Sequence record: PZ452582.1 | Source of the DNA: a phage | DNA length: 64,000 nt | Reading direction: 5' to 3' (one strand) | Shown here: positions 1-64,000 of the stretch, piece by piece | Layout: each line of letters starts with the position of its first letter | How positions within the stretch are numbered: the first letter of the stretch is position 1 | Made by a program: the position numbers and the translations under genes | Notes under the pieces: generated by a model | Database searches by the model: none | Seen by the model: only the letters and a program-made list of their open reading frames with translations | Told to the model about the DNA's origin: nothing

Positions 1-20
1 ACTTAGATAACTGATATCCT

Positions 21-60
21 CTATGCTTTAAGATAGATCTTCAAATATTATGATATAATA
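21..60 (+). promoter_or_regulatory. MotA-box middle promoter candidate upstream of gene 55
   Basis: TGCTTTA at 24-30 followed about 12 nt later by A/T-rich -10-like hexamers (44-60). Confidence 0.4.
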
Positions 61-88
61 GATCTATGAATTGAGCTAAGAGGTGAAA

Positions 89-646
89 ATGTCAGAAACT
101 AAGCCTAAATATAATTACGTAAACAATAAAGAGCTTTTACAAGCTATTATTGATTGGAAAACAGAATTAGCAAATAATAAAGACCCAAATAAAGTAGTTC
201 GTCAGAATGATACTATCGGATTAGCCATTATGCTTATTGCAGAAGGCTTATCTAAACGTTTCAACTTTTCAGGATACACCCAGTCTTGGAAACAAGAAAT
301 GATTGCAGATGGTATAGAAGCTTCTATTAAGGGGCTTCACAATTTTGATGAAACGAAATATAAAAACCCGCATGCATATATAACTCAAGCTTGTTTTAAT
401 GCATTCGTCCAGCGTATTAAAAAAGAACGTAAGGAAGTTGCAAAGAAATATAGTTACTTCGTTCACAATGTCTATGACAGTCGTGACGACGATATGGTTG
501 CGTTAGTAGATGAAACTTTTATTCAAGACATCTATGATAAAATGACGCATTACGAAGAATCAACCTATAGAACACCGGGGGCTGAAAAGAAAAGTGTTGT
601 AGACGATTCTCCTAGTTTGGATTTTTTATATGAGGCTAACGATTAA
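89..646 (+). CDS. 55: gp55 late-transcription sigma factor
   Basis: Protein [21 protein letters not shown]..., 185 aa from ATG 89 (track uses GTG 83); matches T4 gp55 by recall and length. Confidence 0.93.
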
Positions 647-848
647 CCTCTCCGGATTCTTGGAAGAAATACCTGAAGTTGAAGCTATTCCCTATTTACT
701 TAAAATGTATCTCAGGGAAGTTTTAGCTCTTGACATTGATATTGATCCAGAAAATCCGTATGATACCGCTTTTAAATCTAATGGTGTAGAATTAAACTAT
801 CGGTATCATTTAACAGATGATGATTTTTATTTTATATTAGAGAAATAA
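630..848 (+). CDS. hypothetical small protein
   Basis: 72-aa ORF, ATG at 630 overlapping gene 55 end; position of the T4 alpha-gt.x ORFs. Confidence 0.5.
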
Positions 849-849
849 T

Positions 850-1167
850 ATGACTGATAAACCCGAAATTAATGATGAAGTGGAAAAGCTTATTTCTTCT
901 ATTGAAGAAAAGAACCGTCTTGAAGCAGAAAGAAAAGCAAATAAGTTATTGTCTAAAAACAAACGCGAACTGAATCGTCTTTATAAGCACGCTCAGATCG
1001 CAGCTGAAAATAATAATTTTGCTCAATACGAATATGCTATCAAGAAAAGTCGGGATATTCTAAAACAGCCATATAACGATGAACTCATCAGTATTCTTTG
1101 GAAGACTACTAGATCGCAAATTGAGGATATGATTGATGCTTACACACGTAAAATTCAAGCGTCTTAA
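850..1167 (+). CDS. hypothetical protein, coiled-coil-like
   Basis: 105-aa ORF, abuts previous ORF, charged K/E-rich sequence. Confidence 0.55.
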   Translation: MTDKPEINDEVEKLISSIEEKNRLEAERKANKLLSKNKRELNRLYKHAQIAAENNNFAQYEYAIKKSRDILKQPYNDELISILWKTTRSQIEDMIDAYTRKIQAS

Positions 1168-1339
1168 AATTAATGCAGGATTTACTGAATCTTTGAATGG
1201 TCATCTTTGTGTGAAAATTTCTGAAAAAGAATACCATGATAGTTCAATTAAAGAAGTTAATCCTCCTATTGTAAGAGCAGACCCTAATATGAAAGTGTGG
1301 GTTGATTCTTATCAAGTCAAAAAATGGTGGCAGTTATGA
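1133..1339 (+). CDS. hypothetical small protein
   Basis: 68-aa ORF overlapping previous ORF by 35 nt; weak. Confidence 0.3.
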   Translation: MMLTHVKFKRLKINAGFTESLNGHLCVKISEKEYHDSSIKEVNPPIVRADPNMKVWVDSYQVKKWWQL

Positions 1340-1512
1340 AAGATGAACACCCAGACTTCTGAAATAGATTATAATAAAATTCGTTCCTCTAAAGAGGAAA
1401 TGATGAGACTCTTTAAAGCGTCTCATGATAAAGCTAAAGCAGAAGGAACTATAAAATATAAGCGCATAAAATTTAAAAGTTCTAACGAGCCTCTGTATGG
1501 CGTATTATGTGG

Positions 1513-1540
1513 ATAGGAGCTTCGGCTCCTATATTGCTTT
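1513..1540 (+). terminator. stem-loop ATAGGAGC-TTCG-GCTCCTAT
   Basis: 8-bp perfect stem with UUCG tetraloop; weak U-tail. Confidence 0.3.
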
Positions 1541-1582
1541 ATAAATTTTTGGTAAAATAAACCAAAACAAAGAGGATATTAA

Positions 1583-2785
1583 ATGAAAGTATGTATTTTT
1601 ATGGCTCGAGGTCTTGAAGGTTGTGGTGTAACTAAATTTTCTCTTGAGCAACGTGATTGGTTTATTAAGAATGGTCATGAAGTAACTTTGGTTTATGCTA
1701 AAGATAAATCATTTACTCGTAATTGCGCGCATGATTATAAATCATTTTCAATTCCGGTTTTATTGGCAAAAGAATATGATAAAACACTTAAGCTGGTAAA
1801 TGATTGTGATATTCTAATTATCAATTCAGTTCCTGCTACTTCGGTTGAAGAAGACACTATTAATAACTATAAAAAAATTATTGATAACATTAAACCTTCT
1901 GTTCGTGTTGTAGTTTATCAACATGACCATTCTTCTCTTTCTTTGCGCCGAAATTTGGGATTAGAAGAAACTGTTCGTCGAGCTGATGTTATTTTTAGCC
2001 ATTCTGATAATGGTGATTTTAATAAAGTTCTGATGAAAGAATGGTATCCTGAAACAGTTTCTCTGTTTGATGATATTGAAGAAGCACCGACAGTATATAA
2101 CTTTCAGCCTCCTATGGATATTGCGAAGGTTCGGTCAACCTACTGGAAAGATGTTTCTGAAATTAACATGAATATCAACCGTTGGATTGGTCGTACGACT
2201 ACATGGAAAGGTTTTTATCAGATGTTTGATTTTCATGAAAAACATCTTAAACCTGCAGGACTAAGTACTATTATGGAAGGTCTGGAACGTTCTCCAGCGT
2301 TCATTCCTATTAAAGAAAAAGGAATTCCATACGAGTATTATCGTCTTCATCAAGTAGACCAAATTAAAATTGCTCCTAATTTGCCAACGCAAATTCTTGA
2401 CCGTTATGTAAATAGCGAAATGCTTGAACGCATGAGTAAATCCGGTTTTGGTTATCAGCTGAGTAAGTTGGACAAAAAATATCTACAGCGTTCTTTAGAA
2501 TATACTCATCTCGAGCTTGGTGCATGCGGAACAATTCCGGTATTTTGGAAATCTACTGGCGAAAATTTAAAATTCCGTGTTGATAATACTCCTTTGACCT
2601 CGCATGATAGCGGTATCATTTGGTTTGATGAAAATGATATGGAATCAACATTTGAACGTATTAAAGAACTGTCATCTGACCGAACTCTTTATGACCGCGA
2701 ACGTGAAAAAGCTTATGAATTTTTGTATCAGCATCAAGATTCAAGCTTCTGCTTTAAAGAACAGTTTGACATTATTACAAAATAA
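1583..2785 (+). CDS. agt: DNA alpha-glucosyltransferase
   Basis: 400-aa ORF MKVCIFMARGLEGCGVTKFSLEQRDWFIKNGHEV...; length and sequence recall of T4 alpha-gt; sits between 55 and 47. Confidence 0.92.
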   Translation: MKVCIFMARGLEGCGVTKFSLEQRDWFIKNGHEVTLVYAKDKSFTRNCAHDYKSFSIPVLLAKEYDKTLKLVNDCDILIINSVPATSVEEDTINNYKKIIDNIKPSVRVVVYQHDHSSLSLRRNLGLEETVRRADVIFSHSDNGDFNKVLMKEWYPETVSLFDDIEEAPTVYNFQPPMDIAKVRSTYWKDVSEINMNINRWIGRTTTWKGFYQMFDFHEKHLKPAGLSTIMEGLERSPAFIPIKEKGIPYEYYRLHQVDQIKIAPNLPTQILDRYVNSEMLERMSKSGFGYQLSKLDKKYLQRSLEYTHLELGACGTIPVFWKSTGENLKFRVDNTPLTSHDSGIIWFDENDMESTFERIKELSSDRTLYDREREKAYEFLYQHQDSSFCFKEQFDIITK

Positions 2786-2802
2786 AGGGCTTCGGCCCTT
2801 TA
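2784..2802 (+). terminator. intrinsic terminator hairpin AAGGGC-TTCG-GCCCTT
   Basis: GC stem, UUCG loop, immediately after alpha-gt stop. Confidence 0.6.
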
Positions 2803-2826
2803 GCTTTATACGGAGTTTGATATAAT
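2801..2826 (+). promoter_or_regulatory. MotA-like middle promoter candidate
   Basis: tAGCTTTA box 2801-2808, 12-nt spacer, TATAAT 2821-2826; same cassette recurs at 36636-36658. Confidence 0.35.
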
Positions 2827-2965
2827 GATATTTCTTGGATATGTGATACTTTTTCTAGCGTTTTATCTGTTCACCAGAGCATGTTGGATTGGGTTCTTTA
2901 GCACTCCGGACGGATTTATTTCAATAATTTTATTTTGCATTTCAATGACGGTTCTTGATATATGA
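2825..2965 (+). CDS. small hydrophobic protein (not in ORF track)
   Basis: 46-aa ORF MIFLGYVILFLAFYLF...; stop overlaps gp47 ATG (ATATGA). Confidence 0.3.
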   Translation: MIFLGYVILFLAFYLFTRACWIGFFSTPDGFISIILFCISMTVLDI

Positions 2966-3981
2966 AAATTTTAAATTTAGGTGATTGGCATTTAGGTGTT
3001 AAAGCCGATGATGAGTGGGTTCAATCCATTCAGTTGGATGGAATTAAACAAGCAATAGAATATTCTAAGAAAAATGGAATTACTACATGGATTCAATACG
3101 GCGATATTTTTGATGTGCGAAAAGCAATCACACATAAAACTATGGAGTTCGCTCGTGAAATAGTTCAAATGCTTGATGATGCTGGTATTACCCTACATAC
3201 TGTTGTAGGAAACCATGATATGCACTTTAAAAATACTTTAACTCCAAATGCTTCTACTGAGCTTTTGGCTAAATATCCTAATGTTAAAGTATATGATAAG
3301 CCTACTACAGTAGATTTTGACGGATGTTTGATTGATTTAATTCCTTGGATGTGTGAAGAAAATACTGGTGAAATTCTTGAACATATTAAAACTTCATCCG
3401 CTTCTTTTTGTGTTGGTCACTGGGAACTGAATGGGTTTTATTTTTATAAAGGAATGAAATCTCACGGTCTTGAACCTGATTTCCTTAAGACTTATAAAGA
3501 GGTGTGGTCTGGTCACTTCCATACTATCTCTGAGGCTGCTAACGTCAGATATATTGGGACACCATGGACACTAACTGCAGGTGACGAGAATGACCCTCGT
3601 GGGTTCTGGATGTTTGATACAGAAACAGAACGAATGGAATTTATTCCAAACAATACTACCTGGCATCGTAGAATTCATTATCCATTTAAAGGAAAAATTG
3701 ACTATAAAGATTTTACAAATCTATCAGTACGTGTTATAGTAACTGAAGTAGACAAAAATCTAACGAAGTTCGAATCTGAACTAGAAAAAGTTGTGCATTC
3801 ATTACGAGTTGTGTCAAAAATTGATAACTCTGTCGAGTCAGATGACAGTGAAGAAGTTGAAGTTCAATCTCTTCAGACGTTAATGGAAGAATACATTAAT
3901 GCAATTCCAGACATCACTGATTCTGACCGTGAAGCACTTATTCAATATGCGAATCAGCTATATGTAGAGGCAACACAATGA
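2962..3981 (+). CDS. 47: gp47 recombination endonuclease subunit (Mre11-like)
   Basis: 339 aa, MKILNLGDWHLG phosphoesterase N-terminus, GNHDMH motif; T4 gp47 length. Confidence 0.93.
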   Translation: MKILNLGDWHLGVKADDEWVQSIQLDGIKQAIEYSKKNGITTWIQYGDIFDVRKAITHKTMEFAREIVQMLDDAGITLHTVVGNHDMHFKNTLTPNASTELLAKYPNVKVYDKPTTVDFDGCLIDLIPWMCEENTGEILEHIKTSSASFCVGHWELNGFYFYKGMKSHGLEPDFLKTYKEVWSGHFHTISEAANVRYIGTPWTLTAGDENDPRGFWMFDTETERMEFIPNNTTWHRRIHYPFKGKIDYKDFTNLSVRVIVTEVDKNLTKFESELEKVVHSLRVVSKIDNSVESDDSEEVEVQSLQTLMEEYINAIPDITDSDREALIQYANQLYVEATQ

Positions 3982-4241
3982 CTTTTGATGAATTTAAAAA
4001 TGTTATGATGAGTCAGCATTTTGAATGCGAAGTAAAAGATGATATTGGTCATAAAGAAATTATTGAATATTGGTTTGAACCGCTAGAGGTTGAACATAAT
4101 TGTATTAAAAAGGTTACGGTCTGCACTGACTGGGCTGTATCCTTTAACTTCAACATTTTAGATAATGACACACCTAAATCATTGCGAGATATGGCCGTAT
4201 CTTGTATTAAGGATGCATACTGTGAAGTTTTCGACATTTGA
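3978..4241 (+). CDS. hypothetical protein
   Basis: 87-aa ORF, start overlaps gp47 stop. Confidence 0.45.
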   Translation: MTFDEFKNVMMSQHFECEVKDDIGHKEIIEYWFEPLEVEHNCIKKVTVCTDWAVSFNFNILDNDTPKSLRDMAVSCIKDAYCEVFDI

Positions 4242-4428
4242 CATTAATGATGAATTCATAGCAAACATTGATTATACCGAAGAAGATTCTAGATATGTTG
4301 GAATAATTTATATTACATCAAAAACAGCACAAGGCGTTGTTTGCATGGCTGAATTTGATGAATACTTTTTAGATTATGATGATATGATAGAATGGTCTAA
4401 AAGATACATTAAAAGGAATCTTTTGTGA
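4213..4428 (+). CDS. hypothetical protein; N-terminus MHTVKFSTFDINDEF
   Basis: ATG at 4213 within track ORF 4165-4428; shares a 19-bp repeat with the start of the next gene. Confidence 0.35.
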   Translation: MHTVKFSTFDINDEFIANIDYTEEDSRYVGIIYITSKTAQGVVCMAEFDEYFLDYDDMIEWSKRYIKRNLL

Positions 4429-5279
4429 AGAATTTTAAACTTGACATTAATGATGAATTTTTAATAAAGGAATTAGTTGAAAAATTAGCGTTGAGTGAAG
4501 AAGACGCCAAGTCTTACATTAATTTTATTTCTATGAATTCAACTGTTAAAACTCCAGGTAAAACGGAAGCACATCACGTGCTTCCTAAATCAATATTTCC
4601 TGAATATTTAAAATCTACATGGAATTTAGTTAATTTAAGTCATTTTAATCATTTTAAAGCACATTTCTTATTAGCAAAAGGTAAAAATGGAAAAATGCTA
4701 AATGCTTTAAATAGAATGATGTCAGGAAAAACATATAAAAATTTATCTTTAGCCGAAGTTGATTTAATAGCTGCTGAATATAGTTTTATAAAACAAGATG
4801 TAAGTGACACAATATCAAAAAGGCTTCAACAATATTATTCAAATCCGCAAAATAGAAATGCTGCTAGAGAAAGGGCATTAAAATATTTTTCAGTAGCAAA
4901 AAATAGGAAAGATAACAAAGAAAGATTAAATAATTTTAAAACAAAACAAAAAATTTCAATGGCTTCAAGGGAATGGTTTAATAACGAAGAAAATAAAATT
5001 AAACACCAAAAGGCTGTTCGTGCTGCTTTATCAAAACCTGAATATAAAATAGCTATATCAAATTCAGTAGCTGCTAGTTGGAAAAATCCGGAGATTAGAA
5101 AAGCTCATATAGCATCTCGACGAAAAGGCTATCATTGGGATAATAAAGATAAATTGTATGAATTGTGGATATCATATAATCGTCCTAAACATGTGATGTT
5201 TAGGAAAATGTTAGTTAAGAATGGATATCCAATAGAGGCTTCATTACAGGCTTTAGTTAAAGAATTTTCTTCATTGTGA
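4425..5279 (+). CDS. HNH-family homing endonuclease-like protein
   Basis: 284 aa; EAHHVLPKS...N...HFNHFKAH His-Me finger pattern; basic C-terminal tail; GTG start at 4425 or ATG near 4530. Confidence 0.65.
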   Translation: MKNFKLDINDEFLIKELVEKLALSEEDAKSYINFISMNSTVKTPGKTEAHHVLPKSIFPEYLKSTWNLVNLSHFNHFKAHFLLAKGKNGKMLNALNRMMSGKTYKNLSLAEVDLIAAEYSFIKQDVSDTISKRLQQYYSNPQNRNAARERALKYFSVAKNRKDNKERLNNFKTKQKISMASREWFNNEENKIKHQKAVRAALSKPEYKIAISNSVAASWKNPEIRKAHIASRRKGYHWDNKDKLYELWISYNRPKHVMFRKMLVKNGYPIEASLQALVKEFSSL

Positions 5280-5294
5280 ACAATTGGATACAAA

Positions 5295-6977
5295 ATGAAA
5301 TCATTTAAACTTAATAGAGTAAAATATAAAAATATAATGTCAGTTGGTCAAAATGGAGTTGACATTCAATTAGATAAGGTTCAAAAAACTCTTATTACTG
5401 GACGAAATGGCGGTGGTAAGTCTACTATGTTAGAAGCCATCACATTTGGGCTTTTTGGCAAGCCATTTCGTGATGTAAAGAAAGGCCAATTAATAAACAG
5501 CACAAATAAGAAAGAACTTTTAGTTGAACTGTGGATGGAATATGATGAGAAAAAGTACTATATCAAAAGAGGACAAAAACCAAACGTTTTCGAAATCACC
5601 GTTAACGGTACACGTCTTAATGAATCTGCCAGCAGTAAAGATTTCCAAGCAGAATTTGAACAGCTTATCGGAATGTCATATGCCAGTTTCAAGCAGATTG
5701 TTGTCCTTGGTACAGCAGGGTATACCCCTTTCATGGGTTTGTCGACCCCTGCACGAAGAAAGCTTGTGGAAGACCTGCTTGAGGTAGGAACATTAGCTGA
5801 AATGGATAAGCTTAATAAAGCACTAATACGTGAATTAAATTCACAAAACCAAGTGCTTGATGTTAAAAAAGATAGTATTATCCAACAAATTAAAATATAT
5901 AATGATAATGTTGAACGCCAGAAAAAATTGTCTGGTGACAACCTTACTCGTCTTCAAAATATGTATGATGATTTGGCAAAAGAAGCTAGAACGCTAAAAT
6001 CAGAAATAGAAGAAGTTAATGAAAGATTAGTTAATATTGTTTTAGATGAAGACCCGACTGATGCATTTAATAAAATCGGTCAAGAAGCAGTTTTAATTAA
6101 ATCAAAAATTGACTCGTATAATAAAGTCATTAATATGTATCACGAAGGCGGATTATGCCCAACCTGCTTGTCACAATTAAGTTCAGGTGATAAAGTTGTT
6201 TCTAAAATTAAAGATAAAGTTTCTGAATGTACGCATTCGTTTGAACAGCTTTCAACACATCGTGATAATTTAAAAGTTCTTGTTGATGAATACCGAGATA
6301 ATATTAAAACCCAACAGTCGTTGGCAAATGATATTCGCAATAAAAAGCAATCTCTAATCACGACGGTAGATAAAGCTAAAAAAGTTAAAGCAGCTATAGA
6401 AAAAGCATCTTCTGAGTTTATTGACCATGCTGATGAAATAGCACTGCTTCAAGAAGAACTTGATAAAATTGTTAAGACAAAAACTAATTTAGTAATGGAA
6501 AAATACCACCGAGGAATTTTGACTGATATGCTCAAAGATTCTGGTATTAAAGGTGCTATTATTAAAAAGTACATTCCATTATTTAATAAGCAGATTAACC
6601 ATTATCTTAAAATAATGGAAGCGGATTATGTGTTTACATTAGATGAAGAATTTAATGAGACAATTAAATCCCGTGGTCGTGAAGATTTTAGTTATGCTTC
6701 ATTCAGTCAAGGTGAAAAAGCACGAATTGATATTGCTCTTTTATTTACTTGGCGTGATATTGCTGAAAAAGTTTCAGGTGTTAAAATAAACACACTAATT
6801 CTTGATGAAGTTTTTGATTCAGCGACCGATGTTGAAGGTGTAAAAGCTATTTCAACTATTTTAGATAGTTTAAAAAATACTAATGTTTTTGTTATTTCGC
6901 ATAGAGACCATGACCCACAAGCATATGGTCAGCACCTTCAAATGAAGAAAGTTGGTCGATTTACTGTAATGGTTTAA
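5295..6977 (+). CDS. 46: gp46 recombination endonuclease subunit (Rad50/SbcC-like ATPase)
   Basis: 560 aa; Walker A GRNGGGKST; central coiled coil; ILDEVFDS Walker B. Confidence 0.93.
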   Translation: MKSFKLNRVKYKNIMSVGQNGVDIQLDKVQKTLITGRNGGGKSTMLEAITFGLFGKPFRDVKKGQLINSTNKKELLVELWMEYDEKKYYIKRGQKPNVFEITVNGTRLNESASSKDFQAEFEQLIGMSYASFKQIVVLGTAGYTPFMGLSTPARRKLVEDLLEVGTLAEMDKLNKALIRELNSQNQVLDVKKDSIIQQIKIYNDNVERQKKLSGDNLTRLQNMYDDLAKEARTLKSEIEEVNERLVNIVLDEDPTDAFNKIGQEAVLIKSKIDSYNKVINMYHEGGLCPTCLSQLSSGDKVVSKIKDKVSECTHSFEQLSTHRDNLKVLVDEYRDNIKTQQSLANDIRNKKQSLITTVDKAKKVKAAIEKASSEFIDHADEIALLQEELDKIVKTKTNLVMEKYHRGILTDMLKDSGIKGAIIKKYIPLFNKQINHYLKIMEADYVFTLDEEFNETIKSRGREDFSYASFSQGEKARIDIALLFTWRDIAEKVSGVKINTLILDEVFDSATDVEGVKAISTILDSLKNTNVFVISHRDHDPQAYGQHLQMKKVGRFTVMV

Positions 6978-6989
6978 TTTATAAGAGAT

Positions 6990-7015
6990 TATGCTTTAAT
7001 TTATTAGAGTATAAT
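6990..7015 (+). promoter_or_regulatory. MotA-dependent middle promoter candidate
   Basis: TGCTTTA 6992-6998, 11-nt spacer, TATAAT 7010-7015. Confidence 0.5.
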
Positions 7016-7032
7016 CTCTGTGGAGGAAAAAC

Positions 7033-7221
7033 ATGGAATATTCAACTGGACAACATCTATTAACTATTCCTGAAATAAAACGATATATTCTGAGAAATAA
7101 TTTTTCTAATGAAGAGCATATAGTTACTGAATCTATGCTTAGGAATGCATTTAAAGCAGAATATACAAAAATAATGTCCAATAGAAATGAAGCTTGGACT
7201 GTTACTGATTATTATGACTAA
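7033..7221 (+). CDS. hypothetical protein
   Basis: 62-aa ORF between gene 46 and rpbA. Confidence 0.45.
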   Translation: MEYSTGQHLLTIPEIKRYILRNNFSNEEHIVTESMLRNAFKAEYTKIMSNRNEAWTVTDYYD

Positions 7222-7230
7222 AGGTGTATT

Positions 7231-7620
7231 ATGACTAAAATTACTGTGAATTATACTGTTGATGTAAAAGATATTCAGCCAAAACACGTGCGTTCTGAAT
7301 CAAATCCACAAAACCAAAATAAAATTCGTCGAGCATGGGTTTTGTCTCTTTCTGATAACGCAATGGAAGTTATTCAGAACAAAATTAAATCTGCACCTGC
7401 TCGTCATGCGTATTATGAAGCTATCGATCGTGAAGTAAGTAATAAATGGATTGAACTAATGCGCAAACATACTACAGAATCCCTAAATGCCGGTGCTAAA
7501 TTTATTATGACTTCATGTGGTGAACGCCTTGAAGATGAATATTGCGGTAATGCAGATGAACGTCTAATTGTTGCTGCTCAAATTGTTGCCGAAACAATTG
7601 TGGCCGAGTTTAATAAATGA
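7231..7620 (+). CDS. rpbA: RNA polymerase-binding protein RpbA (putative)
   Basis: 129 aa, immediately upstream of the gene 45 region as in T4; assigned by position and length. Confidence 0.7.
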
Positions 7621-8504
7621 ATTTAGTATATCTTATTAGCTTTCCAGAGCGGGAAGCTAAAAATATTTTTCCGTGTTATTATATAGGTTCAAAAATTAAC
7701 GCAATTTTCGATGGAACAAATATAATTGATTCAGCTGGAAAGATTTATACTGGAAGCGTGTCATCGAGTTATAGCGATGAATATTTTGAACTTATTAAAA
7801 CCACTAAATATACCGTCAAAATTTTAGCTGAAACTATATTAGATCCAAGAAAATTGGAGAGATTTTTTCAATTAAAAGTTAAAGCAAAAAGTAATATAAA
7901 ATATTTTAATAAAGCATACGCAGATGAAAATACTTTAATTGGTGCTAAAGGATATGGAACATATAAAAATGTTTTAACTGGAAAAATTGTAAAGCTTTCG
8001 CAATCTGAAATTACGCCTGAGTATGTCGGTATTCGTAAAGGTTACAAACATAGTTCTGAAGTAAAATACAAAATATCTAATTCAATGAAGAATCACTGGA
8101 CCGATGAGAAAAAGCTTAAACTCTCAAATAAGATGAAATTGAAATATCTTGATTGTAGTTATGCTAAAAAGTTTAGTGATATAATGAATTCAGAAAGTGT
8201 AAGATCAAAAATTTCTAAATCTCAAAAAGAATTATGGAATAATGCTGAAAGAAGACAGAGAGCTTCAATTCAAGCAACTGTTAGAAATAATTTACCGGAA
8301 TTCAAATCAAAATTTAGAAAATCTAAAGCTAGAGGAACTTGGATTGAACATGAAGATGAATTAAAATCTTTATGGCATGCTTACGGAAAACCAAGTTATA
8401 ATAAATTTCGTAAAATTGCAGTAGCTAATGGGTTTAACGACGAATCTTATCAGGGTGCTGTACGGTCCTGGTCTAACTATTATGTAAATAGGAAATTGAA
8501 ATGA
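7617..8504 (+). CDS. GIY-YIG-family homing endonuclease-like protein (Seg-like)
   Basis: 295 aa; N-terminal VYLIS...YYIGSK motif; basic repeat-containing C-terminal tail. Confidence 0.6.
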
Positions 8505-9187
8505 AATTATCTAAAGACACACTGAATATTTTGAAAAATTTCGCTACTATTAACTCCGGTATTATGCTTAAATCCGGTCAATTTATTATGACTCGTGCAG
8601 TTAATGGTACAACTTATGCGGAAGCAAATATTTCTGACGTTATTGATTTTGATGTAGCAATTTACGATTTGAACGGTTTTCTCGGTATTCTGTCTCTAGT
8701 TAATGATGATGCAGAAATTTCCCAGTCAGAAGATGGAAATATTAAAATTGCTGATGCCCGCTCAACAATTTTTTGGCCAGCAGCCGATCCGAGTACAGTA
8801 GTTGCTCCTAATAAACCAATTCCATTCCCGGTAGCATCTGTTGTTACTGAAATTAAAGCTGAAGACCTTCAACAACTGTTGCGTGTATCTCGTGGTCTGC
8901 AAATTGATACAATTGCTATCACGGTAAAAGAAGGTAAAATCGTAATTAATGGTTTTAATAAAGTAGAAGATTCTGCTCTTACCCGTGTTAAATATTCTTT
9001 GACTCTTGGTGATTATGATGGTGAAAATACATTTAATTTCATTATCAATATGGCAAATATGAAAATGCAACCAGGAAATTATAAACTTCTGCTTTGGGCA
9101 AAAGGTAAACAAGGTGCTGCTAAATTTGAAGGTGAACACGCGAATTATGTAGTAGCTCTTGAAGCTGATTCTACCCACGATTTTTAA
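8501..9187 (+). CDS. 45: gp45 sliding clamp
   Basis: 228 aa [27 protein letters not shown]...; T4 gp45 length and sequence recall. Confidence 0.95.
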   Translation: MKLSKDTLNILKNFATINSGIMLKSGQFIMTRAVNGTTYAEANISDVIDFDVAIYDLNGFLGILSLVNDDAEISQSEDGNIKIADARSTIFWPAADPSTVVAPNKPIPFPVASVVTEIKAEDLQQLLRVSRGLQIDTIAITVKEGKIVINGFNKVEDSALTRVKYSLTLGDYDGENTFNFIINMANMKMQPGNYKLLLWAKGKQGAAKFEGEHANYVVALEADSTHDF

Positions 9188-9188
9188 T

Positions 9189-9207
9189 AGAGGGCTTCGG
9201 CCCTTTA
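9189..9207 (+). terminator. hairpin AGGGC-TTCG-GCCCT after gene 45
   Basis: GC stem with UUCG loop followed by T-rich tract. Confidence 0.5.
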
Positions 9208-9238
9208 TAATTTACACTAAAACTTGAATGAGGAAATT

Positions 9239-10198
9239 ATGATTACCGTAAATGAAAAAGAACACATTCTTGAACAGAAATATCGTCCATCTACTATCGA
9301 TGAATGTATTCTTCCCGCCTTTGATAAAGAAACCTTTAAATCTATTACAAGTAAAGGTAAGATTCCACATATTATTCTTCATTCTCCTTCTCCAGGAACA
9401 GGTAAAACAACTGTAGCAAAAGCATTGTGTCATGATGTAAATGCTGATATGATGTTTGTGAATGGATCAGATTGTAAAATTGATTTCGTTCGTGGTCCTT
9501 TGACTAATTTTGCCAGTGCAGCTTCATTTGATGGTCGTCAAAAAGTAATCGTTATTGATGAATTTGACCGCTCAGGGTTAGCAGAGTCTCAGCGACATCT
9601 TCGTTCCTTTATGGAAGCTTATAGTTCAAACTGTAGTATTATTATTACTGCTAACAATATTGATGGTATTATTAAACCGCTTCAGTCACGCTGCCGAGTT
9701 ATTACGTTCGGTCAACCGACCGATGAAGATAAAATTGAAATGATGAAGCAGATGATTCGTCGATTGACTGAAATCTGCAAGCATGAAGGAATTGCTATAG
9801 CTGATATGAAAGTTGTAGCAGCTTTGGTTAAAAAGAATTTTCCTGATTTTCGTAAAACTATTGGCGAGCTCGATAGTTATTCATCTAAAGGTGTTTTGGA
9901 TGCTGGTATTTTATCACTGGTTACTAACGATCGTGGTGCTATTGATGATGTTCTTGAGTCTCTCAAAAATAAAGATGTTAAACAACTCAGAGCTTTAGCA
10001 CCAAAATATGCAGCCGATTATTCGTGGTTCGTGGGTAAACTTGCCGAAGAAATCTATTCACGTGTAACTCCACAGAGTATTATTCGTATGTACGAAATTG
10101 TCGGCGAAAATAATCAGTATCATGGTATTGCAGCTAATACTGAATTGCATCTAGCTTATCTTTTCATTCAATTAGCATGCGAAATGCAGTGGAAGTGA
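9239..10198 (+). CDS. 44: gp44 clamp-loader large subunit
   Basis: 319 aa from ATG 9239 ([17 protein letters not shown]...); Walker [10 protein letters not shown]; track start 9224 is TTG. Confidence 0.95.
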
Positions 10199-10199
10199 T

Positions 10200-10763
10200 A
10201 TGAGCTTATTTGAAGATGATATTCAATTAAACGAGCATCAAGTTGCTTGGTATTCTAAAGATTGGACAGCTGTCCAATCTGCTGCTGATACTTTTAAAGA
10301 AAAAGCTGAAAATGAATTTTTTGAAATAATTGGAGCTATTAATAATAAAACTAAATGCTCTATTGCTCAAAAAGATTATTCAAAATTCATGGTTGAAAAT
10401 GCATTATCACAATTTCCAGAGTGCATGCCAGCTGTATATGCTATGAATTTAATTGGATCAGGCTTAAGTGATGAAGCTCATTTTAATTATCTAATGGCTG
10501 CAGTTCCTCGTGGTAAAAGATATGGTAAATGGGCAAAACTAGTTGAAGATTCCACCGAAGTATTGATTATTAAGTTACTTGCTAAGCGGTATCAAGTTAA
10601 TACAAATGATGCAATTAACTATAAATCAATTCTTACTAAAAATGGAAAACTACCTTTAGTATTAAAAGAACTTAAAGGATTAGTCACGGATGATTTTTTA
10701 AAAGAAGTGACTAAGAACGTAAAAGAACAGAAACAACTCAAAAAACTAGCATTGGAATGGTAA
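10200..10763 (+). CDS. 62: gp62 clamp-loader small subunit
   Basis: 187 aa, abuts gp44; T4 order 44-62-regA. Confidence 0.9.
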
Positions 10764-10764
10764 A

Positions 10765-11133
10765 ATGATTGAAATTACTCTTAAAAAACCTGAAGATTTT
10801 CTGAAAGTAAAAGAAACTTTGACTCGTATGGGAATTGCTAATAATAAAGATAAAGTTCTGTATCAGTCCTGTCATATTCTTCAGAAAAAAGGACTATACT
10901 ATATCGTTCATTTTAAAGAAATGCTTCGTATGGATGGTCGCCAAGTTGAAATGACAGAAGAAGATGAAGTTCGTCGTGATTCGATTGCATGGCTGTTAGA
11001 AGATTGGGGACTGATTGAAATCGTTCCTGGTCAAAGAACTTTTATGAAAGATTTAACTAATAACTTCCGAGTTATTTCTTTTAAACAAAAACATGAATGG
11101 AAACTCGTTCCTAAATATACGATTGGTAATTAA
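10765..11133 (+). CDS. regA: RegA translational repressor
   Basis: 122 aa MIEITLKKPEDFLKVKETLTRMGI...; T4 RegA length and position. Confidence 0.9.
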   Translation: MIEITLKKPEDFLKVKETLTRMGIANNKDKVLYQSCHILQKKGLYYIVHFKEMLRMDGRQVEMTEEDEVRRDSIAWLLEDWGLIEIVPGQRTFMKDLTNNFRVISFKQKHEWKLVPKYTIGN

Positions 11134-11134
11134 T

Positions 11135-11356
11135 ATGACTGCTATAACTCCACAAGAATACATGGCGTCTCTTAAAGAAAAATATAATCTTTCTGCGACA
11201 GAAACACTTTTTGATTTACCAGAAAACCTCCAACTAAAATTTCAAGTAGAATTTCAAAAACTAGTTCACCCAGAACAAAAACATTTTACTGCAGTCATTA
11301 AGTCAATTAATGCAGATGGATTGACAATTTTCACCCGGCAAATAGTACTAATTTAA
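11135..11356 (+). CDS. hypothetical protein between regA and gene 43
   Basis: 73-aa ORF from ATG 11135 (MTAITPQEY...), followed by a terminator. Confidence 0.45.
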   Translation: MTAITPQEYMASLKEKYNLSATETLFDLPENLQLKFQVEFQKLVHPEQKHFTAVIKSINADGLTIFTRQIVLI

Positions 11357-11358
11357 GC

Positions 11359-11379
11359 AGGGGCTTCGGCCCCTTATTT
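11359..11379 (+). terminator. intrinsic terminator AGGGGC-TTCG-GCCCCT
   Basis: 6-bp GC stem, UUCG loop, T-rich tail. Confidence 0.6.
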
Positions 11380-11395
11380 GGAGTATAATATATCA

Positions 11396-11433
11396 AGAGC
11401 CTAATAACTCGGGCTATAAACTAAGGAATATCT
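11396..11433 (+). promoter_or_regulatory. gene 43 translational operator hairpin plus SD
   Basis: AGCCU/GGGCU stem with 8-nt loop AAUAACUC (11403-11410), then AAGGAA SD and ATG 11434; matches the gp43 autoregulation operator. Confidence 0.65.
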
Positions 11434-14130
11434 ATGAAAGAATTTTATATCTCTATTGAAACAGTCGGAAATAACATTGTTGAACGTTATATTGATGAAA
11501 ACGGAAAGGAACGTACTCGTGAAGTAGAATATCTTCCGACTATGTTTAGGCATTGTAAGGAAGAGTCAAAATACAAAGACATCTATGGTAAAAACTGCGC
11601 TCCTCAAAAATTTCCATCAATGAAAGATGCTCGAGATTGGATGAAGCGAATGGAAGACATCGGTCTCGAAGCTCTCGGTATGAACGATTTTAAACTCGCT
11701 TATATCAGTGATACATATGGTTCAGAAATTGTTTATGACCGAAAATTTGTTCGTGTAGCTAACTGTGACATTGAGGTTACTGGTGATAAATTTCCTGACC
11801 CAATGAAAGCTGAATATGAAATTGATGCTATCACTCATTACGATTCAATTGATGATCGTTTTTATGTTTTCGACCTTTTGAATTCAATGTATGGTTCAGT
11901 ATCAAAATGGGATGCAAAGTTAGCTGCTAAGCTTGACTGTGAAGGTGGTGATGAAGTTCCTCAAGAAATTCTTGACCGAGTAATTTATATGCCATTCGAT
12001 AACGAGCGTGATATGCTCATGGAATATATCAATCTCTGGGAACAGAAACGACCTGCTATTTTTACTGGTTGGAATATTGAGGGATTTGACGTTCCGTATA
12101 TCATGAATCGCGTTAAAATGGTTCTCGGTGAACGTAGTATGAAACGCTTCTCTCCAATCGGTCGAGTAAAATCTAAACTAATTCAAAATATGTACGGTAG
12201 CAAAGAAATTTATTCTATTGATGGCGTATCTATTCTTGATTATTTAGATTTGTACAAGAAATTCGCTTTTACTAATTTGCCGTCATTCTCTTTGGAATCA
12301 GTTGCTCAACATGAAACCAAAAAAGGTAAATTACCATATGATGGCCCTATTAATAAACTTCGTGAGACTAATCATCAACGATACATTAGTTATAACATCA
12401 TTGACGTAGAATCAGTTCAAGCAATTGATAAAATTCGCGGGTTTATCGATCTAGTTTTAAGTATGTCTTATTATGCTAAAATGCCTTTTTCTGGTGTAAT
12501 GAGTCCTATTAAAACTTGGGATGCTATTATTTTTAACTCATTGAAAGGTGAACATAAGGTTATTCCTCAACAAGGTTCGCATGTTAAACAGAGTTTTCCG
12601 GGTGCATTTGTGTTTGAACCTAAACCAATTGCTCGTCGATATATTATGAGTTTTGACTTGACGTCTCTGTATCCGAGCATTATTCGTCAGGTTAACATTA
12701 GTCCTGAGACTATTCGTGGTCAGTTTAAAGTTCATCCAATTCATGAATATATCGCAGGAACAGCTCCTAAACCAAGTGATGAATATTCTTGTTCTCCGAA
12801 TGGATGGATGTATGATAAGCATCAAGAAGGTATCATTCCAAAGGAAATCGCTAAAGTATTTTTCCAGCGTAAAGATTGGAAAAAGAAAATGTTCGCTGAA
12901 GAAATGAATGCCGAAGCTATTAAAAAGATTATTATGAAAGGCGCAGGGTCTTGTTCAACTAAACCTGAAGTTGAACGATATGTTAAGTTCAGTGATGATT
13001 TCTTAAATGAATTATCGAATTACACTGAATCTGTTCTTAATAGTCTGATCGAAGAATGTGAAAAAGCAGCTACACTTGCTAACACAAATCAGCTGAACCG
13101 TAAAATTCTTATTAACAGTCTTTATGGTGCTCTTGGTAATATTCATTTCCGTTACTATGATTTGCGAAATGCTACTGCTATCACAATTTTCGGCCAAGTT
13201 GGTATTCAGTGGATTGCTCGTAAAATTAATGAATATCTGAATAAAGTATGCGGAACTAATGGCGAAGATTTCATTGCAGCAGGTGATACTGATTCGGTAT
13301 ATGTTTGTGTAGATAAAGTTATTGAAAAAGTTGGTCTTGACCGATTCAAAGAGCAGAACGATTTAGTTGAATTCATGAATCAGTTCGGTAAGAAAAAAAT
13401 GGAACCGATGATTGATGTTGCATATCGTGAGTTATGTGATTATATGAATAACCGCGAGCATCTGATGCATATGGACCGTGAAGCTATTTCTTGCCCTCCG
13501 CTTGGTTCAAAGGGTGTCGGTGGATTTTGGAAAGCGAAAAAGCGTTATGCTCTGAACGTTTATGATATGGAAGATAAGCGATTTGCTGAACCGCATCTAA
13601 AAATCATGGGTATGGAAACTCAGCAAAGTTCAACGCCTAAAGCGGTTCAAGAAGCTCTCGAAGAAAGTATTCGTCGTATTCTTCAGGAAGGTGAAGAGTC
13701 TGTCCAAGAATATTACAAAAACTTCGAGAAAGAATATCGTCAACTTGACTATAAAGTTATTGCTGAAGTAAAAACTGCGAACGATATAGCGAAATATGAT
13801 GATAAAGGTTGGCCAGGATTTAAATGCCCGTTCCATATTCGTGGGGTGCTAACTTATCGTCGAGCTGTTAGCGGTTTAGGTGTAGCTCCAATTTTGGATG
13901 GAAATAAAGTAATGGTTCTTCCATTGCGTGAAGGAAATCCATTTGGTGACAAGTGCATTGCTTGGCCGTCGGGTACAGAACTTCCAAAAGAAATTCGTTC
14001 TGACGTACTGTCTTGGATTGACTACTCAACTTTGTTCCAAAAATCGTTTGTTAAACCGCTTGCAGGCATGTGTGAATCGGCTGGTATGGACTATGAAGAA
14101 AAAGCTTCGTTAGACTTCCTGTTTGGCTGA
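11434..14130 (+). CDS. 43: gp43 DNA polymerase (family B)
   Basis: 898 aa; exonuclease and polymerase motifs (YGG-like, DTDS); T4 gp43 length. Confidence 0.96.
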   Translation: MKEFYISIETVGNNIVERYIDENGKERTREVEYLPTMFRHCKEESKYKDIYGKNCAPQKFPSMKDARDWMKRMEDIGLEALGMNDFKLAYISDTYGSEIVYDRKFVRVANCDIEVTGDKFPDPMKAEYEIDAITHYDSIDDRFYVFDLLNSMYGSVSKWDAKLAAKLDCEGGDEVPQEILDRVIYMPFDNERDMLMEYINLWEQKRPAIFTGWNIEGFDVPYIMNRVKMVLGERSMKRFSPIGRVKSKLIQNMYGSKEIYSIDGVSILDYLDLYKKFAFTNLPSFSLESVAQHETKKGKLPYDGPINKLRETNHQRYISYNIIDVESVQAIDKIRGFIDLVLSMSYYAKMPFSGVMSPIKTWDAIIFNSLKGEHKVIPQQGSHVKQSFPGAFVFEPKPIARRYIMSFDLTSLYPSIIRQVNISPETIRGQFKVHPIHEYIAGTAPKPSDEYSCSPNGWMYDKHQEGIIPKEIAKVFFQRKDWKKKMFAEEMNAEAIKKIIMKGAGSCSTKPEVERYVKFSDDFLNELSNYTESVLNSLIEECEKAATLANTNQLNRKILINSLYGALGNIHFRYYDLRNATAITIFGQVGIQWIARKINEYLNKVCGTNGEDFIAAGDTDSVYVCVDKVIEKVGLDRFKEQNDLVEFMNQFGKKKMEPMIDVAYRELCDYMNNREHLMHMDREAISCPPLGSKGVGGFWKAKKRYALNVYDMEDKRFAEPHLKIMGMETQQSSTPKAVQEALEESIRRILQEGEESVQEYYKNFEKEYRQLDYKVIAEVKTANDIAKYDDKGWPGFKCPFHIRGVLTYRRAVSGLGVAPILDGNKVMVLPLREGNPFGDKCIAWPSGTELPKEIRSDVLSWIDYSTLFQKSFVKPLAGMCESAGMDYEEKASLDFLFG

Positions 14131-14143
14131 TAGAATAAATCTA

Positions 14144-14164
14144 GGGACCTCCGGGTCCCTTTTT
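14144..14164 (+). terminator. intrinsic terminator GGGACC-TCCG-GGTCCC-TTTTT
   Basis: 6-bp GC stem followed by 5 T, just after gene 43 stop. Confidence 0.75.
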
Positions 14165-14233
14165 CATACAAGTAATATAAATCTATACTTATGAAAAACA
14201 GATGATTCTGGACCTTTAGAATTCCCTAAAAAA

Positions 14234-14299
14234 TTTTCACAAAACTGTTTACAAGACTGTTCTTCCATGGTACTATACAACTATCAACTACTGATACAG
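14234..14299 (+). promoter_or_regulatory. early promoter cassette (PeSL-type)
   Basis: GTTTAC 14247-14252, 17-nt spacer, TACTAT 14271-14276, then conserved leader ATCAACTACTGATACAG. Confidence 0.6.
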
Positions 14300-14313
14300 A
14301 TTTGGAGAATAAA

Positions 14314-14550
14314 ATGAAAATTGTTATGGGATGCTTAGCAGTTTGTTTAGTTGCATTAGCAGCAGTTCCATTTGTTAGTGTTGAAAATGATACTCAACCT
14401 GCGATTGAATCTAGCACCGTTATTCACACTAATGGTAAAATATCAGTTAAAATTGATGATAATCTTCATGTGAATACAAATGGATCTTTAGGTGTGCAAA
14501 TGGGTAATACCTGCATAAGCACTACTGGAGTAATTACTACTTGCATTTGA
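14314..14550 (+). CDS. small secreted or membrane protein
   Basis: 78 aa from ATG 14314; hydrophobic N-terminus MKIVMGCLAVCLVALAAVPFVS. Confidence 0.5.
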   Translation: MKIVMGCLAVCLVALAAVPFVSVENDTQPAIESSTVIHTNGKISVKIDDNLHVNTNGSLGVQMGNTCISTTGVITTCI

Positions 14551-14560
14551 GGAAATTATT

Positions 14561-14941
14561 ATGAAAATCGCTATTTTGGTTATTGCATTAGGTCTTACTG
14601 GTTGTGTAGCTCAAGGACCGGTAGTAAATCAGTCTGATGTAGGAAAAATTGTAAACTGTTCAAGCAAATTTTATAATCCTAATGTCAAGTGTTATAAAGA
14701 AGCTCCAAAGCAAACAGTAGAACAAATGCAGGCGAATTTTGACGAAGCTATTCGTCCAGATGAATCTGCTCAAGCATATCGTAATTCGGATGTAATTACA
14801 CGCGAAGAAAAAATTGAAAATTACTGCGCCGAGCTTTGGGCTAATTGGGCTAATAATTACCAATGGCGTACTGGTAAAAATGCTCCGATGGAGTATGTAG
14901 TGAATTCTTATAATTCATGTGTAAAAAATTTGACTAAGTGA
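14561..14941 (+). CDS. putative lipoprotein
   Basis: 126 aa; signal peptide with lipobox LTGC (MKIAILVIALGLTGCVAQ). Confidence 0.5.
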   Translation: MKIAILVIALGLTGCVAQGPVVNQSDVGKIVNCSSKFYNPNVKCYKEAPKQTVEQMQANFDEAIRPDESAQAYRNSDVITREEKIENYCAELWANWANNYQWRTGKNAPMEYVVNSYNSCVKNLTK

Positions 14942-14948
14942 GGAAAAT

Positions 14949-15263
14949 ATGGAAACTTTAGTAGCAGGTTCAATTTTTATGGTTTTAGTTTCAGGTGTGT
15001 TGGCTATTATTATATACATGCTTCCATGGTTTATTGCTTTGATGCGTGGGTCAAAATCGACAGTAGGAATCTTTTTCACATCTTTACTGTTTAACTGGTC
15101 AATTATTGGTTGGTTTATTACATTTATTTGGTCAATTGCGGGTGAAACTAAAAAGTCTGCACAACCAAATCAGGTAATTATCATCAGAGAGAGAAGGAAT
15201 GAAAAGCAAAATTATAGCAGTGTTGCTTTTAATCTTGATGATTATAATAAGTATATACTATAG
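14949..15263 (+). CDS. small integral membrane protein (possible Imm-like exclusion protein)
   Basis: 104 aa with two hydrophobic helices; lies between genes 43 and 42 where T4 imm sits. Confidence 0.5.
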   Translation: METLVAGSIFMVLVSGVLAIIIYMLPWFIALMRGSKSTVGIFFTSLLFNWSIIGWFITFIWSIAGETKKSAQPNQVIIIRERRNEKQNYSSVAFNLDDYNKYIL

Positions 15264-15355
15264 TGTAACGGTTCCTCTTATGATTCCGACTATTATTTTA
15301 GGTTGGAGCTTATTACTGTTACAAGTTAAATATGAATGTATCAATTGAGGTTTAA

Positions 15356-16096
15356 ATGATTAGTGACTCTATGACAGTTGAAGAAATCCGTCTTCATTTG
15401 GGGCTTGCATTAAAAGAAAAAGATTTCGTAGTTGATAAAACCGGTGTTAAAACTATTGAAATTATTGGCGCATCATTTGTAGCAGATGAACCGTTTATTT
15501 TTGGTGCTCTTAATGATGAATACATTCAGCGTGAACTTGAATGGTATAAATCTAAGAGCTTGTTCGTTAAAGATATTCCAGGTGAAACACCGAAGATTTG
15601 GCAACAAGTAGCATCTTCTAAAGGCGAAATTAACTCGAACTATGGTTGGGCTATTTGGTCAGAAGATAACTATGCCCAGTATGATATGTGTTTAGCTGAA
15701 CTTGGTCAAAATCCTGATTCTCGACGTGGTATCATGATTTATACTCGTCCATCCATGCAATTTGACTACAATAAAGATGGTATGTCAGATTTCATGTGTA
15801 CTAATACAGTACAGTACCTGATTCGTGATAAGAAAGTCAATGCAGTAGTAAGCATGCGCTCAAATGACGTGGTCTTCGGATTCCGTAATGATTATGCATG
15901 GCAAAAATACGTATTAGATAAATTAGTATCTGATTTGAATGCCGGCGATTCATCTCGTCAGTATAAAGCAGGTTCTATTATATGGAATGTCGGAAGTCTT
16001 CATGTATATTCTCGTCATTTTTACTTGGTTGATCATTGGTGGAATACTGGCGAAACTCATATTGTGAAAAAAGACTATAAAGGTGAGTGGAAATGA
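15356..16096 (+). CDS. 42: gp42 dCMP hydroxymethylase
   Basis: 246 aa MISDSMTVEEIRLHLGLALKEKDF...; T4 gp42 length; thymidylate-synthase-like fold. Confidence 0.93.
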   Translation: MISDSMTVEEIRLHLGLALKEKDFVVDKTGVKTIEIIGASFVADEPFIFGALNDEYIQRELEWYKSKSLFVKDIPGETPKIWQQVASSKGEINSNYGWAIWSEDNYAQYDMCLAELGQNPDSRRGIMIYTRPSMQFDYNKDGMSDFMCTNTVQYLIRDKKVNAVVSMRSNDVVFGFRNDYAWQKYVLDKLVSDLNAGDSSRQYKAGSIIWNVGSLHVYSRHFYLVDHWWNTGETHIVKKDYKGEWK

Positions 16097-16935
16097 TTCA
16101 ATTCGTAATTCCAAGTTATCAGCGTGTCAGGGCAGTTTCTGCCCTTGATATGTTTCCGACTGATTATGAACCGCATATTGTAGTGCGTGAACATGAAGAA
16201 AAAGCTTATCATGACGCTTATGGGTCTAGAGCTAAAATTATAACTATTCCTGATGATGTAAACGGAATTGCCGGTACTCGTAAAGCAATTACCGATATAT
16301 ATGCAGGTCAACGAATCTGGATGATTGACGATGATACTACTATTCGTATGAGTTCAATGCGAAAAAGAGATGATCGTCGTTGCGTAGATAAAGTCAATCA
16401 ATTGACTCGTGAACAGTTCTATGAATTGATTCAATATGTTGAGGATGCCATGGATTGCGGGTATTATCATGGCCATGCTCGTCTACCTATTTTTAAAATT
16501 ACTTCATCTTGGGGTAATTATCGTGAAAATTCATATGGATTCACGAATACATGGTATGACCTCGGAAAACTTACGACAGAACAAATTGGGTATGGAAAAA
16601 TTGATTTATGCGAAGATATGTATGCATTTCTCAATTTAATTAATCAAGGTTATCCGCATTTGGCCTTGTTCAAATATCTAGTTGTATCTGGAAAAGCACA
16701 AGCTCCTGGCGGGTGCAGTTCAATTCGTAGTAATTCTAAACATAATAGAGCGCTTGAGCAGATTAATAGAGAGTTTCCAGAGCAAGCTCGTTGGAAAACT
16801 TCTAATATTGAAAAACGAAAATCGTTGGGTGAAGAAGACGAACCATTAAAGGTTCTTCGCATGTGCGTTTCACGTAAAGAAAAATCAGAAGCATTTCATA
16901 AGTTTAATGCTATTCATCCAATAGCAGTTGATTAA
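16093..16935 (+). CDS. putative glycosyltransferase (DXD motif) in the beta-gt locus
   Basis: 280 aa from ATG 16093 (ATGA overlap with gene 42 stop); RIWMIDDDTTIR DXD-like motif; not the 351-aa T4 beta-gt. Confidence 0.6.
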   Translation: MIQFVIPSYQRVRAVSALDMFPTDYEPHIVVREHEEKAYHDAYGSRAKIITIPDDVNGIAGTRKAITDIYAGQRIWMIDDDTTIRMSSMRKRDDRRCVDKVNQLTREQFYELIQYVEDAMDCGYYHGHARLPIFKITSSWGNYRENSYGFTNTWYDLGKLTTEQIGYGKIDLCEDMYAFLNLINQGYPHLALFKYLVVSGKAQAPGGCSSIRSNSKHNRALEQINREFPEQARWKTSNIEKRKSLGEEDEPLKVLRMCVSRKEKSEAFHKFNAIHPIAVD

Positions 16936-17012
16936 TGCCTAAATTTATTGTGTTATAATTACTCTATCTTTAACCAGTGAGGAAAATATAATGATGCCTA
17001 TGGAAAAAATGA

Positions 17013-18194
17013 ATGTCTATTGCAGATTTAAAATCCCGTTTGATTAAAGCTTCCACTTCTAAAATGACTGCTGAACTGACTACATCTAAATTCTTTAATG
17101 AAAAGGATGTAATTCGTACAAAAATTCCAATGCTTAATATTGCTATTTCTGGTGCGATTGATGGCGGCATGCAGTCTGGTTTAACTATTTTCGCAGGGCC
17201 TTCTAAACACTTTAAATCAAATATGTCTTTGACTATGGTTGCGGCATATTTGAACAAATATCCTGACGCGGTTTGTCTATTCTATGATAGTGAATTTGGT
17301 ATTACTCCAGCTTATTTGCGATCCATGGGAGTTGACCCGGAACGAGTAATTCATACGCCGATTCAGTCAGTTGAACAGCTGAAAATTGATATGGTGAACC
17401 AGCTTGAAGCTATTGAGCGTGGTGAAAAGGTTATTGTATTCATCGACTCAATTGGTAATATGGCTTCTAAGAAAGAAACGGAAGATGCCTTGAATGAAAA
17501 ATCTGTGGCAGATATGACTCGTGCTAAATCACTGAAGTCATTATTCCGTATTGTTACTCCTTACTTTAGCATTAAAAATATTCCATGTGTTGCGGTTAAC
17601 CATACAATTGAAACAATTGAAATGTTTAGTAAAACCGTGATGACAGGTGGTACAGGCGTAATGTATTCGGCTGATACTGTATTCATTATCGGTAAGCGTC
17701 AGATTAAAGATGGTTCTGATCTTCAGGGGTATCAATTTGTTCTAAATGTAGAAAAATCTCGTACCGTTAAAGAAAAAAGTAAATTCTTTATTGATGTTAA
17801 ATTTGACGGTGGTATCGATCCTTATTCTGGATTGTTAGATATGGCTCTAGAATTAGGATTTGTAGTAAAACCTAAAAATGGTTGGTATGCTCGTGAATTT
17901 CTTGACGAAGAAACCGGCGAGATGATTCGCGAAGAAAAATCTTGGCGTGCAAAAGATACTAACTGCACTACATTCTGGGGTCCTTTATTTAAGCATCAAC
18001 CATTCCGAGATGCTATTAAGCGTGCTTATCAGTTAGGTGCTATTGATAGTAATGAAATTGTTGAAGCGGAAGTTGATGAATTAATTAACTCAAAGGTTGA
18101 AAAATTTAAATCCTCAGAAAGTAAAAGTAAATCAGCAGCTGATTTAGAAACTGACCTCGAGCAGTTAAGTGATATGGAAGAATTTAATGAATAA
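17013..18194 (+). CDS. uvsX: UvsX recombinase (RecA-like)
   Basis: 393 aa MSIADLKSRLIKASTSK...; RecA-like Walker A GPSKHFKS; position between 42 locus and 40/41. Confidence 0.95.
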   Translation: MSIADLKSRLIKASTSKMTAELTTSKFFNEKDVIRTKIPMLNIAISGAIDGGMQSGLTIFAGPSKHFKSNMSLTMVAAYLNKYPDAVCLFYDSEFGITPAYLRSMGVDPERVIHTPIQSVEQLKIDMVNQLEAIERGEKVIVFIDSIGNMASKKETEDALNEKSVADMTRAKSLKSLFRIVTPYFSIKNIPCVAVNHTIETIEMFSKTVMTGGTGVMYSADTVFIIGKRQIKDGSDLQGYQFVLNVEKSRTVKEKSKFFIDVKFDGGIDPYSGLLDMALELGFVVKPKNGWYAREFLDEETGEMIREEKSWRAKDTNCTTFWGPLFKHQPFRDAIKRAYQLGAIDSNEIVEAEVDELINSKVEKFKSSESKSKSAADLETDLEQLSDMEEFNE

Positions 18195-18531
18195 AGATGA
18201 TTTAGATTTAGATCTAGAAATTATCGATGAATCCCCCTCTTCGGAGGGGGAAGAAGAAAGAAAAGAACGTCTTTTTAATGAATCTCTTAAGATAATTAAA
18301 TCTGCCATGGAAAATGTTATCCAGGAGATTGTCATTAAACTAGAAGATGGTTCTACACATATAGTGTATGTAACTAAACTGGATTGGGTTGATGGAAAGG
18401 TTGTAATGGACTTTGCTGTTCTTGACCAAGAAAGAAAAGCTGAGTTAGCTCCTCATGTAGAAAAATGTATTACAATGCAACTACAAGATGCATTTAATAA
18501 AAGGTCAAAGAAAAAGTTTAAATTCTTTTAA
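18187..18531 (+). CDS. 40: gp40 (putative)
   Basis: 114 aa from ATG 18187 (track GTG 18169), between uvsX and 41 as in T4. Confidence 0.6.
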   Translation: MNKDDLDLDLEIIDESPSSEGEEERKERLFNESLKIIKSAMENVIQEIVIKLEDGSTHIVYVTKLDWVDGKVVMDFAVLDQERKAELAPHVEKCITMQLQDAFNKRSKKKFKFF

Positions 18532-18540
18532 GGAGTAAGT

Positions 18541-19968
18541 GTGGTAGAAATTATTCTTTCTCATCTTATATTTGATCAAGCTTATTTTTCAAAAGTTTGG
18601 CCATATATGGATTCAGAATATTTTGAAAGTGGTCCAGCTAAAAATACATTCAAATTAATTAAATCTCATGTCAACGAGTACCATAGCGTTCCATCTATTA
18701 ATGCGTTAAATGTTGCATTAGAAAATAGTTCATTTACTGAAACAGAATATTCTGGTGTAAAAACACTTATTTCAAAACTGGCTGATTCTCCAGAAGACCA
18801 CAGCTGGTTAGTAAAAGAAACAGAAAAATATGTTCAGCAAAGGGCGATGTTTAATGCTACGTCTAAAATAATCGAAATTCAAACTAATGCTGAGCTTCCT
18901 CCGGAAAAACGAAATAAGAAAATGCCGGATGTTGGTGCTATTCCTGACATCATGCGGCAAGCATTATCTATTTCATTTGATAGTTACGTTGGTCATGATT
19001 GGATGGATGACTATGAAGCACGTTGGCTATCTTATATGAATAAAGCTCGTAAAGTTCCATTTAAACTCAGAATTCTAAACAAAATTACTAAAGGCGGAGC
19101 TGAAACAGGAACACTGAACGTTTTAATGGCTGGCGTTAACGTTGGTAAATCATTAGGATTGTGTTCATTAGCGGCAGATTATTTACAGCTCGGACATAAT
19201 GTTCTTTACATTTCCATGGAAATGGCAGAAGAAGTCTGTGCTAAGCGTATTGACGCTAACATGCTTGATGTTTCTCTTGATGACATTGATGATGGGCATA
19301 TTTCTTACGCTGAATATAAAGGAAAAATGGAAAAATGGCGTGAGAAATCTACCCTTGGTCGTTTAATCGTTAAGCAATATCCTACTGGTGGAGCAGACGC
19401 TAATACATTTCGATCACTTTTAAATGAATTAAAGCTCAAGAAGAATTTTGTTCCAACAATCATTATTGTCGACTATCTAGGTATTTGTAAATCTTGCCGC
19501 ATTAGAGTTTATTCAGAAAATAGTTACACAACTGTTAAAGCTATCGCAGAGGAATTGCGTGCTCTGGCTGTTGAAACCGAAACTGTTCTTTGGACTGCAG
19601 CACAGGTTGGTAAACAAGCTTGGGACTCTTCCGATGTTAACATGAGCGATATTGCAGAATCTGCTGGTCTTCCAGCAACAGCTGATTTTATGCTTGCGGT
19701 CATTGAAACCGAGGAGCTAGCAGCTGCTGAACAACAACTCATTAAGCAAATCAAATCACGATATGGTGATAAGAATAAGTGGAATAAGTTTTTGATGGGT
19801 GTTCAAAAAGGAAATCAAAAATGGGTAGAAATTGAACAAGATTCTACTCCAACTGAAGTGAGTGAAGTAGCAGGTTCACAACAGATTCAGGCTGAGCAGA
19901 ATCGCTATCAAAGAAATGAATCCACTCGAGCTCAGTTAGATGCTTTGGCAAATGAATTAAAATTTTAG
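18541..19968 (+). CDS. 41: gp41 replicative DNA helicase (DnaB-like)
   Basis: 475 aa MVEIILSHLIFDQAYF..., GTG start, Walker A GVNVGKS; T4 gp41 length. Confidence 0.95.
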   Translation: MVEIILSHLIFDQAYFSKVWPYMDSEYFESGPAKNTFKLIKSHVNEYHSVPSINALNVALENSSFTETEYSGVKTLISKLADSPEDHSWLVKETEKYVQQRAMFNATSKIIEIQTNAELPPEKRNKKMPDVGAIPDIMRQALSISFDSYVGHDWMDDYEARWLSYMNKARKVPFKLRILNKITKGGAETGTLNVLMAGVNVGKSLGLCSLAADYLQLGHNVLYISMEMAEEVCAKRIDANMLDVSLDDIDDGHISYAEYKGKMEKWREKSTLGRLIVKQYPTGGADANTFRSLLNELKLKKNFVPTIIIVDYLGICKSCRIRVYSENSYTTVKAIAEELRALAVETETVLWTAAQVGKQAWDSSDVNMSDIAESAGLPATADFMLAVIETEELAAAEQQLIKQIKSRYGDKNKWNKFLMGVQKGNQKWVEIEQDSTPTEVSEVAGSQQIQAEQNRYQRNESTRAQLDALANELKF

Positions 19969-19997
19969 TTTACAAGCTGACAAGACTATGGTATAGT
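19968..19997 (+). promoter_or_regulatory. early promoter
   Basis: GTTTAC 19968-19973, 17-nt spacer, TATAGT 19992-19997, upstream of dmd. Confidence 0.55.
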
Positions 19998-20026
19998 AGT
20001 CTTGTTGGTTAAATGAGGAGATTGTT

Positions 20027-20209
20027 ATGGAATTGGTAAAGGTAGTTTTTATGGGGTGGTTTAAGAATGAAAGCATGTTTACTAAAGAAACCACAATGAT
20101 GAAAGATGACGTTCAATGGGCTACTACTCAATATGCTGAAGTTAATAAAGCATTAGTTAAAGCTTTCATTGATGACAAGAAAGTATGTGAAGTAGATTGC
20201 CGAGGATAA
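20027..20209 (+). CDS. dmd: Dmd antitoxin (inhibitor of host RnlA/LsoA toxins)
   Basis: 60 aa MELVKVVFMGWFKNESMFTKE...; length and position next to gene 41 as T4 61.5/dmd; sequence recall not fully certain. Confidence 0.75.
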   Translation: MELVKVVFMGWFKNESMFTKETTMMKDDVQWATTQYAEVNKALVKAFIDDKKVCEVDCRG

Positions 20210-20210
20210 T

Positions 20211-20468
20211 ATGCATATTGTTTTATTTAAACCTACTCCGTATAACGTCAGGAAAAATACGCAATTCAAAGCACTTATTGCAGATACGTGGGAATTGGTG
20301 CTAGATATTCCAACAGAAGAAAGTCCTCCATTTGGTCGAGTGGAATTTATTAAGTTTGCTGTACGTCCTACGAAGAGGCAGATTCGTCAGTGTAAAAGGT
20401 ATTTTCGTAAAATCGTCAAGTTAGAGAAACAGTTTGTAACATGTGATTATGCAGAAGTTTTAAAATAG
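20211..20468 (+). CDS. hypothetical basic protein (61.4 position; possibly TifA-like)
   Basis: 85 aa; basic segment RPTKRQIRQCKRYFRK; adjacent to dmd. Confidence 0.5.
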   Translation: MHIVLFKPTPYNVRKNTQFKALIADTWELVLDIPTEESPPFGRVEFIKFAVRPTKRQIRQCKRYFRKIVKLEKQFVTCDYAEVLK

Positions 20469-20470
20469 CT

Positions 20471-20500
20471 GTTTACTTTTGTTGGAAATTGAGATACTAT
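20471..20500 (+). promoter_or_regulatory. early promoter
   Basis: GTTTAC 20471-20476, 17-nt spacer, TACTAT 20495-20500. Confidence 0.5.
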
Positions 20501-20528
20501 ATAAACATAAACTACTGAGGAGATTATC

Positions 20529-20822
20529 ATGAAAAAATTTATCTTTGCTGCAATTTTTGCTTTAGCTTCTTGTGCTGCTCAGCCTGCTATGGCAGGTTAT
20601 GATAAAGATTTGTGTGAATGGTCTATGACTGCGGATCAGACTGAAGTTGAAACTCAAATTGAAGCGGATATTATGAATATCGTTGAGCGCGATCGTCCTG
20701 AAATGAAAGCTGAAGTGCAAAAACAGCTTAAGTCTGGTGGTGTAATGCAGTATAATTATGTTCTGTATTGCGATAAAAACTTTAATAACAAAAATATCGT
20801 AACCGAAATCACAGGTGAATAA
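20529..20822 (+). CDS. sp: Spackle periplasmic superinfection-exclusion protein (putative)
   Basis: 97 aa with cleavable signal peptide MKKFIFAAIFALASCAAQPAMA; length and 61.3 position. Confidence 0.7.
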   Translation: MKKFIFAAIFALASCAAQPAMAGYDKDLCEWSMTADQTEVETQIEADIMNIVERDRPEMKAEVQKQLKSGGVMQYNYVLYCDKNFNNKNIVTEITGE

Positions 20823-20823
20823 T

Positions 20824-21456
20824 ATGATTTATTATATGCACAAAAATCCACCGTTTAAATACGGTAAATTTCCTGATGCACAATGTTATAATATAACGCC
20901 TGATGAAAATAACCGTGGATATCTTATTGGCACAATTTTTGTAATTGTTAAAGATAACGAAATCGTTGCCTGGGCAGATTTTAAAGGTACAACACATGAT
21001 GTTAATCCGGTGCCTTTCACATATTACAATATAATGGATTTGGCATATGATTATAATTGGTTTAATCATGACACGTTGGCTCATATTGAAGGTGTAGGAT
21101 TTGACATCTCTTATTCTAGCTACTCATTGTGTCCTATGAGTCGGGCTCATAAAGAACCTGAATATTTTTCATTTAGGAAACGTGTAAACTTTAAACGCAA
21201 CACAGAGTATGTCGGTGGAATATTTGTTAAAGATAATCGAATTATTCGTATTAATTATCCTTTGAGCGTTAGTCAAAAAGATATTGATGTTGATTTAGAT
21301 TTCACTGAAAATAATATTAATCATATTGCTTCTGTGTATTTTGGTATCGATCACAAAATTGTAATATGTGGATATGAATTACCGTTTGAAGAACAGCCTA
21401 AAGTAAATGTTTCTATTGATGACCAAATTTTTAATGCTTTTATGAATAAAGGTTAA
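20824..21456 (+). CDS. hypothetical protein (61.2 position)
   Basis: 210 aa from ATG 20824; C-terminal tail SIDDQIFNAFMNKG shared with the next ORF. Confidence 0.55.
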   Translation: MIYYMHKNPPFKYGKFPDAQCYNITPDENNRGYLIGTIFVIVKDNEIVAWADFKGTTHDVNPVPFTYYNIMDLAYDYNWFNHDTLAHIEGVGFDISYSSYSLCPMSRAHKEPEYFSFRKRVNFKRNTEYVGGIFVKDNRIIRINYPLSVSQKDIDVDLDFTENNINHIASVYFGIDHKIVICGYELPFEEQPKVNVSIDDQIFNAFMNKG

Positions 21457-21460
21457 TATG
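21412..21460 (+). repeat. 49-bp direct repeat, copy 1
   Basis: tctattgatgaccaaatttttaatgcttttatgaataaaggttaatatg; near-identical copy at 21770-21818. Confidence 0.85.
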
Positions 21461-21814
21461 TATAGTTCTGAATTTTCATATTTAAAAATGGAAAAAATTT
21501 CATACGATTTTATAGATGAAAAGGTTTATTACAGTTTCCATGAACCACGTTTTAATAGTGAGGTTGGGTTTATTGTAGTAAAAGACAATTTTATTTTAAA
21601 AATATATTCAGCATTAAAGGATTTTCATTACGAAAATATTAACCTAAAATTTAATAAAGAAAACGTTCGTAATTGCGCAGTAACAATTACGGGAAATAAA
21701 GGTACATGTGTTATGCTATCTGATGAAATTAATGATTTGCTAAATGATGCAGAAAATATTACTGCACCATCTATTGATGACCAAATTTTTAATGCTTTTA
21801 TGAATAGAGGTTAA
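21458..21814 (+). CDS. hypothetical protein (61.1 position)
   Basis: 118-aa ORF bounded on both sides by the 49-bp direct repeat. Confidence 0.5.
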   Translation: MYSSEFSYLKMEKISYDFIDEKVYYSFHEPRFNSEVGFIVVKDNFILKIYSALKDFHYENINLKFNKENVRNCAVTITGNKGTCVMLSDEINDLLNDAENITAPSIDDQIFNAFMNRG

Positions 21815-21818
21815 TATG
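21770..21818 (+). repeat. 49-bp direct repeat, copy 2
   Basis: One mismatch to copy 1 (AGA versus AAA); spans the last 13 codons, the stop and the next start. Confidence 0.85.
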
Positions 21819-21980
21819 AAAACATATAAAGAATTTATCAAAGAAGATATGGTCGCTGGAGATTCAGGTGGTAGTCCTGAAAATATCTCTACTGGAACAA
21901 CGTCAGGCGCTGTAGTAAATAAAGGTCCTGAACAGATTCCTAAAAAGAAAAAAGAGGAATCTAAAGAAAAAGAAGAGTAA
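21816..21980 (+). CDS. small K/E-rich protein (not in ORF track)
   Basis: 54-aa ORF MKTYKEFIKEDMVAGDSGGSPEN..., ends 3 nt before primase ATG. Confidence 0.35.
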   Translation: MKTYKEFIKEDMVAGDSGGSPENISTGTTSGAVVNKGPEQIPKKKKEESKEKEE

Positions 21981-21983
21981 AGA

Positions 21984-23012
21984 ATGTCATCAATACCTTG
22001 GATTGATAATGAGTTTGCATACCGTGCATTAGCTCATTTACCTAAATTCACACAAGTAAATAATAGTTCAACTTTTAAATTACGGTTTAGATGCCCTGTT
22101 TGTGGAGATTCAAAAACCGACCAAAATAAAGCCCGTGGATGGTATTATGGTGATAATAATGAAGGAAATATTCATTGTTATAACTGTAACTATCATGCAC
22201 CAATCGGAATATATTTAAAGGAGTTTGAACCTGATTTATATCGTGAGTATATCTTTGAAATAAGAAAAGAAAAAGGTAAAAGTCGTCCAGTAGAAAAACC
22301 TAAAGAACTTCCTAAACAACTTGAGAAGAAAATAATTAAATCTCTTCCGTCATGTGTTAGATTAGATAAACTGGCGGAAGACCATCCAATTATAAAATAT
22401 GTAAAAGCTCGTTGTATTCCAAAGGATAAATGGAAATATCTTTGGTTTACAACCGAATGGCCTAAATTAGTTAATAGCATAGCACCGGGAACATATAAAA
22501 AGGAAATACCTGAGCCTCGTCTTGTTATTCCAATTTATAATGCTAATGGAAAAGCTGAGTCTTTTCAAGGACGTGCATTAAAGAAAGATGCTCCCCAAAA
22601 ATATATCACCATCAAAGCTTATCCTGAAGCAACAAAAATCTATGGAGTCGAACGAGTTAAAGATGGTGATGTATATGTTCTAGAAGGACCTATAGATTCA
22701 CTTTTTATTGAAAATGGTATAGCTATTACGGGTGGTCAATTAGACCTAGAAGTTGTTCCATTTAAAGATAGACGTGTGTGGGTTTTAGATAATGAACCTC
22801 GTCATCCTGACACTATTAAGCGAATGACTAAATTAGTTGATGCAGGAGAAAGGGTTATGTTTTGGGATAAATCTCCCTGGAAATCAAAAGATGTTAATGA
22901 TATGATTAGAAAGGAAGGTGCAACCCCTGAACAAATTATGGAATATATGAAAAATAATATTGCACAGGGGTTGATGGCTAAAATGCGGCTATCTAAATAT
23001 GCCAAGATTTAA
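21984..23012 (+). CDS. 61: gp61 DNA primase
   Basis: 342 aa; zinc ribbon CPVCGDS...CYNC; TOPRIM region; T4 gp61 length. Confidence 0.93.
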   Translation: MSSIPWIDNEFAYRALAHLPKFTQVNNSSTFKLRFRCPVCGDSKTDQNKARGWYYGDNNEGNIHCYNCNYHAPIGIYLKEFEPDLYREYIFEIRKEKGKSRPVEKPKELPKQLEKKIIKSLPSCVRLDKLAEDHPIIKYVKARCIPKDKWKYLWFTTEWPKLVNSIAPGTYKKEIPEPRLVIPIYNANGKAESFQGRALKKDAPQKYITIKAYPEATKIYGVERVKDGDVYVLEGPIDSLFIENGIAITGGQLDLEVVPFKDRRVWVLDNEPRHPDTIKRMTKLVDAGERVMFWDKSPWKSKDVNDMIRKEGATPEQIMEYMKNNIAQGLMAKMRLSKYAKI

Positions 23013-23209
23013 ATTAACCCAACTAAAGCAAATGCTAGATCTACGAATGTATCAAGAGTAACCACTGGAATATTAATACCATGTGCAATTGCAATAGGTG
23101 ATAGAATAAAGTTCCAGAGTAAAATTCCTACCATAGCAGAAATAGTAAAAGCTATACGTTTTTTATTACCTTTTATGGCATTAACAAGTGCCATTAATTT
23201 TTGTACCAT
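23009..23209 (-). CDS. small membrane protein, antisense to the operon direction
   Basis: 66 aa, two hydrophobic segments; strong SD AAGGAGG 5 nt before ATG; convergent with primase, overlapping by 4 nt. Confidence 0.45.
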   Translation of the reverse strand: MVQKLMALVNAIKGNKKRIAFTISAMVGILLWNFILSPIAIAHGINIPVVTLDTFVDLAFALVGLI

Positions 23210-23253
23210 ATGTCCTCCTTTAAATTAATATTTATCACAAATTTCATAAATTT

Positions 23254-23283
23254 GTTTACTTTCTCAGCTTGTTATGGTATTAT
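23254..23283 (+). promoter_or_regulatory. early promoter
   Basis: GTTTAC 23254-23259, 17-nt spacer, TATTAT 23278-23283; palindrome ACAAATTT-cat-AAATTTGT (23239-23257) overlaps the -35. Confidence 0.55.
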
Positions 23284-23308
23284 AAAATAAATTGCTGAGG
23301 ATGATATA

Positions 23309-24648
<1,340 letters not shown>

Positions 24649-24708
24649 CTGCTTACATATTCAAATGATATAATTATTTAACTTATTAATGAATTGAAAG
24701 GAAAAATA

Positions 24709-25227
24709 ATGGCTCACTTTAATGAATGTGCTCATTTGATCGAAGGTGTTGATAAAGCAAATCGTGCATATGCTGAGAATATTATGCACAATATTGACCC
24801 ACTGCAGGTTATGCTTGACATGCAGCGGCATTTACAGATTCGTTTGGCTAATGATAAACCAGAAACAAATCGTCATCCTGATTCACTTGAAACTGCAGGA
24901 GAAGTTCTTGCTTGGTTGCGAAACCAAGACGATTATATCGCAGATGAAACCCGCGAGTTATATACTTCTCTTGGTGGTATGAGTAATGGCGAAAAAGAAG
25001 CTTCTGCTGTATGGAAACCTTGGAAGAAACGTTATTCTGAAATGCAATCCAAGAAAATTCAAGATTTATCTCCCGAAGATCAGCTTGAAATTAAATTTGA
25101 ACTTATTGACCAATTTCATTTTTTCATGAATAAATTTATTGCTCTTGGAATGTCAGCTGAAGAAATCTTTAAACTTTATTACCTGAAAAATGCTGAAAAC
25201 TTCGCTCGTCAAGACCGAGGTTATTAA
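24709..25227 (+). CDS. 56: gp56 dCTPase/dUTPase (MazG-like)
   Basis: 172 aa from ATG 24709 (MAHFNECAHLIEGV...); position after dam as in T4. Confidence 0.9.
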   Translation: MAHFNECAHLIEGVDKANRAYAENIMHNIDPLQVMLDMQRHLQIRLANDKPETNRHPDSLETAGEVLAWLRNQDDYIADETRELYTSLGGMSNGEKEASAVWKPWKKRYSEMQSKKIQDLSPEDQLEIKFELIDQFHFFMNKFIALGMSAEEIFKLYYLKNAENFARQDRGY

Positions 25228-25421
25228 TGGCTCGTTTAAATAAGCGTCAGCTTAAGAAAGCCCATAAGAAACGTATTGACCAGCTATTTAAAGATTATAA
25301 CAAAGAGCTCGTGTGTGAGCTCTTAACTAATCAACTTCGTATGGTTGAAATTATAGAAGGTCCTGACGAAATTTTTGTCAGTGAAGAAGCTTTAAAATTA
25401 ATTATAGAGCATTCAAAATGA
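25227..25421 (+). CDS. hypothetical protein
   Basis: 64-aa basic ORF, start overlaps gene 56 stop. Confidence 0.4.
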   Translation: MARLNKRQLKKAHKKRIDQLFKDYNKELVCELLTNQLRMVEIIEGPDEIFVSEEALKLIIEHSK

Positions 25422-25627
25422 AATTTGATTTTTATGCATGGCAAAAAGCTGGGAGACCAGCTACTCGAGCATTTGGTTCTGATGGATATAATATTAGAGC
25501 CCATTGGAAATTTAATGCTCCAGAAGATTATTCTCCGGTAATTATTAACGGCGATGTTGTTATATTAACTAAAATCGGGTATTTTAACGTTCCGCGAGAA
25601 TTTATTATAAATAATCATGTAATTTAA
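25418..25627 (+). CDS. hypothetical protein
   Basis: 69-aa ORF. Confidence 0.4.
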   Translation: MKFDFYAWQKAGRPATRAFGSDGYNIRAHWKFNAPEDYSPVIINGDVVILTKIGYFNVPREFIINNHVI

Positions 25628-25643
25628 ATAAAAGGAGAATTAC

Positions 25644-25889
25644 ATGGCTAGTACTCGCGGTTATGTTAATATTAAAACATTTGAGCAGAAATTAGATGGA
25701 AATAAGAAAATTGAAGGAAAGGAAATTTCTGTAGCTTTCCCTCTTTATTCTGACGTTCACAAAATTTCTGGTGCTCATTACCAGACGTTCCCTTCAGAAA
25801 AAGCAGCATATTCTACAGTATATGAAGAAAATCAACGTACTGAATGGATTGCTGCAAATGAAGATTTGTGGAAAGTAACTGGTGAATAA
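25644..25889 (+). CDS. soc: Soc small outer capsid protein
   Basis: 81 aa MASTRGYVNIKTFEQKLDGNKKIEGKEISVAFPLYSD...; sequence recall of T4 Soc. Confidence 0.9.
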   Translation: MASTRGYVNIKTFEQKLDGNKKIEGKEISVAFPLYSDVHKISGAHYQTFPSEKAAYSTVYEENQRTEWIAANEDLWKVTGE

Positions 25890-25895
25890 ATGCAA

Positions 25896-25918
25896 GGACT
25901 CCTTCGGGAGTCCTTTTT
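25896..25918 (+). terminator. intrinsic terminator GGACTCC-TTCG-GGAGTCC-TTTTT
   Basis: 7-bp stem, UUCG loop, T5 tail right after soc. Confidence 0.75.
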
Positions 25919-25928
25919 CATTTAAACG

Positions 25929-25958
25929 GTTTACATATCAAAATGAGTATGGTATAAT
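25929..25958 (+). promoter_or_regulatory. early promoter
   Basis: GTTTAC 25929-25934, 17-nt spacer, TATAAT 25953-25958. Confidence 0.55.
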
Positions 25959-25984
25959 AGAATTATCTTATAGAGGAGAGCACT

Positions 25985-26191
25985 ATGTTAAATCGCTGGA
26001 TTAAACCAAATGAAGATTTAGATATTATCATTTCACGACATGTAATGAAGAAATATGAACTACAGCCATGGTCTACAGAAGTTGTTGTGCATTCATTTAT
26101 GATGTACGCAGATGGTTCTGTTGAATTTAATGCAGAGATTCGATATGATTATGGCGAGAAGCAAGTCGAATTTAAGAGAGGCTTTTTGTAA
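25985..26191 (+). CDS. hypothetical protein
   Basis: 68-aa ORF. Confidence 0.4.
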   Translation: MLNRWIKPNEDLDIIISRHVMKKYELQPWSTEVVVHSFMMYADGSVEFNAEIRYDYGEKQVEFKRGFL

Positions 26192-26523
26192 TGTTTATCT
26201 TTAATTGGTTTAAAAGTTTCTTTACAGATTTTTTCTCTACGACTCCTGGAGAAGGTGTAGTTCCTATTTCAAATGACTACCTTCCTTTAACTGTAGTTGA
26301 GTATGTTTATATGGGAGATGGAACAGTAGAAGCAGTCACTATGACTTATGAAGAAGCCCAAGAATATTATAAAAATCCTTGGCGCTGGTCAACACCTACT
26401 ACATCATCTAATACACAGTCTAGTTCTGATTCATATGATACAAATGTCCCTGTTCATGTATGGGCAGGTGATTCATGCGGAAGTTCTTGTGATTCTAGCT
26501 GTTCATCTACATCTTGTGATTGA
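26191..26523 (+). CDS. hypothetical protein with Ser/Cys-rich C-terminal tail
   Basis: 110 aa; tail [13 protein letters not shown]...[18 protein letters not shown]. Confidence 0.45.
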
Positions 26524-26531
26524 GGAAAATT

Positions 26532-27017
26532 ATGGAAGCAATTTTGTTTGAAATGTATATTAGCAGTAATAGCATGTCGTTTGCTAAAGATGTTCCAATT
26601 ACTGTAGCCGTAGTGATTGATAAGGGTTATTGTAACCCTATGTATCTCGTAGAAAATTTCGTTTCAATGCCAGTTCCAGAAGATGTTGAAATAAAACTTA
26701 AAAAGATCGGAATTATTGAAACTGTGCCAAATAGTCCGTTTAGAGCAATTGAAGCATTTACTAAATCCGAATACATTAATGTTAGCGCAGAACAATATAA
26801 TGGTAATCCTTTATCTTTTTATTCGTACGATTCAGTATATGACTGGAAAATAAATGAAGGAAATAAATTTATAATTGCGAGTGAAGATGCTTTATCATAC
26901 TTTATTTATTATGTATGGAATAATTTAAATCCAAAATTGCTAAAAATTCATGAATTTGACGATGCTCCTACTATTGTTTTAGGTAAAACAAATGAAAGTT
27001 CTGAAGAAAATGCTTGA
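26532..27017 (+). CDS. hypothetical protein (position and 161-aa length consistent with T4 Mrh)
   Basis: ATG 26532 (MEAILFEMY...); assignment by location only. Confidence 0.5.
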
Positions 27018-27348
27018 ATGGTTCAATAGACCAAACTCAATGTATATTGACGATGGTTGGGTTGAACAAGCAAATAAAGAAATGCAGAACGAATCGGAAG
27101 AATGGATGAAATCAATGATTAGTGCTGAGAAAGAAAAGAAATTAGAACGCTCAGCGCTTAAATTGATGAGAGACATCTATGGTGATAAATCATGAGCAAA
27201 GATATGACATTGGAAGAGGCTAAAGCAAAAGCAAATGAAGCAATGGATTTGCTTCTTAAAATTGGTAGTAAAATGATGGAAGAAAATGAGAAATATATCC
27301 AGGAAAATAAAATTCCTGACGGTCCATTAGTAGGCAAAAGGAAATCAC

Positions 27349-27819
27349 ATGATTGAAGTAGCAAAACTATATTCAATAGAATTTATGTCTAAAGAAGGTA
27401 AATCAGTAAATACACTTGATAAAAAATGCTCATTAATTATTCCTTTGGCAGAAAATCCGGATTTTTTAATTAAAGATATAAAAGAAAGAAAATATCCAGA
27501 AAATATTATTCTAATTATAAAGCATACTGAAGATATTTTGCAGAATACTGATTCGCCGTTTTCTTCTTCTGAAGCTTTAACTATTAAAGGCTATAAAAGA
27601 GCCCATGAATATGGTCTTTTTGACATGTTTGAAGACGATAAAGTTAAATTAGTGAGTCAACCTTCTAAAAGTAAAACATTCATTATTGAAGATATTAAAG
27701 ATATAAATGCATTTGTTAAGATGGTCTGGGCTCATTTTGATGTTGGACTACGTTGGAGAATGTCCGAAGAAGAAAGAAAGATTATTGAAGCTAATCGTCA
27801 ATTTGGTTTTTATCGCTAG
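27349..27819 (+). CDS. hypothetical protein
   Basis: 156-aa ORF. Confidence 0.45.
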
Positions 27820-27827
27820 GAATTAGT

Positions 27828-28010
27828 ATGGATTTATTTGAGATGTTAGAAGATAATCATTCTACGAATATCCAGAATGATTCTAGTGATTATAAGAAAG
27901 AATACCGTATAGTATTACAGAATTATGGAATTGAAGCCCCAGATGCTCTTCTAGAAGAACTAGCTTCATACCATCTTGACCCTCCGCCTTGGGCTCCCTG
28001 GGCAAAATAA
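27828..28010 (+). CDS. hypothetical small acidic protein
   Basis: 60-aa ORF. Confidence 0.35.
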   Translation: MDLFEMLEDNHSTNIQNDSSDYKKEYRIVLQNYGIEAPDALLEELASYHLDPPPWAPWAK

Positions 28011-28021
28011 TTCAAAAAGTT

Positions 28022-28051
28022 GTTTACTTTCCTTTCTAACGATGATATGAT
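28022..28051 (+). promoter_or_regulatory. early promoter
   Basis: GTTTAC 28022-28027, 17-nt spacer, TATGAT 28046-28051. Confidence 0.5.
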
Positions 28052-28077
28052 AGCTTCTGAAGTATACGGAGGCTATC

Positions 28078-28701
28078 ATGATTATTAATCCTGCAGATGT
28101 TGAACAGTTATCTATAAAAGCTGAAAGCGTTGATTTTCAATATGATATGTATAAAAAAGTCTGTGAAAAATTTACTGACTTCGAGCAGTCTGTTCTTTGG
28201 CAATGTATGGAAGCCAAAAAGAATGAAGCTCTTCACAGACAGTTGAATAAAATCATTAAAAAGCATTTAACTAAATCGCCTTATCAATTATATCGTGGTA
28301 TATCAAAATCGACAAAAGAACTTATTAAAGATTTACAGGTTGGAGAAGTGTTTTCAACGAACAGGGTAGATTCATTTACTACTAGTTTACACACAGCGTG
28401 TTCTTTTTCTTATGCTGAATATTTCACTGAAACAATACTTCATTTAAAAACTGATAAAGCTTTTAATTATTCTGACCATATCAGCGATATTATACTTTCT
28501 TCTCCTAATACTGAGTTTAAGTATACATATGAAGATACTGATGGATTAGATTCAGAGCGTACTGATAACTTAATGATGATTGTGCATGAACAAGAATGGA
28601 TGATTCCAATTGGAAAGTATAAAATAACTTCTATTTCAAAAGAAAAATTACACGATTCATTTGGAACATTTAAAGTTTATGATATTGAGGTAATTGAATG
28701 A
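28078..28701 (+). CDS. modB: ModB-like ADP-ribosyltransferase
   Basis: 207 aa; R-S-EXE pattern (YRG ... STN ... EQEWMIP); tandem with modA-like paralog. Confidence 0.75.
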   Translation: MIINPADVEQLSIKAESVDFQYDMYKKVCEKFTDFEQSVLWQCMEAKKNEALHRQLNKIIKKHLTKSPYQLYRGISKSTKELIKDLQVGEVFSTNRVDSFTTSLHTACSFSYAEYFTETILHLKTDKAFNYSDHISDIILSSPNTEFKYTYEDTDGLDSERTDNLMMIVHEQEWMIPIGKYKITSISKEKLHDSFGTFKVYDIEVIE

Positions 28702-29300
28702 AATACTCAGTAATGCAACTAAAAGATTTTAAAATAAAATCAATGGATGCATCGGTGCGTGCTTCTATTCGTGAAGAATTACTTTCTGAAGGGTTTAATT
28801 TATCTGAAATTGAACTTTTAATTCATTGTATTACCAACAAACCAGATGACCATACTTGGTTAAATGAAATAATCAAATCTCGTTTGGTTCCAAACGATAA
28901 ACCTCTTTGGAGAGGTGTTCCAGCTGAGACTAAGCAGGTGTTAAATCAAGGAATTGATATTATTACATTTGATAAAGTCGTATCAGCTTCATATGATAAA
29001 AATATAGCTCTACATTTTGCTTCCGGTTTAGAGTATAACACACAAGTTATTTTTGAATTCAAAGCTCCTATGGTATTCAATTTCCAGGAGTATGCTATAA
29101 AAGCTCTACGCTGTAAAGAATACAATCCAAACTTTAAGTTTCCGGATAGCCATCGTTATCGTAATATGGAATTAGTTTCAGATGAACAAGAAGTAATGAT
29201 ACCAGCTGGAAGTGTATTTAGAATTGCAGATAGATATGAGTATAAAAAGTATTCAACATACACTATCTATACTCTTGATTTTGAAGGATTTAATCTATAA
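28698..29300 (+). CDS. modA: ModA-like ADP-ribosyltransferase
   Basis: 200 aa; WRG ... SAS ... EQEVMIP; overlaps modB stop. Confidence 0.75.
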   Translation: MKYSVMQLKDFKIKSMDASVRASIREELLSEGFNLSEIELLIHCITNKPDDHTWLNEIIKSRLVPNDKPLWRGVPAETKQVLNQGIDIITFDKVVSASYDKNIALHFASGLEYNTQVIFEFKAPMVFNFQEYAIKALRCKEYNPNFKFPDSHRYRNMELVSDEQEVMIPAGSVFRIADRYEYKKYSTYTIYTLDFEGFNL

Positions 29301-29356
29301 TGGAAGGACTTAGATTCATTATACCATGAAATTTTTGAAGCATTTTTCATAAAATT

Positions 29357-29386
29357 GTTTACAAGCCAAGGTAAAAATGTTATAGT
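29357..29386 (+). promoter_or_regulatory. early promoter
   Basis: GTTTAC 29357-29362, 17-nt spacer, TATAGT 29381-29386. Confidence 0.5.
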
Positions 29387-29421
29387 ATAGTAGTCAATCG
29401 TCCGTAAGATGTGAGAAAAAT

Positions 29422-30168
29422 ATGAAACTGTCTAATAATCAAATTCGTAAAATTAAACGTCGTTTAGAGCACACTCAGGCATCTGCAAAAAGACGTTCTA
29501 AAGATTTTAACTTAGACTTCAATTACATTAAGAACATTTTAGACCAAAAAGTTTGCGCTTACTCGGGAGAACCTTTTGATAATCGTATTGAAGGAGAGAA
29601 ATTATCATTAGAACGTTTTGATAATAACGTTGGATACATTAAAGGGAATGTTATTGCAGTAAAGAAAAAGTATAATACATTTCGTTCTGATTATACTTTA
29701 GAGGAGTTGATTGAAAAACGTGATTTGTTTGCTTTGCGAATTGGTCGTTCATCTGCGAAAAAAGTTCATAAACTAAATTTAGATGAAAAGAAATGGGCTA
29801 AAATCAAAAAGACTTATAATCAAATTAAAGCTATACAGAAAAAACGTGAAAACCGAATTGAACACATTTCTCAGCTTTCTAAATCAAAACAGACCTCTGA
29901 CATTAAGCTAAGAATTATAGCACTTAAAGCTCGTATTGATGGTTCTCGTATAGCAGAAGGCGCTGAAGTTGTTAAATTGAACGTTCTTCTTAAAGGCTCG
30001 GATTGGAAAACTGTGAAAAAGTTGTCAGAAGCAGAAATGCAATATGATATGTGTGATAAAATTATTCAAGGTGTAGAGCGGTATCAAAACTTGTCTTTTA
30101 TTGATAAACTTAAACTGAAAAGAGGATATCCGCTGAATTGTTCAATTTTTAAACTTATCCGAGGATAA
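29422..30168 (+). CDS. srd: Srd-like protein (putative)
   Basis: 248-aa basic protein between modA and dda as in T4; assignment by position. Confidence 0.55.
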   Translation: MKLSNNQIRKIKRRLEHTQASAKRRSKDFNLDFNYIKNILDQKVCAYSGEPFDNRIEGEKLSLERFDNNVGYIKGNVIAVKKKYNTFRSDYTLEELIEKRDLFALRIGRSSAKKVHKLNLDEKKWAKIKKTYNQIKAIQKKRENRIEHISQLSKSKQTSDIKLRIIALKARIDGSRIAEGAEVVKLNVLLKGSDWKTVKKLSEAEMQYDMCDKIIQGVERYQNLSFIDKLKLKRGYPLNCSIFKLIRG

Positions 30169-30169
30169 T

Positions 30170-30481
30170 ATGGTTTATGTATATGCGATAGTTTACCGAG
30201 ACAAAGACGGATTTACGGCGCCAGTTCCACTTGATGAACATCGTCCTGCTGTGTTTTTTGAAAGAGAGATTGCTGATAGAGTTTTTACTACTCTCAAAGA
30301 CCAATATAAATTAGCTTTAGGTATGGGAATTCCAAGATTAGTTGAGACTCCACGCAAGTTTTGGTTTAATAAAATAGAAGTTAAACATGTTAAGCCTGAC
30401 GTAGACACACAAAGATTATATCAGCGAATTTTAGATACTGGGCGTATTGTTAGTATACCAATTGCAGGGACTTTCCGATGA
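30170..30481 (+). CDS. hypothetical protein (dda.1 position)
   Basis: 103-aa ORF, overlaps dda start. Confidence 0.5.
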   Translation: MVYVYAIVYRDKDGFTAPVPLDEHRPAVFFEREIADRVFTTLKDQYKLALGMGIPRLVETPRKFWFNKIEVKHVKPDVDTQRLYQRILDTGRIVSIPIAGTFR

Positions 30482-31797
30482 CATTTGATGATTTGACCGA
30501 AGGCCAGAAAAATGCCTTTAACATTGTTATGAAGGCTATTAAAGAAAAGAAACATCATGTAACTATTAATGGACCTGCTGGTACTGGTAAGACTACTCTT
30601 ACTAAGTTCATCATTGAAGCTTTAATATCTACGGGTGAAACTGGTATTATTTTAGCAGCTCCTACTCATGCAGCTAAAAAGATTCTTTCAAAACTATCAG
30701 GGAAAGAAGCGAGTACTATTCATAGTATTCTTAAAATTAACCCAGTAACATATGAAGAAAACGTTCTTTTTGAACAGAAGGAAGTACCAGATTTAGCTAA
30801 ATGCAGGGTATTAATCTGCGACGAAGTGTCAATGTATGATAGAAAGCTATTTAAAATTCTGCTTTCAACTATCCCGCCATGGTGTACTATAATTGGAATA
30901 GGTGATAATAAGCAAATTAGACCTGTTGACCCAGGAGAAAATACTGCTTATATCAGTCCATTCTTTACACACAAAGATTTTTATCAGTGTGAACTTACTG
31001 AAGTTAAACGCAGTAATGCTCCTATTATTGATGTAGCTACTGATGTTCGTAATGGTAAGTGGATTTATGATAAAGTTGTTGACGGGCATGGAGTACGTGG
31101 ATTTACTGGTGATACCGCTTTACGCGATTTTATGGTAAATTATTTTTCAATCGTCAAATCACTAGATGATTTGTTTGAAAATCGCGTAATGGCATTTACG
31201 AATAAATCTGTTGACAAGTTAAACAATATTATTCGTAAAAAGATTTTTGAAACTGATAAAGATTTTATTGTTGGTGAAATTATTGTAATGCAGGAACCAT
31301 TAATTAAAACATATAAAATTGATGGAAAGCCTGTATCAGAAATTATTTTTAATAATGGACAATTAGTTCGTATTATAGAAGCAGAGTATACATCAACATT
31401 TGTTAAAGCTCGTGGTGTTCCTGGAGAATACTTAATTCGTCATTGGGATTTAACAGTAGAAACTTACGGCGATGATGAATATTATCGTGAAAAGATTAAA
31501 ATAATTTCATCTGATGAAGAGCTGTATAAGTTTAACTTATTTTTAGGTAAAACGGCAGAAACATATAAAAATTGGAATAAAGGCGGAAAAGCTCCATGGA
31601 GTGATTTTTGGGATGCTAAATCACAGTTCAGTAAAGTGAAAGCACTTCCTGCATCAACATTCCATAAAGCTCAGGGTATGTCTGTAGACCGTGCTTTCAT
31701 TTATACGCCTTGTATTCATTATGCAGATGCTGAATTGGCCCAACAACTTCTTTATGTTGGTGTAACACGTGGTCGTTATGATGTGTTTTATGTGTGA
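30478..31797 (+). CDS. dda: Dda DNA helicase (SF1B)
   Basis: 439 aa; Walker A GPAGTGKTT, DEVSM Walker B; T4 Dda length. Confidence 0.93.
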   Translation: MTFDDLTEGQKNAFNIVMKAIKEKKHHVTINGPAGTGKTTLTKFIIEALISTGETGIILAAPTHAAKKILSKLSGKEASTIHSILKINPVTYEENVLFEQKEVPDLAKCRVLICDEVSMYDRKLFKILLSTIPPWCTIIGIGDNKQIRPVDPGENTAYISPFFTHKDFYQCELTEVKRSNAPIIDVATDVRNGKWIYDKVVDGHGVRGFTGDTALRDFMVNYFSIVKSLDDLFENRVMAFTNKSVDKLNNIIRKKIFETDKDFIVGEIIVMQEPLIKTYKIDGKPVSEIIFNNGQLVRIIEAEYTSTFVKARGVPGEYLIRHWDLTVETYGDDEYYREKIKIISSDEELYKFNLFLGKTAETYKNWNKGGKAPWSDFWDAKSQFSKVKALPASTFHKAQGMSVDRAFIYTPCIHYADAELAQQLLYVGVTRGRYDVFYV

Positions 31798-31803
31798 GGC
31801 TAT

Positions 31804-32064
31804 ATGATTAACATCAATTCAAAATATTTAAATCGTCTAATAGATGGTATAAGGAAGCATACTAATAAGCAAGATAATCTCGATGTTATGGTAACAGGAG
31901 CTGAGCTCCTTCATAAGCTTTATCTTATAAGTGATACTATATTAGCAATTAAACGAATTGAAAAACAATCATATCACAGTAATACAGATACGGTAATTAC
32001 ACTAGATGAAAGTGTCTGTAAATTACTAATTAAATTTGAGGAAGCTATTCGTGGAAATAACTAA
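31804..32064 (+). CDS. hypothetical protein, paralog 1 of 3
   Basis: 86-aa ORF; similar size and composition to the next two ORFs. Confidence 0.45.
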   Translation: MININSKYLNRLIDGIRKHTNKQDNLDVMVTGAELLHKLYLISDTILAIKRIEKQSYHSNTDTVITLDESVCKLLIKFEEAIRGNN

Positions 32065-32296
32065 AGACCAGTTTTATCTGCTTCAAGATAAAGTGAGCGA
32101 AATTTATGAAATAGCTTATAGTAAAAATCGTAGAAATGTAAAAATTGAATCTGGCAAGTTAATGCTTCAATTAGAAGAAATTGAACGAGATTTAATTGCG
32201 TTAGAATTCTTTTGTGGTGAAGTGAAAACTGTCACAATCAGTGATTATGTTTTAGGTGAAATTAGCCATCTTTATAAGGCGGTTATTAATGATTGA
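32036..32296 (+). CDS. hypothetical protein, paralog 2 of 3
   Basis: 86-aa ORF with non-ATG start (TTG 32036 or GTG 32051). Confidence 0.4.
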   Translation: MRKLFVEITKDQFYLLQDKVSEIYEIAYSKNRRNVKIESGKLMLQLEEIERDLIALEFFCGEVKTVTISDYVLGEISHLYKAVIND

Positions 32297-32531
32297 ATTA
32301 AGTTTGCATCAGTTTAAATCTCTTATGACAAATGTTAAAGCTGTCATTGAGGAAAATTCTAGTCCTGAAAATATTACTATTCGCGAAAAAGCTTTAAAGA
32401 TAGTATACAGTCTTGAAGAGATGCAAAAAGATATTGAATCTATGGCAAAATTTATGGATGAGCCTATTAATAAAGTTTATATTCAAGATTATACTGTAGG
32501 TCAAATTCGTGATTTAGCGAGGAAAATTTAA
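32289..32531 (+). CDS. hypothetical protein, paralog 3 of 3
   Basis: 80 aa from ATG 32289 (MIELSLHQFKSLMTNVKAV...). Confidence 0.45.
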   Translation: MIELSLHQFKSLMTNVKAVIEENSSPENITIREKALKIVYSLEEMQKDIESMAKFMDEPINKVYIQDYTVGQIRDLARKI

Positions 32532-33214
32532 TGTTTGATTTTATTATAGATTTTGAAACAATGGGAAGCGGTGAAAAAGCAGCTGTTATTGATTTGGCTG
32601 CAATTGCTTTTGACCCTAACCCAGAAGTAGTTGAAACGTTTGATGAATTAGTTTCACGTGGCATTAAAATCAAATTTGATTTAAAAAGCCAAAAAGGACA
32701 TCGTCTTTTTACTAAAAGCACTATCGAATGGTGGAAGAATCAATCTCCTGAAGCTCGAAAAAATATTGCACCATCCGATGAAGATGTAAGCACTATCGAT
32801 GGTATTGCAAAATTTAATGATTACATCAATGCACATAATATCGATCCTTGGAAATCTCAAGGCTGGTGCCGTGGAATGTCGTTTGATTTTCCAATTTTAG
32901 TCGATCTCATTCGTGATATTCAACGTCTTAATGGTGTTTCTGAGAATGAACTTGACACATTTAAGTTAGAACCATGTAAATTCTGGAATCAGCGTGATAT
33001 TCGTACCAGAATTGAAGCACTTCTCCTTGTTCGTGATATGACCACGTGTCCTCTTCCAAAAGGAACTTTAGATGGATTCGTTGCGCATGATTCTATTCAT
33101 GACTGTGCGAAAGACATCCTGATGATGAAGTATGCTTTGCGCTATGCTATGGGTCTTGAAGATGCTCCGTCAGAGGAAGAGTGCGATCCTCTATCTCTTC
33201 CAACAAAACGATAA
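32531..33214 (+). CDS. dexA: DexA 3-prime to 5-prime exonuclease (DEDD family)
   Basis: 227 aa; MFDFIIDFETMG exo I motif and HD motif; T4 DexA length. Confidence 0.9.
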   Translation: MFDFIIDFETMGSGEKAAVIDLAAIAFDPNPEVVETFDELVSRGIKIKFDLKSQKGHRLFTKSTIEWWKNQSPEARKNIAPSDEDVSTIDGIAKFNDYINAHNIDPWKSQGWCRGMSFDFPILVDLIRDIQRLNGVSENELDTFKLEPCKFWNQRDIRTRIEALLLVRDMTTCPLPKGTLDGFVAHDSIHDCAKDILMMKYALRYAMGLEDAPSEEECDPLSLPTKR

Positions 33215-33220
33215 AAAGTT

Positions 33221-33250
33221 GTTTACTTCCTCGGTTAGTTGTGGTATTAT
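33221..33250 (+). promoter_or_regulatory. early promoter
   Basis: GTTTAC 33221-33226, 17-nt spacer, TATTAT 33245-33250. Confidence 0.5.
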
Positions 33251-33277
33251 AACACCATAGCTACTGAGGATAATAAA

Positions 33278-33781
33278 ATGAAAATTTATCGTGTTGAATC
33301 ATCATTTAGTATTCTTAATTATGAAGATGCTATAACAATACGTCGAGATCTTTGTGTTCAAATAACGCCATACAGGAGTATAATGGATTCATGGAGCGAA
33401 GAGTGGTTATTACACGTAGGTTATGACAGACCTAATTTTATGCATCATAGTAATGATAATAAAAGAATTCCTCTTCCGCACGAAGACAAACTATTAGTTA
33501 AAAATGCTAATATAGCAATTAATACTAATTTTGAGAAAGAAGAATATGTAGGCGTAGATCACTATATTCCAGGATGGTTTATAGCTCTTTATCATTTTGC
33601 TTTTGCTAGTGAATATGATATGATGAGATGGTTCACACGAGAAGAGCGTGAAGAATTAGCTTCTAAAGGATTTTATCTCGCTGTATACGAAGTACCTGAA
33701 GATAAAGTTATCATTGGTGGGCATCAAGTAATGTTCCGCAAGTCACATGCCGAATTAAAAGGCTTTATTACCTTAGATTAA
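33278..33781 (+). CDS. hypothetical protein (MotB position)
   Basis: 167 aa from ATG 33278; follows dexA as motB does in T4; identity not confirmed. Confidence 0.5.
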   Translation: MKIYRVESSFSILNYEDAITIRRDLCVQITPYRSIMDSWSEEWLLHVGYDRPNFMHHSNDNKRIPLPHEDKLLVKNANIAINTNFEKEEYVGVDHYIPGWFIALYHFAFASEYDMMRWFTREEREELASKGFYLAVYEVPEDKVIIGGHQVMFRKSHAELKGFITLD

Positions 33782-33791
33782 AGAGAAAATT

Positions 33792-34229
33792 ATGATTAAA
33801 AATAATGCTGTTTATCAATTGAAAAAATTTGATGAAATTAAGAATTTTTCGGTACTGTCTAATACAGCTCATAATAAGTTTTGTGAACTTCTTGGTTTAA
33901 CTGGCGGATATCCTTTTACTGTTATTAGTGTTAATAGCGGAATTCTTATCGGTATGATGTATATTGAAATTAGAAACTATTATGGAATGGTATCACCGCT
34001 TATTATTTATGAAAAAGATTTTAGTCTATTGATAGAAATTGAAAAACCTGAAGATCCAACTGATCTACTGTGTAAGGCAGTTTATATTCGTCGTCCATTC
34101 GCGAATCCTGTGGGTGGATGGGTGACTGATCAGTGGATTGAAGATGGTGTTGAACTTCTGAACGTAGTTCATGCTGGAGAGTACTCTGTAGTTCCTCGCA
34201 GCGCAGTGATTAATGTTCGTGTAAGCTAG
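33792..34229 (+). CDS. hypothetical protein with shared C-terminal domain
   Basis: 145 aa; C-terminal TDQWIEDGVELLNVV...Y.VVP shared with 34303-34794. Confidence 0.5.
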   Translation: MIKNNAVYQLKKFDEIKNFSVLSNTAHNKFCELLGLTGGYPFTVISVNSGILIGMMYIEIRNYYGMVSPLIIYEKDFSLLIEIEKPEDPTDLLCKAVYIRRPFANPVGGWVTDQWIEDGVELLNVVHAGEYSVVPRSAVINVRVS

Positions 34230-34264
34230 TTTACAAACTCTTGGGACCAGAGTATAATGGTCCC
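34229..34264 (+). promoter_or_regulatory. early promoter with overlapping hairpin
   Basis: GTTTAC 34229-34234, TATAAT 34254-34259; inverted repeat GGGACCA/TGGTCCC (34243-34264) encloses the -10. Confidence 0.5.
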
Positions 34265-34302
34265 GTGGAGTATAAAATCTTTTTAACAAGTGAGAGATAA
34301 CT

Positions 34303-34794
34303 ATGATTATTAATATTGGTGAATTAGCTCGTGTATCTGATAAATCCCGCTCTAAAGCAGCAGGAAAATTGGTCGAAGTTGTAAGCATTCAGCTTAAACA
34401 CGGTGTTAAAGATGAAGATTCTGAAGTAAAAGTGCGTATCATTCCTAAAGATGGAAAGTCTAAACCTCAGTTTGGCTATGTTCGTGCGAAATTTCTTGAA
34501 TCTGCGTTTTTGAAAGCTGTTCCTGCTAAAGGAATTGAAACGATTGATACTTCGCATGTAGGTGTAGACTTTAAGTGGAAACTCGGTCAGGCTATTAAGT
34601 TCGTTGCTCCTTATGAGTTTGAATTTACTGAAGGTGAGGAAGGTGTTGTTAACCGTACTCGCGCTATGTGTGCATACATTACTGATCAATGGGTAGAAGA
34701 TGGCGTTAAGTTATACAACGCGGTATTTTTAGGAACATACAAAGTCATTCCTGAAAGTTGGATTAAACACTATAGCAAAGCTCGCTATGCATAA
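34303..34794 (+). CDS. hypothetical protein, paralog of 33792-34229 in C-terminal domain
   Basis: 163 aa; ...ITDQWVEDGVKLYNAVFLGTYKVIPES... Confidence 0.5.
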   Translation: MIINIGELARVSDKSRSKAAGKLVEVVSIQLKHGVKDEDSEVKVRIIPKDGKSKPQFGYVRAKFLESAFLKAVPAKGIETIDTSHVGVDFKWKLGQAIKFVAPYEFEFTEGEEGVVNRTRAMCAYITDQWVEDGVKLYNAVFLGTYKVIPESWIKHYSKARYA

Positions 34795-34891
34795 AGTTTA
34801 AAATTTTTTCATAAAACTATATACATCAGTAGTTGATTATGGTACTATATCAATATCAACTACTGATACAGAAAATAACTTGGAGAATAAA

Positions 34892-35161
34892 ATGGAAAAT
34901 TTAATTATCATCGAGCAATCTTTCAATGATTATGGTATGGCTTACGGTTATCGTGTGATAATGGAAGATTCTCGTGGATGTGTTATCGATATTGCTGAAT
35001 GTAAAGATTTACTGCAGCTTTTGAAGATTGTTCGCAAAAATTGGGATTGCGAAAATATTAAAGTTCGAGTTGTTACAGAAGAAGAAACTGTTTTTCATGA
35101 TGTAAAATTCGCTAAAGGTGCTGCTACTCTTCTGAAACGTATCGCTCCAATGTTTAATTAA
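34892..35161 (+). CDS. hypothetical protein
   Basis: 89 aa from ATG 34892; shares the leader and GGAGAATAAAATG start context with the ORF at 14314. Confidence 0.45.
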   Translation: MENLIIIEQSFNDYGMAYGYRVIMEDSRGCVIDIAECKDLLQLLKIVRKNWDCENIKVRVVTEEETVFHDVKFAKGAATLLKRIAPMFN

Positions 35162-35174
35162 TGAGGAAATTGTA

Positions 35175-35390
35175 ATGAAACGTAAAATTGTTCAGAACTG
35201 CACTAATGACGAATTTGAAGATGTATTATTCGATCCAGATTTGGTAGTAGTTCAAAAGGAACACACCATCAAGTTTACTCACTTGACTTCGGTTTATGTG
35301 TATGAAAAGGTTGGTGATAAACAACCAATTTACGGTGTATTTCGTGAAATTACTGAAGATGGCACAACTTACTGGAAGGAAATTTATTAA
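35175..35390 (+). CDS. hypothetical protein
   Basis: 71-aa ORF. Confidence 0.4.
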
Positions 35391-35809
35391 TGGCTATTAA
35401 ATTTGAAGTTAATAAATGGTATCAATTTAAAAATAAACAAGCTCAAGAAAAATTTATTAAATATCATACTGAAAACGGAATTTATGCACGACGTTTAGGT
35501 ATGGAACCTTTTAGAGTTACAGATATTGACTATCTTGGTCGTCCTACTAAACTTGTGACATCTAGTGGAAAATTGGCGTTATCTTCTGGTAAAGATATTT
35601 TGGATGAAGATTTTATCTGGCTTTCAGCGAGCGAAGCTGAGTTCTTTAATGAAGTGGAAAATCCATACCAGGCAGCCGAAGAGCAAGAGCAGGAAGAGCA
35701 AGAACAAATAGAAGATTTCACAGAATTTCCTGTCATGAAAGTTACTATTGAAAATAATGAACAGGCATGGTCCTTGTATCAGATGCTGAAAGCTCATTTT
35801 AAGGAATAA
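35390..35809 (+). CDS. hypothetical protein with acidic EQ-rich segment
   Basis: 139 aa; [14 protein letters not shown] low-complexity tract. Confidence 0.45.
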
Positions 35810-35811
35810 TT

Positions 35812-35988
35812 ATGCCAATGTATGATTATAAATGCCAATCCGAAGATTGCGGGCATGAATATGAAAAAATTAAAAAGATTTCTGAACGAGAAAATGATGT
35901 TTGCCCTAAATGTCATCGTTTGTCTACTCGTCGGCCTTCTGCTCCTAAGCATGTGAATGGTGGTTTTTACGATTTACTTAAAGGGTGA
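35812..35988 (+). CDS. FmdB-type zinc-ribbon protein (not in ORF track)
   Basis: 58 aa MPMYDYKCQSEDCGHEYEK...CPKCH; CxxC-(17)-CxxC. Confidence 0.4.
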   Translation: MPMYDYKCQSEDCGHEYEKIKKISERENDVCPKCHRLSTRRPSAPKHVNGGFYDLLKG

Positions 35989-35990
35989 TT

Positions 35991-36362
35991 ATGTTTAAAA
36001 TCGGTAAGAAATATCGTATTCGCGAAGGCGAAGAAAAGAAATATCTAATGTCTGCTATTTATAGGAATGGTTCTATTAATGCTGTAATATCTACAAGCGA
36101 ATTTATCGTTGAAGATATGAAAGGTCATAATGTTACGATGATTAGTACAGCGTCTGGAAATAACGGAAAAATTCTTCACAGTATGCAGAGTAATGTTCTA
36201 ATTTATGCTGAAGAATTTGACTTCTTCGAAGAAGTCACAGAAGATTTTGATTTTGAATGCACCATCACTATGAAATCTGGTGACCCTCTTTCTTTTACAG
36301 TTAAAGATGAAAGAAGTCGCTTGAGAATTATTAGTCTTCTTCAAGCCATTAAATTTGAGTGA
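35991..36362 (+). CDS. hypothetical protein
   Basis: 123 aa from ATG 35991. Confidence 0.45.
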   Translation: MFKIGKKYRIREGEEKKYLMSAIYRNGSINAVISTSEFIVEDMKGHNVTMISTASGNNGKILHSMQSNVLIYAEEFDFFEEVTEDFDFECTITMKSGDPLSFTVKDERSRLRIISLLQAIKFE

Positions 36363-36366
36363 AATT

Positions 36367-36627
36367 ATGAAATATATTAATCGTTCTATCGCAGCATTAG
36401 TATTAGCAGTGTCTTTAGCAGGATGTACTGATGCTGATAATGCAACCAAAATTTTGTCATCAAGCGGTTTTACTAATATTGAAATCACTGGATACAATTG
36501 GTTCGGTTGCTCTGAAAATGATTTCCAACATACTGGATTTCGCGCTATTGGACCTACCGGGCAGAAAGTAGAAGGAACCGTATGTTCTGGTCTATTCTTC
36601 AAGGATTCGACTATCCGTTTTAAATAA
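36367..36627 (+). CDS. putative lipoprotein
   Basis: 86 aa; signal peptide with lipobox LAGC (MKYINRSIAALVLAVSLAGCTD). Confidence 0.5.
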   Translation: MKYINRSIAALVLAVSLAGCTDADNATKILSSSGFTNIEITGYNWFGCSENDFQHTGFRAIGPTGQKVEGTVCSGLFFKDSTIRFK

Positions 36628-36644
36628 AAGGCCTTCGGGCCTTT
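36628..36644 (+). terminator. terminator hairpin AAGGCC-TTCG-GGCCTT
   Basis: GC stem with UUCG loop; followed by the AGCTTTA ... TATAAT cassette also seen at 2801-2826. Confidence 0.6.
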
Positions 36645-36696
36645 AGCTTTATGATTACCGGAGTATAATATTCCCGAAACCAAACGAGGATAAGTG

Positions 36697-38514
36697 ATGA
36701 TTAAGAATGAAATTAAAATTCTGAGCGATATTGAACATATCAAAAAGCGTAGCGGCATGTACATTGGCTCTTCTGCTAATGAAATGCATGAGCGCTTTCT
36801 GTTTGGTAAATGGGAAAGTGTTCAGTATGTACCTGGTCTTGTTAAGCTTATTGATGAAATTATCGATAACTCAGTAGATGAAGGTATTCGTACTAAGTTT
36901 AAATTCGCAAATAAAATTAATGTTACTATCAAAAACAATCAAGTAACAGTTGAAGATAACGGTCGTGGTATTCCACAAGCGATGGTTAAAACACCTACTG
37001 GTGAAGAAATTCCTGGTCCTGTTGCTGCCTGGACTATTCCAAAAGCAGGTGGTAATTTCGGTGATGATAAAGAACGTGTCACTGGCGGTATGAACGGTGT
37101 TGGTTCTAGTTTAACTAACATTTTTTCTGTGATGTTTGTCGGTGAAACTGGCGACGGTCAAAATAATATTGTAGTTCGTTGTTCAAATGGCATGGAAAAT
37201 AAATCATGGGAAACTATTCCTGGAAAATGGAAAGGAACTCGTGTTACTTTCATTCCTGATTTTATGTCATTTGAAACTAATGAGCTATCTCAAGTTTATC
37301 TTGACATTACGCTAGATCGTCTCCAGACACTTGCAGTAGTTTATCCTGATATTCAATTTACCTTTAATGGTAAAAAGGTTCAGGGCAATTTTAAGAAATA
37401 TGCACGCCAATATGATGAGCATGCTATTGTTCAAGAACAAGAAAATTGTTCTATTGCGGTTGGTCGTTCACCGGATGGTTTTCGTCAATTAACTTATGTG
37501 AATAACATTCACACTAAGAATGGTGGCCATCACATTGACTGTGTTATGGATGATATTTGTGAAGACCTTATTCCACAAATCAAACGTAAGTTCAAAATTG
37601 ATGTAACTAAAGCACGTGTTAAAGAATGTTTGACTATCGTTATGTTTGTTCGTGATATGAAAAACATGCGATTTGATTCTCAAACTAAAGAGCGTTTGAC
37701 TTCTCCATTTGGCGAAATTCGTAGTCATATTCAACTTGACGCTAAAAAGATTTCACGCGCTATTCTAAATAATGAAGCAATTCTGATGCCGATTATTGAA
37801 GCTGCTTTGGCTCGTAAATTGGCGGCAGAAAAAGCAGCAGAAACTAAAGCAGCTAAAAAGGCTTCTAAAGCTAAGGTTCATAAACATATTAAAGCGAATC
37901 TTTGCGGTAAAGATGCTGACACTACATTGTTTTTGACTGAGGGTGATTCTGCTATCGGATATCTTATTGATGTTCGTGATAAAGAACTTCATGGTGGTTA
38001 TCCATTGCGTGGTAAAGTTCTCAACAGTTGGGGTATGTCATATGCTGATATGCTTAAAAACAAAGAACTGTTTGATATTTGCGCAATCACTGGATTAGTT
38101 CTTGGTGAAAAAGCTGAAAACTTGAATTATCATAATATTGCTATTATGACCGATGCTGACCATGATGGTCTAGGAAGCATTTATCCTTCTCTGCTCGGGT
38201 TTTTTAGTAATTGGCCAGAATTGTTTGAGCAAGGACGAATTCGCTTTGTCAAAACTCCTGTAATCATCGCTCAGGTCGGTAAAAAACAAGAATGGTTTTA
38301 TACAGTCGCTGAATATGAGAGTGCCAAAGATGCTCTACCTAAACATAGCATCCGTTATATTAAGGGACTTGGCTCTTTGGAAAAATCTGAATATCGTGAG
38401 ATGATTCAAAATCCAGTATATGATGTTGTTAAACTTCCTGAGAACTGGAAAGAGCTTTTTGAAATGCTCATGGGAGATAATGCTGACCTTCGTAAAGAAT
38501 GGATGAGCCAGTAG
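36697..38514 (+). CDS. 39: gp39 topoisomerase II large (ATPase) subunit, unsplit
   Basis: 605 aa from ATG 36697; GyrB-like GHKL and TOPRIM regions in one ORF (T4 splits this into 39 plus 60). Confidence 0.93.
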   Translation: MIKNEIKILSDIEHIKKRSGMYIGSSANEMHERFLFGKWESVQYVPGLVKLIDEIIDNSVDEGIRTKFKFANKINVTIKNNQVTVEDNGRGIPQAMVKTPTGEEIPGPVAAWTIPKAGGNFGDDKERVTGGMNGVGSSLTNIFSVMFVGETGDGQNNIVVRCSNGMENKSWETIPGKWKGTRVTFIPDFMSFETNELSQVYLDITLDRLQTLAVVYPDIQFTFNGKKVQGNFKKYARQYDEHAIVQEQENCSIAVGRSPDGFRQLTYVNNIHTKNGGHHIDCVMDDICEDLIPQIKRKFKIDVTKARVKECLTIVMFVRDMKNMRFDSQTKERLTSPFGEIRSHIQLDAKKISRAILNNEAILMPIIEAALARKLAAEKAAETKAAKKASKAKVHKHIKANLCGKDADTTLFLTEGDSAIGYLIDVRDKELHGGYPLRGKVLNSWGMSYADMLKNKELFDICAITGLVLGEKAENLNYHNIAIMTDADHDGLGSIYPSLLGFFSNWPELFEQGRIRFVKTPVIIAQVGKKQEWFYTVAEYESAKDALPKHSIRYIKGLGSLEKSEYREMIQNPVYDVVKLPENWKELFEMLMGDNADLRKEWMSQ

Positions 38515-38543
38515 TTTACTTTACCACAAGGATGTGGTATAAT
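38514..38543 (+). promoter_or_regulatory. early promoter
   Basis: GTTTAC 38514-38519, 17-nt spacer, TATAAT 38538-38543; overlaps gene 39 stop. Confidence 0.5.
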
Positions 38544-38568
38544 TAATTGGGCAAATGAGGATATTGAA

Positions 38569-38772
38569 ATGAAATCATATAGAGTAAATTTAGAACTTTT
38601 TGATAAAGCAGTTCATCGAGAATATAGAATCATTCAACGCTTTTTCGATATGGGAGAAGCCGAAGAATTTAAAAACCGCTTTAAGGATATTAGAGATAAA
38701 ATTCAATCCGACACCGCAACTAAAGATGAATTACTAGAAGTTGCTGAAGTTATTAAGCGTAATATGAATTAA
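38569..38772 (+). CDS. hypothetical protein
   Basis: 67-aa ORF between 39 and rIIA. Confidence 0.4.
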
Positions 38773-38782
38773 TGAGGAAATT

Positions 38783-40960
38783 ATGATTATCACCACTGAA
38801 AAAGAAACAATTCTTGGTAATGGTTCTAAATCAAAAGCATTTAGCATCACAGCATCTCCTAAAGTATTTAAAATTCTGTCATCTGATTTGTATACAAACA
38901 AAATTCGCGCAGTAGTCCGTGAATTGATTACCAACATGATTGATGCCCATGCTCTCAATGGAAATCCTGAAAAATTTATCATCCAAGTTCCTGGACGTTT
39001 AGATCCACGATTTGTTTGCCGAGATTTTGGTCCCGGTATGAGTGATTTTGATATTCAGGGTGATGATAATTCTCCTGGTTTGTATAATTCATACTTCAGT
39101 TCATCTAAGGCTGAATCTAACGATTTCATTGGCGGATTTGGTTTAGGTTCTAAATCTCCGTTTAGTTATACTGATACGTTTAGTATTACTTCATACCATA
39201 AAGGTGAAATTCGTGGTTATGTAGCTTACATGGATGGTGATGGCCCACAGATTAAACCTACATTCGTAAAAGAAATGGGTCCAGATGATAAAACTGGTAT
39301 TGAAATCGTAGTTCCAGTTGAAGAAAAAGACTTTAGAAACTTTGCTTATGAAGTTTCTTATATCATGCGACCATTCAAAGATTTGGCTATCATTAATGGT
39401 CTTGACCGCGAAATTGATTATTTTCCGGATTTTGATGATTATTACGGTGTAAATCCAGAAAGATACTGGCCAGATCGTGGTGGATTATATGCTATCTACG
39501 GCGGTATCGTTTATCCTATCGATGGTGTTATTAGAGACCGTAACTGGCTAAGCATTCGCAATGAAGTGAATTACATTAAGTTTCCAATGGGTTCACTGGA
39601 TATTGCTCCATCTCGCGAGGCTCTTTCACTTGATGATCGTACTCGTAAAAATATTATTGAACGAGTTAAAGAACTCAGTGAGAAAGCATTTAATGAAGAT
39701 GTAAAACGATTTAAAGAATCTACATCTCCTCGTCATACATATCGTGAATTGATGAAGATGGGGTATTCTGCTCGAGATTATATGATTAGTAATTCAGTCA
39801 AATTCACGACTAAAAATCTGTCATATAAGAAAATGCAGAGCATGTTTGAACCTGACAGTAAGCTATGCAATGCAGGGGTTGTGTATGAAGTAAATCTTGA
39901 CCCTCGACTGAAGCGTATTAAGCAAAGTCATGAAACTTCAGCCGTTGCATCAAGTTATCGTCTGTTTGGTATTAATACAACAAAAATTAATATCGTTATT
40001 GATAATATTAAAAATCGTGTTAATATTGTCCGTGGATTAGCACATGCGTTAGATGATAGTGAATTTAATAACACTTTAAATATTCATCACAATGAGCGTC
40101 TTCTGTTTATTAATCCGGAAGTAGAATCGCAGATTGATTTACTCCCTGATATTATGGCGATGTTTGAAAGTGATGAAGTTAACATTCACTATTTGTCAGA
40201 AATTGAAGCTTTAGTAAAAAGTTATATTCCAAAGGTAGTTAAAAGTAAAGCTCCTCGTCCTAAAGCTGCTACAGCATTTAAGTTTGAAATTAAAGACGGG
40301 CGCTGGGAAAAAGAGGAATTATTTACGCTCACATCAGAAGCAGATGAAATTACTGGTTATGTAGCGTATATGCATCGTTCTGATATTTTCTCTATGGATG
40401 GTACTACATCGCTTTGTCATCCATCTATGAATATTTTGATTCGTATGGCTAATCTTATTGGCATTAATGAATTTTATGTTATTCGTCCGCTTTTGCAGAA
40501 AAAGGTAAAAGAACTCGGTCAGTGCCAATGTATTTTTGAAGCTTTGCGTGATTTATATGTAGATGCTTTTGATGATGTAGATTATGATAAGTACGTAGGT
40601 TATTCAAGTTCAGCTCAACGATATATTGATAAAATTATCAAGCATCCTGAACTAGATTTTATGATGAAGTACTTCAGTACAGATGAAGTTTCTGAAGAAT
40701 ATACACGACTCGCTAATATAGTTAGTTCATTGCGGGGCGTATATTTCAACGGTGGAAAAGGTACCATCGGTCATGACATCTGGACAGTAACTAATCTTTT
40801 TGATGTATTATCAAATAATGCTTCAAAAAACAGCGATAAAATGGTTGCTGAGTTTACCAAGAAATTCCGTATTGTTTCCGACTTCATCGGTTATCGCAAC
40901 TCTTTAAGTGATGATGAAGTTTCTCAAATCGCTAAAACTATGAAGGCCCTTGCGGCCTAA
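38783..40960 (+). CDS. rIIA: rIIA membrane-associated protein
   Basis: 725 aa [32 protein letters not shown]...; T4 rIIA length and recall. Confidence 0.95.
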
Positions 40961-40971
40961 TAAGGAAAATT

Positions 40972-41910
40972 ATGTACAATATTAAATGCCTGACCAAAAA
41001 CGAACAAGCTGAAATTGTTAAACTGTATTCAAGCGGTAATTACACCCAACAGGAATTGGCTTATTGGAAGGATGTATCGGTTGACACAATCCGTCGTGTT
41101 TTGAAAAATGCTGAAGAAGCTAAACGCCCTAAAGTTACTATTAGCGGTGATATTACAGTTAAAGTTAATAGCGATGCAGTTATTGCTCCAGTTGCTAAAT
41201 CTGACATTATTTGGAATGCATCTAAAAAATTCATTTCAATTACTGTTGATGGTGTAACTTATAACGCAACTCCTAATACTCATTCAAACTTCCAGGAAAT
41301 TCTTAATCTGCTTGTTGCAGATAAATTGGAAGAAGCGGCGCAAAAAATTAATGTTCGTCGCGCTGTTGAAAAATATATTTCCGGTGATGTTCGAATTGAA
41401 GGTGGAAGCTTGTTCTATCAAAATATTGAATTGCGGTCTGGTTTAGTTGATCGTATTCTCGATTCGATGGAAAAAGGTGAAAACTTTGAATTTTATTTTC
41501 CGTTCTTGGAAAATCTGCTGGAAAACCCGAGCCAAAAAGCGGTATCTCGACTCTTTGATTTCTTGGTAGCAAACGATATTGAAATTACAGAAGATGGCTA
41601 CTTCTATGCTTGGAAAGTAGTTCGTAGTAATTACTTTGACTGCCATTCAAATACTTTTGATAACAGTCCCGGTAAAGTAGTTAAAATGCCACGTACTCGT
41701 GTGAATGACGATGATACACAAACTTGTTCTCGTGGTCTGCATGTGTGTTCTAAATCTTATATTCGTCACTTTGGTAGTTCAACCAGCCGAGTTGTAAAAG
41801 TTAAAGTACATCCTCGCGATGTAGTATCAATTCCGATTGATTACAACGATGCTAAAATGCGTACCTGCCAATACGAAGTAGTTGAAGACGTTACTGAACA
41901 ATTTAAATAA
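40972..41910 (+). CDS. rIIB: rIIB protein
   Basis: 312 aa MYNIKCLTKNEQAEIVKLYSSGNYTQQELA...; T4 rIIB length. Confidence 0.93.
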   Translation: MYNIKCLTKNEQAEIVKLYSSGNYTQQELAYWKDVSVDTIRRVLKNAEEAKRPKVTISGDITVKVNSDAVIAPVAKSDIIWNASKKFISITVDGVTYNATPNTHSNFQEILNLLVADKLEEAAQKINVRRAVEKYISGDVRIEGGSLFYQNIELRSGLVDRILDSMEKGENFEFYFPFLENLLENPSQKAVSRLFDFLVANDIEITEDGYFYAWKVVRSNYFDCHSNTFDNSPGKVVKMPRTRVNDDDTQTCSRGLHVCSKSYIRHFGSSTSRVVKVKVHPRDVVSIPIDYNDAKMRTCQYEVVEDVTEQFK

Positions 41911-41938
41911 GGGCTTCGACCCTTAACTAAGGAAAATT

Positions 41939-42133
41939 ATGTTAGGTTATCAAGCACGAGTAAAAGAAGAATACGATCAATTAATGCTCAAAATTAATGC
42001 ACTGAGCAAATTTTTAGAAAGTACAAAGTTTCTAACGATTAATGAAGTTGAGCAAGAATTACTGCTTTCACAGTTCATCTCAATGAAATCTTACGCAGAT
42101 TGTTTAGAAAAAAGAATTGCACAATTCAAATAA
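41939..42133 (+). CDS. hypothetical protein
   Basis: 64-aa ORF after rIIB. Confidence 0.4.
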   Translation: MLGYQARVKEEYDQLMLKINALSKFLESTKFLTINEVEQELLLSQFISMKSYADCLEKRIAQFK

Positions 42134-42136
42134 AAT

Positions 42137-42160
42137 AAGGGGCTTCGGCCCTTTTGTTTT
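42137..42160 (+). terminator. intrinsic terminator GGGGC-TTCG-GCCC-TTTTGTTTT
   Basis: GC stem, UUCG loop, T-rich tail. Confidence 0.65.
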
Positions 42161-42171
42161 AAGGAAAAATT

Positions 42172-42501
42172 ATGATTTATTGTATGAATATCGGTGATTC
42201 CGACATAAAAGAGATTAAACTGCACGGAAACCATCACGCTAATATTGTGTACTGTAATAAATTTGAGTTTGGTCACGAAAAACTTGGGTTTCTTTACTGT
42301 AATGATGTTATAGTCATGGATAAAAAGGAGCTCGATGAACTTGACCGCGAGTCTTTAGATGAAAATGACCGAATTTATTACGGCACTCTTAAAGTATATA
42401 ACGCTTATCTCAGTGGTAAAAAGGAAAGTCTAAATGCAGAAAACGAATCCGGGTTTACAGAGACTATTTCAGATTCCGACATTTACCCTATCGAACGGTG
42501 A
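42172..42501 (+). CDS. hypothetical protein
   Basis: 109-aa ORF, overlaps next ORF by 68 nt. Confidence 0.4.
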   Translation: MIYCMNIGDSDIKEIKLHGNHHANIVYCNKFEFGHEKLGFLYCNDVIVMDKKELDELDRESLDENDRIYYGTLKVYNAYLSGKKESLNAENESGFTETISDSDIYPIER

Positions 42502-42991
42502 CTTGACTAGTGAAATGAAGGTCAAAATTGCTGATACAGCAAGATACTCTTTAAAACAAAACCCGAACCAGGATAAAGCAGAAGTTATTGAAAGATGTCG
42601 TATCGCTGTGTACGCAGAATTTTTTGTAGCAGATTGGTTAAGCGGGTATGTTAATAAAGGCCAAGAGGATGTTAATGACCCGTATACATACGCATGGGAT
42701 GTATTGGCGCATCCAAGATACTGCGGGCTTCGTGTAGAAGTTAAGACACACCAAACTGACTCACGTTGGATTTCTGTAACAACAGGATGCAGCGGAGAGT
42801 ATCCATACGGTTCTGGAATAAATCTAGGGCCCATTCTAAATCATCAAGTCGCTGACTGTATAATTATATTCAACACTAAAGAAATTCATCCAGGTGTCAT
42901 CCAGTACACTCCGAAGTTCATCGGTGACAGAGAAGACCTTCGTAAGGTTGTAAGAAAAAGCAACTACAACGGATGGTATCTTTCCATTTAA
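42434..42991 (+). CDS. denB: DenB endonuclease IV (putative)
   Basis: 185 aa, T4 DenB length; lies between rIIB and ndd; true start may be internal. Confidence 0.65.
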   Translation: MQKTNPGLQRLFQIPTFTLSNGDLTSEMKVKIADTARYSLKQNPNQDKAEVIERCRIAVYAEFFVADWLSGYVNKGQEDVNDPYTYAWDVLAHPRYCGLRVEVKTHQTDSRWISVTTGCSGEYPYGSGINLGPILNHQVADCIIIFNTKEIHPGVIQYTPKFIGDREDLRKVVRKSNYNGWYLSI

Positions 42992-43008
42992 AAAATTTTC
43001 ACAAAACG

Positions 43009-43038
43009 GTTTACATACCACAAGGACTGTGGTACTAT
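43009..43038 (+). promoter_or_regulatory. early promoter cassette
   Basis: GTTTAC 43009-43014, 17-nt spacer, TACTAT 43033-43038; near-identical to the cassettes at 14247, 46823 and 63857. Confidence 0.55.
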
Positions 43039-43065
43039 ACAACTATCGGCTACGGAGGAGTAAAA

Positions 43066-43329
43066 ATGAAATTTAAATTTTATTACGCTAAACATAAAAT
43101 AACTGATGAGTTTGTGTCAGTTGAATATTCTAGCGATGATGAAGGCATGATTTATACTCGCTTGGGACTATCGCATTGGGAGTCTGATACGCCTTATTTT
43201 TCAACTCCCGAAGAAATTACACGCTTAGTTAATGGTCATATGAATGACCACTGGTGTGTAATTCTTTCAGATAGTCTTAAAGCGGCTATTAATAGTAATG
43301 AAATGAAAATCGCTGAGATTGAACTATGA
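43066..43329 (+). CDS. hypothetical protein
   Basis: 87 aa from ATG 43066 after GGAGG. Confidence 0.45.
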   Translation: MKFKFYYAKHKITDEFVSVEYSSDDEGMIYTRLGLSHWESDTPYFSTPEEITRLVNGHMNDHWCVILSDSLKAAINSNEMKIAEIEL

Positions 43330-43514
43330 GTTCATTGTGGTGGTGTTTTGTTTGGTTAATTAGTATTCCATTAATTTGTTTAACATTTACTTTTGTAATG
43401 AGGTTATTATGAAAATTTTGAATTCTGTACTTATTGCTTGTGCATGGTGGGTTGCGCAAGTTTCAGCGGTAGTAGTTGGTATTCACATTTATTACGAATA
43501 TTTTTAAAAAAGTT

Positions 43515-43544
43515 GTTTACAAGACTGTTCCTCTGTGGTATTAT
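43515..43544 (+). promoter_or_regulatory. early promoter
   Basis: GTTTAC 43515-43520, 17-nt spacer, TATTAT 43539-43544. Confidence 0.5.
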
Positions 43545-43572
43545 TACCCTATCAACTACGGAGGAACAGAAA

Positions 43573-43686
43573 ATGAAAAAGATTGTTAAAGCTATATGGA
43601 ATGTAGTTATAATATTAGTAGTTTTGAGTATATTCCCAATCGTTTTAATGATTGATGTATTAAACGCTTACTTTGGATTTATGTGA
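43573..43686 (+). CDS. small membrane protein
   Basis: 37 aa MKKIVKAIWNVVIILVVLSIFPIVLMIDVL..., GGAGG SD. Confidence 0.35.
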   Translation: MKKIVKAIWNVVIILVVLSIFPIVLMIDVLNAYFGFM

Positions 43687-43693
43687 GGAAAAT

Positions 43694-43891
43694 ATGAAGC
43701 GTAAACGCGGTGCTTTTACATTTATTGAATGGTTTTTCGATAATATTTTTCCGGCTTTATTCATTTTCATGCTGATTTTCGCCTTAGGTTCAGCTGTAGT
43801 TGGAATTTATTTGATGGCGGTTGTCGGAATGGACATTCATCAAAATGGCTTAAAATCTGTGGTTGAAACAATTTGGAATGGTGTAAAATAA
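43694..43891 (+). CDS. small membrane protein
   Basis: 65 aa from ATG 43694, two hydrophobic helices. Confidence 0.4.
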   Translation: MKRKRGAFTFIEWFFDNIFPALFIFMLIFALGSAVVGIYLMAVVGMDIHQNGLKSVVETIWNGVK

Positions 43892-43998
43892 TGAATTTAC
43901 TAAGCATTTGGTTTTATATTCTCATGTTTTACGTTGGTGCAAATTTTCCGTATTGGATGGGATGGTCAACAACTGCATTTGGATTTTATACTCCCTGA
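43891..43998 (+). CDS. small membrane protein (not in ORF track)
   Basis: 35 aa MNLLSIWFYILMFYVGANFPYW... Confidence 0.3.
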   Translation: MNLLSIWFYILMFYVGANFPYWMGWSTTAFGFYTP

Positions 43999-44006
43999 GG
44001 TGAATT

Positions 44007-44222
44007 ATGAAAATTTTTAAAGATGTAAAAGTTGGCGAAATTTTTTGCTTGGATAGTGGTGATCAGTTAATTCGTATTTCACCTCTTAAGAGCACTAGCG
44101 AGAAAATGACAGTTAACGCTACTTTAGTAAACAACAGTAATGAACGTTTCTGTATTGAAAATGATACTGAAACTTATACTGTAGAAGAGTTCTGGGAATT
44201 GAGCGTCGACTGCGACGATTAA
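44007..44222 (+). CDS. hypothetical protein
   Basis: 71-aa ORF. Confidence 0.4.
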   Translation: MKIFKDVKVGEIFCLDSGDQLIRISPLKSTSEKMTVNATLVNNSNERFCIENDTETYTVEEFWELSVDCDD

Positions 44223-44281
44223 TTTATCGGCCGTGTGTATTCATGCGGCCTTGGAGTAGAAAATAATTAGAGGAAATTAAT

Positions 44282-44737
44282 ATGAAATACATGACTGTTA
44301 CTGATCTGAATAATGCAGGTGCTACTGTTATTGGTACAATCAAGGGCGGTGAATGGTTTTTGGGAACTCCACACAAAGATATTTTATCTAAACCTGGATT
44401 TTACTTTTTAGTGAGTAAACTCGATGGTCCATTTGATAGTCCATGCGTATCTGCACGATTTTATGTAGGTAATCAGCGTTCTAAGCAAGGGTTCAGTGCA
44501 GTTCTAAGTCATATTCGTCAACGTCGGTCTCAGCTTGCGCGTACTATTGCAAATAACAATGTTCCATACACGGTATTTTATTTGCCTGCTTCTAAGATGA
44601 AACCTTTGACGACAGGATTTGGAAAAGGTCAGTTAGCTTTAGCGTTTACTCGTAATCATCATTCTGAGTATCAAACACTTGAAGAAATGAACCGTATGTT
44701 GGCTGATAACTTTAAATTTGTTTTGCAGGCATACTAA
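44282..44737 (+). CDS. ndd: Ndd nucleoid disruption protein
   Basis: 151 aa, T4 Ndd length; position between denB region and stp/52. Confidence 0.88.
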
Positions 44738-44910
44738 TGAAAGCTCTATTTGTAATGGGTTACCTATTAGTTTTAGCCTTATTCACATTGACTGGAATCT
44801 TTACAGCTTTAGGTCTACCTCTTAATGATAATGTGGCTGTCGTGATGTGTGTAGGTGGCGGATTTATCTGTTTTGAACGTTTATGCAAAATGTGTGGTGT
44901 GTATGAGTAA
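44737..44910 (+). CDS. small membrane protein (possibly ac-like)
   Basis: 57-aa hydrophobic ORF; stop overlaps stp start. Confidence 0.35.
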
Positions 44911-44983
44911 TTTCCATAACGAACATGTGATGCAGTTCTATCGTAACAATCTTAAAACCAAAGGCGTCTTCGGACGCCAGTGA
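44903..44983 (+). CDS. stp: Stp peptide (activator of host PrrC anticodon nuclease)
   Basis: 26-codon [29 protein letters not shown], matching recalled T4 Stp; not in the ORF track. Confidence 0.8.
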
Positions 44984-44990
44984 GGAAAAT

Positions 44991-45149
44991 ATGAATATCG
45001 CAAAATTATTAGGAGTTATTTCATTTATTTGTTGGATAGTAGCATGTGTTTTAACTATCTGTATCGATGCTAGCAGTGTGTTTTCACAAGCTTTAGCCCA
45101 GGGTATGTGTGCATATTTAACATTTGTGTTGTTATCTACTAATGATTAA
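44991..45149 (+). CDS. small membrane protein
   Basis: 52-aa ORF MNIAKLLGVISFICWIVACVL... Confidence 0.35.
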   Translation: MNIAKLLGVISFICWIVACVLTICIDASSVFSQALAQGMCAYLTFVLLSTND

Positions 45150-45282
45150 GAAAATCTTGGGCTATTCATTAGCCCTTGCTACTTTATTGGTAGCACTATA
45201 TTATGGAGTAATGTTCGGATTAATTCAAGTCGTGCTTTTCATTTCTGATGTTATTATGGCACTACATTCACTAGTATGGTAA
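45142..45282 (+). CDS. small membrane protein
   Basis: 46-aa ORF MIKKILGYSLALATLLVALYYGV... Confidence 0.3.
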   Translation: MIKKILGYSLALATLLVALYYGVMFGLIQVVLFISDVIMALHSLVW

Positions 45283-45286
45283 ATTT

Positions 45287-46615
45287 ATGCAACTGAATAA
45301 TCGCGATTTAAAAAGTATCATTGATAATGAAGCATTGGCTTATGCTATGTACACGGTTGAAAATCGTGCTATTCCAAATATGATTGATGGATTTAAGCCA
45401 GTTCAACGATTTGTTATTGCTCGAGCTCTTGATTTGGCACGAGGAAATAAAGATAAGTTTCACAAACTCGCTTCTATTGCAGGTGGTGTAGCGGACCTTG
45501 GATATCACCATGGTGAAAACTCTGCACAAGATGCGGGGGCTTTGATGGCTAACACTTGGAATAATAACTTTCCTTTGTTAGATGGTCAAGGAAACTTTGG
45601 TTCTCGTACCGTTCAAAAAGCAGCAGCAAGTCGTTATATTTTTGCTCGTGTAAGTAAAAATTTCTATAACGTATATAAAGATACTGAATATGCTCCGGTA
45701 CATCAAGATAAAGAACACATTCCGCCTGCTTTCTATTTGCCTATTATTCCTACTGTTCTTCTTAATGGCGTTTCCGGTATTGCAACTGGTTATGCAACTT
45801 ACATTCTTCCTCATAGTGTTTCTTCTGTCAAGAAAGCTGTACTGCAAGCTCTTCAAGGAAAGAAAGTAACTAAACCGAAGGTAGAATTCCCAGAATTTCG
45901 TGGTGAAGTCGTTGAGATTGACGGTCAATATGAAATTCGTGGAACGTACAAGTTTACTTCACGAACTCAAATGAATATCACTGAGATTCCGTATAAGTAT
46001 GATCGTGAAACTTATGTGAGTAAAATCTTAGACCCACTTGAAGATAAAGGCTTCATTACATGGGATGATGCTTGTGGTGAGCATGGCTTTGGCTTCAAAG
46101 TTAAATTCCGTAAAGAATATTCTTTGAGCGATAACGAAGAAGAACGCCATGCAAAAATTATGAAAGACTTCGGGTTGATTGAGCGTCGTTCTCAGAATAT
46201 TACGGTTATTAATGAAAAAGGAAAACTACAAGTTTACGATAACGTAGTCGATTTAATTAAAGACTTTGTTGAAGTTCGTAAAACTTATGTCCAAAAACGA
46301 ATTGATAATAAAATTAAAGAAACTGAGTCAGCTTTTCGTTTAGCCTTTGCCAAGGCGCATTTCATTAAGAAAGTAATTTCAGGTGAAATTGTTGTTCAAG
46401 GTAAAACTCGTAAAGAACTGACCGAAGAACTTTCGAAAATTGAGATGTATTCTTCTTATGTTGATAAACTAGTCGGAATGAATATTTTTCATATGACTTC
46501 CGACGAAGCAAAGAAACTTGCTGAAGAAGCTAAAGCTAAGAAAGAAGAAAACGAATATTGGAAAACTACTGATGTAGTTACAGAATACACCAAAGATTTA
46601 GAGGAAATCAAATGA
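45287..46615 (+). CDS. 52: gp52 topoisomerase II medium subunit (GyrA-like)
   Basis: 442 aa MQLNNRDLKSIIDNEALAYAMYTVENRAIP...; T4 gp52 length. Confidence 0.93.
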   Translation: MQLNNRDLKSIIDNEALAYAMYTVENRAIPNMIDGFKPVQRFVIARALDLARGNKDKFHKLASIAGGVADLGYHHGENSAQDAGALMANTWNNNFPLLDGQGNFGSRTVQKAAASRYIFARVSKNFYNVYKDTEYAPVHQDKEHIPPAFYLPIIPTVLLNGVSGIATGYATYILPHSVSSVKKAVLQALQGKKVTKPKVEFPEFRGEVVEIDGQYEIRGTYKFTSRTQMNITEIPYKYDRETYVSKILDPLEDKGFITWDDACGEHGFGFKVKFRKEYSLSDNEEERHAKIMKDFGLIERRSQNITVINEKGKLQVYDNVVDLIKDFVEVRKTYVQKRIDNKIKETESAFRLAFAKAHFIKKVISGEIVVQGKTRKELTEELSKIEMYSSYVDKLVGMNIFHMTSDEAKKLAEEAKAKKEENEYWKTTDVVTEYTKDLEEIK

Positions 46616-46761
46616 GTCCATTCATAGGTATTACAAGCGCTGCATTAGTATCCGGTAGCATTTTACTGGCGGGTTTAGGTGTTGTTCCAGCCGTAGCAGG
46701 AGGTCTTCTTGCGTTCGGAATTCAACGTGTTATCATGACAGTTATCACAGTCATGCAGTAA
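46612..46761 (+). CDS. small membrane protein
   Basis: about 49 aa MSPFIGITSALVSGSILLAGLGVVPAV..., overlaps gene 52 stop. Confidence 0.35.
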   Translation: MSPFIGITSAALVSGSILLAGLGVVPAVAGGLLAFGIQRVIMTVITVMQ

Positions 46762-46766
46762 TTTTA

Positions 46767-46792
46767 GGGAGAGCCTCGGCTCTCCCTTTTTT
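46767..46792 (+). terminator. intrinsic terminator GGGAGAGC-CTCG-GCTCTCCC-TTTTTT
   Basis: 8-bp GC-rich stem followed by T6. Confidence 0.75.
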
Positions 46793-46822
46793 ATTTCAAA
46801 AAAAAAAAAAATTCACAAAACG

Positions 46823-46852
46823 GTTTACAACCAAAGCATACTGTGGTACTAT
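46823..46852 (+). promoter_or_regulatory. early promoter cassette upstream of motA
   Basis: GTTTAC 46823-46828, TACTAT 46847-46852; preceded by a 14-nt A tract (46798-46811). Confidence 0.55.
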
Positions 46853-46893
46853 ACAACTATCAACTGCTGATACAGAATTACGGAGATTAGAAA

Positions 46894-47529
46894 ATGTCTA
46901 AAGTAACTTACATCATCAAAGCTTCTAACGATGTTCTGAATGAAAAAACCGCTGCGATTTTAATTACTATTGCTAAGAAAGATTTCATTACAGCCGCAGA
47001 AGTTCGTGAGGTGCATCCAGATTTAGGTAACGCAGTAGTTAATAGTAATATTGGGGTATTGATTAAAAAAGGCCTGGTGGAGAAATCTGGTGATGGATTA
47101 ATCATTACTGGTGAAGCTCAGGATATTATTTCAAACGCAGCAACTTTATATGCACAGGAAAATGCTCCGGAACTTCTGAAAAAACGTGCTACTCGTAAAG
47201 CTCGCGAGATTACTTCCGATATGGAAGAAGATAAAGATCTCATGTTAAAACTTTTAGATGAAAATGGATTTGTTCTTAAAAAGGTTGAAACTTATCGTAG
47301 TAATTATCTTGCTATTTTAGAAAAACGCACTCACGGAATTCGCAATTTTGAAATTAACAACAATGGAAACATGCGAATTTTTGGATACAAAATGATGGAA
47401 CATCATATTCAGAAATTTACTGACATCGGAATGTCATGTAAAATCGCTAAAAACGGTAATGTGTATCTTGACATTAAACGCTCGGCAGAAAACATTGAAG
47501 CAGTAATCACTGTAGCATCTGAACTGTGA
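46894..47529 (+). CDS. motA: MotA middle-transcription activator
   Basis: 211 aa MSKVTYIIKASNDVLNEKTAAILITIAKKDF...; T4 MotA length. Confidence 0.92.
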   Translation: MSKVTYIIKASNDVLNEKTAAILITIAKKDFITAAEVREVHPDLGNAVVNSNIGVLIKKGLVEKSGDGLIITGEAQDIISNAATLYAQENAPELLKKRATRKAREITSDMEEDKDLMLKLLDENGFVLKKVETYRSNYLAILEKRTHGIRNFEINNNGNMRIFGYKMMEHHIQKFTDIGMSCKIAKNGNVYLDIKRSAENIEAVITVASEL

Positions 47530-47539
47530 GGAATAAATA

Positions 47540-47869
47540 ATGAACAAGTTAGAAATTGTCAATGAACTTCGTCGTTGCGCAGAACCCACTCAAGAGGGGT
47601 GGGACATCTGGTATCATGGAGCTTATCTTGGAACTATTGTAAAGATTAAGACTGGTAAATACATGATTATTCGTGAAAGTAAAGATGCTCCAGTAGGTAT
47701 TCGCAATAATTTCATGGCAGCGATAAGTTCCTTTACAGATGCAGCTTACGAAATTTACCTTGCCGATTATAAAGAATTCCAGGAATCTCAACCGGTTATT
47801 CGTTCAATTGGTGTTAACAAAGCTCAGCAGAAAACTTTGTGGCAACGTATTAAAGGATGGTTTAAATGA
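47540..47869 (+). CDS. hypothetical protein
   Basis: 109-aa ORF. Confidence 0.45.
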
Positions 47870-48327
47870 ACCCATTTATTAATCGTTTAAAAATGTTAAA
47901 TGTTCCTTTATCTCGTGAAACTCCAGAAAGTCTTGTTGAAAAATTTAAAGCGCATGGTTATAAATGCACAGAAGAAGATATTCTGAAAGAAGTTCCTGAA
48001 ATCTGTTGGCAGACTGCATATTGGGATAAAAACCAAAAGTATCAACGACGAATTGTCTGTGCAGCCAACCGTTTTAAATTAAAAGATGGACGAACTCTTA
48101 TTATTCCAGGTGCTCGTCATTATTCTAAAGATATGGCAGAAGTTTTAGATGTAGTTAAACCTCAATTAGTTACTCAACAAGTTTGTGATGATGACCAAGG
48201 GTTTATTGACCAATATAGTAATTATTGGACACGTGAAGAAGCAATGATTATTGCAACTTACGCTGGACAAGTACGTATTGAACGTGGTGGTAGTGAAAAA
48301 GAACTTTACTCTGAGGACCTTTACTAA
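47866..48327 (+). CDS. hypothetical protein
   Basis: 153-aa ORF. Confidence 0.45.
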
Positions 48328-48623
48328 TGAATATTAAAAAGTTTCAAATTGATGGAATTATGAATCAAATCCAGGCACTAGAATATGCCAATAAAATGAT
48401 GTCAACTAATTGGGGAATTTATACCAATGAGCCGGGATTTAAGTTCTGTGATATGGAATTCACCAAAAAGCTCGTAGGAAAAGATTATGTATGTCCATTT
48501 AGTTCTATAATAAATGACATGCTAAAACCTGCTTTACGCGATCTTTATATTGCGATGAACGAAGAAATGATAAAAGAATTAAAACGTCAACTGAAGGTGA
48601 TTCAATTTGGCCAGGGAAATTAA
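48327..48623 (+). CDS. hypothetical protein
   Basis: 98-aa ORF. Confidence 0.45.
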   Translation: MNIKKFQIDGIMNQIQALEYANKMMSTNWGIYTNEPGFKFCDMEFTKKLVGKDYVCPFSSIINDMLKPALRDLYIAMNEEMIKELKRQLKVIQFGQGN

Positions 48624-48908
48624 TTCAAAATCTGATTATTTTAATTCTCTCAATGATAAAGATAAAAATCTAATACGGCATTTTATTGTTGAGATGGGAT
48701 ATACGGATACACACGATTTAAGAGAACATATATTTGAATGTGGTGTAGCTAAAAAGTTTTCATTCACATGCAAATGTTTGAGAGAGGTAATTCAGCACTA
48801 TGAACAATTTAGTCGCAAAACATAATTTTAATAAAGCTTCTGTTCATAAGGATAAGAAGAAAGCGTTTAAAGAATCTAATCGCAAACAGAAACATAAGGG
48901 GAAGGTCT

Positions 48909-49187
48909 ATGATTATTGATTCTCAATCCGTGGTTCAATACACAATCAAAATTGATATTCTAGAAAAGCTATATAAGTTTCTACCAAACCTATACCATTC
49001 AATTGTTAATGAATTAGTTGAAGAACTACATCTTGAGAATAATGATTTCTTGATTGGAACTTATAAAGACCTCTCAAAAGCAGGATATTTCTACGTAATT
49101 CCAGCTCCAGGAAAAAGTATTGATGATGTATTAAAAACTATAATGATTTACGTCCATGATTATGAAATTGAAGATTATTTCGAATGA
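48909..49187 (+). CDS. arn: Arn anti-restriction (McrBC inhibitor) candidate
   Basis: 92 aa, acidic, immediately upstream of asiA as in T4; assignment by length and position. Confidence 0.6.
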   Translation: MIIDSQSVVQYTIKIDILEKLYKFLPNLYHSIVNELVEELHLENNDFLIGTYKDLSKAGYFYVIPAPGKSIDDVLKTIMIYVHDYEIEDYFE

Positions 49188-49348
49188 GTCATAATCTTGA
49201 AAAAGTAATCGAGCATAATGTAGCTCAGGAACGTAAGTCGTTCAAGGAATTCGTAGAAAAAATTTTTGAAGAAAATAACACAGACCAGTTTACAAATCAA
49301 GCGTCTGATGATATTATAACAAAGTCAACTAATTGAGTGGTATAGTTA

Positions 49349-49621
49349 ATGAATAAAAACATTGATACAGTTCGTGAAATTATTACTGTTGCGTCTATTT
49401 TGATTAAATTTTCCAGAGAAGATATTGTTGAGAATCGTGCTAATTTTATTGCATTTCTGAATGAGATTGGAGTAACGCATGAAGGTAGAAAATTAAATCA
49501 GAATTCATTCCGTAAAATTGTTTCTGAATTAACTCAAGAAGATAAGAAAACCCTCATCGACGAATTCAACGAGGGTTTTGAGGGTGTATATCGATATCTA
49601 GAGATGTATACGAACAAATAA
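49349..49621 (+). CDS. asiA: AsiA anti-sigma-70 factor
   Basis: 90 aa MNKNIDTVREIITVASILIKFSREDIVENRANF...; recall of T4 AsiA. Confidence 0.92.
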   Translation: MNKNIDTVREIITVASILIKFSREDIVENRANFIAFLNEIGVTHEGRKLNQNSFRKIVSELTQEDKKTLIDEFNEGFEGVYRYLEMYTNK

Positions 49622-50278
49622 TTATTTAGCCCTTCCTAATATTCTGGCCGCCTGAGCACATATTGATTCAAGGCGGTCATTACTTATATGATCATTTCTA
49701 TACCAGTACATGGTTATCGTTCCAGCATAGATATTATCCAAATTAAAATATGGACAACTGTACATGTAGTTTATTTCGGGAGTAGGCTTTTTAGTTGGTA
49801 AAAAAGCAAATTTTGAGTCAGAATAATAATGACGTCCATTTAAATGAACTGCATATTCATCCATAGTTTTATCAACAGGATATCCTCCAAGTGATTTTTC
49901 AGTTATTGTTGAAGGTAATCTTCCTTCGTATGCTATAATATCAACAAAATAGTTTAAGTTTTTAGGGCGGAAAGAATACACCGCACTAAAGTCTGCCTCA
50001 GATGATATATGAACTATCTGGAGTTGTTCCAGGGCGACAGATTCAAAGCGTGCATTTCTTTCCTTTTCAATAATTTCACTGTATGTTTCATACTTTGATT
50101 GCTTATAGTACTCAAAGAAACTATCTCCCCTATACCAAACAATCGCCATCATAAATAAAAGAATTACGACAGCTACCCGGGAAGCAAGAACTTTCCCGGT
50201 AGCGTTATCTTTGAACAAGCGATCTAGAACACCAAATAGAATATCAGAGGGCGAAAATGATATTCTAGGTGCTGCCAT
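49622..50278 (-). CDS. t: holin T
   Basis: 218 aa MAAPRISFSPSDILFGVLDRLFKD..., one TM segment, large periplasmic domain; convergent with asiA. Confidence 0.92.
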   Translation of the reverse strand: MAAPRISFSPSDILFGVLDRLFKDNATGKVLASRVAVVILLFMMAIVWYRGDSFFEYYKQSKYETYSEIIEKERNARFESVALEQLQIVHISSEADFSAVYSFRPKNLNYFVDIIAYEGRLPSTITEKSLGGYPVDKTMDEYAVHLNGRHYYSDSKFAFLPTKKPTPEINYMYSCPYFNLDNIYAGTITMYWYRNDHISNDRLESICAQAARILGRAK

Positions 50279-50310
50279 AGACCCTCCTTTTAAGGATATT
50301 TATTCAAAAA

Positions 50311-51096
50311 TTATACTCTTGAACCATATATTGTACCAACCTTAGTCCAAGTTGGAGCATTACCAGTAACAGCTTTACCGGCCGCACCGCCGTTATATTC
50401 TGATCCTTGCCCACGAATATTACATTTACCACCTGCGGCACCAGCATCACCGCCATTACCGCCATTATAGATACCATTGACAGACCCTTTACCAGGTGCA
50501 GAAATAGTACCAGCAGTAGCGCCCTGTTCCATATTAGCAGACCCGCCAGCAGCACCAAATGGACGACCGCCGCCACCGCCAAAAGTCAATTTCATTTGTG
50601 AAAAAGGAGAATAATATCCGCCTCCACCGCCGCCACCGCCTCCTGCGATAACACCATTGTTGTTAATACGCAATCTAGTTCCAATTCCATTATTTATTGC
50701 AGTTCCTCCTGCTCCACCGGCAGAGTTATTTCCGCCATTCCCGCCACGGCCCCAAACATGCACGCCTGAATTGATATTAAGTGTCACGTATGCATTAGTT
50801 AATGAGCTAGGAAAATCTAAGCATGGAACACCAGTAGATTGAGAAACAATATTTCCTGTAATAGTAATAACAACAGGCGTGGACCCTTGTGCTTTTATCC
50901 AGTTTATTAATGTATCTTTATTATAAGAATTACTAGCACCAATGCTATAATATACTTCTTTAGATTGTCCGGCCATTGAGCTCATCCAACCGGGAACTGA
51001 AACACGGACTGCTCTCATTGCAGCATCCATCCAACGTTGTCCAGTTTCATTCACGGCAGATTCACCAATCCAGCCAGGAACACCTACAATTGCCAT
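50311..51096 (-). CDS. 38: gp38 tail-fibre adhesin, T2 type (glycine-rich motifs)
   Basis: 261 aa; conserved N-terminus MAIVGVPGWIGESAVNETGQRWMD; poly-Gly motifs GGGGGGGGGYY, GGNGGNN. Confidence 0.85.
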   Translation of the reverse strand: MAIVGVPGWIGESAVNETGQRWMDAAMRAVRVSVPGWMSSMAGQSKEVYYSIGASNSYNKDTLINWIKAQGSTPVVITITGNIVSQSTGVPCLDFPSSLTNAYVTLNINSGVHVWGRGGNGGNNSAGGAGGTAINNGIGTRLRINNNGVIAGGGGGGGGGYYSPFSQMKLTFGGGGGRPFGAAGGSANMEQGATAGTISAPGKGSVNGIYNGGNGGDAGAAGGKCNIRGQGSEYNGGAAGKAVTGNAPTWTKVGTIYGSRV

Positions 51097-51108
51097 TAAA
51101 AATCCTTA

Positions 51109-51124
51109 GAGGGCCGAAGCCCTC
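51109..51124 (-). other. intergenic stem-loop between genes 37 and 38
   Basis: GAGGGC-UUCG-GCCCUC on the minus-strand transcript; no U tail, so attenuator or stability element rather than a full terminator. Confidence 0.45.
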
Positions 51125-51126
51125 TT

Positions 51127-54100
51127 TTACATAAGTTTAGATTCAAGTTCTTTTACACGAGAAGAAAGCGTTTTCACAGCTTCAACCAGAAGAGCAATCT
51201 GGGCTTGAGAAGAAACAGTGAGTATTTTATTACCCTTGCTGTCTTCTGTTTCACGGACGGCTTCTGGTAAAACGTCTTGTAGCGTTTGAGCTACAATACC
51301 CGCTTCAGTTTCAATTGCCTCTCCACCGATGTATTCAGCTTTATCATAAATGACACCATTGAGTTTTTCAACTTTATCAAGTGCATTTTCGATAGGTTTG
51401 AAATTAGATTTTAAGCGAATATCAGAACGAATATAAACGTTTGGGGCATTTATATTTTTATATGAGTACAAATCACCATTTTGGAAACGGAAAGTCTGTA
51501 CACCATTCGCATATATGTCTAATAATCCATCGCCATTTTGCTTAATACCAGTGTCATTATCGCCAAACGCTATACTATTTCCACCAAGTGCGTTATTGAT
51601 GTTAATACCAAATGAATTCATTTGATTAACACCAGCTACAGTAGCATTATTTACTACAAAGCGATTAGCTCCACCTGGTGTTTTTTCAAAGTAAGCAATA
51701 TAGTTAGTTTCATCGGCAATTTCAATACGGTTACCGCGAGAAGCATCGCCAGCATGAAATATTCTCATATTTCTCGGGTTAGCACCTGATTTATCAAAGT
51801 TAATAGAACCATTATCTTTGACGTTTATGCTATTATAGAATAAAGCAGCGCTGCGAACAGCTATGCCATTATTCATCATCACTTCGCCGGTTGTTAAGTT
51901 AATTGCGAAAGGACGTTTACTATTCCAATCGCCATTAACAGTTGCTGCGCCATCGGTGGCATTTTTATCTGTAAACAGAATATAAAAACTACCGCCATCA
52001 TTTCGTAGCATTGTAGCAACAGAACCAGTTTTATCGCTGTTGCTTCTGATACGAATACCGGTTTGGTTATTAATAGCTATTTCAGAATCGGCTTCATAAC
52101 GCTTAACTTTACCGCGATCAACTAAGTTATTAAGAACATTAGCAACTTGACCATTAACTGCTGTATCTGGAAGAGCATCTACAGGTGATTGTGTAGATGA
52201 GTTAATACCAATAACACTAACAGTAGCATTTTCGGTACATGACCACTCACAAGCTAATTGATTACAATATGTTCCAGCAGAAACATAAATGTCATATGTA
52301 TCTCCAGAGACGTTATTAACTGCAATATCTTTAAATGCAGCTCCAATTGTTCTTGTGTATAATGCAGCATTTAAGTCAGCAGGTCTTTCATTACTAGTAC
52401 GTAAAACAATTTCAGCAATATTACATTGTGTGAATAATCCGCTATTAAATCCAGAACCTCCAACTATTTTAAAGAAGACCGTTGAAGTGGATTGTGGCAT
52501 TGTTACTGTTGCAAACTTATACCATCCAGCGGTTGCTCCATAAGTAATAAATCCAGAATTAACTTTACGGTTTAACGTGGTATTTAAATTGGCAAAGTTT
52601 CCTGAACCACTGGTAATATTACCGTCAGTTCCTAGTTGGGCATTTCCGACTTTAAGAGGCTTAGTAATATCGACAGTATCAGAGTTTAATGCAATACCAT
52701 GGGAGTGAGTGTAACTATGCATACGAACGACGTTTCCGCCATCGCCAATACCTAAATACCATTTCGGAACATCTGCTTTACGTCCTTGGATGAAGTTAGA
52801 AGACTCTTGCGTTGGAGCATTTATTCTAATAGCATCTGATGCCATATTTAGTGTTATACGTTGATTAGAAGTAGTTCCAGCCACTTCTACTTTAAATCTA
52901 CCGCCGCCAATATCTACATCATGATCCATGGAAACTTTACCATTACTTAATGTAATATAGAACGGACGTAAATTAGAAATGCCGCCTGATTCACCCGCAT
53001 TCTGTGGGGTTGGAATAATATAAAACTTATCTTCAGAACGACGGAAAATAGCACCGTATTCAGCATTCCAAATTCTTAATGCATCAGCAGTTCCGCCGAT
53101 TTTAACTTGTCCATTTACAGACAATCCATTATCAGCATTCAGGGAAGATCTTGTTGTAATAGAACCAGAAGTTAATAAACTACCGGCCATCGCAAATTCA
53201 ACAGAACCGGCAGTAGAACCTGCTGCAGGAGCAACGCGCTGTGAATAAAAATGCCAACCCTGTCCATCGCCTAATTCAAATACAGTTTCTCTGTTTTTAT
53301 TAGTGTTATCCTCAAATGCATTGCCCCATGCTTTCATGGTCACATAGCTTTTGTTCTGACCCGGGCGGGTGCCTGCGTTCCATTGTATTGTCTTAGTTCC
53401 ATTTATAGAAGAAGAAGCGCCAAATTTAAGACCGGCGTTAGAAGAACTACTATTAAAGAATAACCCATTATTAAGCTTAACTTCTTGAGTAGATGCAACA
53501 GTACCATCAGCACGCAAATTTAATGAATTTGAACCAGTTTTAATATCTAAAATGCCAGGCTCAACAAGAAGTCCATCGCCCATACTAACGGACATACGAC
53601 CTGTACCACGGAAATAGTGATACATTTTAGAATTACTGCTATAACCGATATGAGTTTGACCATCACCGTTATTATTACCATCAACATCGGTACGCGCAGT
53701 AAACATTGCTTGGTTGTTATTTGGGAAATCCCAAGTAGTACCAGAATCGCGGCTATAACCGACCATCAATTTTTTAGTACTATTAATACCATTATTAATA
53801 ATAGTCGCCGCAGAAATACCGTTAGCCATTAAGTCAATAACGCCAGTACGAACCCATTTAAGTCCAGAAGCATTATCGCCAAGAGCTAAATACCTATCTC
53901 CCATTACCCCGGTATTTCCATAATCGCTTGACGGGTATCCTTCAGTCACAGTACCAATGGCCAAGCTATTGCGGATAATCATTCTACCGTCGTTACGAAT
54001 ACCGTATAGTTTAAATAACGGTATATTACCAGTCCACCAAGAAACTTCATCAGCTAGCCCAGTCTGAGCTGTACAAATTTCATGGTAAATAGTTCCACCT

Positions 54101-54786
54101 GATTTAGCTCGAACTTTACGAAGATAGTTTACACCATTTGTTTCGCCTGTGCCAGGATAAACATACTGAACTAATGACTGCGAATCATAGGTCCCAAAAG
54201 ATTTAGAATCATGATTAATTAAATTAACACTAATAGTTGGTGTACTAATAGAAGTTAAAGCAGTTAATTTGCGTGCCTGGAAGATACCGCCATCAGTAGA
54301 AATGAAATGAAATTCTGAATTTTGAGCTCCCGCAGCGGTTCCTTGACGAACACGCATTGTAATTACGCCTTCATTTTCAGACTGCGGTTTTGAATATAAA
54401 ACGCCACGTTCTGAGCCATTTGTATTTTCAAACCAAAGATGGGCATTTGCAGTATCATTTATTGCTCTTGTATAAAATGAACCGGATGTTGATCTGAATA
54501 CTGTAGCAGAAACAATATTACTTGCCGTAATAGTACCACTTGTAGAAAAATTTCCAAAGTTGTTTATTGGTCCATTGACGCGTAAAGTTCCATCAATAGT
54601 TACATTTCCATTAATTTGACCGCCTTTAGCAATACCTAGATCAATGATATTTCCTGAATCATCTTTAGTAAAAATTGTTCTATCTTTTAAGTTTATAGCC
54701 AATTCACCTTCGGCTAATACTGAAGCAGCAGGACGTGCACCTGCGGTTTTGCTTCTTTTAAATTGTATTTGTTTTAAAGTAGCCAT
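51127..54786 (-). CDS. 37: gp37 long tail fibre distal subunit with C-terminal chaperone-like domain
   Basis: 1219 aa; N-terminus MATLKQIQFKRSKTAGARPAASVLAEGELAINL; last ~98 aa (IRS/DIRLKSNF...) resemble a self-cleaving intramolecular chaperone. Confidence 0.88.
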   Translation of the reverse strand: MATLKQIQFKRSKTAGARPAASVLAEGELAINLKDRTIFTKDDSGNIIDLGIAKGGQINGNVTIDGTLRVNGPINNFGNFSTSGTITASNIVSATVFRSTSGSFYTRAINDTANAHLWFENTNGSERGVLYSKPQSENEGVITMRVRQGTAAGAQNSEFHFISTDGGIFQARKLTALTSISTPTISVNLINHDSKSFGTYDSQSLVQYVYPGTGETNGVNYLRKVRAKSGGTIYHEICTAQTGLADEVSWWTGNIPLFKLYGIRNDGRMIIRNSLAIGTVTEGYPSSDYGNTGVMGDRYLALGDNASGLKWVRTGVIDLMANGISAATIINNGINSTKKLMVGYSRDSGTTWDFPNNNQAMFTARTDVDGNNNGDGQTHIGYSSNSKMYHYFRGTGRMSVSMGDGLLVEPGILDIKTGSNSLNLRADGTVASTQEVKLNNGLFFNSSSSNAGLKFGASSSINGTKTIQWNAGTRPGQNKSYVTMKAWGNAFEDNTNKNRETVFELGDGQGWHFYSQRVAPAAGSTAGSVEFAMAGSLLTSGSITTRSSLNADNGLSVNGQVKIGGTADALRIWNAEYGAIFRRSEDKFYIIPTPQNAGESGGISNLRPFYITLSNGKVSMDHDVDIGGGRFKVEVAGTTSNQRITLNMASDAIRINAPTQESSNFIQGRKADVPKWYLGIGDGGNVVRMHSYTHSHGIALNSDTVDITKPLKVGNAQLGTDGNITSGSGNFANLNTTLNRKVNSGFITYGATAGWYKFATVTMPQSTSTVFFKIVGGSGFNSGLFTQCNIAEIVLRTSNERPADLNAALYTRTIGAAFKDIAVNNVSGDTYDIYVSAGTYCNQLACEWSCTENATVSVIGINSSTQSPVDALPDTAVNGQVANVLNNLVDRGKVKRYEADSEIAINNQTGIRIRSNSDKTGSVATMLRNDGGSFYILFTDKNATDGAATVNGDWNSKRPFAINLTTGEVMMNNGIAVRSAALFYNSINVKDNGSINFDKSGANPRNMRIFHAGDASRGNRIEIADETNYIAYFEKTPGGANRFVVNNATVAGVNQMNSFGININNALGGNSIAFGDNDTGIKQNGDGLLDIYANGVQTFRFQNGDLYSYKNINAPNVYIRSDIRLKSNFKPIENALDKVEKLNGVIYDKAEYIGGEAIETEAGIVAQTLQDVLPEAVRETEDSKGNKILTVSSQAQIALLVEAVKTLSSRVKELESKLM

Positions 54787-54794
54787 AAGTCCTC

Positions 54795-55454
54795 TTAATA
54801 ATAGCCGAAATCTTGAACAGAATCCTTAATTACGATTTGGTCAAATCGTGGAACGTGTGAAGGTTGAGATGCAGGATTCTGCGAGAAAAAGTTTGGTGCG
54901 GTTAAGTTTCCAGTCATAGTGTCTCCTTTACGGAAAACTCTAGAATCCGCATTTGCCGTAACAGTATTTATTGCTCCATCAACATAATCTTTTCGAGTAA
55001 GGTCATTCACTGCTATAGGAGCAGCCGCATCACTTCTTACTTGACCTGATGCTGATACAACACCTTTTGTGCTAATATCACCATTACGTGTATTAATTAC
55101 AACAGTTCGGGCTGCTGAACCTTGTGATGATTTAAAACCAATACCGTACCACGAAACAATATCCATATTTGTAGTATCATACGTGGCATTATCACCAGGA
55201 CCAGCAAAAATACCATTGTCACCTGATCCTGCGCCAGGGACAGTCATCCCTTTATTAAAAATTACCTTATTTAAATAAGTACCGCCATTAGCTTTAGAAA
55301 CGAAATCGTTATCAGCCGCTTGCGGTTTATTGTATTCTGAATATATTTTAAATGATTTATAGAGTACATCGTCACCGGCTGGATTCAATGGAAAATTTCC
55401 TTGATGCCAAATGACAGAGCCTCCAGTTGTTGAACCTACTTTTAAATCAGCCAT
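54795..55454 (-). CDS. 36: gp36 tail fibre hinge-connector
   Basis: 219 aa, directly upstream of 37. Confidence 0.85.
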   Translation of the reverse strand: MADLKVGSTTGGSVIWHQGNFPLNPAGDDVLYKSFKIYSEYNKPQAADNDFVSKANGGTYLNKVIFNKGMTVPGAGSGDNGIFAGPGDNATYDTTNMDIVSWYGIGFKSSQGSAARTVVINTRNGDISTKGVVSASGQVRSDAAAPIAVNDLTRKDYVDGAINTVTANADSRVFRKGDTMTGNLTAPNFFSQNPASQPSHVPRFDQIVIKDSVQDFGYY

Positions 55455-55477
55455 TGTATGCCCCTTTATTTTAATAG

Positions 55478-55485
55478 TATTTATA
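55478..55485 (-). promoter_or_regulatory. late promoter TATAAATA for gene 36
   Basis: Exact TATAAATA on the minus strand about 25 nt upstream of gene 36 ATG. Confidence 0.6.
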
Positions 55486-55486
55486 A

Positions 55487-55510
55487 AGAAAAAGGGAACC
55501 CGAAGGCTCC
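55487..55510 (-). terminator. hairpin GGGAGCC-UUCG-GGUUCCC plus U5 after gene 35
   Basis: Stem with one G-U pair then UUUUU on the minus-strand RNA. Confidence 0.5.
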
Positions 55511-55516
55511 CTCAGT

Positions 55517-56632
55517 TTAAACTTCTCTAAATTCTTGCCCAAACACTTTACCAGTTTTAGACGATGCTTGTGTAGGAAGTACCATTATATCCGGAGGTGA
55601 AGCAGATTCACAGATATAATTAACACGAATACCATTGACGCCAAATTCAGCAGGTTTTGAAATGCCGCCGTTTCTTGATACTTCAGAAAAGCTTAAATTT
55701 CGCATACCGCCTTGTCCAGCTTGAGCAGTTCTTTGCGCATATATCGTAAATCCAACTGCATTTTCTGGAACAACTACATAGTCTTCCTTTAATTCCCAAG
55801 ACCCAGCCTGTCCAGTAAACTCAGCTTGTGTCGAGGAAATATATCCATTAGATGCATTATAAAAACGGATAGATATATTTGTAGTTCCAAGCGCAAGTAA
55901 ATCAGCATCGGCATATAACTGGGCTTTAAGATAAAGAACGTCACCAGGAATTAAATTATAATCAGAGAGTTTACTTATAGCAGCTGAAGTTGGTAATCTT
56001 GCAATTTCGTTATTAGTTCCACCAACCGCTGACATAAATTGCTCAACGCTTTCATACGTTCTTCTTGGAAACCCGGTAGCTCCGACGTCTTCTAAACTGT
56101 CAAATACAACATCTAAAATAGTTTGATAATCATCTGTGCTTTTTCTATTACTCAGTTTAACATGCTCTAATGCAATAGCTCTTTTAGAAGAAGTATAAAA
56201 AGCAGCATATGATACGTCGAATCTTGACAATACAGAGTCAGATGGAAAAGCAGACGTTCCTGCTGTTCTTAACCAAGATACTACTTCAGGAGGAAAATTA
56301 ACCTTTCCGTTAGTTAATATAGCAACAATTCGATTATTCGTCAAAGAATTCATGAAACTAACAAAGGCAGCTGATGTAGTATCATTTGAAGTCGAAAAAG
56401 CATATGATTTACTATCAACTAATGCTCCGGTGGAAGGGTCAAAAACTCTTAAATGAAGACCTGCGCTAAATGTTTGATTTCCTACAGGATTATCCTGAAA
56501 TTTAACGTATGGTCCTGCTGTAGAAAGCGGGCAAGAACCCGCTATGCTTATTTTATATCTTACTGAATTGCTTTCCGATAAAAATGGCGTTTGGACATAT
56601 CCTTGTCCAAACTCTGCCATAAATTTTTCCAT
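55517..56632 (-). CDS. 35: gp35 tail fibre hinge protein
   Basis: 371 aa, between genes 34 and 36. Confidence 0.85.
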   Translation of the reverse strand: MEKFMAEFGQGYVQTPFLSESNSVRYKISIAGSCPLSTAGPYVKFQDNPVGNQTFSAGLHLRVFDPSTGALVDSKSYAFSTSNDTTSAAFVSFMNSLTNNRIVAILTNGKVNFPPEVVSWLRTAGTSAFPSDSVLSRFDVSYAAFYTSSKRAIALEHVKLSNRKSTDDYQTILDVVFDSLEDVGATGFPRRTYESVEQFMSAVGGTNNEIARLPTSAAISKLSDYNLIPGDVLYLKAQLYADADLLALGTTNISIRFYNASNGYISSTQAEFTGQAGSWELKEDYVVVPENAVGFTIYAQRTAQAGQGGMRNLSFSEVSRNGGISKPAEFGVNGIRVNYICESASPPDIMVLPTQASSKTGKVFGQEFREV

Positions 56633-56640
56633 AATACCTC

Positions 56641-59600
56641 TTATTCAACCCATTCAAATTTAACCGTTTTATTCACTGGGTCAGGAATAATGCGAACATT
56701 ACCAATTCGTAAGAAATCACGAATAGTAAGATTCCCCATTGTAGCATTATCAGATGGTAAAGCACCGATATCAGACGGCTGAGGAGGGTTACCTCCGTCA
56801 AATACCTGAACAAAACTTGACCAAGAGTTTTTGGTTTTCTGCCATGTACGTGTCCAGCGAGTGGTACGCGCTTCTGGCGTCGTTGGATAAGTAATCCAAT
56901 CTTGGTAAAGCGAATCAAGTGTGTTACCAAACTGAGTCAGTGTACCAGGAGATTTAACTTCTTCGCCACGTTCTAAGTATGGAAGCCCAGTCACTTCGTT
57001 AGTTTTTTCAACCATTTTAAAATAACCCGGGAATTGGTTATAAGTAGCTGAATCGTTAATATCAATTGACCAGAATCCTACCGTATCAGATGTTGGTGCA
57101 CGGGTATATAAATCAGATGTTTTAGTACCCTGAGAACGAATTCTCGAGTTAACAGTCAAACCACCTGAATTTATAGTAGCACCTTTAGCAATGATTAAGC
57201 TTTCACCGATCGTTACTTGACCAGATGCATTATTAATAGCTAAAGGACGTAATCCATTAAATCCGCCAGTCTGATCACCCGATGCAGTAAGCATAAAATA
57301 TGTGTTAGCAGCATCATTGCGAATAAAGAATCCATAGTCGCCATTTATTGCTCTGAAAGCATTTGCAGACTTGCTGATGAATTCGCCATTGGCTGTAACT
57401 GAACTACCAAATGTTGCTACGCCATTCGCATTCAATGAACCGGAAGCGTTAACATTTATTGGCATCACAGTACCATTAATGCTAAACGTAATATTACCAG
57501 CTTTATTACGTTGAGAATAAAAGTGATTAGATGTTTCATCACCAACTTCAAATACAGTAGAACGCGTTGTATCTGATCCGCCACCAAACTGATTTCCCCA
57601 AACTCTGATAGTCATCGTCTGCGCTGGGTTAGTTCCAGTTTGAGGTCCTTTCTCAAAAATCAGACGAGTTGCCGTTCCAGTATTAGAAATAGTTAATGTA
57701 CTATTTGCCGAAACTGATCCACCAAACGTAGCAGTACTAGATGATACAAGAGGGGCACTCAGATTCGTTTGTTGGGTTAAGGTTAGTGAACCATTAACCG
57801 TCTGTGCGATATCCCTACGAATGAACTGAGATGAATCTAGACCATCCAATAAATTTGTATCAGCAGCTTTTGCTTTTAATGGCAAATAATTTGCTAATAC
57901 ACGGTTTAATTCATATGGTGATACCGCATAGCTATTTTTCTCATACAGTTCTAAATCTTGGGTAGAACCGACTGTATCATTACCAACGAATGTAATTGAA
58001 CCAGATGAAGTTTTAACAAAACCTCTTATTGCAGTAGTAGCTGCCCAAGTAGGTTCACTCTGCACAATCCATTTTAAATTTTTTGGAGATACAGCAGTGT
58101 TCGCTGACGTTCCAGTCACAGTTTCAGACTGAGTTGCAACTTTAATAACACCTTCTTGCGATTCGGTAGATTTAGTACCTAAAAGCTTTTTAGGAGTTAT
58201 TAAAACATTATCTAATGTTCCTGCAGCAGCTTCAACTTGTGTAGCTACACGAAGTGTACCACGTTGCGTCTCATTTGCTTCAAGAATATTAAGGGTATAA
58301 TGGTCCCAGAGAGTTCCTGATTCAACTAATCCAGATAGAGCAACAACAGAAGTACGATCAGTACTATTAAATCTGGTTTTAATTTTTAATGGTGTAGAGA
58401 TACGAGTATCGTCGACGCCTGCGTCGAATTCAACTTGTGTAGCAATTTCAGCTATACCACTTAAACTTTCAGTTGCTCTACGGTCATTTAAAGTTTTAGG
58501 AGTGACTGCACGAGTATAATCAGTTCCTGTATTAACTTCACTTTGCGTAGCAATTTCAATTAAACCAATTCTTCCATCAGTTGATGTCTTTTTATGTAAC
58601 GTTTCTGGCGTTACAACAGCATTTGCCCATCCTTCTTGACTTTGACCAGCAATTACTTCACTTTCAACTGCTAAAATTACTGCACCTTGCTGTGTTGGAG
58701 TAGCTTTATACTGATCCAAAGCTTTTGGCGAAACAACTAAATTATTAGTGTTTTTATTATAAACATTCGTACCATTTAATTCACGGCTAGAAGCTGGAGT
58801 AGCACCTGCAGTAGATACAAAAGTTACAATACCAGATAATGATTCAGAACCTTGACGAGCTTGAAGCTTTTTAGGAGTAATGATGGTTGTATCATCTGTT
58901 CCTGCGTTTGTTTCTTGCTGAGTAGCAATTTCTGCAACACCTCTGCGAGTTTCTGTAGCAGTTCTTTCATTCAGCTTTTTAGGAGTGATGATAATATCAT
59001 CAGCAAAAGAGAATGTGGTGTTCTGATTCACTTGAGCAGTAGTTGCTATTCTTGCAATACCTCTGCGAGTTTCAGTAGCAGTACGGTTAGCTAATGTTTC
59101 TGGAGTAATTGCTAATTCTTTTTGTGGAGAATTTTCTAAATCGACGTTAGCTTGAGCTTGTGTAGCTAAAGCAATTACGCCTAATCTTGCTCTAGTAGAA
59201 TCATTTAAAGAATCTACTCTTTCGACAGTTGGAACGTTTTGCTGTACAACCCAATATTTTCCATCAGAATCTTCAATATAAGCAAGTTGTAAAACTGGAA
59301 CATAATTAGTTTCACCGTTAAAAACTAATTCTTGAACAGTCACCCATTCAGCTTCAGGCGGATATTCTGAACGTTTTGGGAATTGCAGCAATTGAACTGA
59401 AGAAGCAATTTTATCTTCACCTGCAGCTTTGATTTTAACTGTTTGTCCTTTTCTCATGTAATTCATGGAAATTTTAACAGTATCACCAACAGAAATATTA
59501 GTTGGAAGCTGAAGCTCAATCGTTTGAGTTGTTCCGTTATTTGCACCAAATACCATAACTTCTTCGTTTGGACGAATATTTGAATTAGTCGTTATGATAC

Positions 59601-60510
59601 GTAAACGTGCTTTACTGTCCCCGTCAAACAATCTCCATAATTTCTCATTATCATCAAACATCAAGAAACCGTCAATCGATGTACGGCCTTCAATGGAATG
59701 AGTTCCATCTTCTTGTACTGATGTTGTTTCATCATATGTCGTAACAATTGTATGATAAAGTGGATTTAGTTTATCCAAATCAACGAAATTAATAATATCG
59801 CCATGATTAGCAAATCTTGGAAGTTTAATATTTATCGGTGCAGCAGAAGTAAATCTACGTACGATAAAATCGTTGGATTGCGCTTGATAAGTATTCGCTG
59901 GTGTTACAACTACAGCTTCTCTACTATAATCAGCTACATACATTTGCCACAGACGATTACTAAAAATTAAAACTAGCTGTGACTTTGGATGAGTCATTAG
60001 TACTGAACGTACTTGTTCACCTCTGAAGTTTACAATACTTTGCACCGGAGCTACAATTAAAACTTGGTTAACTCCAGGTTTTCCTCCAATATCTTGGAGA
60101 ACGATAGTATCACCATCAATTGGAGAAGATGGTAAAGTAAATGTAATATCATTACCAGCTGCGGTGTTAACCGAAATAGCTTCACCGGATTTTAATTGAT
60201 ATGAACCAGATGAAACCGTAATCCAGTTAGCATCGGTACGTAATGCTCTCCAGCGTCCGCTATTAAAAGCTCCTGCCGGTTTTGGAATATCATTTATAGC
60301 AGCCCAAAAGCGGTTATCATAAATGATTACAAAATCTTTTAAATATCCACGAGTTGGATCATATTGTTGAACTGTGTTTTCTTGAATTAAGTAATCAACG
60401 TTAACACCGTCAGTTCCTACGGTACGATCAGCTAAAGCTACGTTGATTATTTTATCACCACCTGCGTCCAGACCATCTTCTGCTCTGAACTTTCTTTTAA
60501 TCTCGGCCAT
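56641..60510 (-). CDS. 34: gp34 long tail fibre proximal subunit
   Basis: 1289 aa (T4 gp34 length); repetitive beta-rich sequence. Confidence 0.92.
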   Translation of the reverse strand: MAEIKRKFRAEDGLDAGGDKIINVALADRTVGTDGVNVDYLIQENTVQQYDPTRGYLKDFVIIYDNRFWAAINDIPKPAGAFNSGRWRALRTDANWITVSSGSYQLKSGEAISVNTAAGNDITFTLPSSPIDGDTIVLQDIGGKPGVNQVLIVAPVQSIVNFRGEQVRSVLMTHPKSQLVLIFSNRLWQMYVADYSREAVVVTPANTYQAQSNDFIVRRFTSAAPINIKLPRFANHGDIINFVDLDKLNPLYHTIVTTYDETTSVQEDGTHSIEGRTSIDGFLMFDDNEKLWRLFDGDSKARLRIITTNSNIRPNEEVMVFGANNGTTQTIELQLPTNISVGDTVKISMNYMRKGQTVKIKAAGEDKIASSVQLLQFPKRSEYPPEAEWVTVQELVFNGETNYVPVLQLAYIEDSDGKYWVVQQNVPTVERVDSLNDSTRARLGVIALATQAQANVDLENSPQKELAITPETLANRTATETRRGIARIATTAQVNQNTTFSFADDIIITPKKLNERTATETRRGVAEIATQQETNAGTDDTTIITPKKLQARQGSESLSGIVTFVSTAGATPASSRELNGTNVYNKNTNNLVVSPKALDQYKATPTQQGAVILAVESEVIAGQSQEGWANAVVTPETLHKKTSTDGRIGLIEIATQSEVNTGTDYTRAVTPKTLNDRRATESLSGIAEIATQVEFDAGVDDTRISTPLKIKTRFNSTDRTSVVALSGLVESGTLWDHYTLNILEANETQRGTLRVATQVEAAAGTLDNVLITPKKLLGTKSTESQEGVIKVATQSETVTGTSANTAVSPKNLKWIVQSEPTWAATTAIRGFVKTSSGSITFVGNDTVGSTQDLELYEKNSYAVSPYELNRVLANYLPLKAKAADTNLLDGLDSSQFIRRDIAQTVNGSLTLTQQTNLSAPLVSSSTATFGGSVSANSTLTISNTGTATRLIFEKGPQTGTNPAQTMTIRVWGNQFGGGSDTTRSTVFEVGDETSNHFYSQRNKAGNITFSINGTVMPINVNASGSLNANGVATFGSSVTANGEFISKSANAFRAINGDYGFFIRNDAANTYFMLTASGDQTGGFNGLRPLAINNASGQVTIGESLIIAKGATINSGGLTVNSRIRSQGTKTSDLYTRAPTSDTVGFWSIDINDSATYNQFPGYFKMVEKTNEVTGLPYLERGEEVKSPGTLTQFGNTLDSLYQDWITYPTTPEARTTRWTRTWQKTKNSWSSFVQVFDGGNPPQPSDIGALPSDNATMGNLTIRDFLRIGNVRIIPDPVNKTVKFEWVE

Positions 60511-60544
60511 TCTCCCGGGCTCCTATTGTGTTTTCAATAATAAG

Positions 60545-60552
60545 TATTTATA
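60545..60552 (-). promoter_or_regulatory. late promoter TATAAATA for gene 34
   Basis: Exact TATAAATA on the minus strand about 35 nt upstream of gene 34 ATG. Confidence 0.6.
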
Positions 60553-60555
60553 CTT

Positions 60556-60585
60556 GTTTACTTTAAGATTTGGATGGTATATAAT
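60556..60585 (+). promoter_or_regulatory. early-type promoter upstream of rnh
   Basis: GTTTAC 60556-60561 and TATATAAT 60578-60585; divergent from the gene 34 late promoter. Confidence 0.45.
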
Positions 60586-60614
60586 AGAAATCTCACTAAT
60601 TGAACGAGGTTCAT

Positions 60615-61532
60615 ATGGATTTAGAAATGATGCTGGATGAAGACTACAAAGAAGGAATTTGCTTTATTGACTTTAGTCAAATTGCGCTTTCAACTGCTTT
60701 AGTAAACTTCCCAGATAAAGAAAAAATTAATTTATCAATGGTTCGTCATTTGATATTGAACTCAATTAAGTTTAATGTCAAAAAAGCAAAAACTCTTGGA
60801 TACACTAAAATTGTATTGTGTATTGATAACGCGAAATCTGGATACTGGCGTCGTGATTTCGCGTATTATTATAAGAAAAACCGTGGAAAAGCACGAGAAG
60901 AATCTACTTGGGACTGGGAAGGTTATTTTGAATCTAGCCATAAAGTTATAGATGAATTGAAAGCTTATATGCCATACATTGTTATGGATATTGATAAGTA
61001 TGAAGCAGATGACCACATTGCTGTTCTTGTTAAAAAGTTCTCTTTAGAAGGACACAAGATTTTAATCATTTCATCGGATGGTGACTTTACACAGCTTCAT
61101 AAATATCCAAATGTTAAGCAATGGTCCCCGATGCATAAGAAATGGGTTAAAATTAAAAGCGGTTCTGCTGAAATTGACTGTATGACTAAAATCCTTAAAG
61201 GCGACAAAAAGGATAACGTTGCTTCAGTTAAAGTACGATCTGACTTTTGGTTTACCAGAGTTGAAGGTGAACGAACTCCTTCAATGAAAACTTCAATCGT
61301 TGAAGCTATTGCTAATGACCGTGAGCAAGCTAAGGTGCTTCTCACAGAATCTGAATATAATCGTTATAAAGAAAATTTAGTTCTAATTGATTTTGATTAT
61401 ATTCCTGATAATATTGCTTCAAACATTGTGAATTACTATAATTCATATAAATTACCACCGCGTGGCAAAATTTATTCATATTTTGTAAAAGCGGGTCTTT
61501 CTAAATTAACTAATAGCATTAATGAATTTTGA
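60615..61532 (+). CDS. rnh: RNase H (FEN-1-like 5-prime nuclease)
   Basis: 305 aa from ATG 60615 (MDLEMMLDEDYKEGICFIDFSQIAL...); T4 RNase H length. Confidence 0.92.
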   Translation: MDLEMMLDEDYKEGICFIDFSQIALSTALVNFPDKEKINLSMVRHLILNSIKFNVKKAKTLGYTKIVLCIDNAKSGYWRRDFAYYYKKNRGKAREESTWDWEGYFESSHKVIDELKAYMPYIVMDIDKYEADDHIAVLVKKFSLEGHKILIISSDGDFTQLHKYPNVKQWSPMHKKWVKIKSGSAEIDCMTKILKGDKKDNVASVKVRSDFWFTRVEGERTPSMKTSIVEAIANDREQAKVLLTESEYNRYKENLVLIDFDYIPDNIASNIVNYYNSYKLPPRGKIYSYFVKAGLSKLTNSINEF

Positions 61533-61540
61533 GGTGAATA

Positions 61541-61810
61541 ATGGCTAAAAAAGAAATGGTTGAATTTGATGAAGCTATCCATGGCGAAGACTTGGCTAAA
61601 TTTATTAAAGAAGCATCTGATCATAAACTGAAAATTTCCGGTTATAATGAACTGATTAAAGATATTCGAATTCGTGCCAAAGATGAACTTGGCGTTGATG
61701 GTAAGATGTTTAATCGTCTATTAGCTTTGTATCATAAAGATAACCGTGATGTGTTTGAAGCTGAAACTGAAGAGGTAGTTGAACTTTATGACACAGTTTT
61801 CTCTAAATGA
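61541..61810 (+). CDS. dsbA: DsbA double-stranded DNA-binding protein (putative)
   Basis: 89 aa, between rnh and 33; T4 DsbA length. Confidence 0.75.
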   Translation: MAKKEMVEFDEAIHGEDLAKFIKEASDHKLKISGYNELIKDIRIRAKDELGVDGKMFNRLLALYHKDNRDVFEAETEEVVELYDTVFSK

Positions 61811-62126
61811 TATTCGTCCGGTCGATGAGACCGGTCTTTCAGAAAAAGAACTTTCAATCAAGAAAGAAAAGGATGAAATAGCAAAGCTTCTTGATCGTCA
61901 AGAAAATGGATTTATTATTGAAAAAATGGTAGAAGAGTTTGGAATGAGTTATCTTGAAGCTACGACAGCATTCTTAGAAGAAAACTCTATTCCTGAAACT
62001 CAATTTGCTAAATTTATTCCTTCGGGTATAATTGAAAAAATTCAGTCAGAAGCTATTGACGAAAATCTTTTACGTCCTTCTGTTGTTCGTTGTGAAAAAA
62101 CTAATACATTAGATTTTCTACTATGA
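61788..62126 (+). CDS. 33: gp33 late-transcription co-activator
   Basis: 112 aa from ATG 61788 (MTQFSLNDIRPVDETGLSEKEL...). Confidence 0.85.
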   Translation: MTQFSLNDIRPVDETGLSEKELSIKKEKDEIAKLLDRQENGFIIEKMVEEFGMSYLEATTAFLEENSIPETQFAKFIPSGIIEKIQSEAIDENLLRPSVVRCEKTNTLDFLL

Positions 62127-62776
62127 TTAAACTCCGCATGCCTGCTGGTGGTGAAAGATACATTGATGGTAAATCAGTTTATAAATTATACTTAATGATA
62201 AAACAACATATGAATGGAAAGTATGATGTTATTAAGTATAATTGGTGCATGCGGGTGTCTGATGCCGCTTATCAAAAGCGAAGGGATAAGTATTTTTTCC
62301 AGAAGTTATCAGAAAAATATAAATTAAAGGAACTTGCTTTAATCTTTATAAGCAATTTGGTTGCTAACCAAGATGCTTGGATTGGTGACATCTCTGACGC
62401 TGATGCACTTGTGTTTTATCGTGAATATATCGGACGTTTAAAGCAAATTAAATTTAAGTTTGAAGAAGATATTCGCAACATTTATTATTTTAGTAAAAAA
62501 GTTGAAGTTTCTGCTTTTAAAGAAATCTTTGAGTATAATCCAAAAGTTCAATCAAGTTATATTTTTAAACTACTTCAATCGAATATAATTTCGTTTGAGA
62601 CGTTTATCTTGCTTGATTCGTTTTTAAATATAATTGATAAACATGATGAACAAACTGATAATTTAGTTTGGAACAATTATTCTATAAAGTTAAAAGCTTA
62701 TAGAAAAATTTTAAATATCGATTCACAGGAAGCTAAAAAAGTTTTTATTGAAACTGTGAAATCTTGTAAGTATTAA
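62123..62776 (+). CDS. 59: gp59 helicase loader
   Basis: 217 aa MIKLRMPAGGERYIDGKSVYKLYLMIKQHM...; T4 gp59 length. Confidence 0.92.
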   Translation: MIKLRMPAGGERYIDGKSVYKLYLMIKQHMNGKYDVIKYNWCMRVSDAAYQKRRDKYFFQKLSEKYKLKELALIFISNLVANQDAWIGDISDADALVFYREYIGRLKQIKFKFEEDIRNIYYFSKKVEVSAFKEIFEYNPKVQSSYIFKLLQSNIISFETFILLDSFLNIIDKHDEQTDNLVWNNYSIKLKAYRKILNIDSQEAKKVFIETVKSCKY

Positions 62777-62784
62777 TTGCTTAT

Positions 62785-62792
62785 TATAAATA
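62785..62792 (+). promoter_or_regulatory. late-promoter consensus TATAAATA upstream of gene 32
   Basis: Exact TATAAATA 84 nt upstream of gene 32 ATG. Confidence 0.4.
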
Positions 62793-62809
62793 AATTATAA
62801 TTATCTCAC

Positions 62810-62875
62810 TGACCAGCTATGAGGTCATACATCGTCATAGCACCAACTGTTAATTAAATTAAAAAGGAAATAAAA
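62810..62875 (+). promoter_or_regulatory. gene 32 autoregulatory translational operator (pseudoknot plus AU-rich leader)
   Basis: Stem 1 TGACC/GGTCA (62810-14 with 62823-27), stem 2 CTATGA/TCATAG (62817-22 with 62835-40), then AU-rich tract to ATG 62876. Confidence 0.65.
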
Positions 62876-63784
62876 ATGTTTAAACGTAAATCTACTGCTG
62901 AACTCGCTGCACAAATGGCTAAACTGGCTGGAAATAAAGGTGGTTTTTCTTCTGAAGATAAAGGCGAGTGGAAACTGAAACTCGACAATGCGGGTAACGG
63001 TCAAGCAGTAATTCGTTTTCTTCCGTCTAAAAATGATGAACAAGCACCATTCGCAATTCTTGTAAATCACGGTTTCAAGAAAAATGGTAAATGGTATATT
63101 GAAAACTGTTCATCTACCCACGGTGATTACGATTCTTGCCCAGTATGTCAGTACATCAGTAAAAATGATTTATACAACACTGACAATAAAGAGTACGGTC
63201 TTGTTAAACGTAAAACTTCTTACTGGGCTAACATTCTTGTTGTAAAAGACCCAGCTGCTCCAGAAAACGAAGGTAAAGTATTTAAATATCGTTTCGGTAA
63301 GAAAATCTGGGATAAAATCAATGCAATGATTGCAGTTGATGTTGAAATGGGTGAAACTCCAGTTGATGTAACTTGTCCGTGGGAAGGTGCTAACTTTGTA
63401 CTGAAAGTTAAACAGGTTTCTGGATTTAGTAACTACGACGAATCTAAATTCCTGAATCAATCTGCGATTCCAAACATTGACGATGAATCTTTCCAGAAAG
63501 AACTGTTCGAACAAATGGTTGACCTTTCTGAAATGACTTCTAAAGATAAATTCAAATCGTTTGAAGAACTGAGCACTAAATTCGGTCAAGTCATGGGAAC
63601 TGCTGTGATGGGCGGTGCCGCTGCAACTGCTGCTAAGAAAGCTGATAAAGTTGCTGATGATTTGGATGCATTCAATGTTGATGACTTCAATACAAAAACT
63701 GAAGATGATTTTATGAGCTCAAGCTCTGGCAGTTCATCTAGTGCTGATGACACGGACCTAGATGACCTTTTGAATGACCTTTAA
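62876..63784 (+). CDS. 32: gp32 single-stranded DNA-binding protein
   Basis: 302 aa [37 protein letters not shown]...; zinc site and acidic Ser/Asp-rich C-terminus. Confidence 0.96.
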
Positions 63785-63806
63785 TAGATTATATTACTAA
63801 TTAATT

Positions 63807-63831
63807 GGGGACCTCTAGGGTCCCCTTTTTT
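63807..63831 (+). terminator. intrinsic terminator GGGGACC-TCTAG-GGTCCCC-TTTTTT
   Basis: 7-bp GC stem followed by T6 after gene 32. Confidence 0.75.
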
Positions 63832-63856
63832 ATTTCAAAAATTTTTTCACAAAACG

Positions 63857-63886
63857 GTTTACATCCTTGTTCTTCCGTGGTACTAT
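63857..63886 (+). promoter_or_regulatory. early promoter cassette
   Basis: GTTTAC 63857-63862, 17-nt spacer, TACTAT 63881-63886; same cassette as 14247, 43009 and 46823. Confidence 0.55.
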
Positions 63887-63929
63887 ACAACTATCGGCAA
63901 TACTGCTGATGATTAAAGAGGAAAATAAT

Positions 63930-64000
63930 ATGGCTAAAGTTGATATTGACATCGTTGATTTTGAATATATTGAAGAAATTATTCGTAATCGTTATCCTGA
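63930..64000 (+). CDS. hypothetical protein, truncated at window end
   Basis: ATG 63930 after AGAGGAAA SD; [23 protein letters not shown]... runs off the window. Confidence 0.4.

Follow-up and report, generated by a model that had tools for sequence, protein, structure and literature searches.

The closest described system is the anti-toxin-antitoxin (anti-TA) island of phage T4, dmd-tifA-(sp)-adfA (Srikant, Guegler and Laub 2022, PMC9391042). TifA is the new name given to the product of T4 gene 61.4, and dmd-tifA is transcribed from an early T4 promoter (Srikant 2022, PMC9391042). Other genes of the region were proposed as antitoxin candidates, and the locus rearranges via recombination at short homologies (PMC9391042). 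AdfA, T4 gp61.2, binds and blocks the ADP-ribosyltransferase DarT1 (LeRoux 2022, as cited in PMC9391042 and PMC11257639). Its specificity is set in RB69 AdfA by position 164, where His is the DarT1-neutralizing allele (R164H, PMC11257639). In T4 middle promoters, a MotA box with the consensus (a/t)(a/t)(a/t)TGCTTtA precedes a TAnnnT −10 element by 12 ± 1 bp; near-consensus boxes are tolerated by MotA, yet they do not guarantee activity (PMC2988021). For one such promoter, P61, the T4 start site is 19122 (Marshall 1999, as cited in Table 1 of Hinton 2010, PMC2988021).

The window, i.e., the whole 64,000-nt (64-kb) stretch of record PZ452582.1 that was analyzed, belongs to a Tequatrovirus similar to RB51 and RB32. 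It carries the genes of the published T4 island in the same order, plus an extra 118-aa gene: 41, dmd, tifA (85 aa), sp, adfA (210 aa), the 118-aa gene, 61.1 (54 aa), and 61. The initial annotation had this order right and left 61.1, inside its interval, unnamed. All features are on the plus strand. A sigma-70-type early promoter (19969–19997; TTTACA-17-TATAGT with TG, 10/12 in the consensus scan) lies upstream of dmd-tifA. The RnlA toxin inhibitor gene dmd (61.5, 20027–20209, 60 aa) matched Pfam Dmd (PF17587, E 1.8e-45), and its product was 98.3% identical to T4 Dmd. The 85-aa ORF (20211–20468; Pfam DUF7279, E 3e-20) was 97.6% identical to T4 gp61.4 over 85 aa and had the same position, which identifies it as an ortholog of the ToxN inhibitor TifA (61.4). 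The gene sp (61.3, 20529–20822) encodes the 97-aa periplasmic protein Spackle (Pfam T4_Spackle, E 1.5e-45). An early promoter is probable upstream of sp, at about 20471–20500, and a predicted one is annotated at the equivalent site in Yersinia phage fPS-90. Downstream of adfA (61.2, 20824–21456) and the 118-aa gene (21458–21814) follow 61.1 (21816–21980; PHROG 1823, E 2e-33; 94.4% identity to T4 gp61.1) and gene 61 (21984–23012). The latter, annotated in related records as the DNA primase gene and served by P61, had 98.8% identity to T4 gp61. The island in PMC9391042 is that of T4, without the 118-aa gene, and the tandem form and the repeat reported here are absent from the discussion in that paper.

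The 210-aa ORF matched the Pfam family AdfA (PF23813) over its full length and above the gathering score (E 6.4e-138, 457 bits). It is located between sp and 61.1/61, which is the position of the adfA family in Tevenvirinae, and the His of its motif DFTENNINH, at position 167, is the equivalent of RB69 position 164. With full-length match, locus, and specificity residue all alike, the ORF is identified as AdfA (anti-DarT factor A) itself. The counter-defence neighborhood expected in the initial annotation was thereby corroborated by TifA and AdfA, and the homology searches proposed there for the 85-, 210-, and 118-aa proteins returned TifA, full AdfA, and an AdfA-family protein above threshold, respectively. 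PADLOC gave zero matches for both AdfA-family proteins. AdfA was the most diverged island gene product relative to T4 (74.8% amino acid identity vs. 94–99.8% for its neighbors). When its N- and C-terminal halves were compared, only a VKDN-I hairpin motif aligned (hhalign probability 11–14%). The predicted order of strands and helices is similar, but the AlphaFold2 (AF2) model of AdfA is poor (pLDDT 53.7); an origin of AdfA by internal duplication is a suggestion.

The 118-aa ORF (RB32ORF033c), labeled "similar to gp61.2" in the RB51 and RB32 records, also passed the AdfA threshold (32.2 bits, cut-off 27), covering only profile positions 113–211, and the precomputed Pfam label of short-type clusters was PF23813 as well. 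BLASTP aligned it at residues 21–118 with AdfA residues 111–210 (36% identity, E 3e-10), and hhalign gave a probability of 97.7%, with an E-value of 8.6e-5 when the tail was left out. The initial annotation had noted identical last 13 residues in the two ORFs; the tail likeness holds, but the similarity is not limited to it. Since they are homologous along their length, adfA and the 118-aa ORF are regarded as an old paralog pair, and the 118-aa protein is, as judged from these alignments, a half-size AdfA paralog and the counterpart of the AdfA C-terminal half. The short protein adjoins AdfA and shares its C-terminal half and tail. It differs from AdfA in the missing N-terminal 110 residues, in the Asn (N72) at the specificity-equivalent position, and in its own PHROG (4122, E 4e-72, vs. 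3781 for full AdfA). In short alleles of the Sf21 type, the residue aligned with AdfA His167 is His. AF2 modeled the short protein with confidence (pLDDT 82.6, pTM 0.72), as a sheet of five strands followed by a helix, a further strand, a second helix, and a separate terminal helix.

A single pair of 49-nt direct repeats was found by repeat search at 21412–21460 and 21770–21818 (98% identity, 358 nt start to start), in agreement with the initial annotation. The one mismatch is AAA vs. AGA (K vs. R). Each copy spans the 14 final codons of one gene, its TAA stop, and the ATG of the next gene, which sits within GGTTAATATG. In copy 1 the codons belong to adfA (SIDDQIFNAFMNKG) and the ATG to the short gene; in copy 2 the codons are those of the short gene (SIDDQIFNAFMNRG) and the ATG is that of 61.1. 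The 118-aa ORF is thus bracketed exactly, and the repeat covers a stop codon and the start of the following gene, both as stated initially. A chance match does not explain the repeat, because the same 49-mer was kept in every related phage examined.

The tail and junction also terminate single-copy genes, namely T4 adfA, the T2 short gene, and genes in fPS-90 and D5505, as well as a separate 145-aa gene type of Dhakavirus and Yersinia phages. In Yersinia phage P8, an independent tandem pair has the tail and junction in both genes. On account of the single-copy genes, the 145-aa type, and the P8 pair, the repeat is interpreted as a conserved gene-end module that is older than the tandem arrangement. 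RB69 AdfA ends in IFNAFMNRG (from primer 32, PMC11257639). The tail residues S-I-D-D-Q-I-F weakly resemble the gp45-clamp-binding S-L-D-F-L-F found at the C-termini of gp43 and gp55 in the same window. Outside the tail, the similarity of the 145-aa type to AdfA was not significant (hhalign E 0.01–0.17; Smith-Waterman z at most 2.9); a Foldseek search of the 145-aa type against BFVD gave an E-value of 5.7e-4 with the tail included. The origin of AdfA as a fusion of 145-type and short-type genes, in the order seen in P8, was considered and had no statistical support.

The repeat coincides with a middle promoter. In T4, the start site of P61 falls at +9 of 61.1, 7 nt past a TAATAT located at −12 to −7, and a MotA box matching 9/10 positions lies 12 nt upstream of it; all of these elements are within the repeat. 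Both copies in the window contain TAATGCTTTT, a 12-nt spacer, and TAATAT, in accordance with the consensus. Copy 2 (MotA box 21790–21799, −10 element 21812–21817, predicted start 21824) is base-for-base equal to T4 around start 19122, in box, spacer, and −10 element, and is assigned as the ortholog of P61, with the start distance taken over from T4 by orthology. The P61 sequence is thus present twice in this phage. The upstream copy, which lies ahead of the short gene and differs at one base of the spacer, is a putative promoter given its match to P61 (MotA box 21432–21441, −10 element 21454–21459, predicted start about 21466; pattern match 21435–21459). Middle-promoter patterns were enriched in the window (34 sites observed vs. 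15.5 expected). The initial annotation had overlooked the mapped T4 promoter within the repeat.

Variable presence of the 118-aa cassette, anticipated in the initial annotation, was confirmed by comparison with T-even genomes. T4 lacks exactly one 358-nt unit, corresponding to 21412–21769 of the window, and the presence/absence boundary is exactly at the repeat. T2 has only the short gene of the family, which is also the sole family member in other T2-type phages. The T2-type junction, a possible breakpoint besides the repeat, reads GGTGA(A/G)TAATTAGAGGTTA(A/G)TATG. Population counts were based on BLAST records because an IMG/VR pattern scan gave only 13 loci, and they include RefSeq/GenBank duplicates: approximately 158 records were tandem, 329 adfA-only, and 141 short-only, with the cassette in approximately 299 records and the adfA body in 487. 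Tandem genomes carried adfA alleles of three classes (window/RB51, RB32, and RB18). The family is narrow: a set of 1.84 billion proteins contained only 10 of its representative clusters, and word-indexed searches for a wider family retrieved nothing beyond close relatives.

We consider it likely that the locus is a T-even anti-TA island in which tandem adfA-family genes share a conserved, promoter-bearing 3′ module that serves as a recombination point. The initial annotation had instead taken the repeat as the footprint of a cassette inserted or duplicated by short-homology recombination. A recent illegitimate event of this kind, bringing in a foreign 118-aa cassette and creating the repeat, would suit the exact bracketing of the ORF, the clean 358-nt difference from T4, and the rearrangement of T4 at short homologies, for which references are cited within PMC9391042. 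However, the same tail and junction occur wherever there is an adfA-family gene, including single-gene genomes such as T4 and T2, the 145-aa type, and other genera, and P8 has an independent tandem pair with repeated tails. Moreover, the ORF is homologous to AdfA over about 100 residues even without the tail, and the sole gene in the 358-nt unit is the short adfA paralog, with no mobility gene alongside. This reading is largely refuted, and we regard it as very unlikely. Insertion of a mobile element with target-site duplication was also considered and rejected, as "empty" T4 sites already have the sequence once, and so do other genes. Ongoing gene conversion between the paralogs could keep the tails identical within a genome, and the copies are indeed 48/49 identical in the window, RB32, and RB18, with bodies of only about 27–36% protein identity. 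Yet copies were no more alike within genomes than between them: they differ at three positions in RB51 and at two in Sf21, copy 2 is identical in the window, RB51, T4, and T2, and the AAA/AGA difference between copies is stable in 4/5 tandem lineages examined. Gene conversion between the tails was rejected on this equal likeness, family-wide constraint accounts for the conservation, and concerted evolution is judged quite unlikely.

Whether the constraint acts on the promoter or on the protein is a separate matter. The MotA box, spacer, and −10 element cover the last eight codons and the stop, and P61 has been mapped experimentally in T4 (Marshall 1999, as cited in PMC2988021), so the tail might be kept merely through its overlap with P61 and translation initiation, its residues having no role of their own. 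Against this, SIDDQIF, encoded upstream of the MotA box, is invariant at the protein level despite synonymous changes (GAT/GAC, CAA/CAG, TCT/TCA/TCG, ATT/ATC/ATA). Other genera retain the tail residues and change box or −10 bases (TGCC; TGCA in RB69; TGATAT), and the highly diverged short-type proteins P0027 and P0029 retain DDQIFNAFMNRG. Synonymous conservation of the tail was not demonstrably above that of the gene bodies in the comparison of relatives, and promoter constraint is therefore not proven from the sequence. A constraint on the promoter only seems unlikely to us. Decay of the 118-aa ORF, as a functionless, pseudogene-like partial duplicate, would fit its dispensability in T4-type phages and the DarTG1 sensitivity of T2 lacking adfN (PMC11257639). 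It is highly improbable, given that 299 to 337 records carry an intact ORF, that T2-type phages keep it as their sole member of the family, and that its fold was modeled with confidence. The dN/dS ratios of 0.12–0.28, even at dS of 0.45–2.5, also speak against it; the short gene is, by these ratios, under purifying selection.

In the favored reading of a shared 3′ module, the module of every adfA-family gene would have two overlapping roles: encoding the invariant, predicted amphipathic C-terminal helix (SIDDQIFNAFMNRG), and holding MotA-dependent P61 together with the translation start signals (ribosome-binding site and start codon) of the gene that follows. The MotA box lies on the N-A-F codons and the −10 TAATAT spans the stop and start codons. 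Because the protein tail overlaps the middle promoter of the primase gene, the 49-mer would be stable and would act as a breakpoint in cassette gain and loss. Present twice at a distance of 358 nt, the module would be a substrate for homologous recombination: exchange between the copies would remove the short gene and produce the T4 state, and unequal exchange between genomes could add it. This would explain why T-even phages occur in adfA-only, tandem, or short-only form. In tandem genomes, the middle promoter would be duplicated, so that 61.1 and the primase gene would gain a second one. The upstream copy would initiate inside the short gene, within its first codons, and the short gene would then be translated from early transcripts only, like 61.1 in T4.

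Judged by its homology with AdfA, the short protein most likely acts as a toxin-binding inhibitor with a single domain. The helix after the β-sheet would determine its specificity, with Asn72 (His in the Sf21 allele) corresponding to AdfA His167 and RB69 R164H. T2 without adfN is 10^4-fold more sensitive to DarTG1 (PMC11257639), and the short gene of T2 gives no protection against the tested DarTG1. As T2 is a short-only phage, the short protein appears to fail to neutralize the tested DarT1 at native expression, and it therefore probably has another target, i.e., a variant of DarT or some toxin different from the DarT1 that has been tested. An anti-defence role of the 118-aa protein is inferred from its relationship to AdfA. 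A further reading, possible but doubtful, combines the tail helix as a portable docking motif, the gene end as a cassette-swap joint, and the short gene as a second anti-toxin. The helix may tether fast-diverging inhibitor bodies (full AdfA, short, and 145-aa types) to one invariant partner, for which candidates are a conserved surface of DarT-like toxins and a replisome component, e.g., the gp45 clamp. The promoter-bearing gene end may be the joint at which cassettes encoding inhibitors are exchanged, stacked, or deleted, and the short gene may be a second anti-toxin with a different target in phages such as T2.

Tandem paralogous anti-defence genes of phage accessory regions, as in anti-CRISPR and anti-restriction-modification islands in general, are alike in clustering small, fast-evolving, variably present inhibitors in an early-expressed region. 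They differ from the paralogs described here, in which a common, invariant terminal helix and a junction bearing a promoter provide a defined recombination point. Known biology accounts for most of the locus, leaving the half-size AdfA copy as its uncharacterized part. Current concepts are unchanged and the annotation is refined: a phage counter-defence region that ranks among the best studied holds a half-size AdfA relative in about 300 sequenced T-even records. T2, treated in a recent study as naturally lacking adfA, has the short gene as its only family member. T-even resistance to DarTG2 has been noted and is unexplained (PMC11257639). With its retained, polymorphic (Asn/His) specificity helix, the short protein is a concrete candidate for unassigned anti-DarT or other anti-toxin activities.

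The repeat search found one long direct repeat within 19900–22100, a 49-nt pair with one mismatch and a spacing of 358 nt (copy 1, 21412–21460; copy 2, 21770–21818). The repeat takes in the last 14 codons (hereafter, the tail) of both the 210-aa and the 118-aa ORF, the TAA that closes each ORF, and the ATG that opens the following gene inside GGTTAATATG; the initial annotation had already described the 49-bp repeat with its stop and start junction. The gene order given there was also right: dmd (Pfam Dmd, 98.3% identical to T4), the 85-aa ORF 61.4 (TifA; DUF7279, 97.6%), sp (Pfam Spackle), the 210-aa ORF 61.2 (AdfA; 20824–21456, + strand, Pfam PF23813, E 6.4e-138), and the 118-aa ORF, a short adfA paralog (21458–21814, + strand). 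The 54-aa gene 61.1 (21816–21980, 94.4%) rounds off the interval before primase 61 (98.8%). The TifA and AdfA functions expected nearby belong to the 85- and 210-aa ORFs themselves, by homology and by Srikant et al. (PMC9391042), who renamed 61.4 tifA, noted 61.2 as adfA, and called the region a probable anti-TA island with the remaining genes as antitoxin candidates.

The 2.2-kb interval matched 665 phage records, nearly all Tequatrovirus, with the best matches (97–98%) in vB_EcoM_R5505, RB51, RB68, and wV7. AdfA is the island's most diverged protein relative to T4 (74.8% aa identity vs 94–99.8% for its neighbours). Its N-terminal part of ~60 codons (20824–21000) is mosaic among Tequatroviruses: adfA of T4 and T6 aligns with the window only from gene nucleotide 115, and for RB32-type alleles the alignment does not begin until nucleotide 173.

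Several neighbouring genes were also noted. The 54-aa gp61.1 matches the C-terminal third of PHROG 2086 (positions 109–154 of 156, E 2e-16) and may be a fragment or stand-alone domain of a larger protein from other phages. A 66-aa ORF (23009–23209, − strand; RB32ORF030w, PHROG 2024), called a predicted membrane protein in other annotations, shares 4 nt with the 3′ end of primase gene 61; RB32, RB51, T2, and Sf21 carry it, and the T4 annotation does not include it. Directly upstream of dam (23869–24648), a 186-aa ORF (23309–23869, + strand; PHROG 8706) weakly resembles GATC restriction endonucleases of the DpnII type, by both Pfam (PF04556, E 0.004) and PADLOC (REase_II, E 8.5e-5). Its stop codon and the start codon of the Dam GATC methyltransferase gene overlap. 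The position beside dam holds gene T2_31 in T2 and just a 310-nt gap in T4; RB51 and Sf21 have neither this ORF nor dam there. The ORF may be what is left of a restriction-modification pair.

The start site of the T4 middle promoter P61 is listed as 19122 (Hinton's review, PMC2988021, Table 1), which in NC_000866 falls on nucleotide 9 of gene 61.1 (ATGAAAACA). A TAATAT hexamer built from the T4 adfA stop and 61.1 start codons lies at −12 to −7, and 12 nt farther upstream TAATGCTTTT, which translates in frame to Asn-Ala-Phe, fits the MotA-box consensus (a/t)(a/t)(a/t)TGCTTtA at 9 of 10 positions. Copy 2 is identical to the T4 P61 sequence, and copy 1 has one spacer base changed. Both fit the middle-promoter pattern, found at 34 sites in the window against 15.5 expected (matched by 0 of 100 shuffles). 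With the P61 elements inside it, the repeat, as read from sequence, combines the coding sequence of a protein tail with a MotA-dependent promoter, the ribosome-binding site, and the start codon. Transcripts from the copy-1 promoter would start at ~21466, within the first codons of the short gene, so the short protein would be made from early transcripts, like 61.1 in T4, served by early promoters at 19969–19997 and upstream of sp; 61.1 and primase 61 would acquire a second middle promoter. The promoter does not appear able to be the tail's sole constraint, because SIDDQIF, upstream of the MotA box, has invariant residues with synonymous variation, and in other genera tail residues are retained where box or −10 bases are altered.

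The initial annotation took the repeat for the footprint of a cassette inserted or duplicated by short-homology recombination. The same 49-mer, however, also terminates adfA where it is the only copy (T4, fPS-90, D5505) and the short gene where that gene stands alone (T2, CE1, BCPShso_001). RB69 AdfA ends in IFNAFMNRG (primer sequence, PMC11257639). A 145–146-aa gene found at the equivalent position in Dhakavirus phages and in Yersinia phage P8 ends in YSIDDQIFNAFMNRG, followed by GGTTAATATG, and two very diverged short-type proteins (P0027, P0029) retain DDQIFNAFMNRG. By sequence comparison across genera, the tail is the locus's most conserved element. Being kept on single-copy genes and in other genera, it is not the scar of one insertion; a conserved gene-end module with several functions occurs twice here, since two adfA-family paralogs stand in tandem. 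Gene conversion between the tails is superfluous for explaining their identity, since the copies of one tandem genome are no closer to each other than to copies from other genomes (3 differing sites in RB51, 2 in Sf21), and the AAA/AGA difference was seen again in 4 of 5 tandem lineages examined.

Yersinia phage vB_YenM_P8 has its own tandem pair (locus L007, 1705–2545), a 145-aa type followed by a 116-aa short type. Locus L012 is arranged likewise (short types of 116–119 aa over the two loci), and both members of each pair end in DDQIFNAFMK(R)(D/G). This order is that of the two halves in full-length AdfA and hints at AdfA as a fusion of the two gene types, without statistical support; the 145-aa type minus its tail had no significant similarity to AdfA or the short type. 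In two Dhakavirus loci (L005 and L006, both 2548–2769), a 73-aa TifA-like gene (…FGRV…ARPTKRQIRKLKK…) lies 3′ of the 146-aa tail-bearing gene, linked to it by the GGTTAATATG junction, so that the AdfA-tail and TifA-like genes adjoin in the reverse of the T4 order. The AdfA-family tail (SIDDQIF…, 21412–21453) is also weakly resembled by the clamp-binding C-termini of gp43 (…KASLDFLFG; window 14130) and gp55 (window 646), which as a pointer to the tail's partner is an idea only.

The short gene is RB32ORF033c, "similar to gp61.2", in the GenBank records of RB32, RB51, and RB18. Residues 21–118 aligned with AdfA 111–210 (BLASTP, 36% identity, E 3e-10), and the ORF exceeded the Pfam AdfA gathering score (32.2 vs 27 bits, profile positions 113–211). 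Profile-profile comparison matched it to the AdfA C-terminal half with 97.7% probability and, minus the 14 tail residues, to AdfA with E 8.6e-5 over 39 columns; the likeness thus extends beyond the tail. The protein has a separate PHROG (4122), and dN/dS of 0.12–0.28 against orthologs (dS up to 2.5) indicates purifying selection. Its AlphaFold2 model is confident (pLDDT 82.6, pTM 0.72), with five antiparallel strands, a helix (67–78), a strand, and a helix, then a low-confidence linker and a tail helix (106–115, pLDDT about 55). For full-length AdfA the model is poor (pLDDT 53.7), although its N-terminal 80 residues have the strand/helix order of the short protein. Asn72, on helix 67–78, aligns with His167 of AdfA, which corresponds to position 164 of RB69 AdfA, where R164H turns on DarT1 binding (PMC11257639); the Sf21-type short allele has His here. 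No structural likeness beyond the family was found for the short-protein fold among solved and predicted structures, and the entire superfamily comprises 10 representative clusters among 1.84 billion proteins.

The suggested variable presence of the 118-aa cassette was confirmed: T4 lacks exactly window 21412–21769, one repeat-bounded 358-nt unit, the outcome expected if the copies recombined. Cassette-specific DNA was found in 299 records, the adfA body in 487, and the adfA-to-short junction (at least 80% coverage) in 158, implying roughly 158 tandem, 329 adfA-only, and 141 short-only records, RefSeq/GenBank duplicates included. The short gene was found by tblastn in 337 records, including 43–48% identical relatives in other genera. 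The four short-only genomes that were inspected all have one junction, GGTGA(A/G)TAATTAGAGGTTA(A/G)TATG, in which the module's last 13–14 nt (ribosome-binding site plus TAATAT or TAGTAT) directly follow the stop codon of sp and the MotA box is missing; this common junction suggests that a tandem ancestor lost adfA in a single deletion. The adfA alleles of tandem genomes fall into three classes (210 aa in the window, RB51, and Sf21; 206 aa in RB32; T4-like, 208 aa, in RB18), so that recombination has probably reshuffled the arrangement.

The novelty is modest: the assignment of the short gene to the family, its structure, and its occurrence in T2; the finding that tail and P61 coincide; and the exact repeat-bounded polymorphism. 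Variable presence and the counter-defence context, which the initial annotation had right, were largely published before. AdfA binds and blocks DarT1, for which the RB69 protein needs His at position 164 (PMC11257639); the window AdfA is the His allele. By homology, the best inference is that the short protein would be a single-domain toxin binder like AdfA but of other specificity. A DarT1 role is disfavoured by indirect but real counter-evidence: T2, although described as naturally lacking adfA (PMC11257639), carries the short gene, and deleting adfN makes T2 sensitive to DarTG1 by four logs (PMC11257639). The same paper notes an unexplained resistance of T-even phages to DarTG2, and this resistance is one candidate role for the short protein, among others.

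Follow-up and report, generated by a model that had tools for sequence, protein, structure and literature searches.

A conserved RNA hairpin spans the -10 element of the motB early promoter and adjoins a RegB site in a T4-type phage

The motB.1 and motB genes encode paralogs with a common C-terminal domain

The window analysed here, 64,000 nucleotides of phage DNA (record PZ452582.1), is a segment of a Tequatrovirus (T4-type) genome with 99% identity to several sequenced coliphages, and its + strand is the direction of early transcription. Genes run in the order dda, dexA, motB.2 (start codon ATG at 33278), motB.1, motB, an extra small ORF, cef, goF and gene 39. The two open reading frames that a sequence-only reading had placed at 33792-34229 and 34303-34794 are exact (145 aa and 163 aa) and correspond to motB.1 and motB. 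The spacer between them is 73 nt long: the motB.1 stop codon TAG (34227-34229) runs into a composite cassette at 34229-34277, followed by the motB Shine-Dalgarno sequence at 34292-34297 and the motB ATG at 34303. The features of the locus are as follows.

33792-34229, + strand: motB.1 coding sequence, 145 aa (ORF; annotated motB.1 in relatives; phrog_2333, E 1e-67; AlphaFold2 model)
34038-34214, + strand: MotB-like C-terminal domain of MotB.1, aa 83-141, core motif TDQWIEDGVELLNVV (PHROG, Pfam, BLASTP, invariant residues)
34229-34235, + strand: -35 element GTTTACA of the motB early promoter (promoter scan, 11/12; T4 early consensus; invariant in the cassette family)
34237-34271, + strand: predicted extended RNA hairpin, 13 bp with one bulge, lower stem ACUCU with GGAGU (RNAfold; lower stem predicted in most variants)
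34243-34264, + strand: upper stem-loop, GGGACCA / loop GAGUAUAA / UGGUCCC (perfect inverted repeat; -12.3 kcal/mol; covariation)
34253-34258, + strand: -10 element TATAAT, in the loop except for its last T, which opens the 3' arm (sequence, promoter scan)
34265, + strand: predicted motB transcription start, a G, 7 nt past the -10 (standard sigma-70 spacing)
34267-34277, + strand: RegB/S1 endoribonuclease target GGAGUAUAAAA, cut between 34268 and 34269 (identity to the cleaved T4 motB leader site; consensus match)
34292-34297, + strand: motB Shine-Dalgarno GAGAGA, outside the conserved hairpin (sequence; AGAGAGA conserved in relatives)
34303-34794, + strand: motB coding sequence, 163 aa (ORF; Pfam PF17613 over the full length, E 1e-100; literature)
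34558-34773, + strand: C-terminal domain of MotB, approximate limits, with core ITDQWVEDGVKLYNAVFLGTYKVIPES at aa 124-152, homologous to MotB.1 aa 83-141 (BLASTP, alignments, reciprocal PHROG matches)

MotB is a DNA-binding early protein that joins an N-terminal KOW-like domain to a C-terminal barrel, and MotB.1 joins an N-terminal LSm/SH3-like barrel to a MotB-like C-terminal barrel. The suggestion that the two proteins share a C-terminal segment and differ at their N-termini held up on alignment. BLASTP between them gave 16/29 identical residues (E 4e-10); MotB.1 aa 104-139 matched the Pfam motB family PF17613 (E 8.5e-8; 32.7 bits, above the curated cut-off of 25 bits, at profile positions 118-153 only), which MotB itself matches across its full length with 334.8 bits; and profile comparison widened the shared region to MotB.1 aa 83-141, which matched the MotB PHROG family with E 7e-15. 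Nine residues are invariant in both families (L93, D113, Q114, W115, E117, G119, L122, N124 and V126). Structure prediction of the shared domain, run with AlphaFold2 on the 145-aa MotB.1, produced a model with two beta-rich domains (pLDDT 83.8), of which the C-terminal one is five-stranded. Foldseek matches of this model in the PDB were limited to weak tandem Tudor/Agenet/KOW-like hits (E ~1e-3, TM 0.3-0.4) that are consistent with two SH3-like barrels and not diagnostic of them, and a PDB sequence search with MotB and MotB.1 returned nothing meaningful.

motB.1 and motB are known T4 paralogs with a common small C-terminal beta-barrel. Son et al. 2021 (PMC7827196) described the conserved C-terminal domain and the differing N-termini of T4 MotB and MotB.1, proposed a duplication, and grouped 102 homologues into four architectural categories. 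The N-terminal domain of MotB.1 was modelled as an LSm/SH3-like barrel by Kim et al. 2025 (PMC12152347), who found no growth phenotype for a motB.1 deletion; the laboratory phenotype is slight for motB.1 deletion or motB knockdown (PMC12152347, PMC7827196). The pair in our window resembles the published family in being neighbouring early genes with a common C-terminal domain and distinct N-terminal domains. It differs in that the window's MotB.1 is the full-length protein of 145 aa, whereas the T4 reference protein that has been studied is a 119-aa frameshift product.

The frameshift stems from one G too many in the motB.1 gene of the T4 reference record (NC_000866, around 7297-7314; CAATGGATTGGAAGATGG). 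It leaves a MotB.1 of only 119 aa, in which the greater part of the shared domain is lost. The extra G is absent from 30 of 35 other loci examined, which carry the unshifted sequence and include 'T4 strain wild', and the other five fit neither pattern. In the other genomes examined, again including 'T4 strain wild', MotB.1 is 143-145 aa long with a full MotB-like domain. Published MotB.1 experiments and structure models used the 119-aa T4 reference product, from which most of this domain is missing.

Among phages the locus is mosaic: the N-terminal domain of motB.1 is swapped, and an extra ORF is found 3' of motB. At one locus (L025) motB.2 and motB.1 are deleted with breakpoints at 33310 and 34228, so that the deletion starts inside motB.2 and ends at the edge of the cassette. 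RB6-type phages have a breakpoint at ~34503, inside motB; nucleotide similarity extends up to that point, and we therefore rejected the cassette as the recombination breakpoint in these phages.

The motB promoter is nested in a stable hairpin

The motB promoter consists of TTTACA (34230-34235), a 17-nt spacer and TATAAT (34253-34258); with an 11/12 match it is the top-scoring site in 5.5 kb. The T4 early -35 consensus is GTTTAC (PMC1524935). Activity of this promoter has been shown in the literature on the identical T4 sequence, where Durand et al. 2006 (PMC1702504) assign reverse-transcriptase stops to 'the motB promoter'. The sequence 5' of the -35 is the 3' end of motB.1, GTTCGTGTAAGCTA, which has a moderate AT content; in the T4-type allele this sequence reads TTTTGAATTAATA. 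Standard sigma-70 spacing predicts that the motB transcript begins at ~34265.

A 7-bp inverted repeat had been reported at 34243-34264, with the -10 inside its loop at 34254-34259. The repeat is exact: GGGACCA (34243-34249) and TGGTCCC (34258-34264) are complementary at 7/7 positions, five of which are G-C pairs, and enclose an 8-nt loop. The TATAAT also stands, at coordinates one base lower than had been given, and it occupies the loop plus one stem base, its last T being the first base of the hairpin 3' arm. Folded as RNA, the upper stem is worth -12.3 kcal/mol, and RNAfold extends it to 34237-34271 at -18.7 kcal/mol (z = -5.0; none of 200 shuffles matched this stability). In the extended fold, a GGAG just past the upper stem pairs with an invariant CUCU of the promoter spacer. 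The 5' arm of the stem-loop lies in the promoter spacer and the 3' arm between the -10 and the predicted start site. RNA started at ~34265 would be missing the 5' arm and hence be unable to fold into the hairpin, which would form only in RNA arriving from upstream, that is, in the motB.2-motB.1 message.

Perfect GC-rich 7-bp hairpins are about 5-fold enriched in the window, with 19 found where Markov simulations give 3.4 +/- 2.3. The majority of the remaining ones are UUCG-type tetraloop hairpins, reportedly of a kind known in T4 (Tuerk et al. 1988). Stems that span a -10 element occur at 3/12 strong early promoters in the window (19968, 33221 and 34229), against 0.09 expected (P ~0.0005); a weaker fourth layout of this type lies at 23254 and a fifth just past motB, at 34820-34867. 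The cassettes at 33221 and 34820 are neighbours of the motB cassette. The exact motB cassette itself is present in the window in one copy only. A search of 33000-35500 against Rfam returned no family at E up to 1.

A second hairpin at 34277-34298 is neither significant (z -0.26) nor conserved, and on these grounds we rejected the idea that it brings GGAG near the AUG as a distal Shine-Dalgarno sequence. A small upstream ORF using GGAG was likewise rejected, as a suitably spaced start codon is absent.

Stem pairing is conserved while stem sequence is not

We compared motB upstream regions from Tequatro-, Dhaka- and Gaprivervirus genomes and from metagenomes, which yielded 13 distinct sequences. 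Their stems occur as GGGACCA/TGGTCC(C/T), GGGATCA/TGGTCCT, GGGGCCA/TGGTCCC, GGGGTCA/TGACCCC, GGGGTCG/TGGCCCC, GAGAGCCAT/ATGGCTCTC and GAGGGCCAT/ATGGCTCTC. Across the three genera, 100% of cells in the six shared pairs are paired, with compensatory double changes at 3/6 pairs, and slid controls pair at 17-55%. The Mosigvirus motB promoters examined have no hairpin, which shows that the hairpin is not required for motB expression.

The cassette extends well beyond motB. A pattern scan of IMG/VR for its invariant flanks, TACAAACTCTT-N8-AGTATAAT-N8/9-GGA, recovered 31 stretches that reduce to 18 distinct 42-nt cassettes with 11 stem versions. They precede motB as well as at least 10 unrelated genes of other T4-like phages, and a single genome often has two or three of them. 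The flanks are invariant, including the spacer AAACTCTT and a GAG 5' of the -10, while the stem covaries: 99.2% of 126 stem cells pair, double changes are found at 4/7 pairs (C-G/G-C flips among them), and the covariation score of 0.476 compares with 0.226 in shuffles and was reached by 0/500 of them. The sole true mismatch comes from one copy in which the register is shifted. The family has 12 non-Watson-Crick stem pairs, every one of them G.U when read on the + strand and not one A.C; this polarity speaks for a helix formed by + sense RNA and against a palindrome acting as DNA. Comparative analysis thus shows that pairing of the stem is selected at the RNA level, although conservation among paralogous copies of the cassette could in part reflect recent copying instead of independent selection.

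These data bear on two other explanations of the repeat. One holds that it is a functionless by-product, arising by chance from a GC-containing promoter spacer; a 7-bp stem is short, Mosigviruses manage without one, and no laboratory phenotype is known. Chance would nonetheless have to account for the fold z-score of about -5, the enrichment of GC-rich hairpins and the recurrence of the -10-spanning layout, and it is effectively refuted by the compensatory changes and the near-complete pairing, so that we give it almost no credence.

The other holds that the repeat acts as DNA: it might regulate the promoter as a cruciform or palindromic binding site, or be a recombination hot spot through which phages exchange the cassette and its adjacent genes, as in the mini-circle model proposed for promoter-early stem-loops (PeSLs). 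Arbiol et al. 2010 (PMC2839356) detected recombination between PeSL cassettes by inverse PCR and speculated about a stem-recognising protein; the occurrence of a cassette with invariant flanks before at least 10 unrelated genes also fits such shuffling, as does the mosaic structure of the locus, with its motB.1 domain swap, its extra ORF after motB and the deletion of motB.2 and motB.1 in L025. However, what is conserved across the 11 stem versions is pairing and not sequence, and each of the 12 imperfections (G.T on the + strand) breaks the DNA palindrome and keeps the RNA helix. The invariant flanks would suffice for homologous recombination with no need of a stem, and the breakpoints in RB6-type phages (~34503) and L025 (33310/34228) lie near the stem and not within it. 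We consider a DNA-level role improbable.

A RegB site takes the place of a U-tract

The sequence-only reading had proposed that the layout could couple termination of the upstream gene to promoter activity. A GC-rich stem-loop of the kind found in intrinsic terminators is present, but the U-rich tract is not: in the window the stem is followed by GUGGAGUAUAAAAUC, and no U-tract stands 3' of the stem in any cassette variant examined. We therefore rejected a canonical intrinsic terminator, and any termination at the hairpin would be non-canonical. Our literature search found no transcript-end maps of T4 at this position. Of the coupling proposal, the promoter within a hairpin is real, selected and matches the PeSL cassettes, and a link between the end of the upstream message and the start of the next is reasonable given PeSL attenuation; the classical terminator falls, and an effect of the hairpin on promoter activity found no support.

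The hairpin could still terminate or attenuate transcription of the motB.2-motB.1 unit by other means, releasing or stalling polymerase at the motB promoter and so preventing occlusion and balancing expression. This is also the original PeSL model. The stem is stable, GC-rich and only 14 nt past the motB.1 stop codon, and in RB49 one PeSL stem-loop cut lacZ expression as strongly as rrnB T1 (PMC2839356). Promoter-coupled terminators are moreover reported to be common in bacteria (Fletcher et al. 2026 preprint, 10.64898/2026.08.19.745784), where, as here, the DNA separating tandem genes serves both a termination-type stem-loop and the promoter that follows. Their geometry is different, however: the bacterial stem overlaps the -35, with a T-tract immediately 5' of the -10 and an RNA end ~10 bp before the next start, whereas the motB stem brackets the -10 and has no T-tract. 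A terminator scan did not call the hairpin at 34243-34264, the sequence 3' of the stem in the variants is GUGGAGUAUAAAA, ACUGGAGAAUAAA or ACGGAUUAUAAA, and the conserved element at this position is a RegB site. On balance we regard it as rather unlikely that the hairpin is a true terminator or attenuator of the motB.2-motB.1 unit.

The RegB/S1 site directly past the stem, which had been overlooked, offers a different way to end the upstream message. It starts two bases past the upper stem (GGAGTATAAAA, 10/11 to the consensus GGAGRAYARAA), T4 is identical there, and all cassette copies retain GGA(G/U) and an A-rich tail at its position. Cleavage at this sequence has been demonstrated in T4: for Durand et al. 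2006 (PMC1702504) the motB leader was the model RegB substrate, with efficient cutting both in vivo and in vitro; their minimal in vitro substrate has GGAGUAUAAAA at its 3' end, and mutations of the fourth G lower cleavage in vivo. The site in the window is the same 11-nt sequence, again in the motB leader and not in the Shine-Dalgarno sequence, with the cut falling between the second G and the A (PMC1702504; review PMC3014915). RegB is inhibited by RNA structure, and its cut marks a message for decay through PNK and RNase E/G (review PMC3014915). In computed folds, GGAG is unpaired in the promoter-started RNA and paired in the lower stem of the read-through RNA. The portions of Durand et al. 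(PMC1702504) available to us do not discuss the upstream hairpin or read-through RNA, nor do they contain the word 'hairpin', and the in vitro RNA they describe seemingly had the 3' arm only. Elsewhere in the window, the association recurs: 3/9 RegB-consensus sites, counted over the whole window, have an unusually stable upstream hairpin ending at or beside the GG.

The neighbouring motB.2 leader has an arrangement of its own. The motB.2 promoter (33221-33250) lies in a hairpin of 17 bp (33228-33270), which masks the motB.2 Shine-Dalgarno sequence: both this sequence and GGAU belong to the 3' strand. According to Durand et al. (PMC1702504), RegB cleaves at the motB.2 intergenic GGAU, and the motB.2 leader contains only one GGAU. 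Dhakaviruses keep this promoter-hairpin arrangement with a different sequence.

The cassette is of the PeSL type and has a third module

PeSLs were defined in RB49/phi1 (Arbiol et al. 2010, PMC2839356) and extended to the PST/T4 pair with a promoter consensus of TTTACW-N17-TAYWAT (Comeau et al. 2014, PMC4122927). Their stem-loops were proposed to attenuate incoming transcription, the RB49 lacZ construct being the one example for which this was shown; G-T pairs are marked in the stems, and overlap with the -10 box is a listed subclass (PMC2839356). PeSLs also have an AT-rich tract upstream of the -35, where the window has the moderately AT-rich 3' end of motB.1. The motB cassette shares several other PeSL features. 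It is an intergenic composite that spans the distance from stop codon to next start codon; its sigma-70-like early promoter, TTTACA-17-TATAAT, fits the T-even consensus; its stable stem-loop (-12.3 to -18.7 kcal/mol) overlaps the -10, among the two commonest PeSL positions; its stems include G-T pairs; and in plastic regions it recurs in front of small early genes that are unrelated. The motB hairpin-promoter element is real and functional, and of the known PeSL type.

In other respects it departs from the PeSLs so far described, which come mainly from RB49/phi1 (with stems of the form G(n)...C(n)), PST and nt-1, the PST stems being drawn just 5' of the promoter. A proven RegB site forms a conserved third module of the motB cassette; covariation and strand-specific G.U pairs point to RNA and not to a DNA recombination signal; and this cassette is present in a single copy in the genome.

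The cassette can also be compared with the translational control of T4 genes e, soc, 49 and I-TevI (PMC3014915), in which a promoter likewise lies inside a hairpin and long transcripts fold while short ones do not. In those genes the promoter is a late one and the hairpin sequesters the Shine-Dalgarno sequence or AUG. The motB Shine-Dalgarno sequence (34292-34297), by contrast, lies 21 nt past the hairpin; pairing is confined to the RegB GGAG. The motB.2 cassette (33228-33270), with its Shine-Dalgarno sequence in the hairpin 3' strand, does conform to the e/soc/49 model.

Discussion

We propose that the motB.1-motB spacer is a composite cassette of PeSL type that starts motB RNA and whose hairpin and RegB site punctuate read-through RNA, insulating the upstream unit; we judge this account probable, if by no means secure. 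Its three nested parts would be a strong sigma-70 early promoter, an RNA stem-loop, and the RegB/S1 site two bases further on. As motB.1 has no terminator of its own and ends 14 nt short of the stem, polymerase arriving from upstream must transcribe the whole hairpin. In that RNA the hairpin would cap the 3' end left by RegB, whose cut GG^AG falls 4 nt past the upper stem; the last two G's of the cut upstream fragment would pair in the lower stem, and such an end would be expected to resist 3' exonucleases. The hairpin may in addition slow, pause or attenuate RNA polymerase, and by these means the upstream unit would be insulated from the motB unit. In RNA started at the motB promoter, GGAG would be unpaired at ~+3 to +6 and open to RegB, leading to rapid early shut-off of motB mRNA. 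One step sits uneasily with the rest: pairing of GGAG in the lower stem should inhibit RegB in read-through RNA, which conflicts with a cut followed by capping unless the nascent RNA is cleaved. Cleavage of nascent RNA is suggested by Durand et al. (PMC1702504).

A broader generalization, which we put forward more tentatively and regard as possible rather than probable, is that T-even phages carry a dispersed three-part early cassette, composed of a promoter, a -10-spanning hairpin and either a RegB/S1 site or a Shine-Dalgarno sequence, in which the origin of the transcript decides the fate of the RNA. Read-through RNA would fold the hairpin, hiding GGAG or the Shine-Dalgarno sequence or capping a RegB-made 3' end, and RNA started inside the cassette, being unable to fold, would be translated and quickly cut. 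If this is correct, early genes would have their own version of the control that acts on e, soc and 49 through late promoters inside hairpins, and the role of PeSL stems would lie in RNA instead of in recombination.

The paralogs, the promoter, the RegB site and the promoter/stem-loop architecture were all known previously. What comparative sequence analysis adds is the case for selection at the RNA level and for the three-part nature of the cassette. The advance for T4 biology is an incremental one, in that the motB early promoter, the RegB site of the motB leader and the PeSL stem-loops, which had been described separately, are joined into one conserved, mobile cassette. It also supplies evidence at the level of sequence that PeSL stems are selected as RNA, a point of relevance to the punctuation and shut-off of early polycistronic messages.

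Frameshift in the reference motB.1

The motB.1 gene of the T4 reference (NC_000866/AF158101) carries one additional G (GATTGGAAGATGG vs. GATTGAAGATGG) at L001 1798-1815, that is, NC_000866 about 7297-7314, complement, matching window about 34134-34150. This extra G gives rise to the annotated T4 MotB.1 of 119 aa, with the C-terminus ...TDQWIGRWR, and it is this truncated form that was used in published experiments and AlphaFold models. The sequence is unshifted in 30 of the 35 other loci compared at this point, among them 'T4 strain wild' (KJ477684), where the 143-aa ORF is intact.

Variation across the motB locus

Homologues of MotB.1 are 143 to 252 aa long and show swapped or duplicated N-terminal modules. 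In one natural variant, the metagenome contig L025 (Ga0079226_10038823, about 1100-1130), motB.2 and motB.1 are almost entirely absent. The stretch it lacks corresponds to window 33311-34227; motB.2 codons 1-11 are joined to the final motB.1 codons, and the deletion stops at the motB cassette's upstream edge. In some Tequatro- and Mosigviruses the motB allele is divergent (about 44% identity), and a second MotB-like gene lies directly 3' of it. Further variation lies between motB and cef, where T4 has no gene annotated at the place of an 89-aa ORF and where relatives L022 and L025 are missing window about 34900 to about 35105-35155.

34892-35161: 89-aa ORF between motB and cef (phrog_3720)
L017 (RB6) 1504-2406; also L013, L016, L018, L019: divergent motB allele and 139-aa MotB-like gene

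Downstream, the gene 39 topoisomerase subunit is one 606-aa ORF (window 36694-38514); in T4 its coding is split into genes 39 and 60.

Promoter-hairpin cassettes

Among IMG/VR contigs from Dhaka-, Gapriver- and Mosig-type phages (L038-L068), the motB-type cassette is found ahead of at least 10 genes unrelated to one another, and a single genome can hold as many as three copies; the encoded N-termini include MSQAIKNVLN, M(S/T)LRDNSFVA, MNTLKKLVEF and MTTYMTRRDV. Its flanks (GTTTACAAACTCTT...GAGTATAAT) are invariant and its stem covaries, followed by GGA(G/U) and an A-rich tail.

The window itself holds further promoters associated with hairpins, and repeats of one cassette leader:

33221-33280: motB.2 cassette region; early promoter GTTTACT-17-TATTAT, -10 at 33245-33250
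34820-34872: third cassette, directly 3' of motB; TATACA-17-TACTAT promoter (with TG)
14247-14314 and 46824-46892: regions with the other copies of the third-cassette leader
19968-20006: early promoter after gene 41; stem ACAAGACTA/TAGTCTTGT bracketing the -10
23254-23299: early promoter; -10 bracketed by a CUCAGC...GCUGAG stem

The third-cassette promoter is enclosed by a hairpin with 20-nt arms (34825-34867), and its 32-nt leader (GGTACTATA..CAACTACTGATACAGA) occurs three times in the window (at 14269, 34841 and 46845), with a consensus RegB site or a Shine-Dalgarno (GGAGAATAAAA or GGAGATTAGAA) after each copy. The stem after gene 41 folds at -13.8 kcal/mol (z -5.9), and that at 23254 continues into GAGGAU, a Shine-Dalgarno/RegB-like site.

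GC-rich tetraloop hairpins, mostly UUCG-type, are also numerous (window 1514, 2784, 14143, 18232, 25895, 36627, 46766 and 51108) and explain the greater part of the window's five-fold enrichment in GC-rich perfect stems.

Upstream of motB.2, a 17-bp RNA hairpin (33228-33270) encloses the early promoter, and its 3' strand carries both the Shine-Dalgarno GAGG of motB.2 and the RegB-cleaved GGAU (33268-33271). The arrangement is retained in Dhakaviruses (JS98 and others), where it is built from another sequence (UUCUCCUCAUG...CAUGAGGAGAA). The Shine-Dalgarno and GGAU would be masked in read-through RNA arriving from upstream and exposed in promoter-started RNA.

Follow-up and report, generated by a model that had tools for sequence, protein, structure and literature searches.

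A 26-codon ORF identical to T4 Stp and its embedded C(UUCG)G hairpin in the ndd-ac region of a T4-like phage

The Stp peptide is made early in infection, and in the hosts that carry prrC this gene is located inside the EcoprrI locus. Stp inhibits restriction by the type Ic enzymes EcoprrI and EcoR124I, and not by type Ia enzymes (PMC3014915). In prr+ cells, the inhibition of EcoprrI unmasks the latent anticodon nuclease PrrC, which cuts tRNA-Lys 5′ of the wobble base, and the cleaved tRNA is repaired by T4 polynucleotide kinase (pseT) together with RNA ligase 1 (rnlA) (PMC3014915, PMC12409349). Loss-of-function suppressor mutations in Stp cluster at residues 4 to 14, plasmid-expressed Stp suffices for activity, and removal of the last eight codons lowers this activity only moderately (PMC3014915); how the peptide inhibits EcoprrI was still called unknown in a 2025 review (PMC12707154). 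A second described system that bears on this locus is the extra-stable C(UUCG)G hairpin motif, which, according to PMC4371310, was first described in T4 mRNA by Tuerk et al. in 1988.

The window analyzed here is a whole stretch of 64,000 nucleotides of phage DNA (sequence record PZ452582.1). An earlier note, made from the letters of this stretch, had matched the translation of a 26-codon ORF at 44903-44983 on the positive strand to T4 Stp and had proposed an alignment with T4 stp. The ORF is present with exactly the translation claimed, its product has 26/26 identity to T4 Stp (NP_049878.1), and the annotated T4 CDS (NC_000866 165505-165585) translates to the identical 26-mer. Both family profiles match the product over its full length, namely Pfam PF08133 (Nuclease_act, "anticodon nuclease activator"; 75.3 bits, E = 2e-21, positions 1-26 of 26, cut-off 25) and phrog_6763 (75.4 bits, positions 1-26 of 26). 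The N-proximal 18 residues, including residues 4 to 14, are conserved and all 26 are those of T4 Stp, while the two DNA differences between the stp of the window and that of T4 are both synonymous. We therefore place the probability that this ORF represents stp from a T4-like (Tequatrovirus) phage at roughly 95%, and none of the evidence speaks against it; it is a long-known gene that had been rightly recognized, and no new discovery. The biology attributed to it in the note, with EcoprrI inhibition leading to PrrC activation, agrees with the published accounts (PMC3014915, PMC12707154, PMC12409349).

The surroundings of the ORF follow the T4 order ndd-stp-ac-52.1-52 on the early-gene strand, with one extra ORF of 57 aa (Table 1) that is also found in the ndd/stp gap of ime09-like and some JS98-like phages. 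The ndd label is also present in matching phage records. At TAATG, the stop of ndd and the start of the 57-aa ORF overlap, and the start of 52.1 shares 8 nt with the ac stop (ATGATTAA). Over this 1-kb stretch, DNA identity to ime09-like Tequatrovirus genomes is ~97.6%, and over 22 kb the identity to phage-collection records never exceeds ~96%, which makes the window part of a T-even phage that this collection does not contain. Upstream of ndd, at 43376-44222, lies a series of tiny, mostly hydrophobic ORFs equivalent to ndd.1 to ndd.5, and this region, like the ndd-to-gene-52 stretch with which it forms a mosaic, consists of tiny genes for membrane proteins and varies in gene content among T4-like genera. 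At 46766-46787, 3′ of gene 52 and motA.1, AGGGAGAGCCTCGGCTCTCCCT forms a strong hairpin of terminator-like type, with TTTTTATTTC after it.

Table 1. Features of the ndd to gene 52 region and CUUCGG hairpins of the window.
Feature	Position	Strand	Evidence or remark
ndd (nucleoid disruption protein, 151 aa)	44282..44737	+	Pfam PF06591, 304.6 bits, full length
57-aa hydrophobic ORF (phrog_5941)	44737..44910	+	between ndd and stp
stp, 26 codons	44903..44983	+	26/26 identity to T4 Stp, PF08133, phrog_6763
C(UUCG)G hairpin, 6-bp stem, GGCGUC-UUCG-GACGCC	44963..44978	+	inside stp codons 21-26
Junction TGAGGAAAATATG: stp stop codon, Shine-Dalgarno (GAGG) and next gene's start codon	44981..44993	+	
ac (acridine resistance, 52-aa membrane protein)	44991..45149	+	phrog_2501, 88.6 bits; annotated in T4 and relatives
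gene 52.1 (46-aa membrane protein)	45142..45282	+	DUF7396 (PF24129), 79.1 bits; T4 annotation
gene 52 (topoisomerase II medium subunit)	45287..46615	+	442-aa ORF; annotated in T4 and relatives; synteny anchor
Other CUUCGG hairpins	1513-1532, 2783-2802, 9187-9208, 11359-11374	+	strong stems
Other CUUCGG hairpins	18232-18251, 25894-25915, 36627-36644, 42137-42154	+	strong stems
CUUCGG hairpins	55492-55513, 51108-51125	-	strong stems

The 57-aa ORF between ndd and stp is strongly hydrophobic (GRAVY 1.34), probably has two membrane-spanning segments, and matches phrog_5941 over positions 1-57 of 57 (96.2 bits). The overlap of its stop with the stp start, as described in the earlier note, is borne out: 8 nt are shared (ATGAGTAA), with the TAA stop at 44908-44910, and the two ORFs are in different frames. 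In the alignment with T4 this ORF is absent, leaving an exact gap of 174 bp. Homologs are located directly 3′ of ndd in many distant T4-like IMG/VR loci, some of which lack stp, and an alignment of 12 representatives of the family reveals near-invariant E47, R48 and G54. The DNA of the ORF is matched by 38 phage records, versus 567 for the whole ndd-ac stretch, and a homolog search with its protein returned three clusters. By these comparisons the ORF is a member of a widespread conserved family and not peculiar to this phage, and the simplest reading is that its gene was lost from T4 and most Tequatrovirus phages.

Evidence that stp is translated as a protein comes from a comparison of 21 sequences covering T-even phages, Kagunavirus and the 56-kb phage Bas95. 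Across these three unrelated genomic contexts, which have only the ATG-to-stop frame in common, codons 1 to 11 contain eight synonymous codon variants versus one amino-acid variant, a ratio that shows purifying selection on the frame as a protein and implies its translation. This translation is probably coupled to that of the 57-aa ORF, as suggested by their 8-nt overlap and by the lack of a good Shine-Dalgarno sequence before stp, which holds both here and in the T4 context. The stp ATG lies 5 nt ahead of the stop of the 57-aa ORF, and the T4 counterpart of this arrangement is the ndd-stp TAATG overlap. That the 26-codon ORF arose by chance or goes untranslated, or that the true product is instead a 42-codon, GTG-started frame at 44855-44983, is highly improbable. 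The mechanical ORF list does carry the stp frame up to the GTG at 44855, the public record of phage PinkRuby annotates a 29-codon version of stp, and the ATG is without a strong Shine-Dalgarno sequence; however, T4, in which stp directly adjoins ndd, and the siphovirus contexts all lack the upstream extension, and the excess of synonymous over non-synonymous variants starts at the stp ATG. The genetics of T4 also count against these options, with missense suppressors located inside the 26-mer and activity obtained from plasmid-expressed Stp (PMC3014915).

Given the identity to the characterized T4 peptide, we infer that the Stp of the window would inhibit EcoprrI and EcoR124I and activate PrrC. 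In the proposed course of events, Stp would block EcoprrI restriction in the host, and in hosts with prrC this block would unmask PrrC, so that tRNA-Lys would be cleaved 5′ of the wobble base; the phage would survive because the tRNA is then healed and resealed by polynucleotide kinase (pseT) and RNA ligase 1 (rnlA). A tblastn search of the 64-kb window with T4 PseT and RnlA gave no match, and the same search located gp32 and RNase H near the 3′ end of the window. The T4 genes pseT and rnlA are 10-13 kb past gene 32, and their absence here would be accounted for by the end of the window at gene 32, ~10-13 kb short of the syntenic position. Phage ime09, which has the same ndd-57aa-stp arrangement as the window, carries both pseT and rnlA. 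With stp present, the phage should escape type Ic restriction, and on prr+ E. coli a stp-bearing phage should rely on the Pnk and Rnl1 repair pair. For the window itself, the outcome is an annotation fix that adds a textbook anti-restriction and defense-trigger gene.

Homologs of Stp were collected from Ndd-anchored loci, with a degenerate DNA motif built on the invariant N-terminal residues, and by tblastn against phage records. In the six-frame tblastn search, 614 phage records match the 26-mer, mostly Tequatrovirus and other T-even phages; other carriers are Kagunavirus NC_073322.1, the Drexlerviridae phage BEK3, the 56-kb phage Bas95 and several IMG/VR contigs of ~44 kb. The Kagunavirus homolog lies unannotated at 3452-3526, and among the extracted loci homologs were found in L063 (1501-1575) and L064 (about 1498-1572) as well as in L051, L052, L054, L055 and L057. 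The siphovirus homologs have in common with T4 Stp the N-terminal 14-residue core and the GVFG motif and are 25 aa long, but they lie in an unrelated genomic context, have their own Shine-Dalgarno sequence, lack the hairpin, and end in a stop codon that overlaps the ATG of the next gene (AAATGA). In the one Kagunavirus genome examined (NC_073322.1), tblastn gave no significant match to T4 PseT or RnlA, and a search of one literature collection returned no paper linking Stp with the Kagunavirus, Drexlerviridae or Bas95 groups. These mostly unannotated siphovirus copies could aid the interpretation of phage host range with respect to type Ic restriction-modification and PrrC.

The lack of a stp annotation is a general gene-calling gap. 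Of 45 sampled records, 4 carry a stp annotation where the match lies, as do 6 of the 30 best-matching ones, amounting to ~10-20% of the records sampled, and gene callers usually miss it because it has only 26 codons.

The earlier note had also placed a GGCGTC-TTCG-GACGCC hairpin at the 3′ end of stp. The hairpin is present, but the coordinates given for it (44961-44976) had slipped by 2 nt and are corrected to 44963-44978. It folds at -12.2 kcal/mol in its local context, and the stp stop codon ends 5 nt past the stem. In a larger fold of 116 nt, a UUUCC near the stp start pairs with the GGAAA of the ac Shine-Dalgarno sequence, the z-score being just -2.0. Rfam contains no family that spans the hairpin; within 43000-47000 its sole match is to SorY, below threshold, at 46735-46794, and a search of the literature returned no transcript-end, stability or terminator data for the ndd/stp site. 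The SorY match (20 bits, E = 0.79) overlaps the 46766-46787 hairpin and is almost certainly spurious.

The CTTCGG motif is found at 15 sites on the positive strand of the window, versus ~5.7 expected, and nine of these, including that in stp, have stems of at least 6 bp. The stems of the strong CUUCGG hairpins in the window range from 6 to 9 bp, and on the two strands together nearly all of these hairpins begin at a stop codon or shortly after one. All nine positive-strand hairpins are at or near cistron 3′ ends, and the eight besides that of stp start at or after the stop codon of the preceding ORF. The hairpin at 18232-18251 seems to fall in the 5′ part of an ORF at 18187-18531.

The codons that form the stp hairpin were compared with all 3072 synonymous encodings of KGVFGRQ, weighted by the codon usage of the window itself. 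In this post hoc test, carried out with the hairpin already known, encodings that fold at -12.2 kcal/mol or better have a usage-weighted share of 1.7e-4 and an unweighted share of 2.6e-3. Three of the codons in the hairpin are rare, namely GGC (14%), GTC (8%) and CGC (11%). Stem variants among relatives (GGC to GGT, CGCC to CGCT, and GGA to GGG) all retain G.U pairing; these weigh little, since the synonymous stem sites are all C or A and transitions at them never break pairing. No compensatory double changes in the stem were seen among the stp alleles of relatives.

A variant with an inverted loop (TTCG to CGAA), an intact stem and the peptide tail GVRRRQ occurs in ECP52 (ON782582.1, ~460-475 of the extracted locus). 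It was seen solely in this record, whose ndd has a frameshifting extra T, and may stem from a loop inversion templated by the hairpin or from faulty sequencing; it is treated here as a singleton or sequencing error.

From the codon choice and the distribution of the motif, we infer that the T4-type stp allele carries the CUUCGG hairpin as an RNA element under selection. One alternative, which we consider unlikely, is that it is a mere by-product of the codons for a conserved C-terminal GVFGR and has no RNA role. The GVFG amino acids are kept even in the Kagunavirus and Drexlerviridae copies with quite different nucleotides, as such a by-product would have it, and the missing double substitutions and the pairing-neutral transitions at synonymous stem sites also speak for it. 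Yet other codons spell GVFG or GVLG in Kagunavirus, BEK3 and Bas95, none of which has the hairpin, and where siphovirus copies write GVFG as GGA GTG TTT GGA no hairpin is formed, so the peptide does not force the structure; the observed stability relies on three rare GC-ending codons and has a low weighted probability under the codon usage of the window, and the exact CUUCGG motif recurs at eight further cistron ends on the same strand. More doubtful still is an intrinsic terminator, acting either in the sense direction at the end of the ndd-stp transcript or on the opposite strand against antisense or late read-through transcription. The record of phage SA21RB annotates a rho-independent terminator at this site as a WebGeSTer prediction, and on the negative strand, the only one that scores, the stem is followed by TTTGGTTTTA and passes a terminator-like scan. 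On the positive strand, however, AGTGAGGAAAAT comes after the stem and there is no U-tract, so the hairpin is no canonical sense-strand terminator; the scan gives no site there, and ac, 52.1 and 52 follow within 8 nt with apparent co-expression. The T-run on the negative strand derives from the Lys and Thr codons of Stp and is lost in other hairpin-bearing alleles, where the corresponding tail would be AGTTAATTTCAG.

As a selected element, the hairpin is best read as an RNA-level feature that one lineage of alleles has superimposed on a peptide tail tolerant of change. The hairpin belongs to a class of very stable hairpins at T4 cistron 3′ ends. Most likely it serves as a stabilizer or decay barrier at the mRNA 3′ end, organizes the ribosome-binding site of ac, which lies 5 nt further on, or does both. 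It is not required for the function of the Stp peptide, since it is absent from the T2-type stp alleles and from the siphovirus homologs. The stp hairpin thereby illustrates an RNA structure overlaid on a dispensable peptide tail.

Immediately after stp, the 13-nt junction is identical in every hairpin-bearing stp locus examined, though the downstream gene varies. The genes found after it include at least six small membrane ORFs unrelated to one another, with products beginning MNIAKLL, MQTVFTF, MTSVFSF, MNILQGF, MVILVFIEL and MKFVHGV. An invariant junction followed by a gene that differs between phages suggests a recombination breakpoint at the start codon after stp.

Taken together, these observations allow a joint reading to which we give even odds. 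In its first part, the rare-codon CUUCGG hairpin would be a selected RNA element with control over ndd-stp message stability or over translation of the small membrane gene, variable between phages, that comes after stp, with the 13-nt junction marking the breakpoint at which downstream cassettes are shuffled; in its second, Stp would have spread horizontally into siphoviruses (Kagunavirus, Drexlerviridae and Bas95-like phages). If this second part is true, the primary role of Stp would be anti-restriction against type Ic systems, as suggested by the one Kagunavirus genome examined, which is without T4-type tRNA repair genes, and such siphoviruses would be naturally vulnerable to PrrC. The codon bias of the hairpin and the siphovirus copies of Stp are modest side observations beside the identification of the gene.

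Among described systems, T4 stp is the closest to that of the window: it encodes the identical 26 residues, has ndd upstream and ac, 52.1 and 52 downstream, and its DNA contains both the embedded CUUCGG hairpin and the TGAGGAAAATATG junction. The two differ at the 5′ side, where T4 stp starts at the ndd stop (TAATG), whereas that of the window starts inside the last codons of the 57-aa ORF. A T2-type allele, found in T2 (AP018813.1; 401-481 of the extracted locus) and in vB_EcoM-fFiEco06 (MG781190.1; 401-487), has residues 1 to 18 and the position between ndd and ac in common with the window, but its C-terminus reads NFGILGFKK or NFGILGSKNS, it has no GC-rich hairpin, and the ac Shine-Dalgarno sequence contains GGAG, a potential RegB site. 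It is a second stp allele inside Tequatrovirus. As for the C(UUCG)G hairpins of T4 mRNA, the stp hairpin departs from that class in lying within the coding sequence, in the last six codons and not in an intercistronic position after the stop codon, and in having no U-tract; it has in common with the class the C-G-closed UUCG tetraloop, the GC-rich stem, the transcribed, early-gene sense strand and the location at a cistron 3′ end.

Follow-up and report, generated by a model that had tools for sequence, protein, structure and literature searches.

The window analysed here, a 64,000-nucleotide stretch of phage DNA (PZ452582.1), carries long-tail-fibre genes on its minus strand (Table 1). The open reading frames and Pfam matches gave the canonical gene order g34-g35-g36-g37-g38-t, and g37 and g38 lie exactly where the initial annotation had placed them. 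A TATAAATA box is located 5' of g36; the pattern was not enriched across the whole window, and thus only the position of the box speaks for its function. Late transcription from this putative promoter would probably cover g36, g37, and g38, which probably form one late transcript. The hairpin following g37 had a z value of only -1.75 for its folding energy; the phage K3 record X04747 labels the same element “stem-loop; pot. transcription terminator.”

Table 1. Features of the distal tail-fibre locus (positions in the window).
Feature	Position	Strand	Description
TATAAATA box	55478..55485	-	T4 late-promoter consensus, 24 nt upstream of g36 start
g36	54795..55454	-	Small distal fibre subunit, upstream gene; Pfam Phage_T4_gp36, 3.8e-36
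g37	51127..54786	-	Distal long-tail-fibre subunit precursor, 1219 aa; ORF
Mosaic patch in gp37 shaft	52657..53046	-	aa 581-710; 98.5% identical to vB_EcoM_G50
Predicted gp38 docking tip	51427..51600	-	aa 1063-1120, last ~58 residues of mature gp37, ends ...NAPNVYIR; aligns with S16 gp37 tip 6F45_A
Intramolecular chaperone/self-cleaving domain	51130..51426	-	aa 1121-1219, 99 aa; Peptidase_S74
Ser1121 codon	51424..51426	-	Predicted nucleophile; aligns with second Ser of S16 VS^SDRRIKK; equals Ser1264 of T5 pb1
Lys1126 codon	51409..51411	-	Predicted general base of Ser-Lys dyad (Ser +5); conserved motif
UUCG-tetraloop hairpin	51108..51125	-	Between g37 stop and g38 Shine-Dalgarno (AAGGA); -13.4 kcal/mol
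g38	50311..51096	-	261 aa; ORF
gp38 N-terminal attachment domain	50971..51096	-	aa 1-42, Trp9/Trp22/Trp37; Pfam Gp38_N
gp38 specificity domain	50314..50754	-	aa 115-261, Gly-rich motifs alternating with hypervariable segments; entropy profile
Nine-glycine run	50617..50643	-	aa 152-160, longest Gly-rich motif; mixed GGA/GGC/GGT codons
Hypervariable segment 2	50581..50616	-	aa 161-172, YYSPFSQMKLTF; highest column entropy, mean 2.54 bits
Hypervariable segment 3	50464..50553	-	aa 182-211; high entropy
Hypervariable segment 4	50392..50427	-	aa 224-235; high entropy

Both families that the initial annotation had named for a profile search, gp38 adhesin and Peptidase_S74, were matched in Pfam. The gp38 protein matched GP38 (E = 3.5e-72) and Gp38_N (E = 8.2e-18), as well as PHROG 2056, “tail fiber protein; host specificity” (E = 2e-105), and, among PDB sequences, S16 gp38 (6F45_D, E = 2.7e-49) and 9V85 (E = 1e-33). 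Its AlphaFold (AF2) model had a pLDDT of 92.8, and the Foldseek search with it returned only 6f45_D (TM 0.80/0.84) and 9v85 (TM 0.74/0.87). The entry 6F45 is the crystal structure of the gp37-gp38 tip complex of Salmonella phage S16 (Dunne et al. 2018), in which a single gp38 chain accompanies three of gp37. The conserved N-terminal attachment region noted earlier is real, with Gp38_N spanning aa 1-42 (E = 8e-18) and with 41/42 residues identical to T2 and 28/42 to T6. Its three tryptophans align with those of S16 gp38, which were described as prongs inserted into gp37 pockets (PMC7917993).

In several database records, proteins with this very sequence still bear the name “distal long tail fiber assembly catalyst” or “tail assembly protein,” in keeping with a T4-type arrangement, in which gp38 is an assembly chaperone only, off the virion, and the gp37 C-terminus binds the receptor. 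These labels are, however, legacy name transfers from T4, and the T4 RefSeq note itself calls the “gp38” of the T2 subfamily unrelated and the adhesin. BLASTP detected no similarity between gp38 and T4 gp38 (E = 19), a protein of 183 aa from which the initial annotation had already set it apart, whereas its fold is that of the S16 and PP01 adhesins. In addition, the tip domains of T4 gp37, Collar and Phage_fiber, are missing from the gp37 studied here, which has S74 in their place; the S74 domain is absent from T4 gp37 and present in T2 and T6 gp37. A T4-type arrangement is therefore given a negligible probability, and the results support the identification of gp38 as a T2-type tip adhesin without the T4-type chaperone role, as had been claimed.

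The gp37 precursor scored 1044 bits against PHROG 1699, “long tail fiber protein distal subunit,” and matched the Pfam families Gp34_trimer, gp37_trimer, and Peptidase_S74. The last of these covered aa 1121-1178 over profile positions 1-58 of 58 (E = 3.1e-15), and its score of 56.6 bits was far above chance, the cut-off being 22 bits. The profile of this domain found S16 gp37, the MyRF ICA domain, and the tail fibre 8JOV in the PDB, and the last 99 residues were 100% identical to Bas39 and Sf22 and 99% to T2 and K3. These results support an S74 intramolecular chaperone at the gp37 C-terminus, and the earlier claim of a self-cleaving chaperone-like domain is supported by the profile match and the identity to T2. 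The string quoted with that claim, ...NVYIRSDIRLKSNFKPIENALDKVEKLNGVIYDKAEY..., is present, and its Ser is residue 1121.

The S-D-x-R-x-K motif is kept in T2, T6, K3, S16, and 8JOV; SDIRLK of gp37 aligns with SDRRIK in S16, SDSRLK in T6, SDERLK in 8JOV, and ADLRAK in MyRF, where chain 7DC3 keeps D-x-R-x-K with Ala in the Ser position. The S16 gp37 cut was placed at VS^SDRRIKK (PMC7917993) and that of T5 pb1 at the Thr1263-Ser1264 bond, with a Ser1264/Lys1269 dyad (PMC4690869). By homology with these two sites, the scissile bond of gp37 is most likely Arg1120|Ser1121. The Ser-Asp bond named in the initial annotation is thus probably one residue off, and the released domain would comprise 99 aa (51130-51426) rather than 98 aa (51130-51423) if the cut precedes Ser1121.

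Cleavage of gp37 is predicted here from sequence only, and the S74-like domain might instead be a degenerate, non-cleaving remnant kept on the mature fibre. We regard this as very improbable: the Ser-Lys dyad and the whole 58-position profile are intact, and, in contrast to the mosaic shaft, the domain is 99-100% conserved in T2, K3, Sf22, and Bas39. Proteolytic C-terminal processing is also established for T2 gp37 (Drexler et al. 1986, as cited in PMC3157838). In S16, autocleavage of the chaperone exposes the gp38 docking surface (PMC7917993, PMC7289586), and an uncut chaperone would block the tip needed for docking (PMC7917993). By analogy with S16 (PMC7917993), aa 1063-1120 of the cleaved gp37 would form the gp38 docking tip; this region is 87-95% identical to T2, K3, and Bas39. 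Over its N-terminal half, gp37 resembles that of Sf22; aa 601-700 are at most 44% identical to Sf22, Bas39, K3, and T2.

The poly-glycine motifs reported in gp38 were recovered as runs of nine (aa 152-160) and five (aa 173-177) glycines and nine GG pairs, with a glycine content of 23%. The nine-glycine run is almost invariant among homologues. Column entropy across 103 gp38 homologues was 0.54 for glycine and 1.55 for non-glycine positions (p = 8e-9), which bears out the alternation of glycine motifs with variable segments, and the specificity domain finds a match in the PP01 gp38 receptor-binding domain (9V85). The proposal that the variable segments determine host range agrees with what is already known: specificity maps to the hypervariable segments and to neither the shaft nor the attachment domain (PMC3157838, PMC12892980). 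Segment 2 is identical to T6 in 10/12 residues and to T2 in 0/12, segment 3 in 23/30 and 8/30, and segment 4 in 10/12 and 3/12. Among all 58 hypervariable residues, 45 match T6, 13 match T2, and 16 match the OmpC-dependent Sf22; judged by these residues, the specificity loops resemble those of T6 and not those of T2.

For this gp38 allele, the nucleoside channel Tsx of E. coli is the most likely receptor. At least 15 phages, some of them isolated on Shigella, have a 100% identical gp38; Bas39 (Escherichia phage FriedrichMiescher, MZ501066; 261/261 residues), slur02, teqhal, teqsoen, JK38, and JLBYU22 are among these. Tsx is the listed primary receptor of Bas39 (BASEL supplementary table), and Tsx-binding gp38s have one common set of hypervariable segments (PMC3157838). 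The assignment rests on the whole-phage phenotype of Bas39, whose gp37 differs in the shaft (71% overall identity). Specificity lies in gp38, as proposed in the initial annotation, but the OmpA/OmpC/FadL/LPS panel suggested there omits the most likely receptor. A different primary receptor within the same architecture, namely FadL/OmpF (T2), OmpA (K3), or OmpC (Sf22), or a second receptor besides Tsx, is unlikely, although gp38 is T2/Sf22-like over its N-terminal 151 and its C-terminal 26 residues, and Sf22, which the N-terminal half of gp37 resembles, needs OmpC (PMC12892980). Broader specificity or additional receptors can also result from few substitutions in the hypervariable segments, as in PST vs T6 (PMC3157838), and the Shigella isolates point the same way. 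Against this, a phage with the identical gp38 was scored as Tsx-dependent, segments 2-4 resemble T6 (43/54 residues) but neither T2 nor Sf22, and it is these segments that set specificity.

Taken jointly, the gene order, protein families, fold, catalytic motif, pattern of conservation and variability, and identity to characterised phages are very probably best explained if the locus encodes the distal end of a T2/T6/S16-type long tail fibre from a Tequatrovirus (T-even phage); no sequence feature speaks against this. Cleavage, 3:1 stoichiometry, docking, and receptor are derived from homologues in the following scheme. Trimeric gp37 would fold its C-terminal triple beta-helix with the aid of the last 99 residues, after which the Ser1121-Lys1126 dyad would cleave the precursor and the chaperone trimer would depart. 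One gp38 may then cap the exposed tip, its N-terminal domain plugging the gp37 trimer. The glycine-rich motifs would form a polyglycine-II sandwich displaying the hypervariable loops distally for binding of an outer-membrane protein, most likely Tsx.

Similarities and differences were found with each of the nearest known systems. T2 (AP018813), in which gp37 processing and the tip location of gp38 were established according to PMC3157838, citing Drexler 1986, has the same gp37/gp38 architecture; however, its hypervariable segments are unrelated, its receptor is FadL/OmpF, and its gp37 (1341 aa) is 55% identical in the shaft. T6 gp38 (MH550421), a Tsx-specific adhesin, has the hypervariable cassette in common, whereas its attachment domain and next beta domain (25/72 identical) are of another subtype; T6 gp37 is only 25% identical overall, and its chaperone domain is 42% identical, with a 13-aa C-terminal extension. 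S16 shares the gp38 fold (43% identity), the Trp prongs, and an alignable gp37 tip and chaperone domain with the SDxRxK motif, but binds Salmonella OmpC, differs in the hypervariable loops, and has a chaperone domain of 113 aa (PMC7917993). K1F endosialidase, T5 pb1, phi29 gp12, and MyRF ICA likewise carry a Pfam S74 domain C-terminal to a trimeric beta-helical fibre, with a Ser-Lys dyad five residues apart (PMC4690869); the T5 pb1 domain is longer (133 aa). In these proteins release unmasks their own receptor-binding or enzymatic tip, whereas in T2, S16, and, as predicted, the gp37 studied here, what release uncovers is the site where a separate adhesin docks. The receptor-recognition end is ordinary, well-studied textbook T-even biology.

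Bas39 is similar in gene order, in 25 kb of flanking genome (96.5% identical), and in gp37 aa 700-1219 (88-100% per 50-aa bin), but its gp37 has 1260 aa and is only 18-84% identical per bin over shaft aa 51-700. By sequence comparison, only the exact gp37 allele is new at the locus; it is a patchwork whose segments each match known phages at 95% identity or more.

The canonical T-even long-tail-fibre block was located on the minus strand at 49.6-60.5 kb, and the open reading frames of gp37 (distal long-tail-fibre subunit) and gp38 (tip adhesin) were recovered at exactly the coordinates of the initial annotation. Gene g38 was found directly downstream of g37, which carries a C-terminal domain of the cleavable type, and upstream of holin t; this gene order, g37-g38-holin t, matched that of T2, T6, Sf22, and Bas39 (Escherichia phage FriedrichMiescher of the BASEL collection, MZ501066). 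The flanking 25 kb was 96.5% identical to Bas39, and thus the window was derived from a Tequatrovirus. The observations presented here comprise gene order, family membership, fold, catalytic motif, conservation pattern, and identity to characterised proteins. As a receptor-recognition unit of the standard T2 type, the module belongs to established, already known T-even biology, which was elucidated between 1986 and 2026 in T2, K3, Ox2, T6, S16, and PP01. Its significance beyond annotation is therefore small. The earlier interpretation as a T2-type module held as a whole, and it was revised in two respects, the scissile bond of gp37 and the choice of receptors.

Features of the long-tail-fibre block and associated transcription signals
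Feature	Coordinates	Strand	Length	Remark
g34	56641-60510	-	1289 aa	
g35	55517-56632	-	371 aa	
g36	54795-55454	-	219 aa	
g37	51127-54786	-	1219 aa	
g38	50311-51096	-	261 aa	
holin t	49622-50278	-	218 aa	
T4 late-promoter consensus TATAAATA	55478-55485	-		just upstream of g36
T4 late-promoter consensus TATAAATA	60545-60552	-		just upstream of g34
GC-rich hairpin, UUCG tetraloop	51108-51125	-		intergenic, g37 stop to g38 Shine-Dalgarno sequence
GC-rich hairpin, UUCG tetraloop	55492-55513	-		intergenic, g35 to g36

The assignment of gp38 to the adhesin family, proposed earlier from the sequence alone, was borne out by the profile search. Both Pfam models were matched over their whole length and above the curated cut-offs: GP38 (PF05268) with 243 bits (cut-off 25; 3.5e-72; profile positions 1-218/218) and Gp38_N (PF21721) on aa 1-42 with 64.6 bits (cut-off 25; 8.2e-18; positions 1-40/40). 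The protein also matched PHROG 2056, “tail fiber protein; host specificity.” When compared with solved structures, aa 8-259 matched the gp38 chain of the S16 gp37-gp38 tip complex (6F45_D, 2.7e-49), and gp38 further matched the PP01 gp38 receptor-binding domain (9V85, 1e-33). An AlphaFold2 model built from 58 homologues (pLDDT 92.8) retrieved the same two structures in Foldseek, 6f45_D with E 9.5e-22 and TM 0.80/0.84, and 9v85 with TM 0.74/0.87; beyond these, no fold in the PDB fell below E = 1. The predicted fold is thus of the S16/PP01 type, with an N-terminal attachment domain, a beta domain, and a polyglycine-II sandwich.

The alternative that gp38 is a tail-fibre assembly chaperone of the T4 type was rejected. 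T4 gp38 has 183 aa, as the initial annotation stated, and shows no similarity to the protein studied here (BLASTP E = 19). Many deposited genomes nevertheless call the identical gp38 “distal long tail fiber assembly catalyst” or “tail assembly protein.” The “assembly catalyst” label on a T2-type adhesin is a T4-derived misnomer, and the annotation of g38 should read adhesin instead.

In the alignment, W9, W22, and W37 of gp38 coincided with the three Trp residues of the S16 adhesin, and W9 and W22 were conserved at ≥90% in homologue alignment A1. The N-terminal Trp of S16 gp38 have been described as prongs that enter pockets of the gp37 tip (PMC7917993). Structure 6F45 comprises a single chain of gp38 and three of gp37; one gp38 monomer therefore caps one fibre trimer, and by homology one gp38 would dock on the gp37 trimer in this phage. 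The location of gp38 at the fibre tip in the virion, where it sets the receptor, is known for T2, T6, S16, and PP01 (PMC3157838; PMC12892980), from which the same position and receptor-determining role are predicted here.

Glycine accounts for 23% of gp38, with a G9 run at aa 152-160, a G5 run at aa 173-177, and nine GG pairs. Column entropies were computed from an alignment of 103 full-length homologues obtained from a search of 5.8 billion clusters. Within aa 116-261, Gly columns had 0.54 bits versus 1.55 bits in non-Gly columns (Mann-Whitney p = 8e-9). In this profile, the variable blocks were aa 122-127, 160-172, 183-213, and 222-235, and the conserved blocks were WGRGGNG, GAGG...G9, GGGGGRPFG, NGGDAGAA, and the C-terminal 26 residues; the variable segments between glycine motifs described in the initial annotation were thereby confirmed. 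The same layout, with five glycine-rich motifs and four hypervariable segments, was reported by Trojet et al. 2011 (PMC3157838) and had first been noted in 1987 by Henning's group (according to PMC12892980). GC content reached 0.44-0.47 at 50250-50999 and 0.49 in the gp38 specificity domain, compared with 0.347 window-wide; GGN glycine codons accounted for the whole of the rise at 50250-50999. A tandem-repeat search of g37 and g38 yielded nothing beyond trivial 9-nt repeats of Gly codons (2-2.6 copies), and the G9 run is not an obvious slippage tract because its codons are mixed. Stop-free alternative-frame ORFs in g38 (50304-50582, 50407-50601, and 50657-50842; 61-92 aa) were judged to be by-products of GC-rich glycine codons and not genes.

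Segment-wise comparison revealed that aa 1-151 and 236-261 of gp38 were T2/Sf22-like, with 41-42 of 42 residues of the attachment domain identical. The hypervariable segments 2, 3, and 4 (aa 161-172, 182-211, and 224-235) shared 10/12, 23/30, and 10/12 residues with T6, versus 0/12, 8/30, and 3/12 with T2. At the sequence level, gp38 is thus a chimera, in which a T6-like hypervariable cassette (aa 152-235; 50392-50643) is set within a T2/Sf22-like scaffold, a structure compatible with recombination at the conserved glycine motifs. The adhesin matches published sequences exactly: a 100% identical gp38 is carried by no fewer than 15 deposited phages, Bas39 among them, and the exact sequence was found on 21 contigs in a collection of ~15 billion proteins.

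According to the supplementary-table entry for Bas39, its primary receptor is Tsx and its secondary receptor is the LPS deep core. One set of hypervariable segments is common to Tsx-binding gp38s (PMC3157838). By analogy with these homologues, Tsx is the best candidate for the receptor, which the hypervariable loops of gp38 would bind. The receptor panel proposed earlier (OmpA/OmpC/FadL/LPS) omits this candidate, as judged from the identical gp38 of Tsx-dependent Bas39 and the T6-like segments 2-4. The possibility of predicting Tsx as the receptor is one practical use of the analysis. In addition, a junction near residue 113-115 is the experimental boundary for functional T2/PP01 gp38 chimeras (PMC12892980); this attachment-domain boundary and those of the cassette provide natural cut points for host-range engineering.

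The search for the chaperone domain that had been suspected at the C-terminus of gp37 was likewise positive. Peptidase_S74 (PF13884, “chaperone of endosialidase”) matched aa 1121-1178 with 56.6 bits (E 3.1e-15), above the curated cut-off of 22 and over the whole profile (positions 1-58/58). The domain forms the last 99 of the 1219 residues and follows the Gp34_trimer and gp37_trimer domains; the C-terminal string quoted in the initial annotation was found there, its Ser being residue 1121. A Ser-Lys dyad (S-x4-K) is present at the domain start as S1121/K1126 in SDIRLK, which aligned on the family motif S-D-x-R-x-K (S16 SDRRIK, T6 SDSRLK, 8JOV SDERLK) and corresponds to Ser1264/Lys1269 of T5 pb1 (PMC4690869). 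A profile built from the C-terminal domains of the window, T2, K3, and T6 found three PDB entries: the S16 gp37 tip 6F45_A, the MyRF autocleavage domain 7DC3, and the tail fibre 8JOV. From these profile matches, a chaperone fold with a helical coiled-coil core, tentacle hairpins, and a trimeric state is predicted. The gp37 of T2 and T6 has the same Pfam domain, whereas in T4 gp37 it is absent and its place is taken by Collar and Phage_fiber tip domains. Over the last 99 residues, identity was 100% with Bas39 and with Sf22, compared with 99% for T2 and K3. Processing of gp37 is known in T2 (PMC3157838), and in S16 autocleavage of the chaperone domain uncovers the gp38 docking surface (PMC7917993; PMC7289586). 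By analogy with S16 and with the 99% identical domain of T2, the domain would assist trimer folding and would then be released by autoproteolysis.

The cleavage site had originally been placed at a Ser-Asp junction. Such a Ser|Asp cut was modelled, with weaker density, for phi29 gp12; in T5 pb1, cleavage falls between Thr1263 and Ser1264, and the departing chaperone retains the catalytic Ser, as it does in K1F (PMC4690869). The cut in S16 gp37 was reported as DLNVS^SDRRIKK (PMC7917993). Alignment with S16 and T5 pb1 gives Arg1120|Ser1121 instead of Ser-Asp as the predicted scissile bond. Autocleavage at this position would yield a released domain of 99 aa (51130-51426) and a mature gp37 ending in ...NAPNVYIR.

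The exact 1219-aa gp37 was absent from the collection of ~15 billion proteins, and its best full-length match was Sf22 (90%). Binned identities indicated that aa 1-580 were Sf22-like (96-100%), while aa 700-1219 were Bas39/K3-like (mostly 88-100%; 82-86% to K3 in two bins). The intervening patch at aa 581-710 (52657-53046) was 98.5% identical to vB_EcoM_G50, whereas its aa 601-700 were at most 44% identical to compared phages such as Sf22, Bas39, and K3. Novelty of gp37, as the absent exact sequence might imply, was rejected, since piecewise comparison gave each segment an identity of 95% or more to known phages. Because each part matches a different known phage, the allele is a new shuffle of known cassettes, and cassette shuffling is the normal state of the gp37/gp38 locus (PMC3157838). 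It is conceivable, at very long odds, that the gp37 mosaic and the chimeric gp38 together confer a host range lacking in all parents, for example through a secondary contact on the shaft or a changed fibre geometry; if true, this could serve as a natural example of recombination at glycine motifs.

T-even late genes have TATAAATA as their promoter. In this block, the motif was present upstream of g36 and g34 only and not directly upstream of g37 or g38, which suggests a g36-g37-g38 late transcript; by homology, transcription would start from the box preceding g36. Across the window, TATAAATA was not enriched (5 found versus 10.7 expected), and a sigma-70 promoter scan of 49-56 kb gave 20 matches versus 24 ± 4.9 in shuffles, not above expectation. 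Over the entire 64-kb window (1-64000), no tRNA gene was detected, nor did any Rfam family reach the gathering threshold. The hairpin between g37 and g38 is stable, yet its z value against shuffles was only -1.75; the 1987 phage K3 record X04747 already marks it as a potential terminator. Elsewhere in the block, aa 58-127 of the fibre hinge protein gp35 matched Pfam ILEI (PF15711, “interleukin-like EMT inducer”) above the curated cut-off (E 6e-9).
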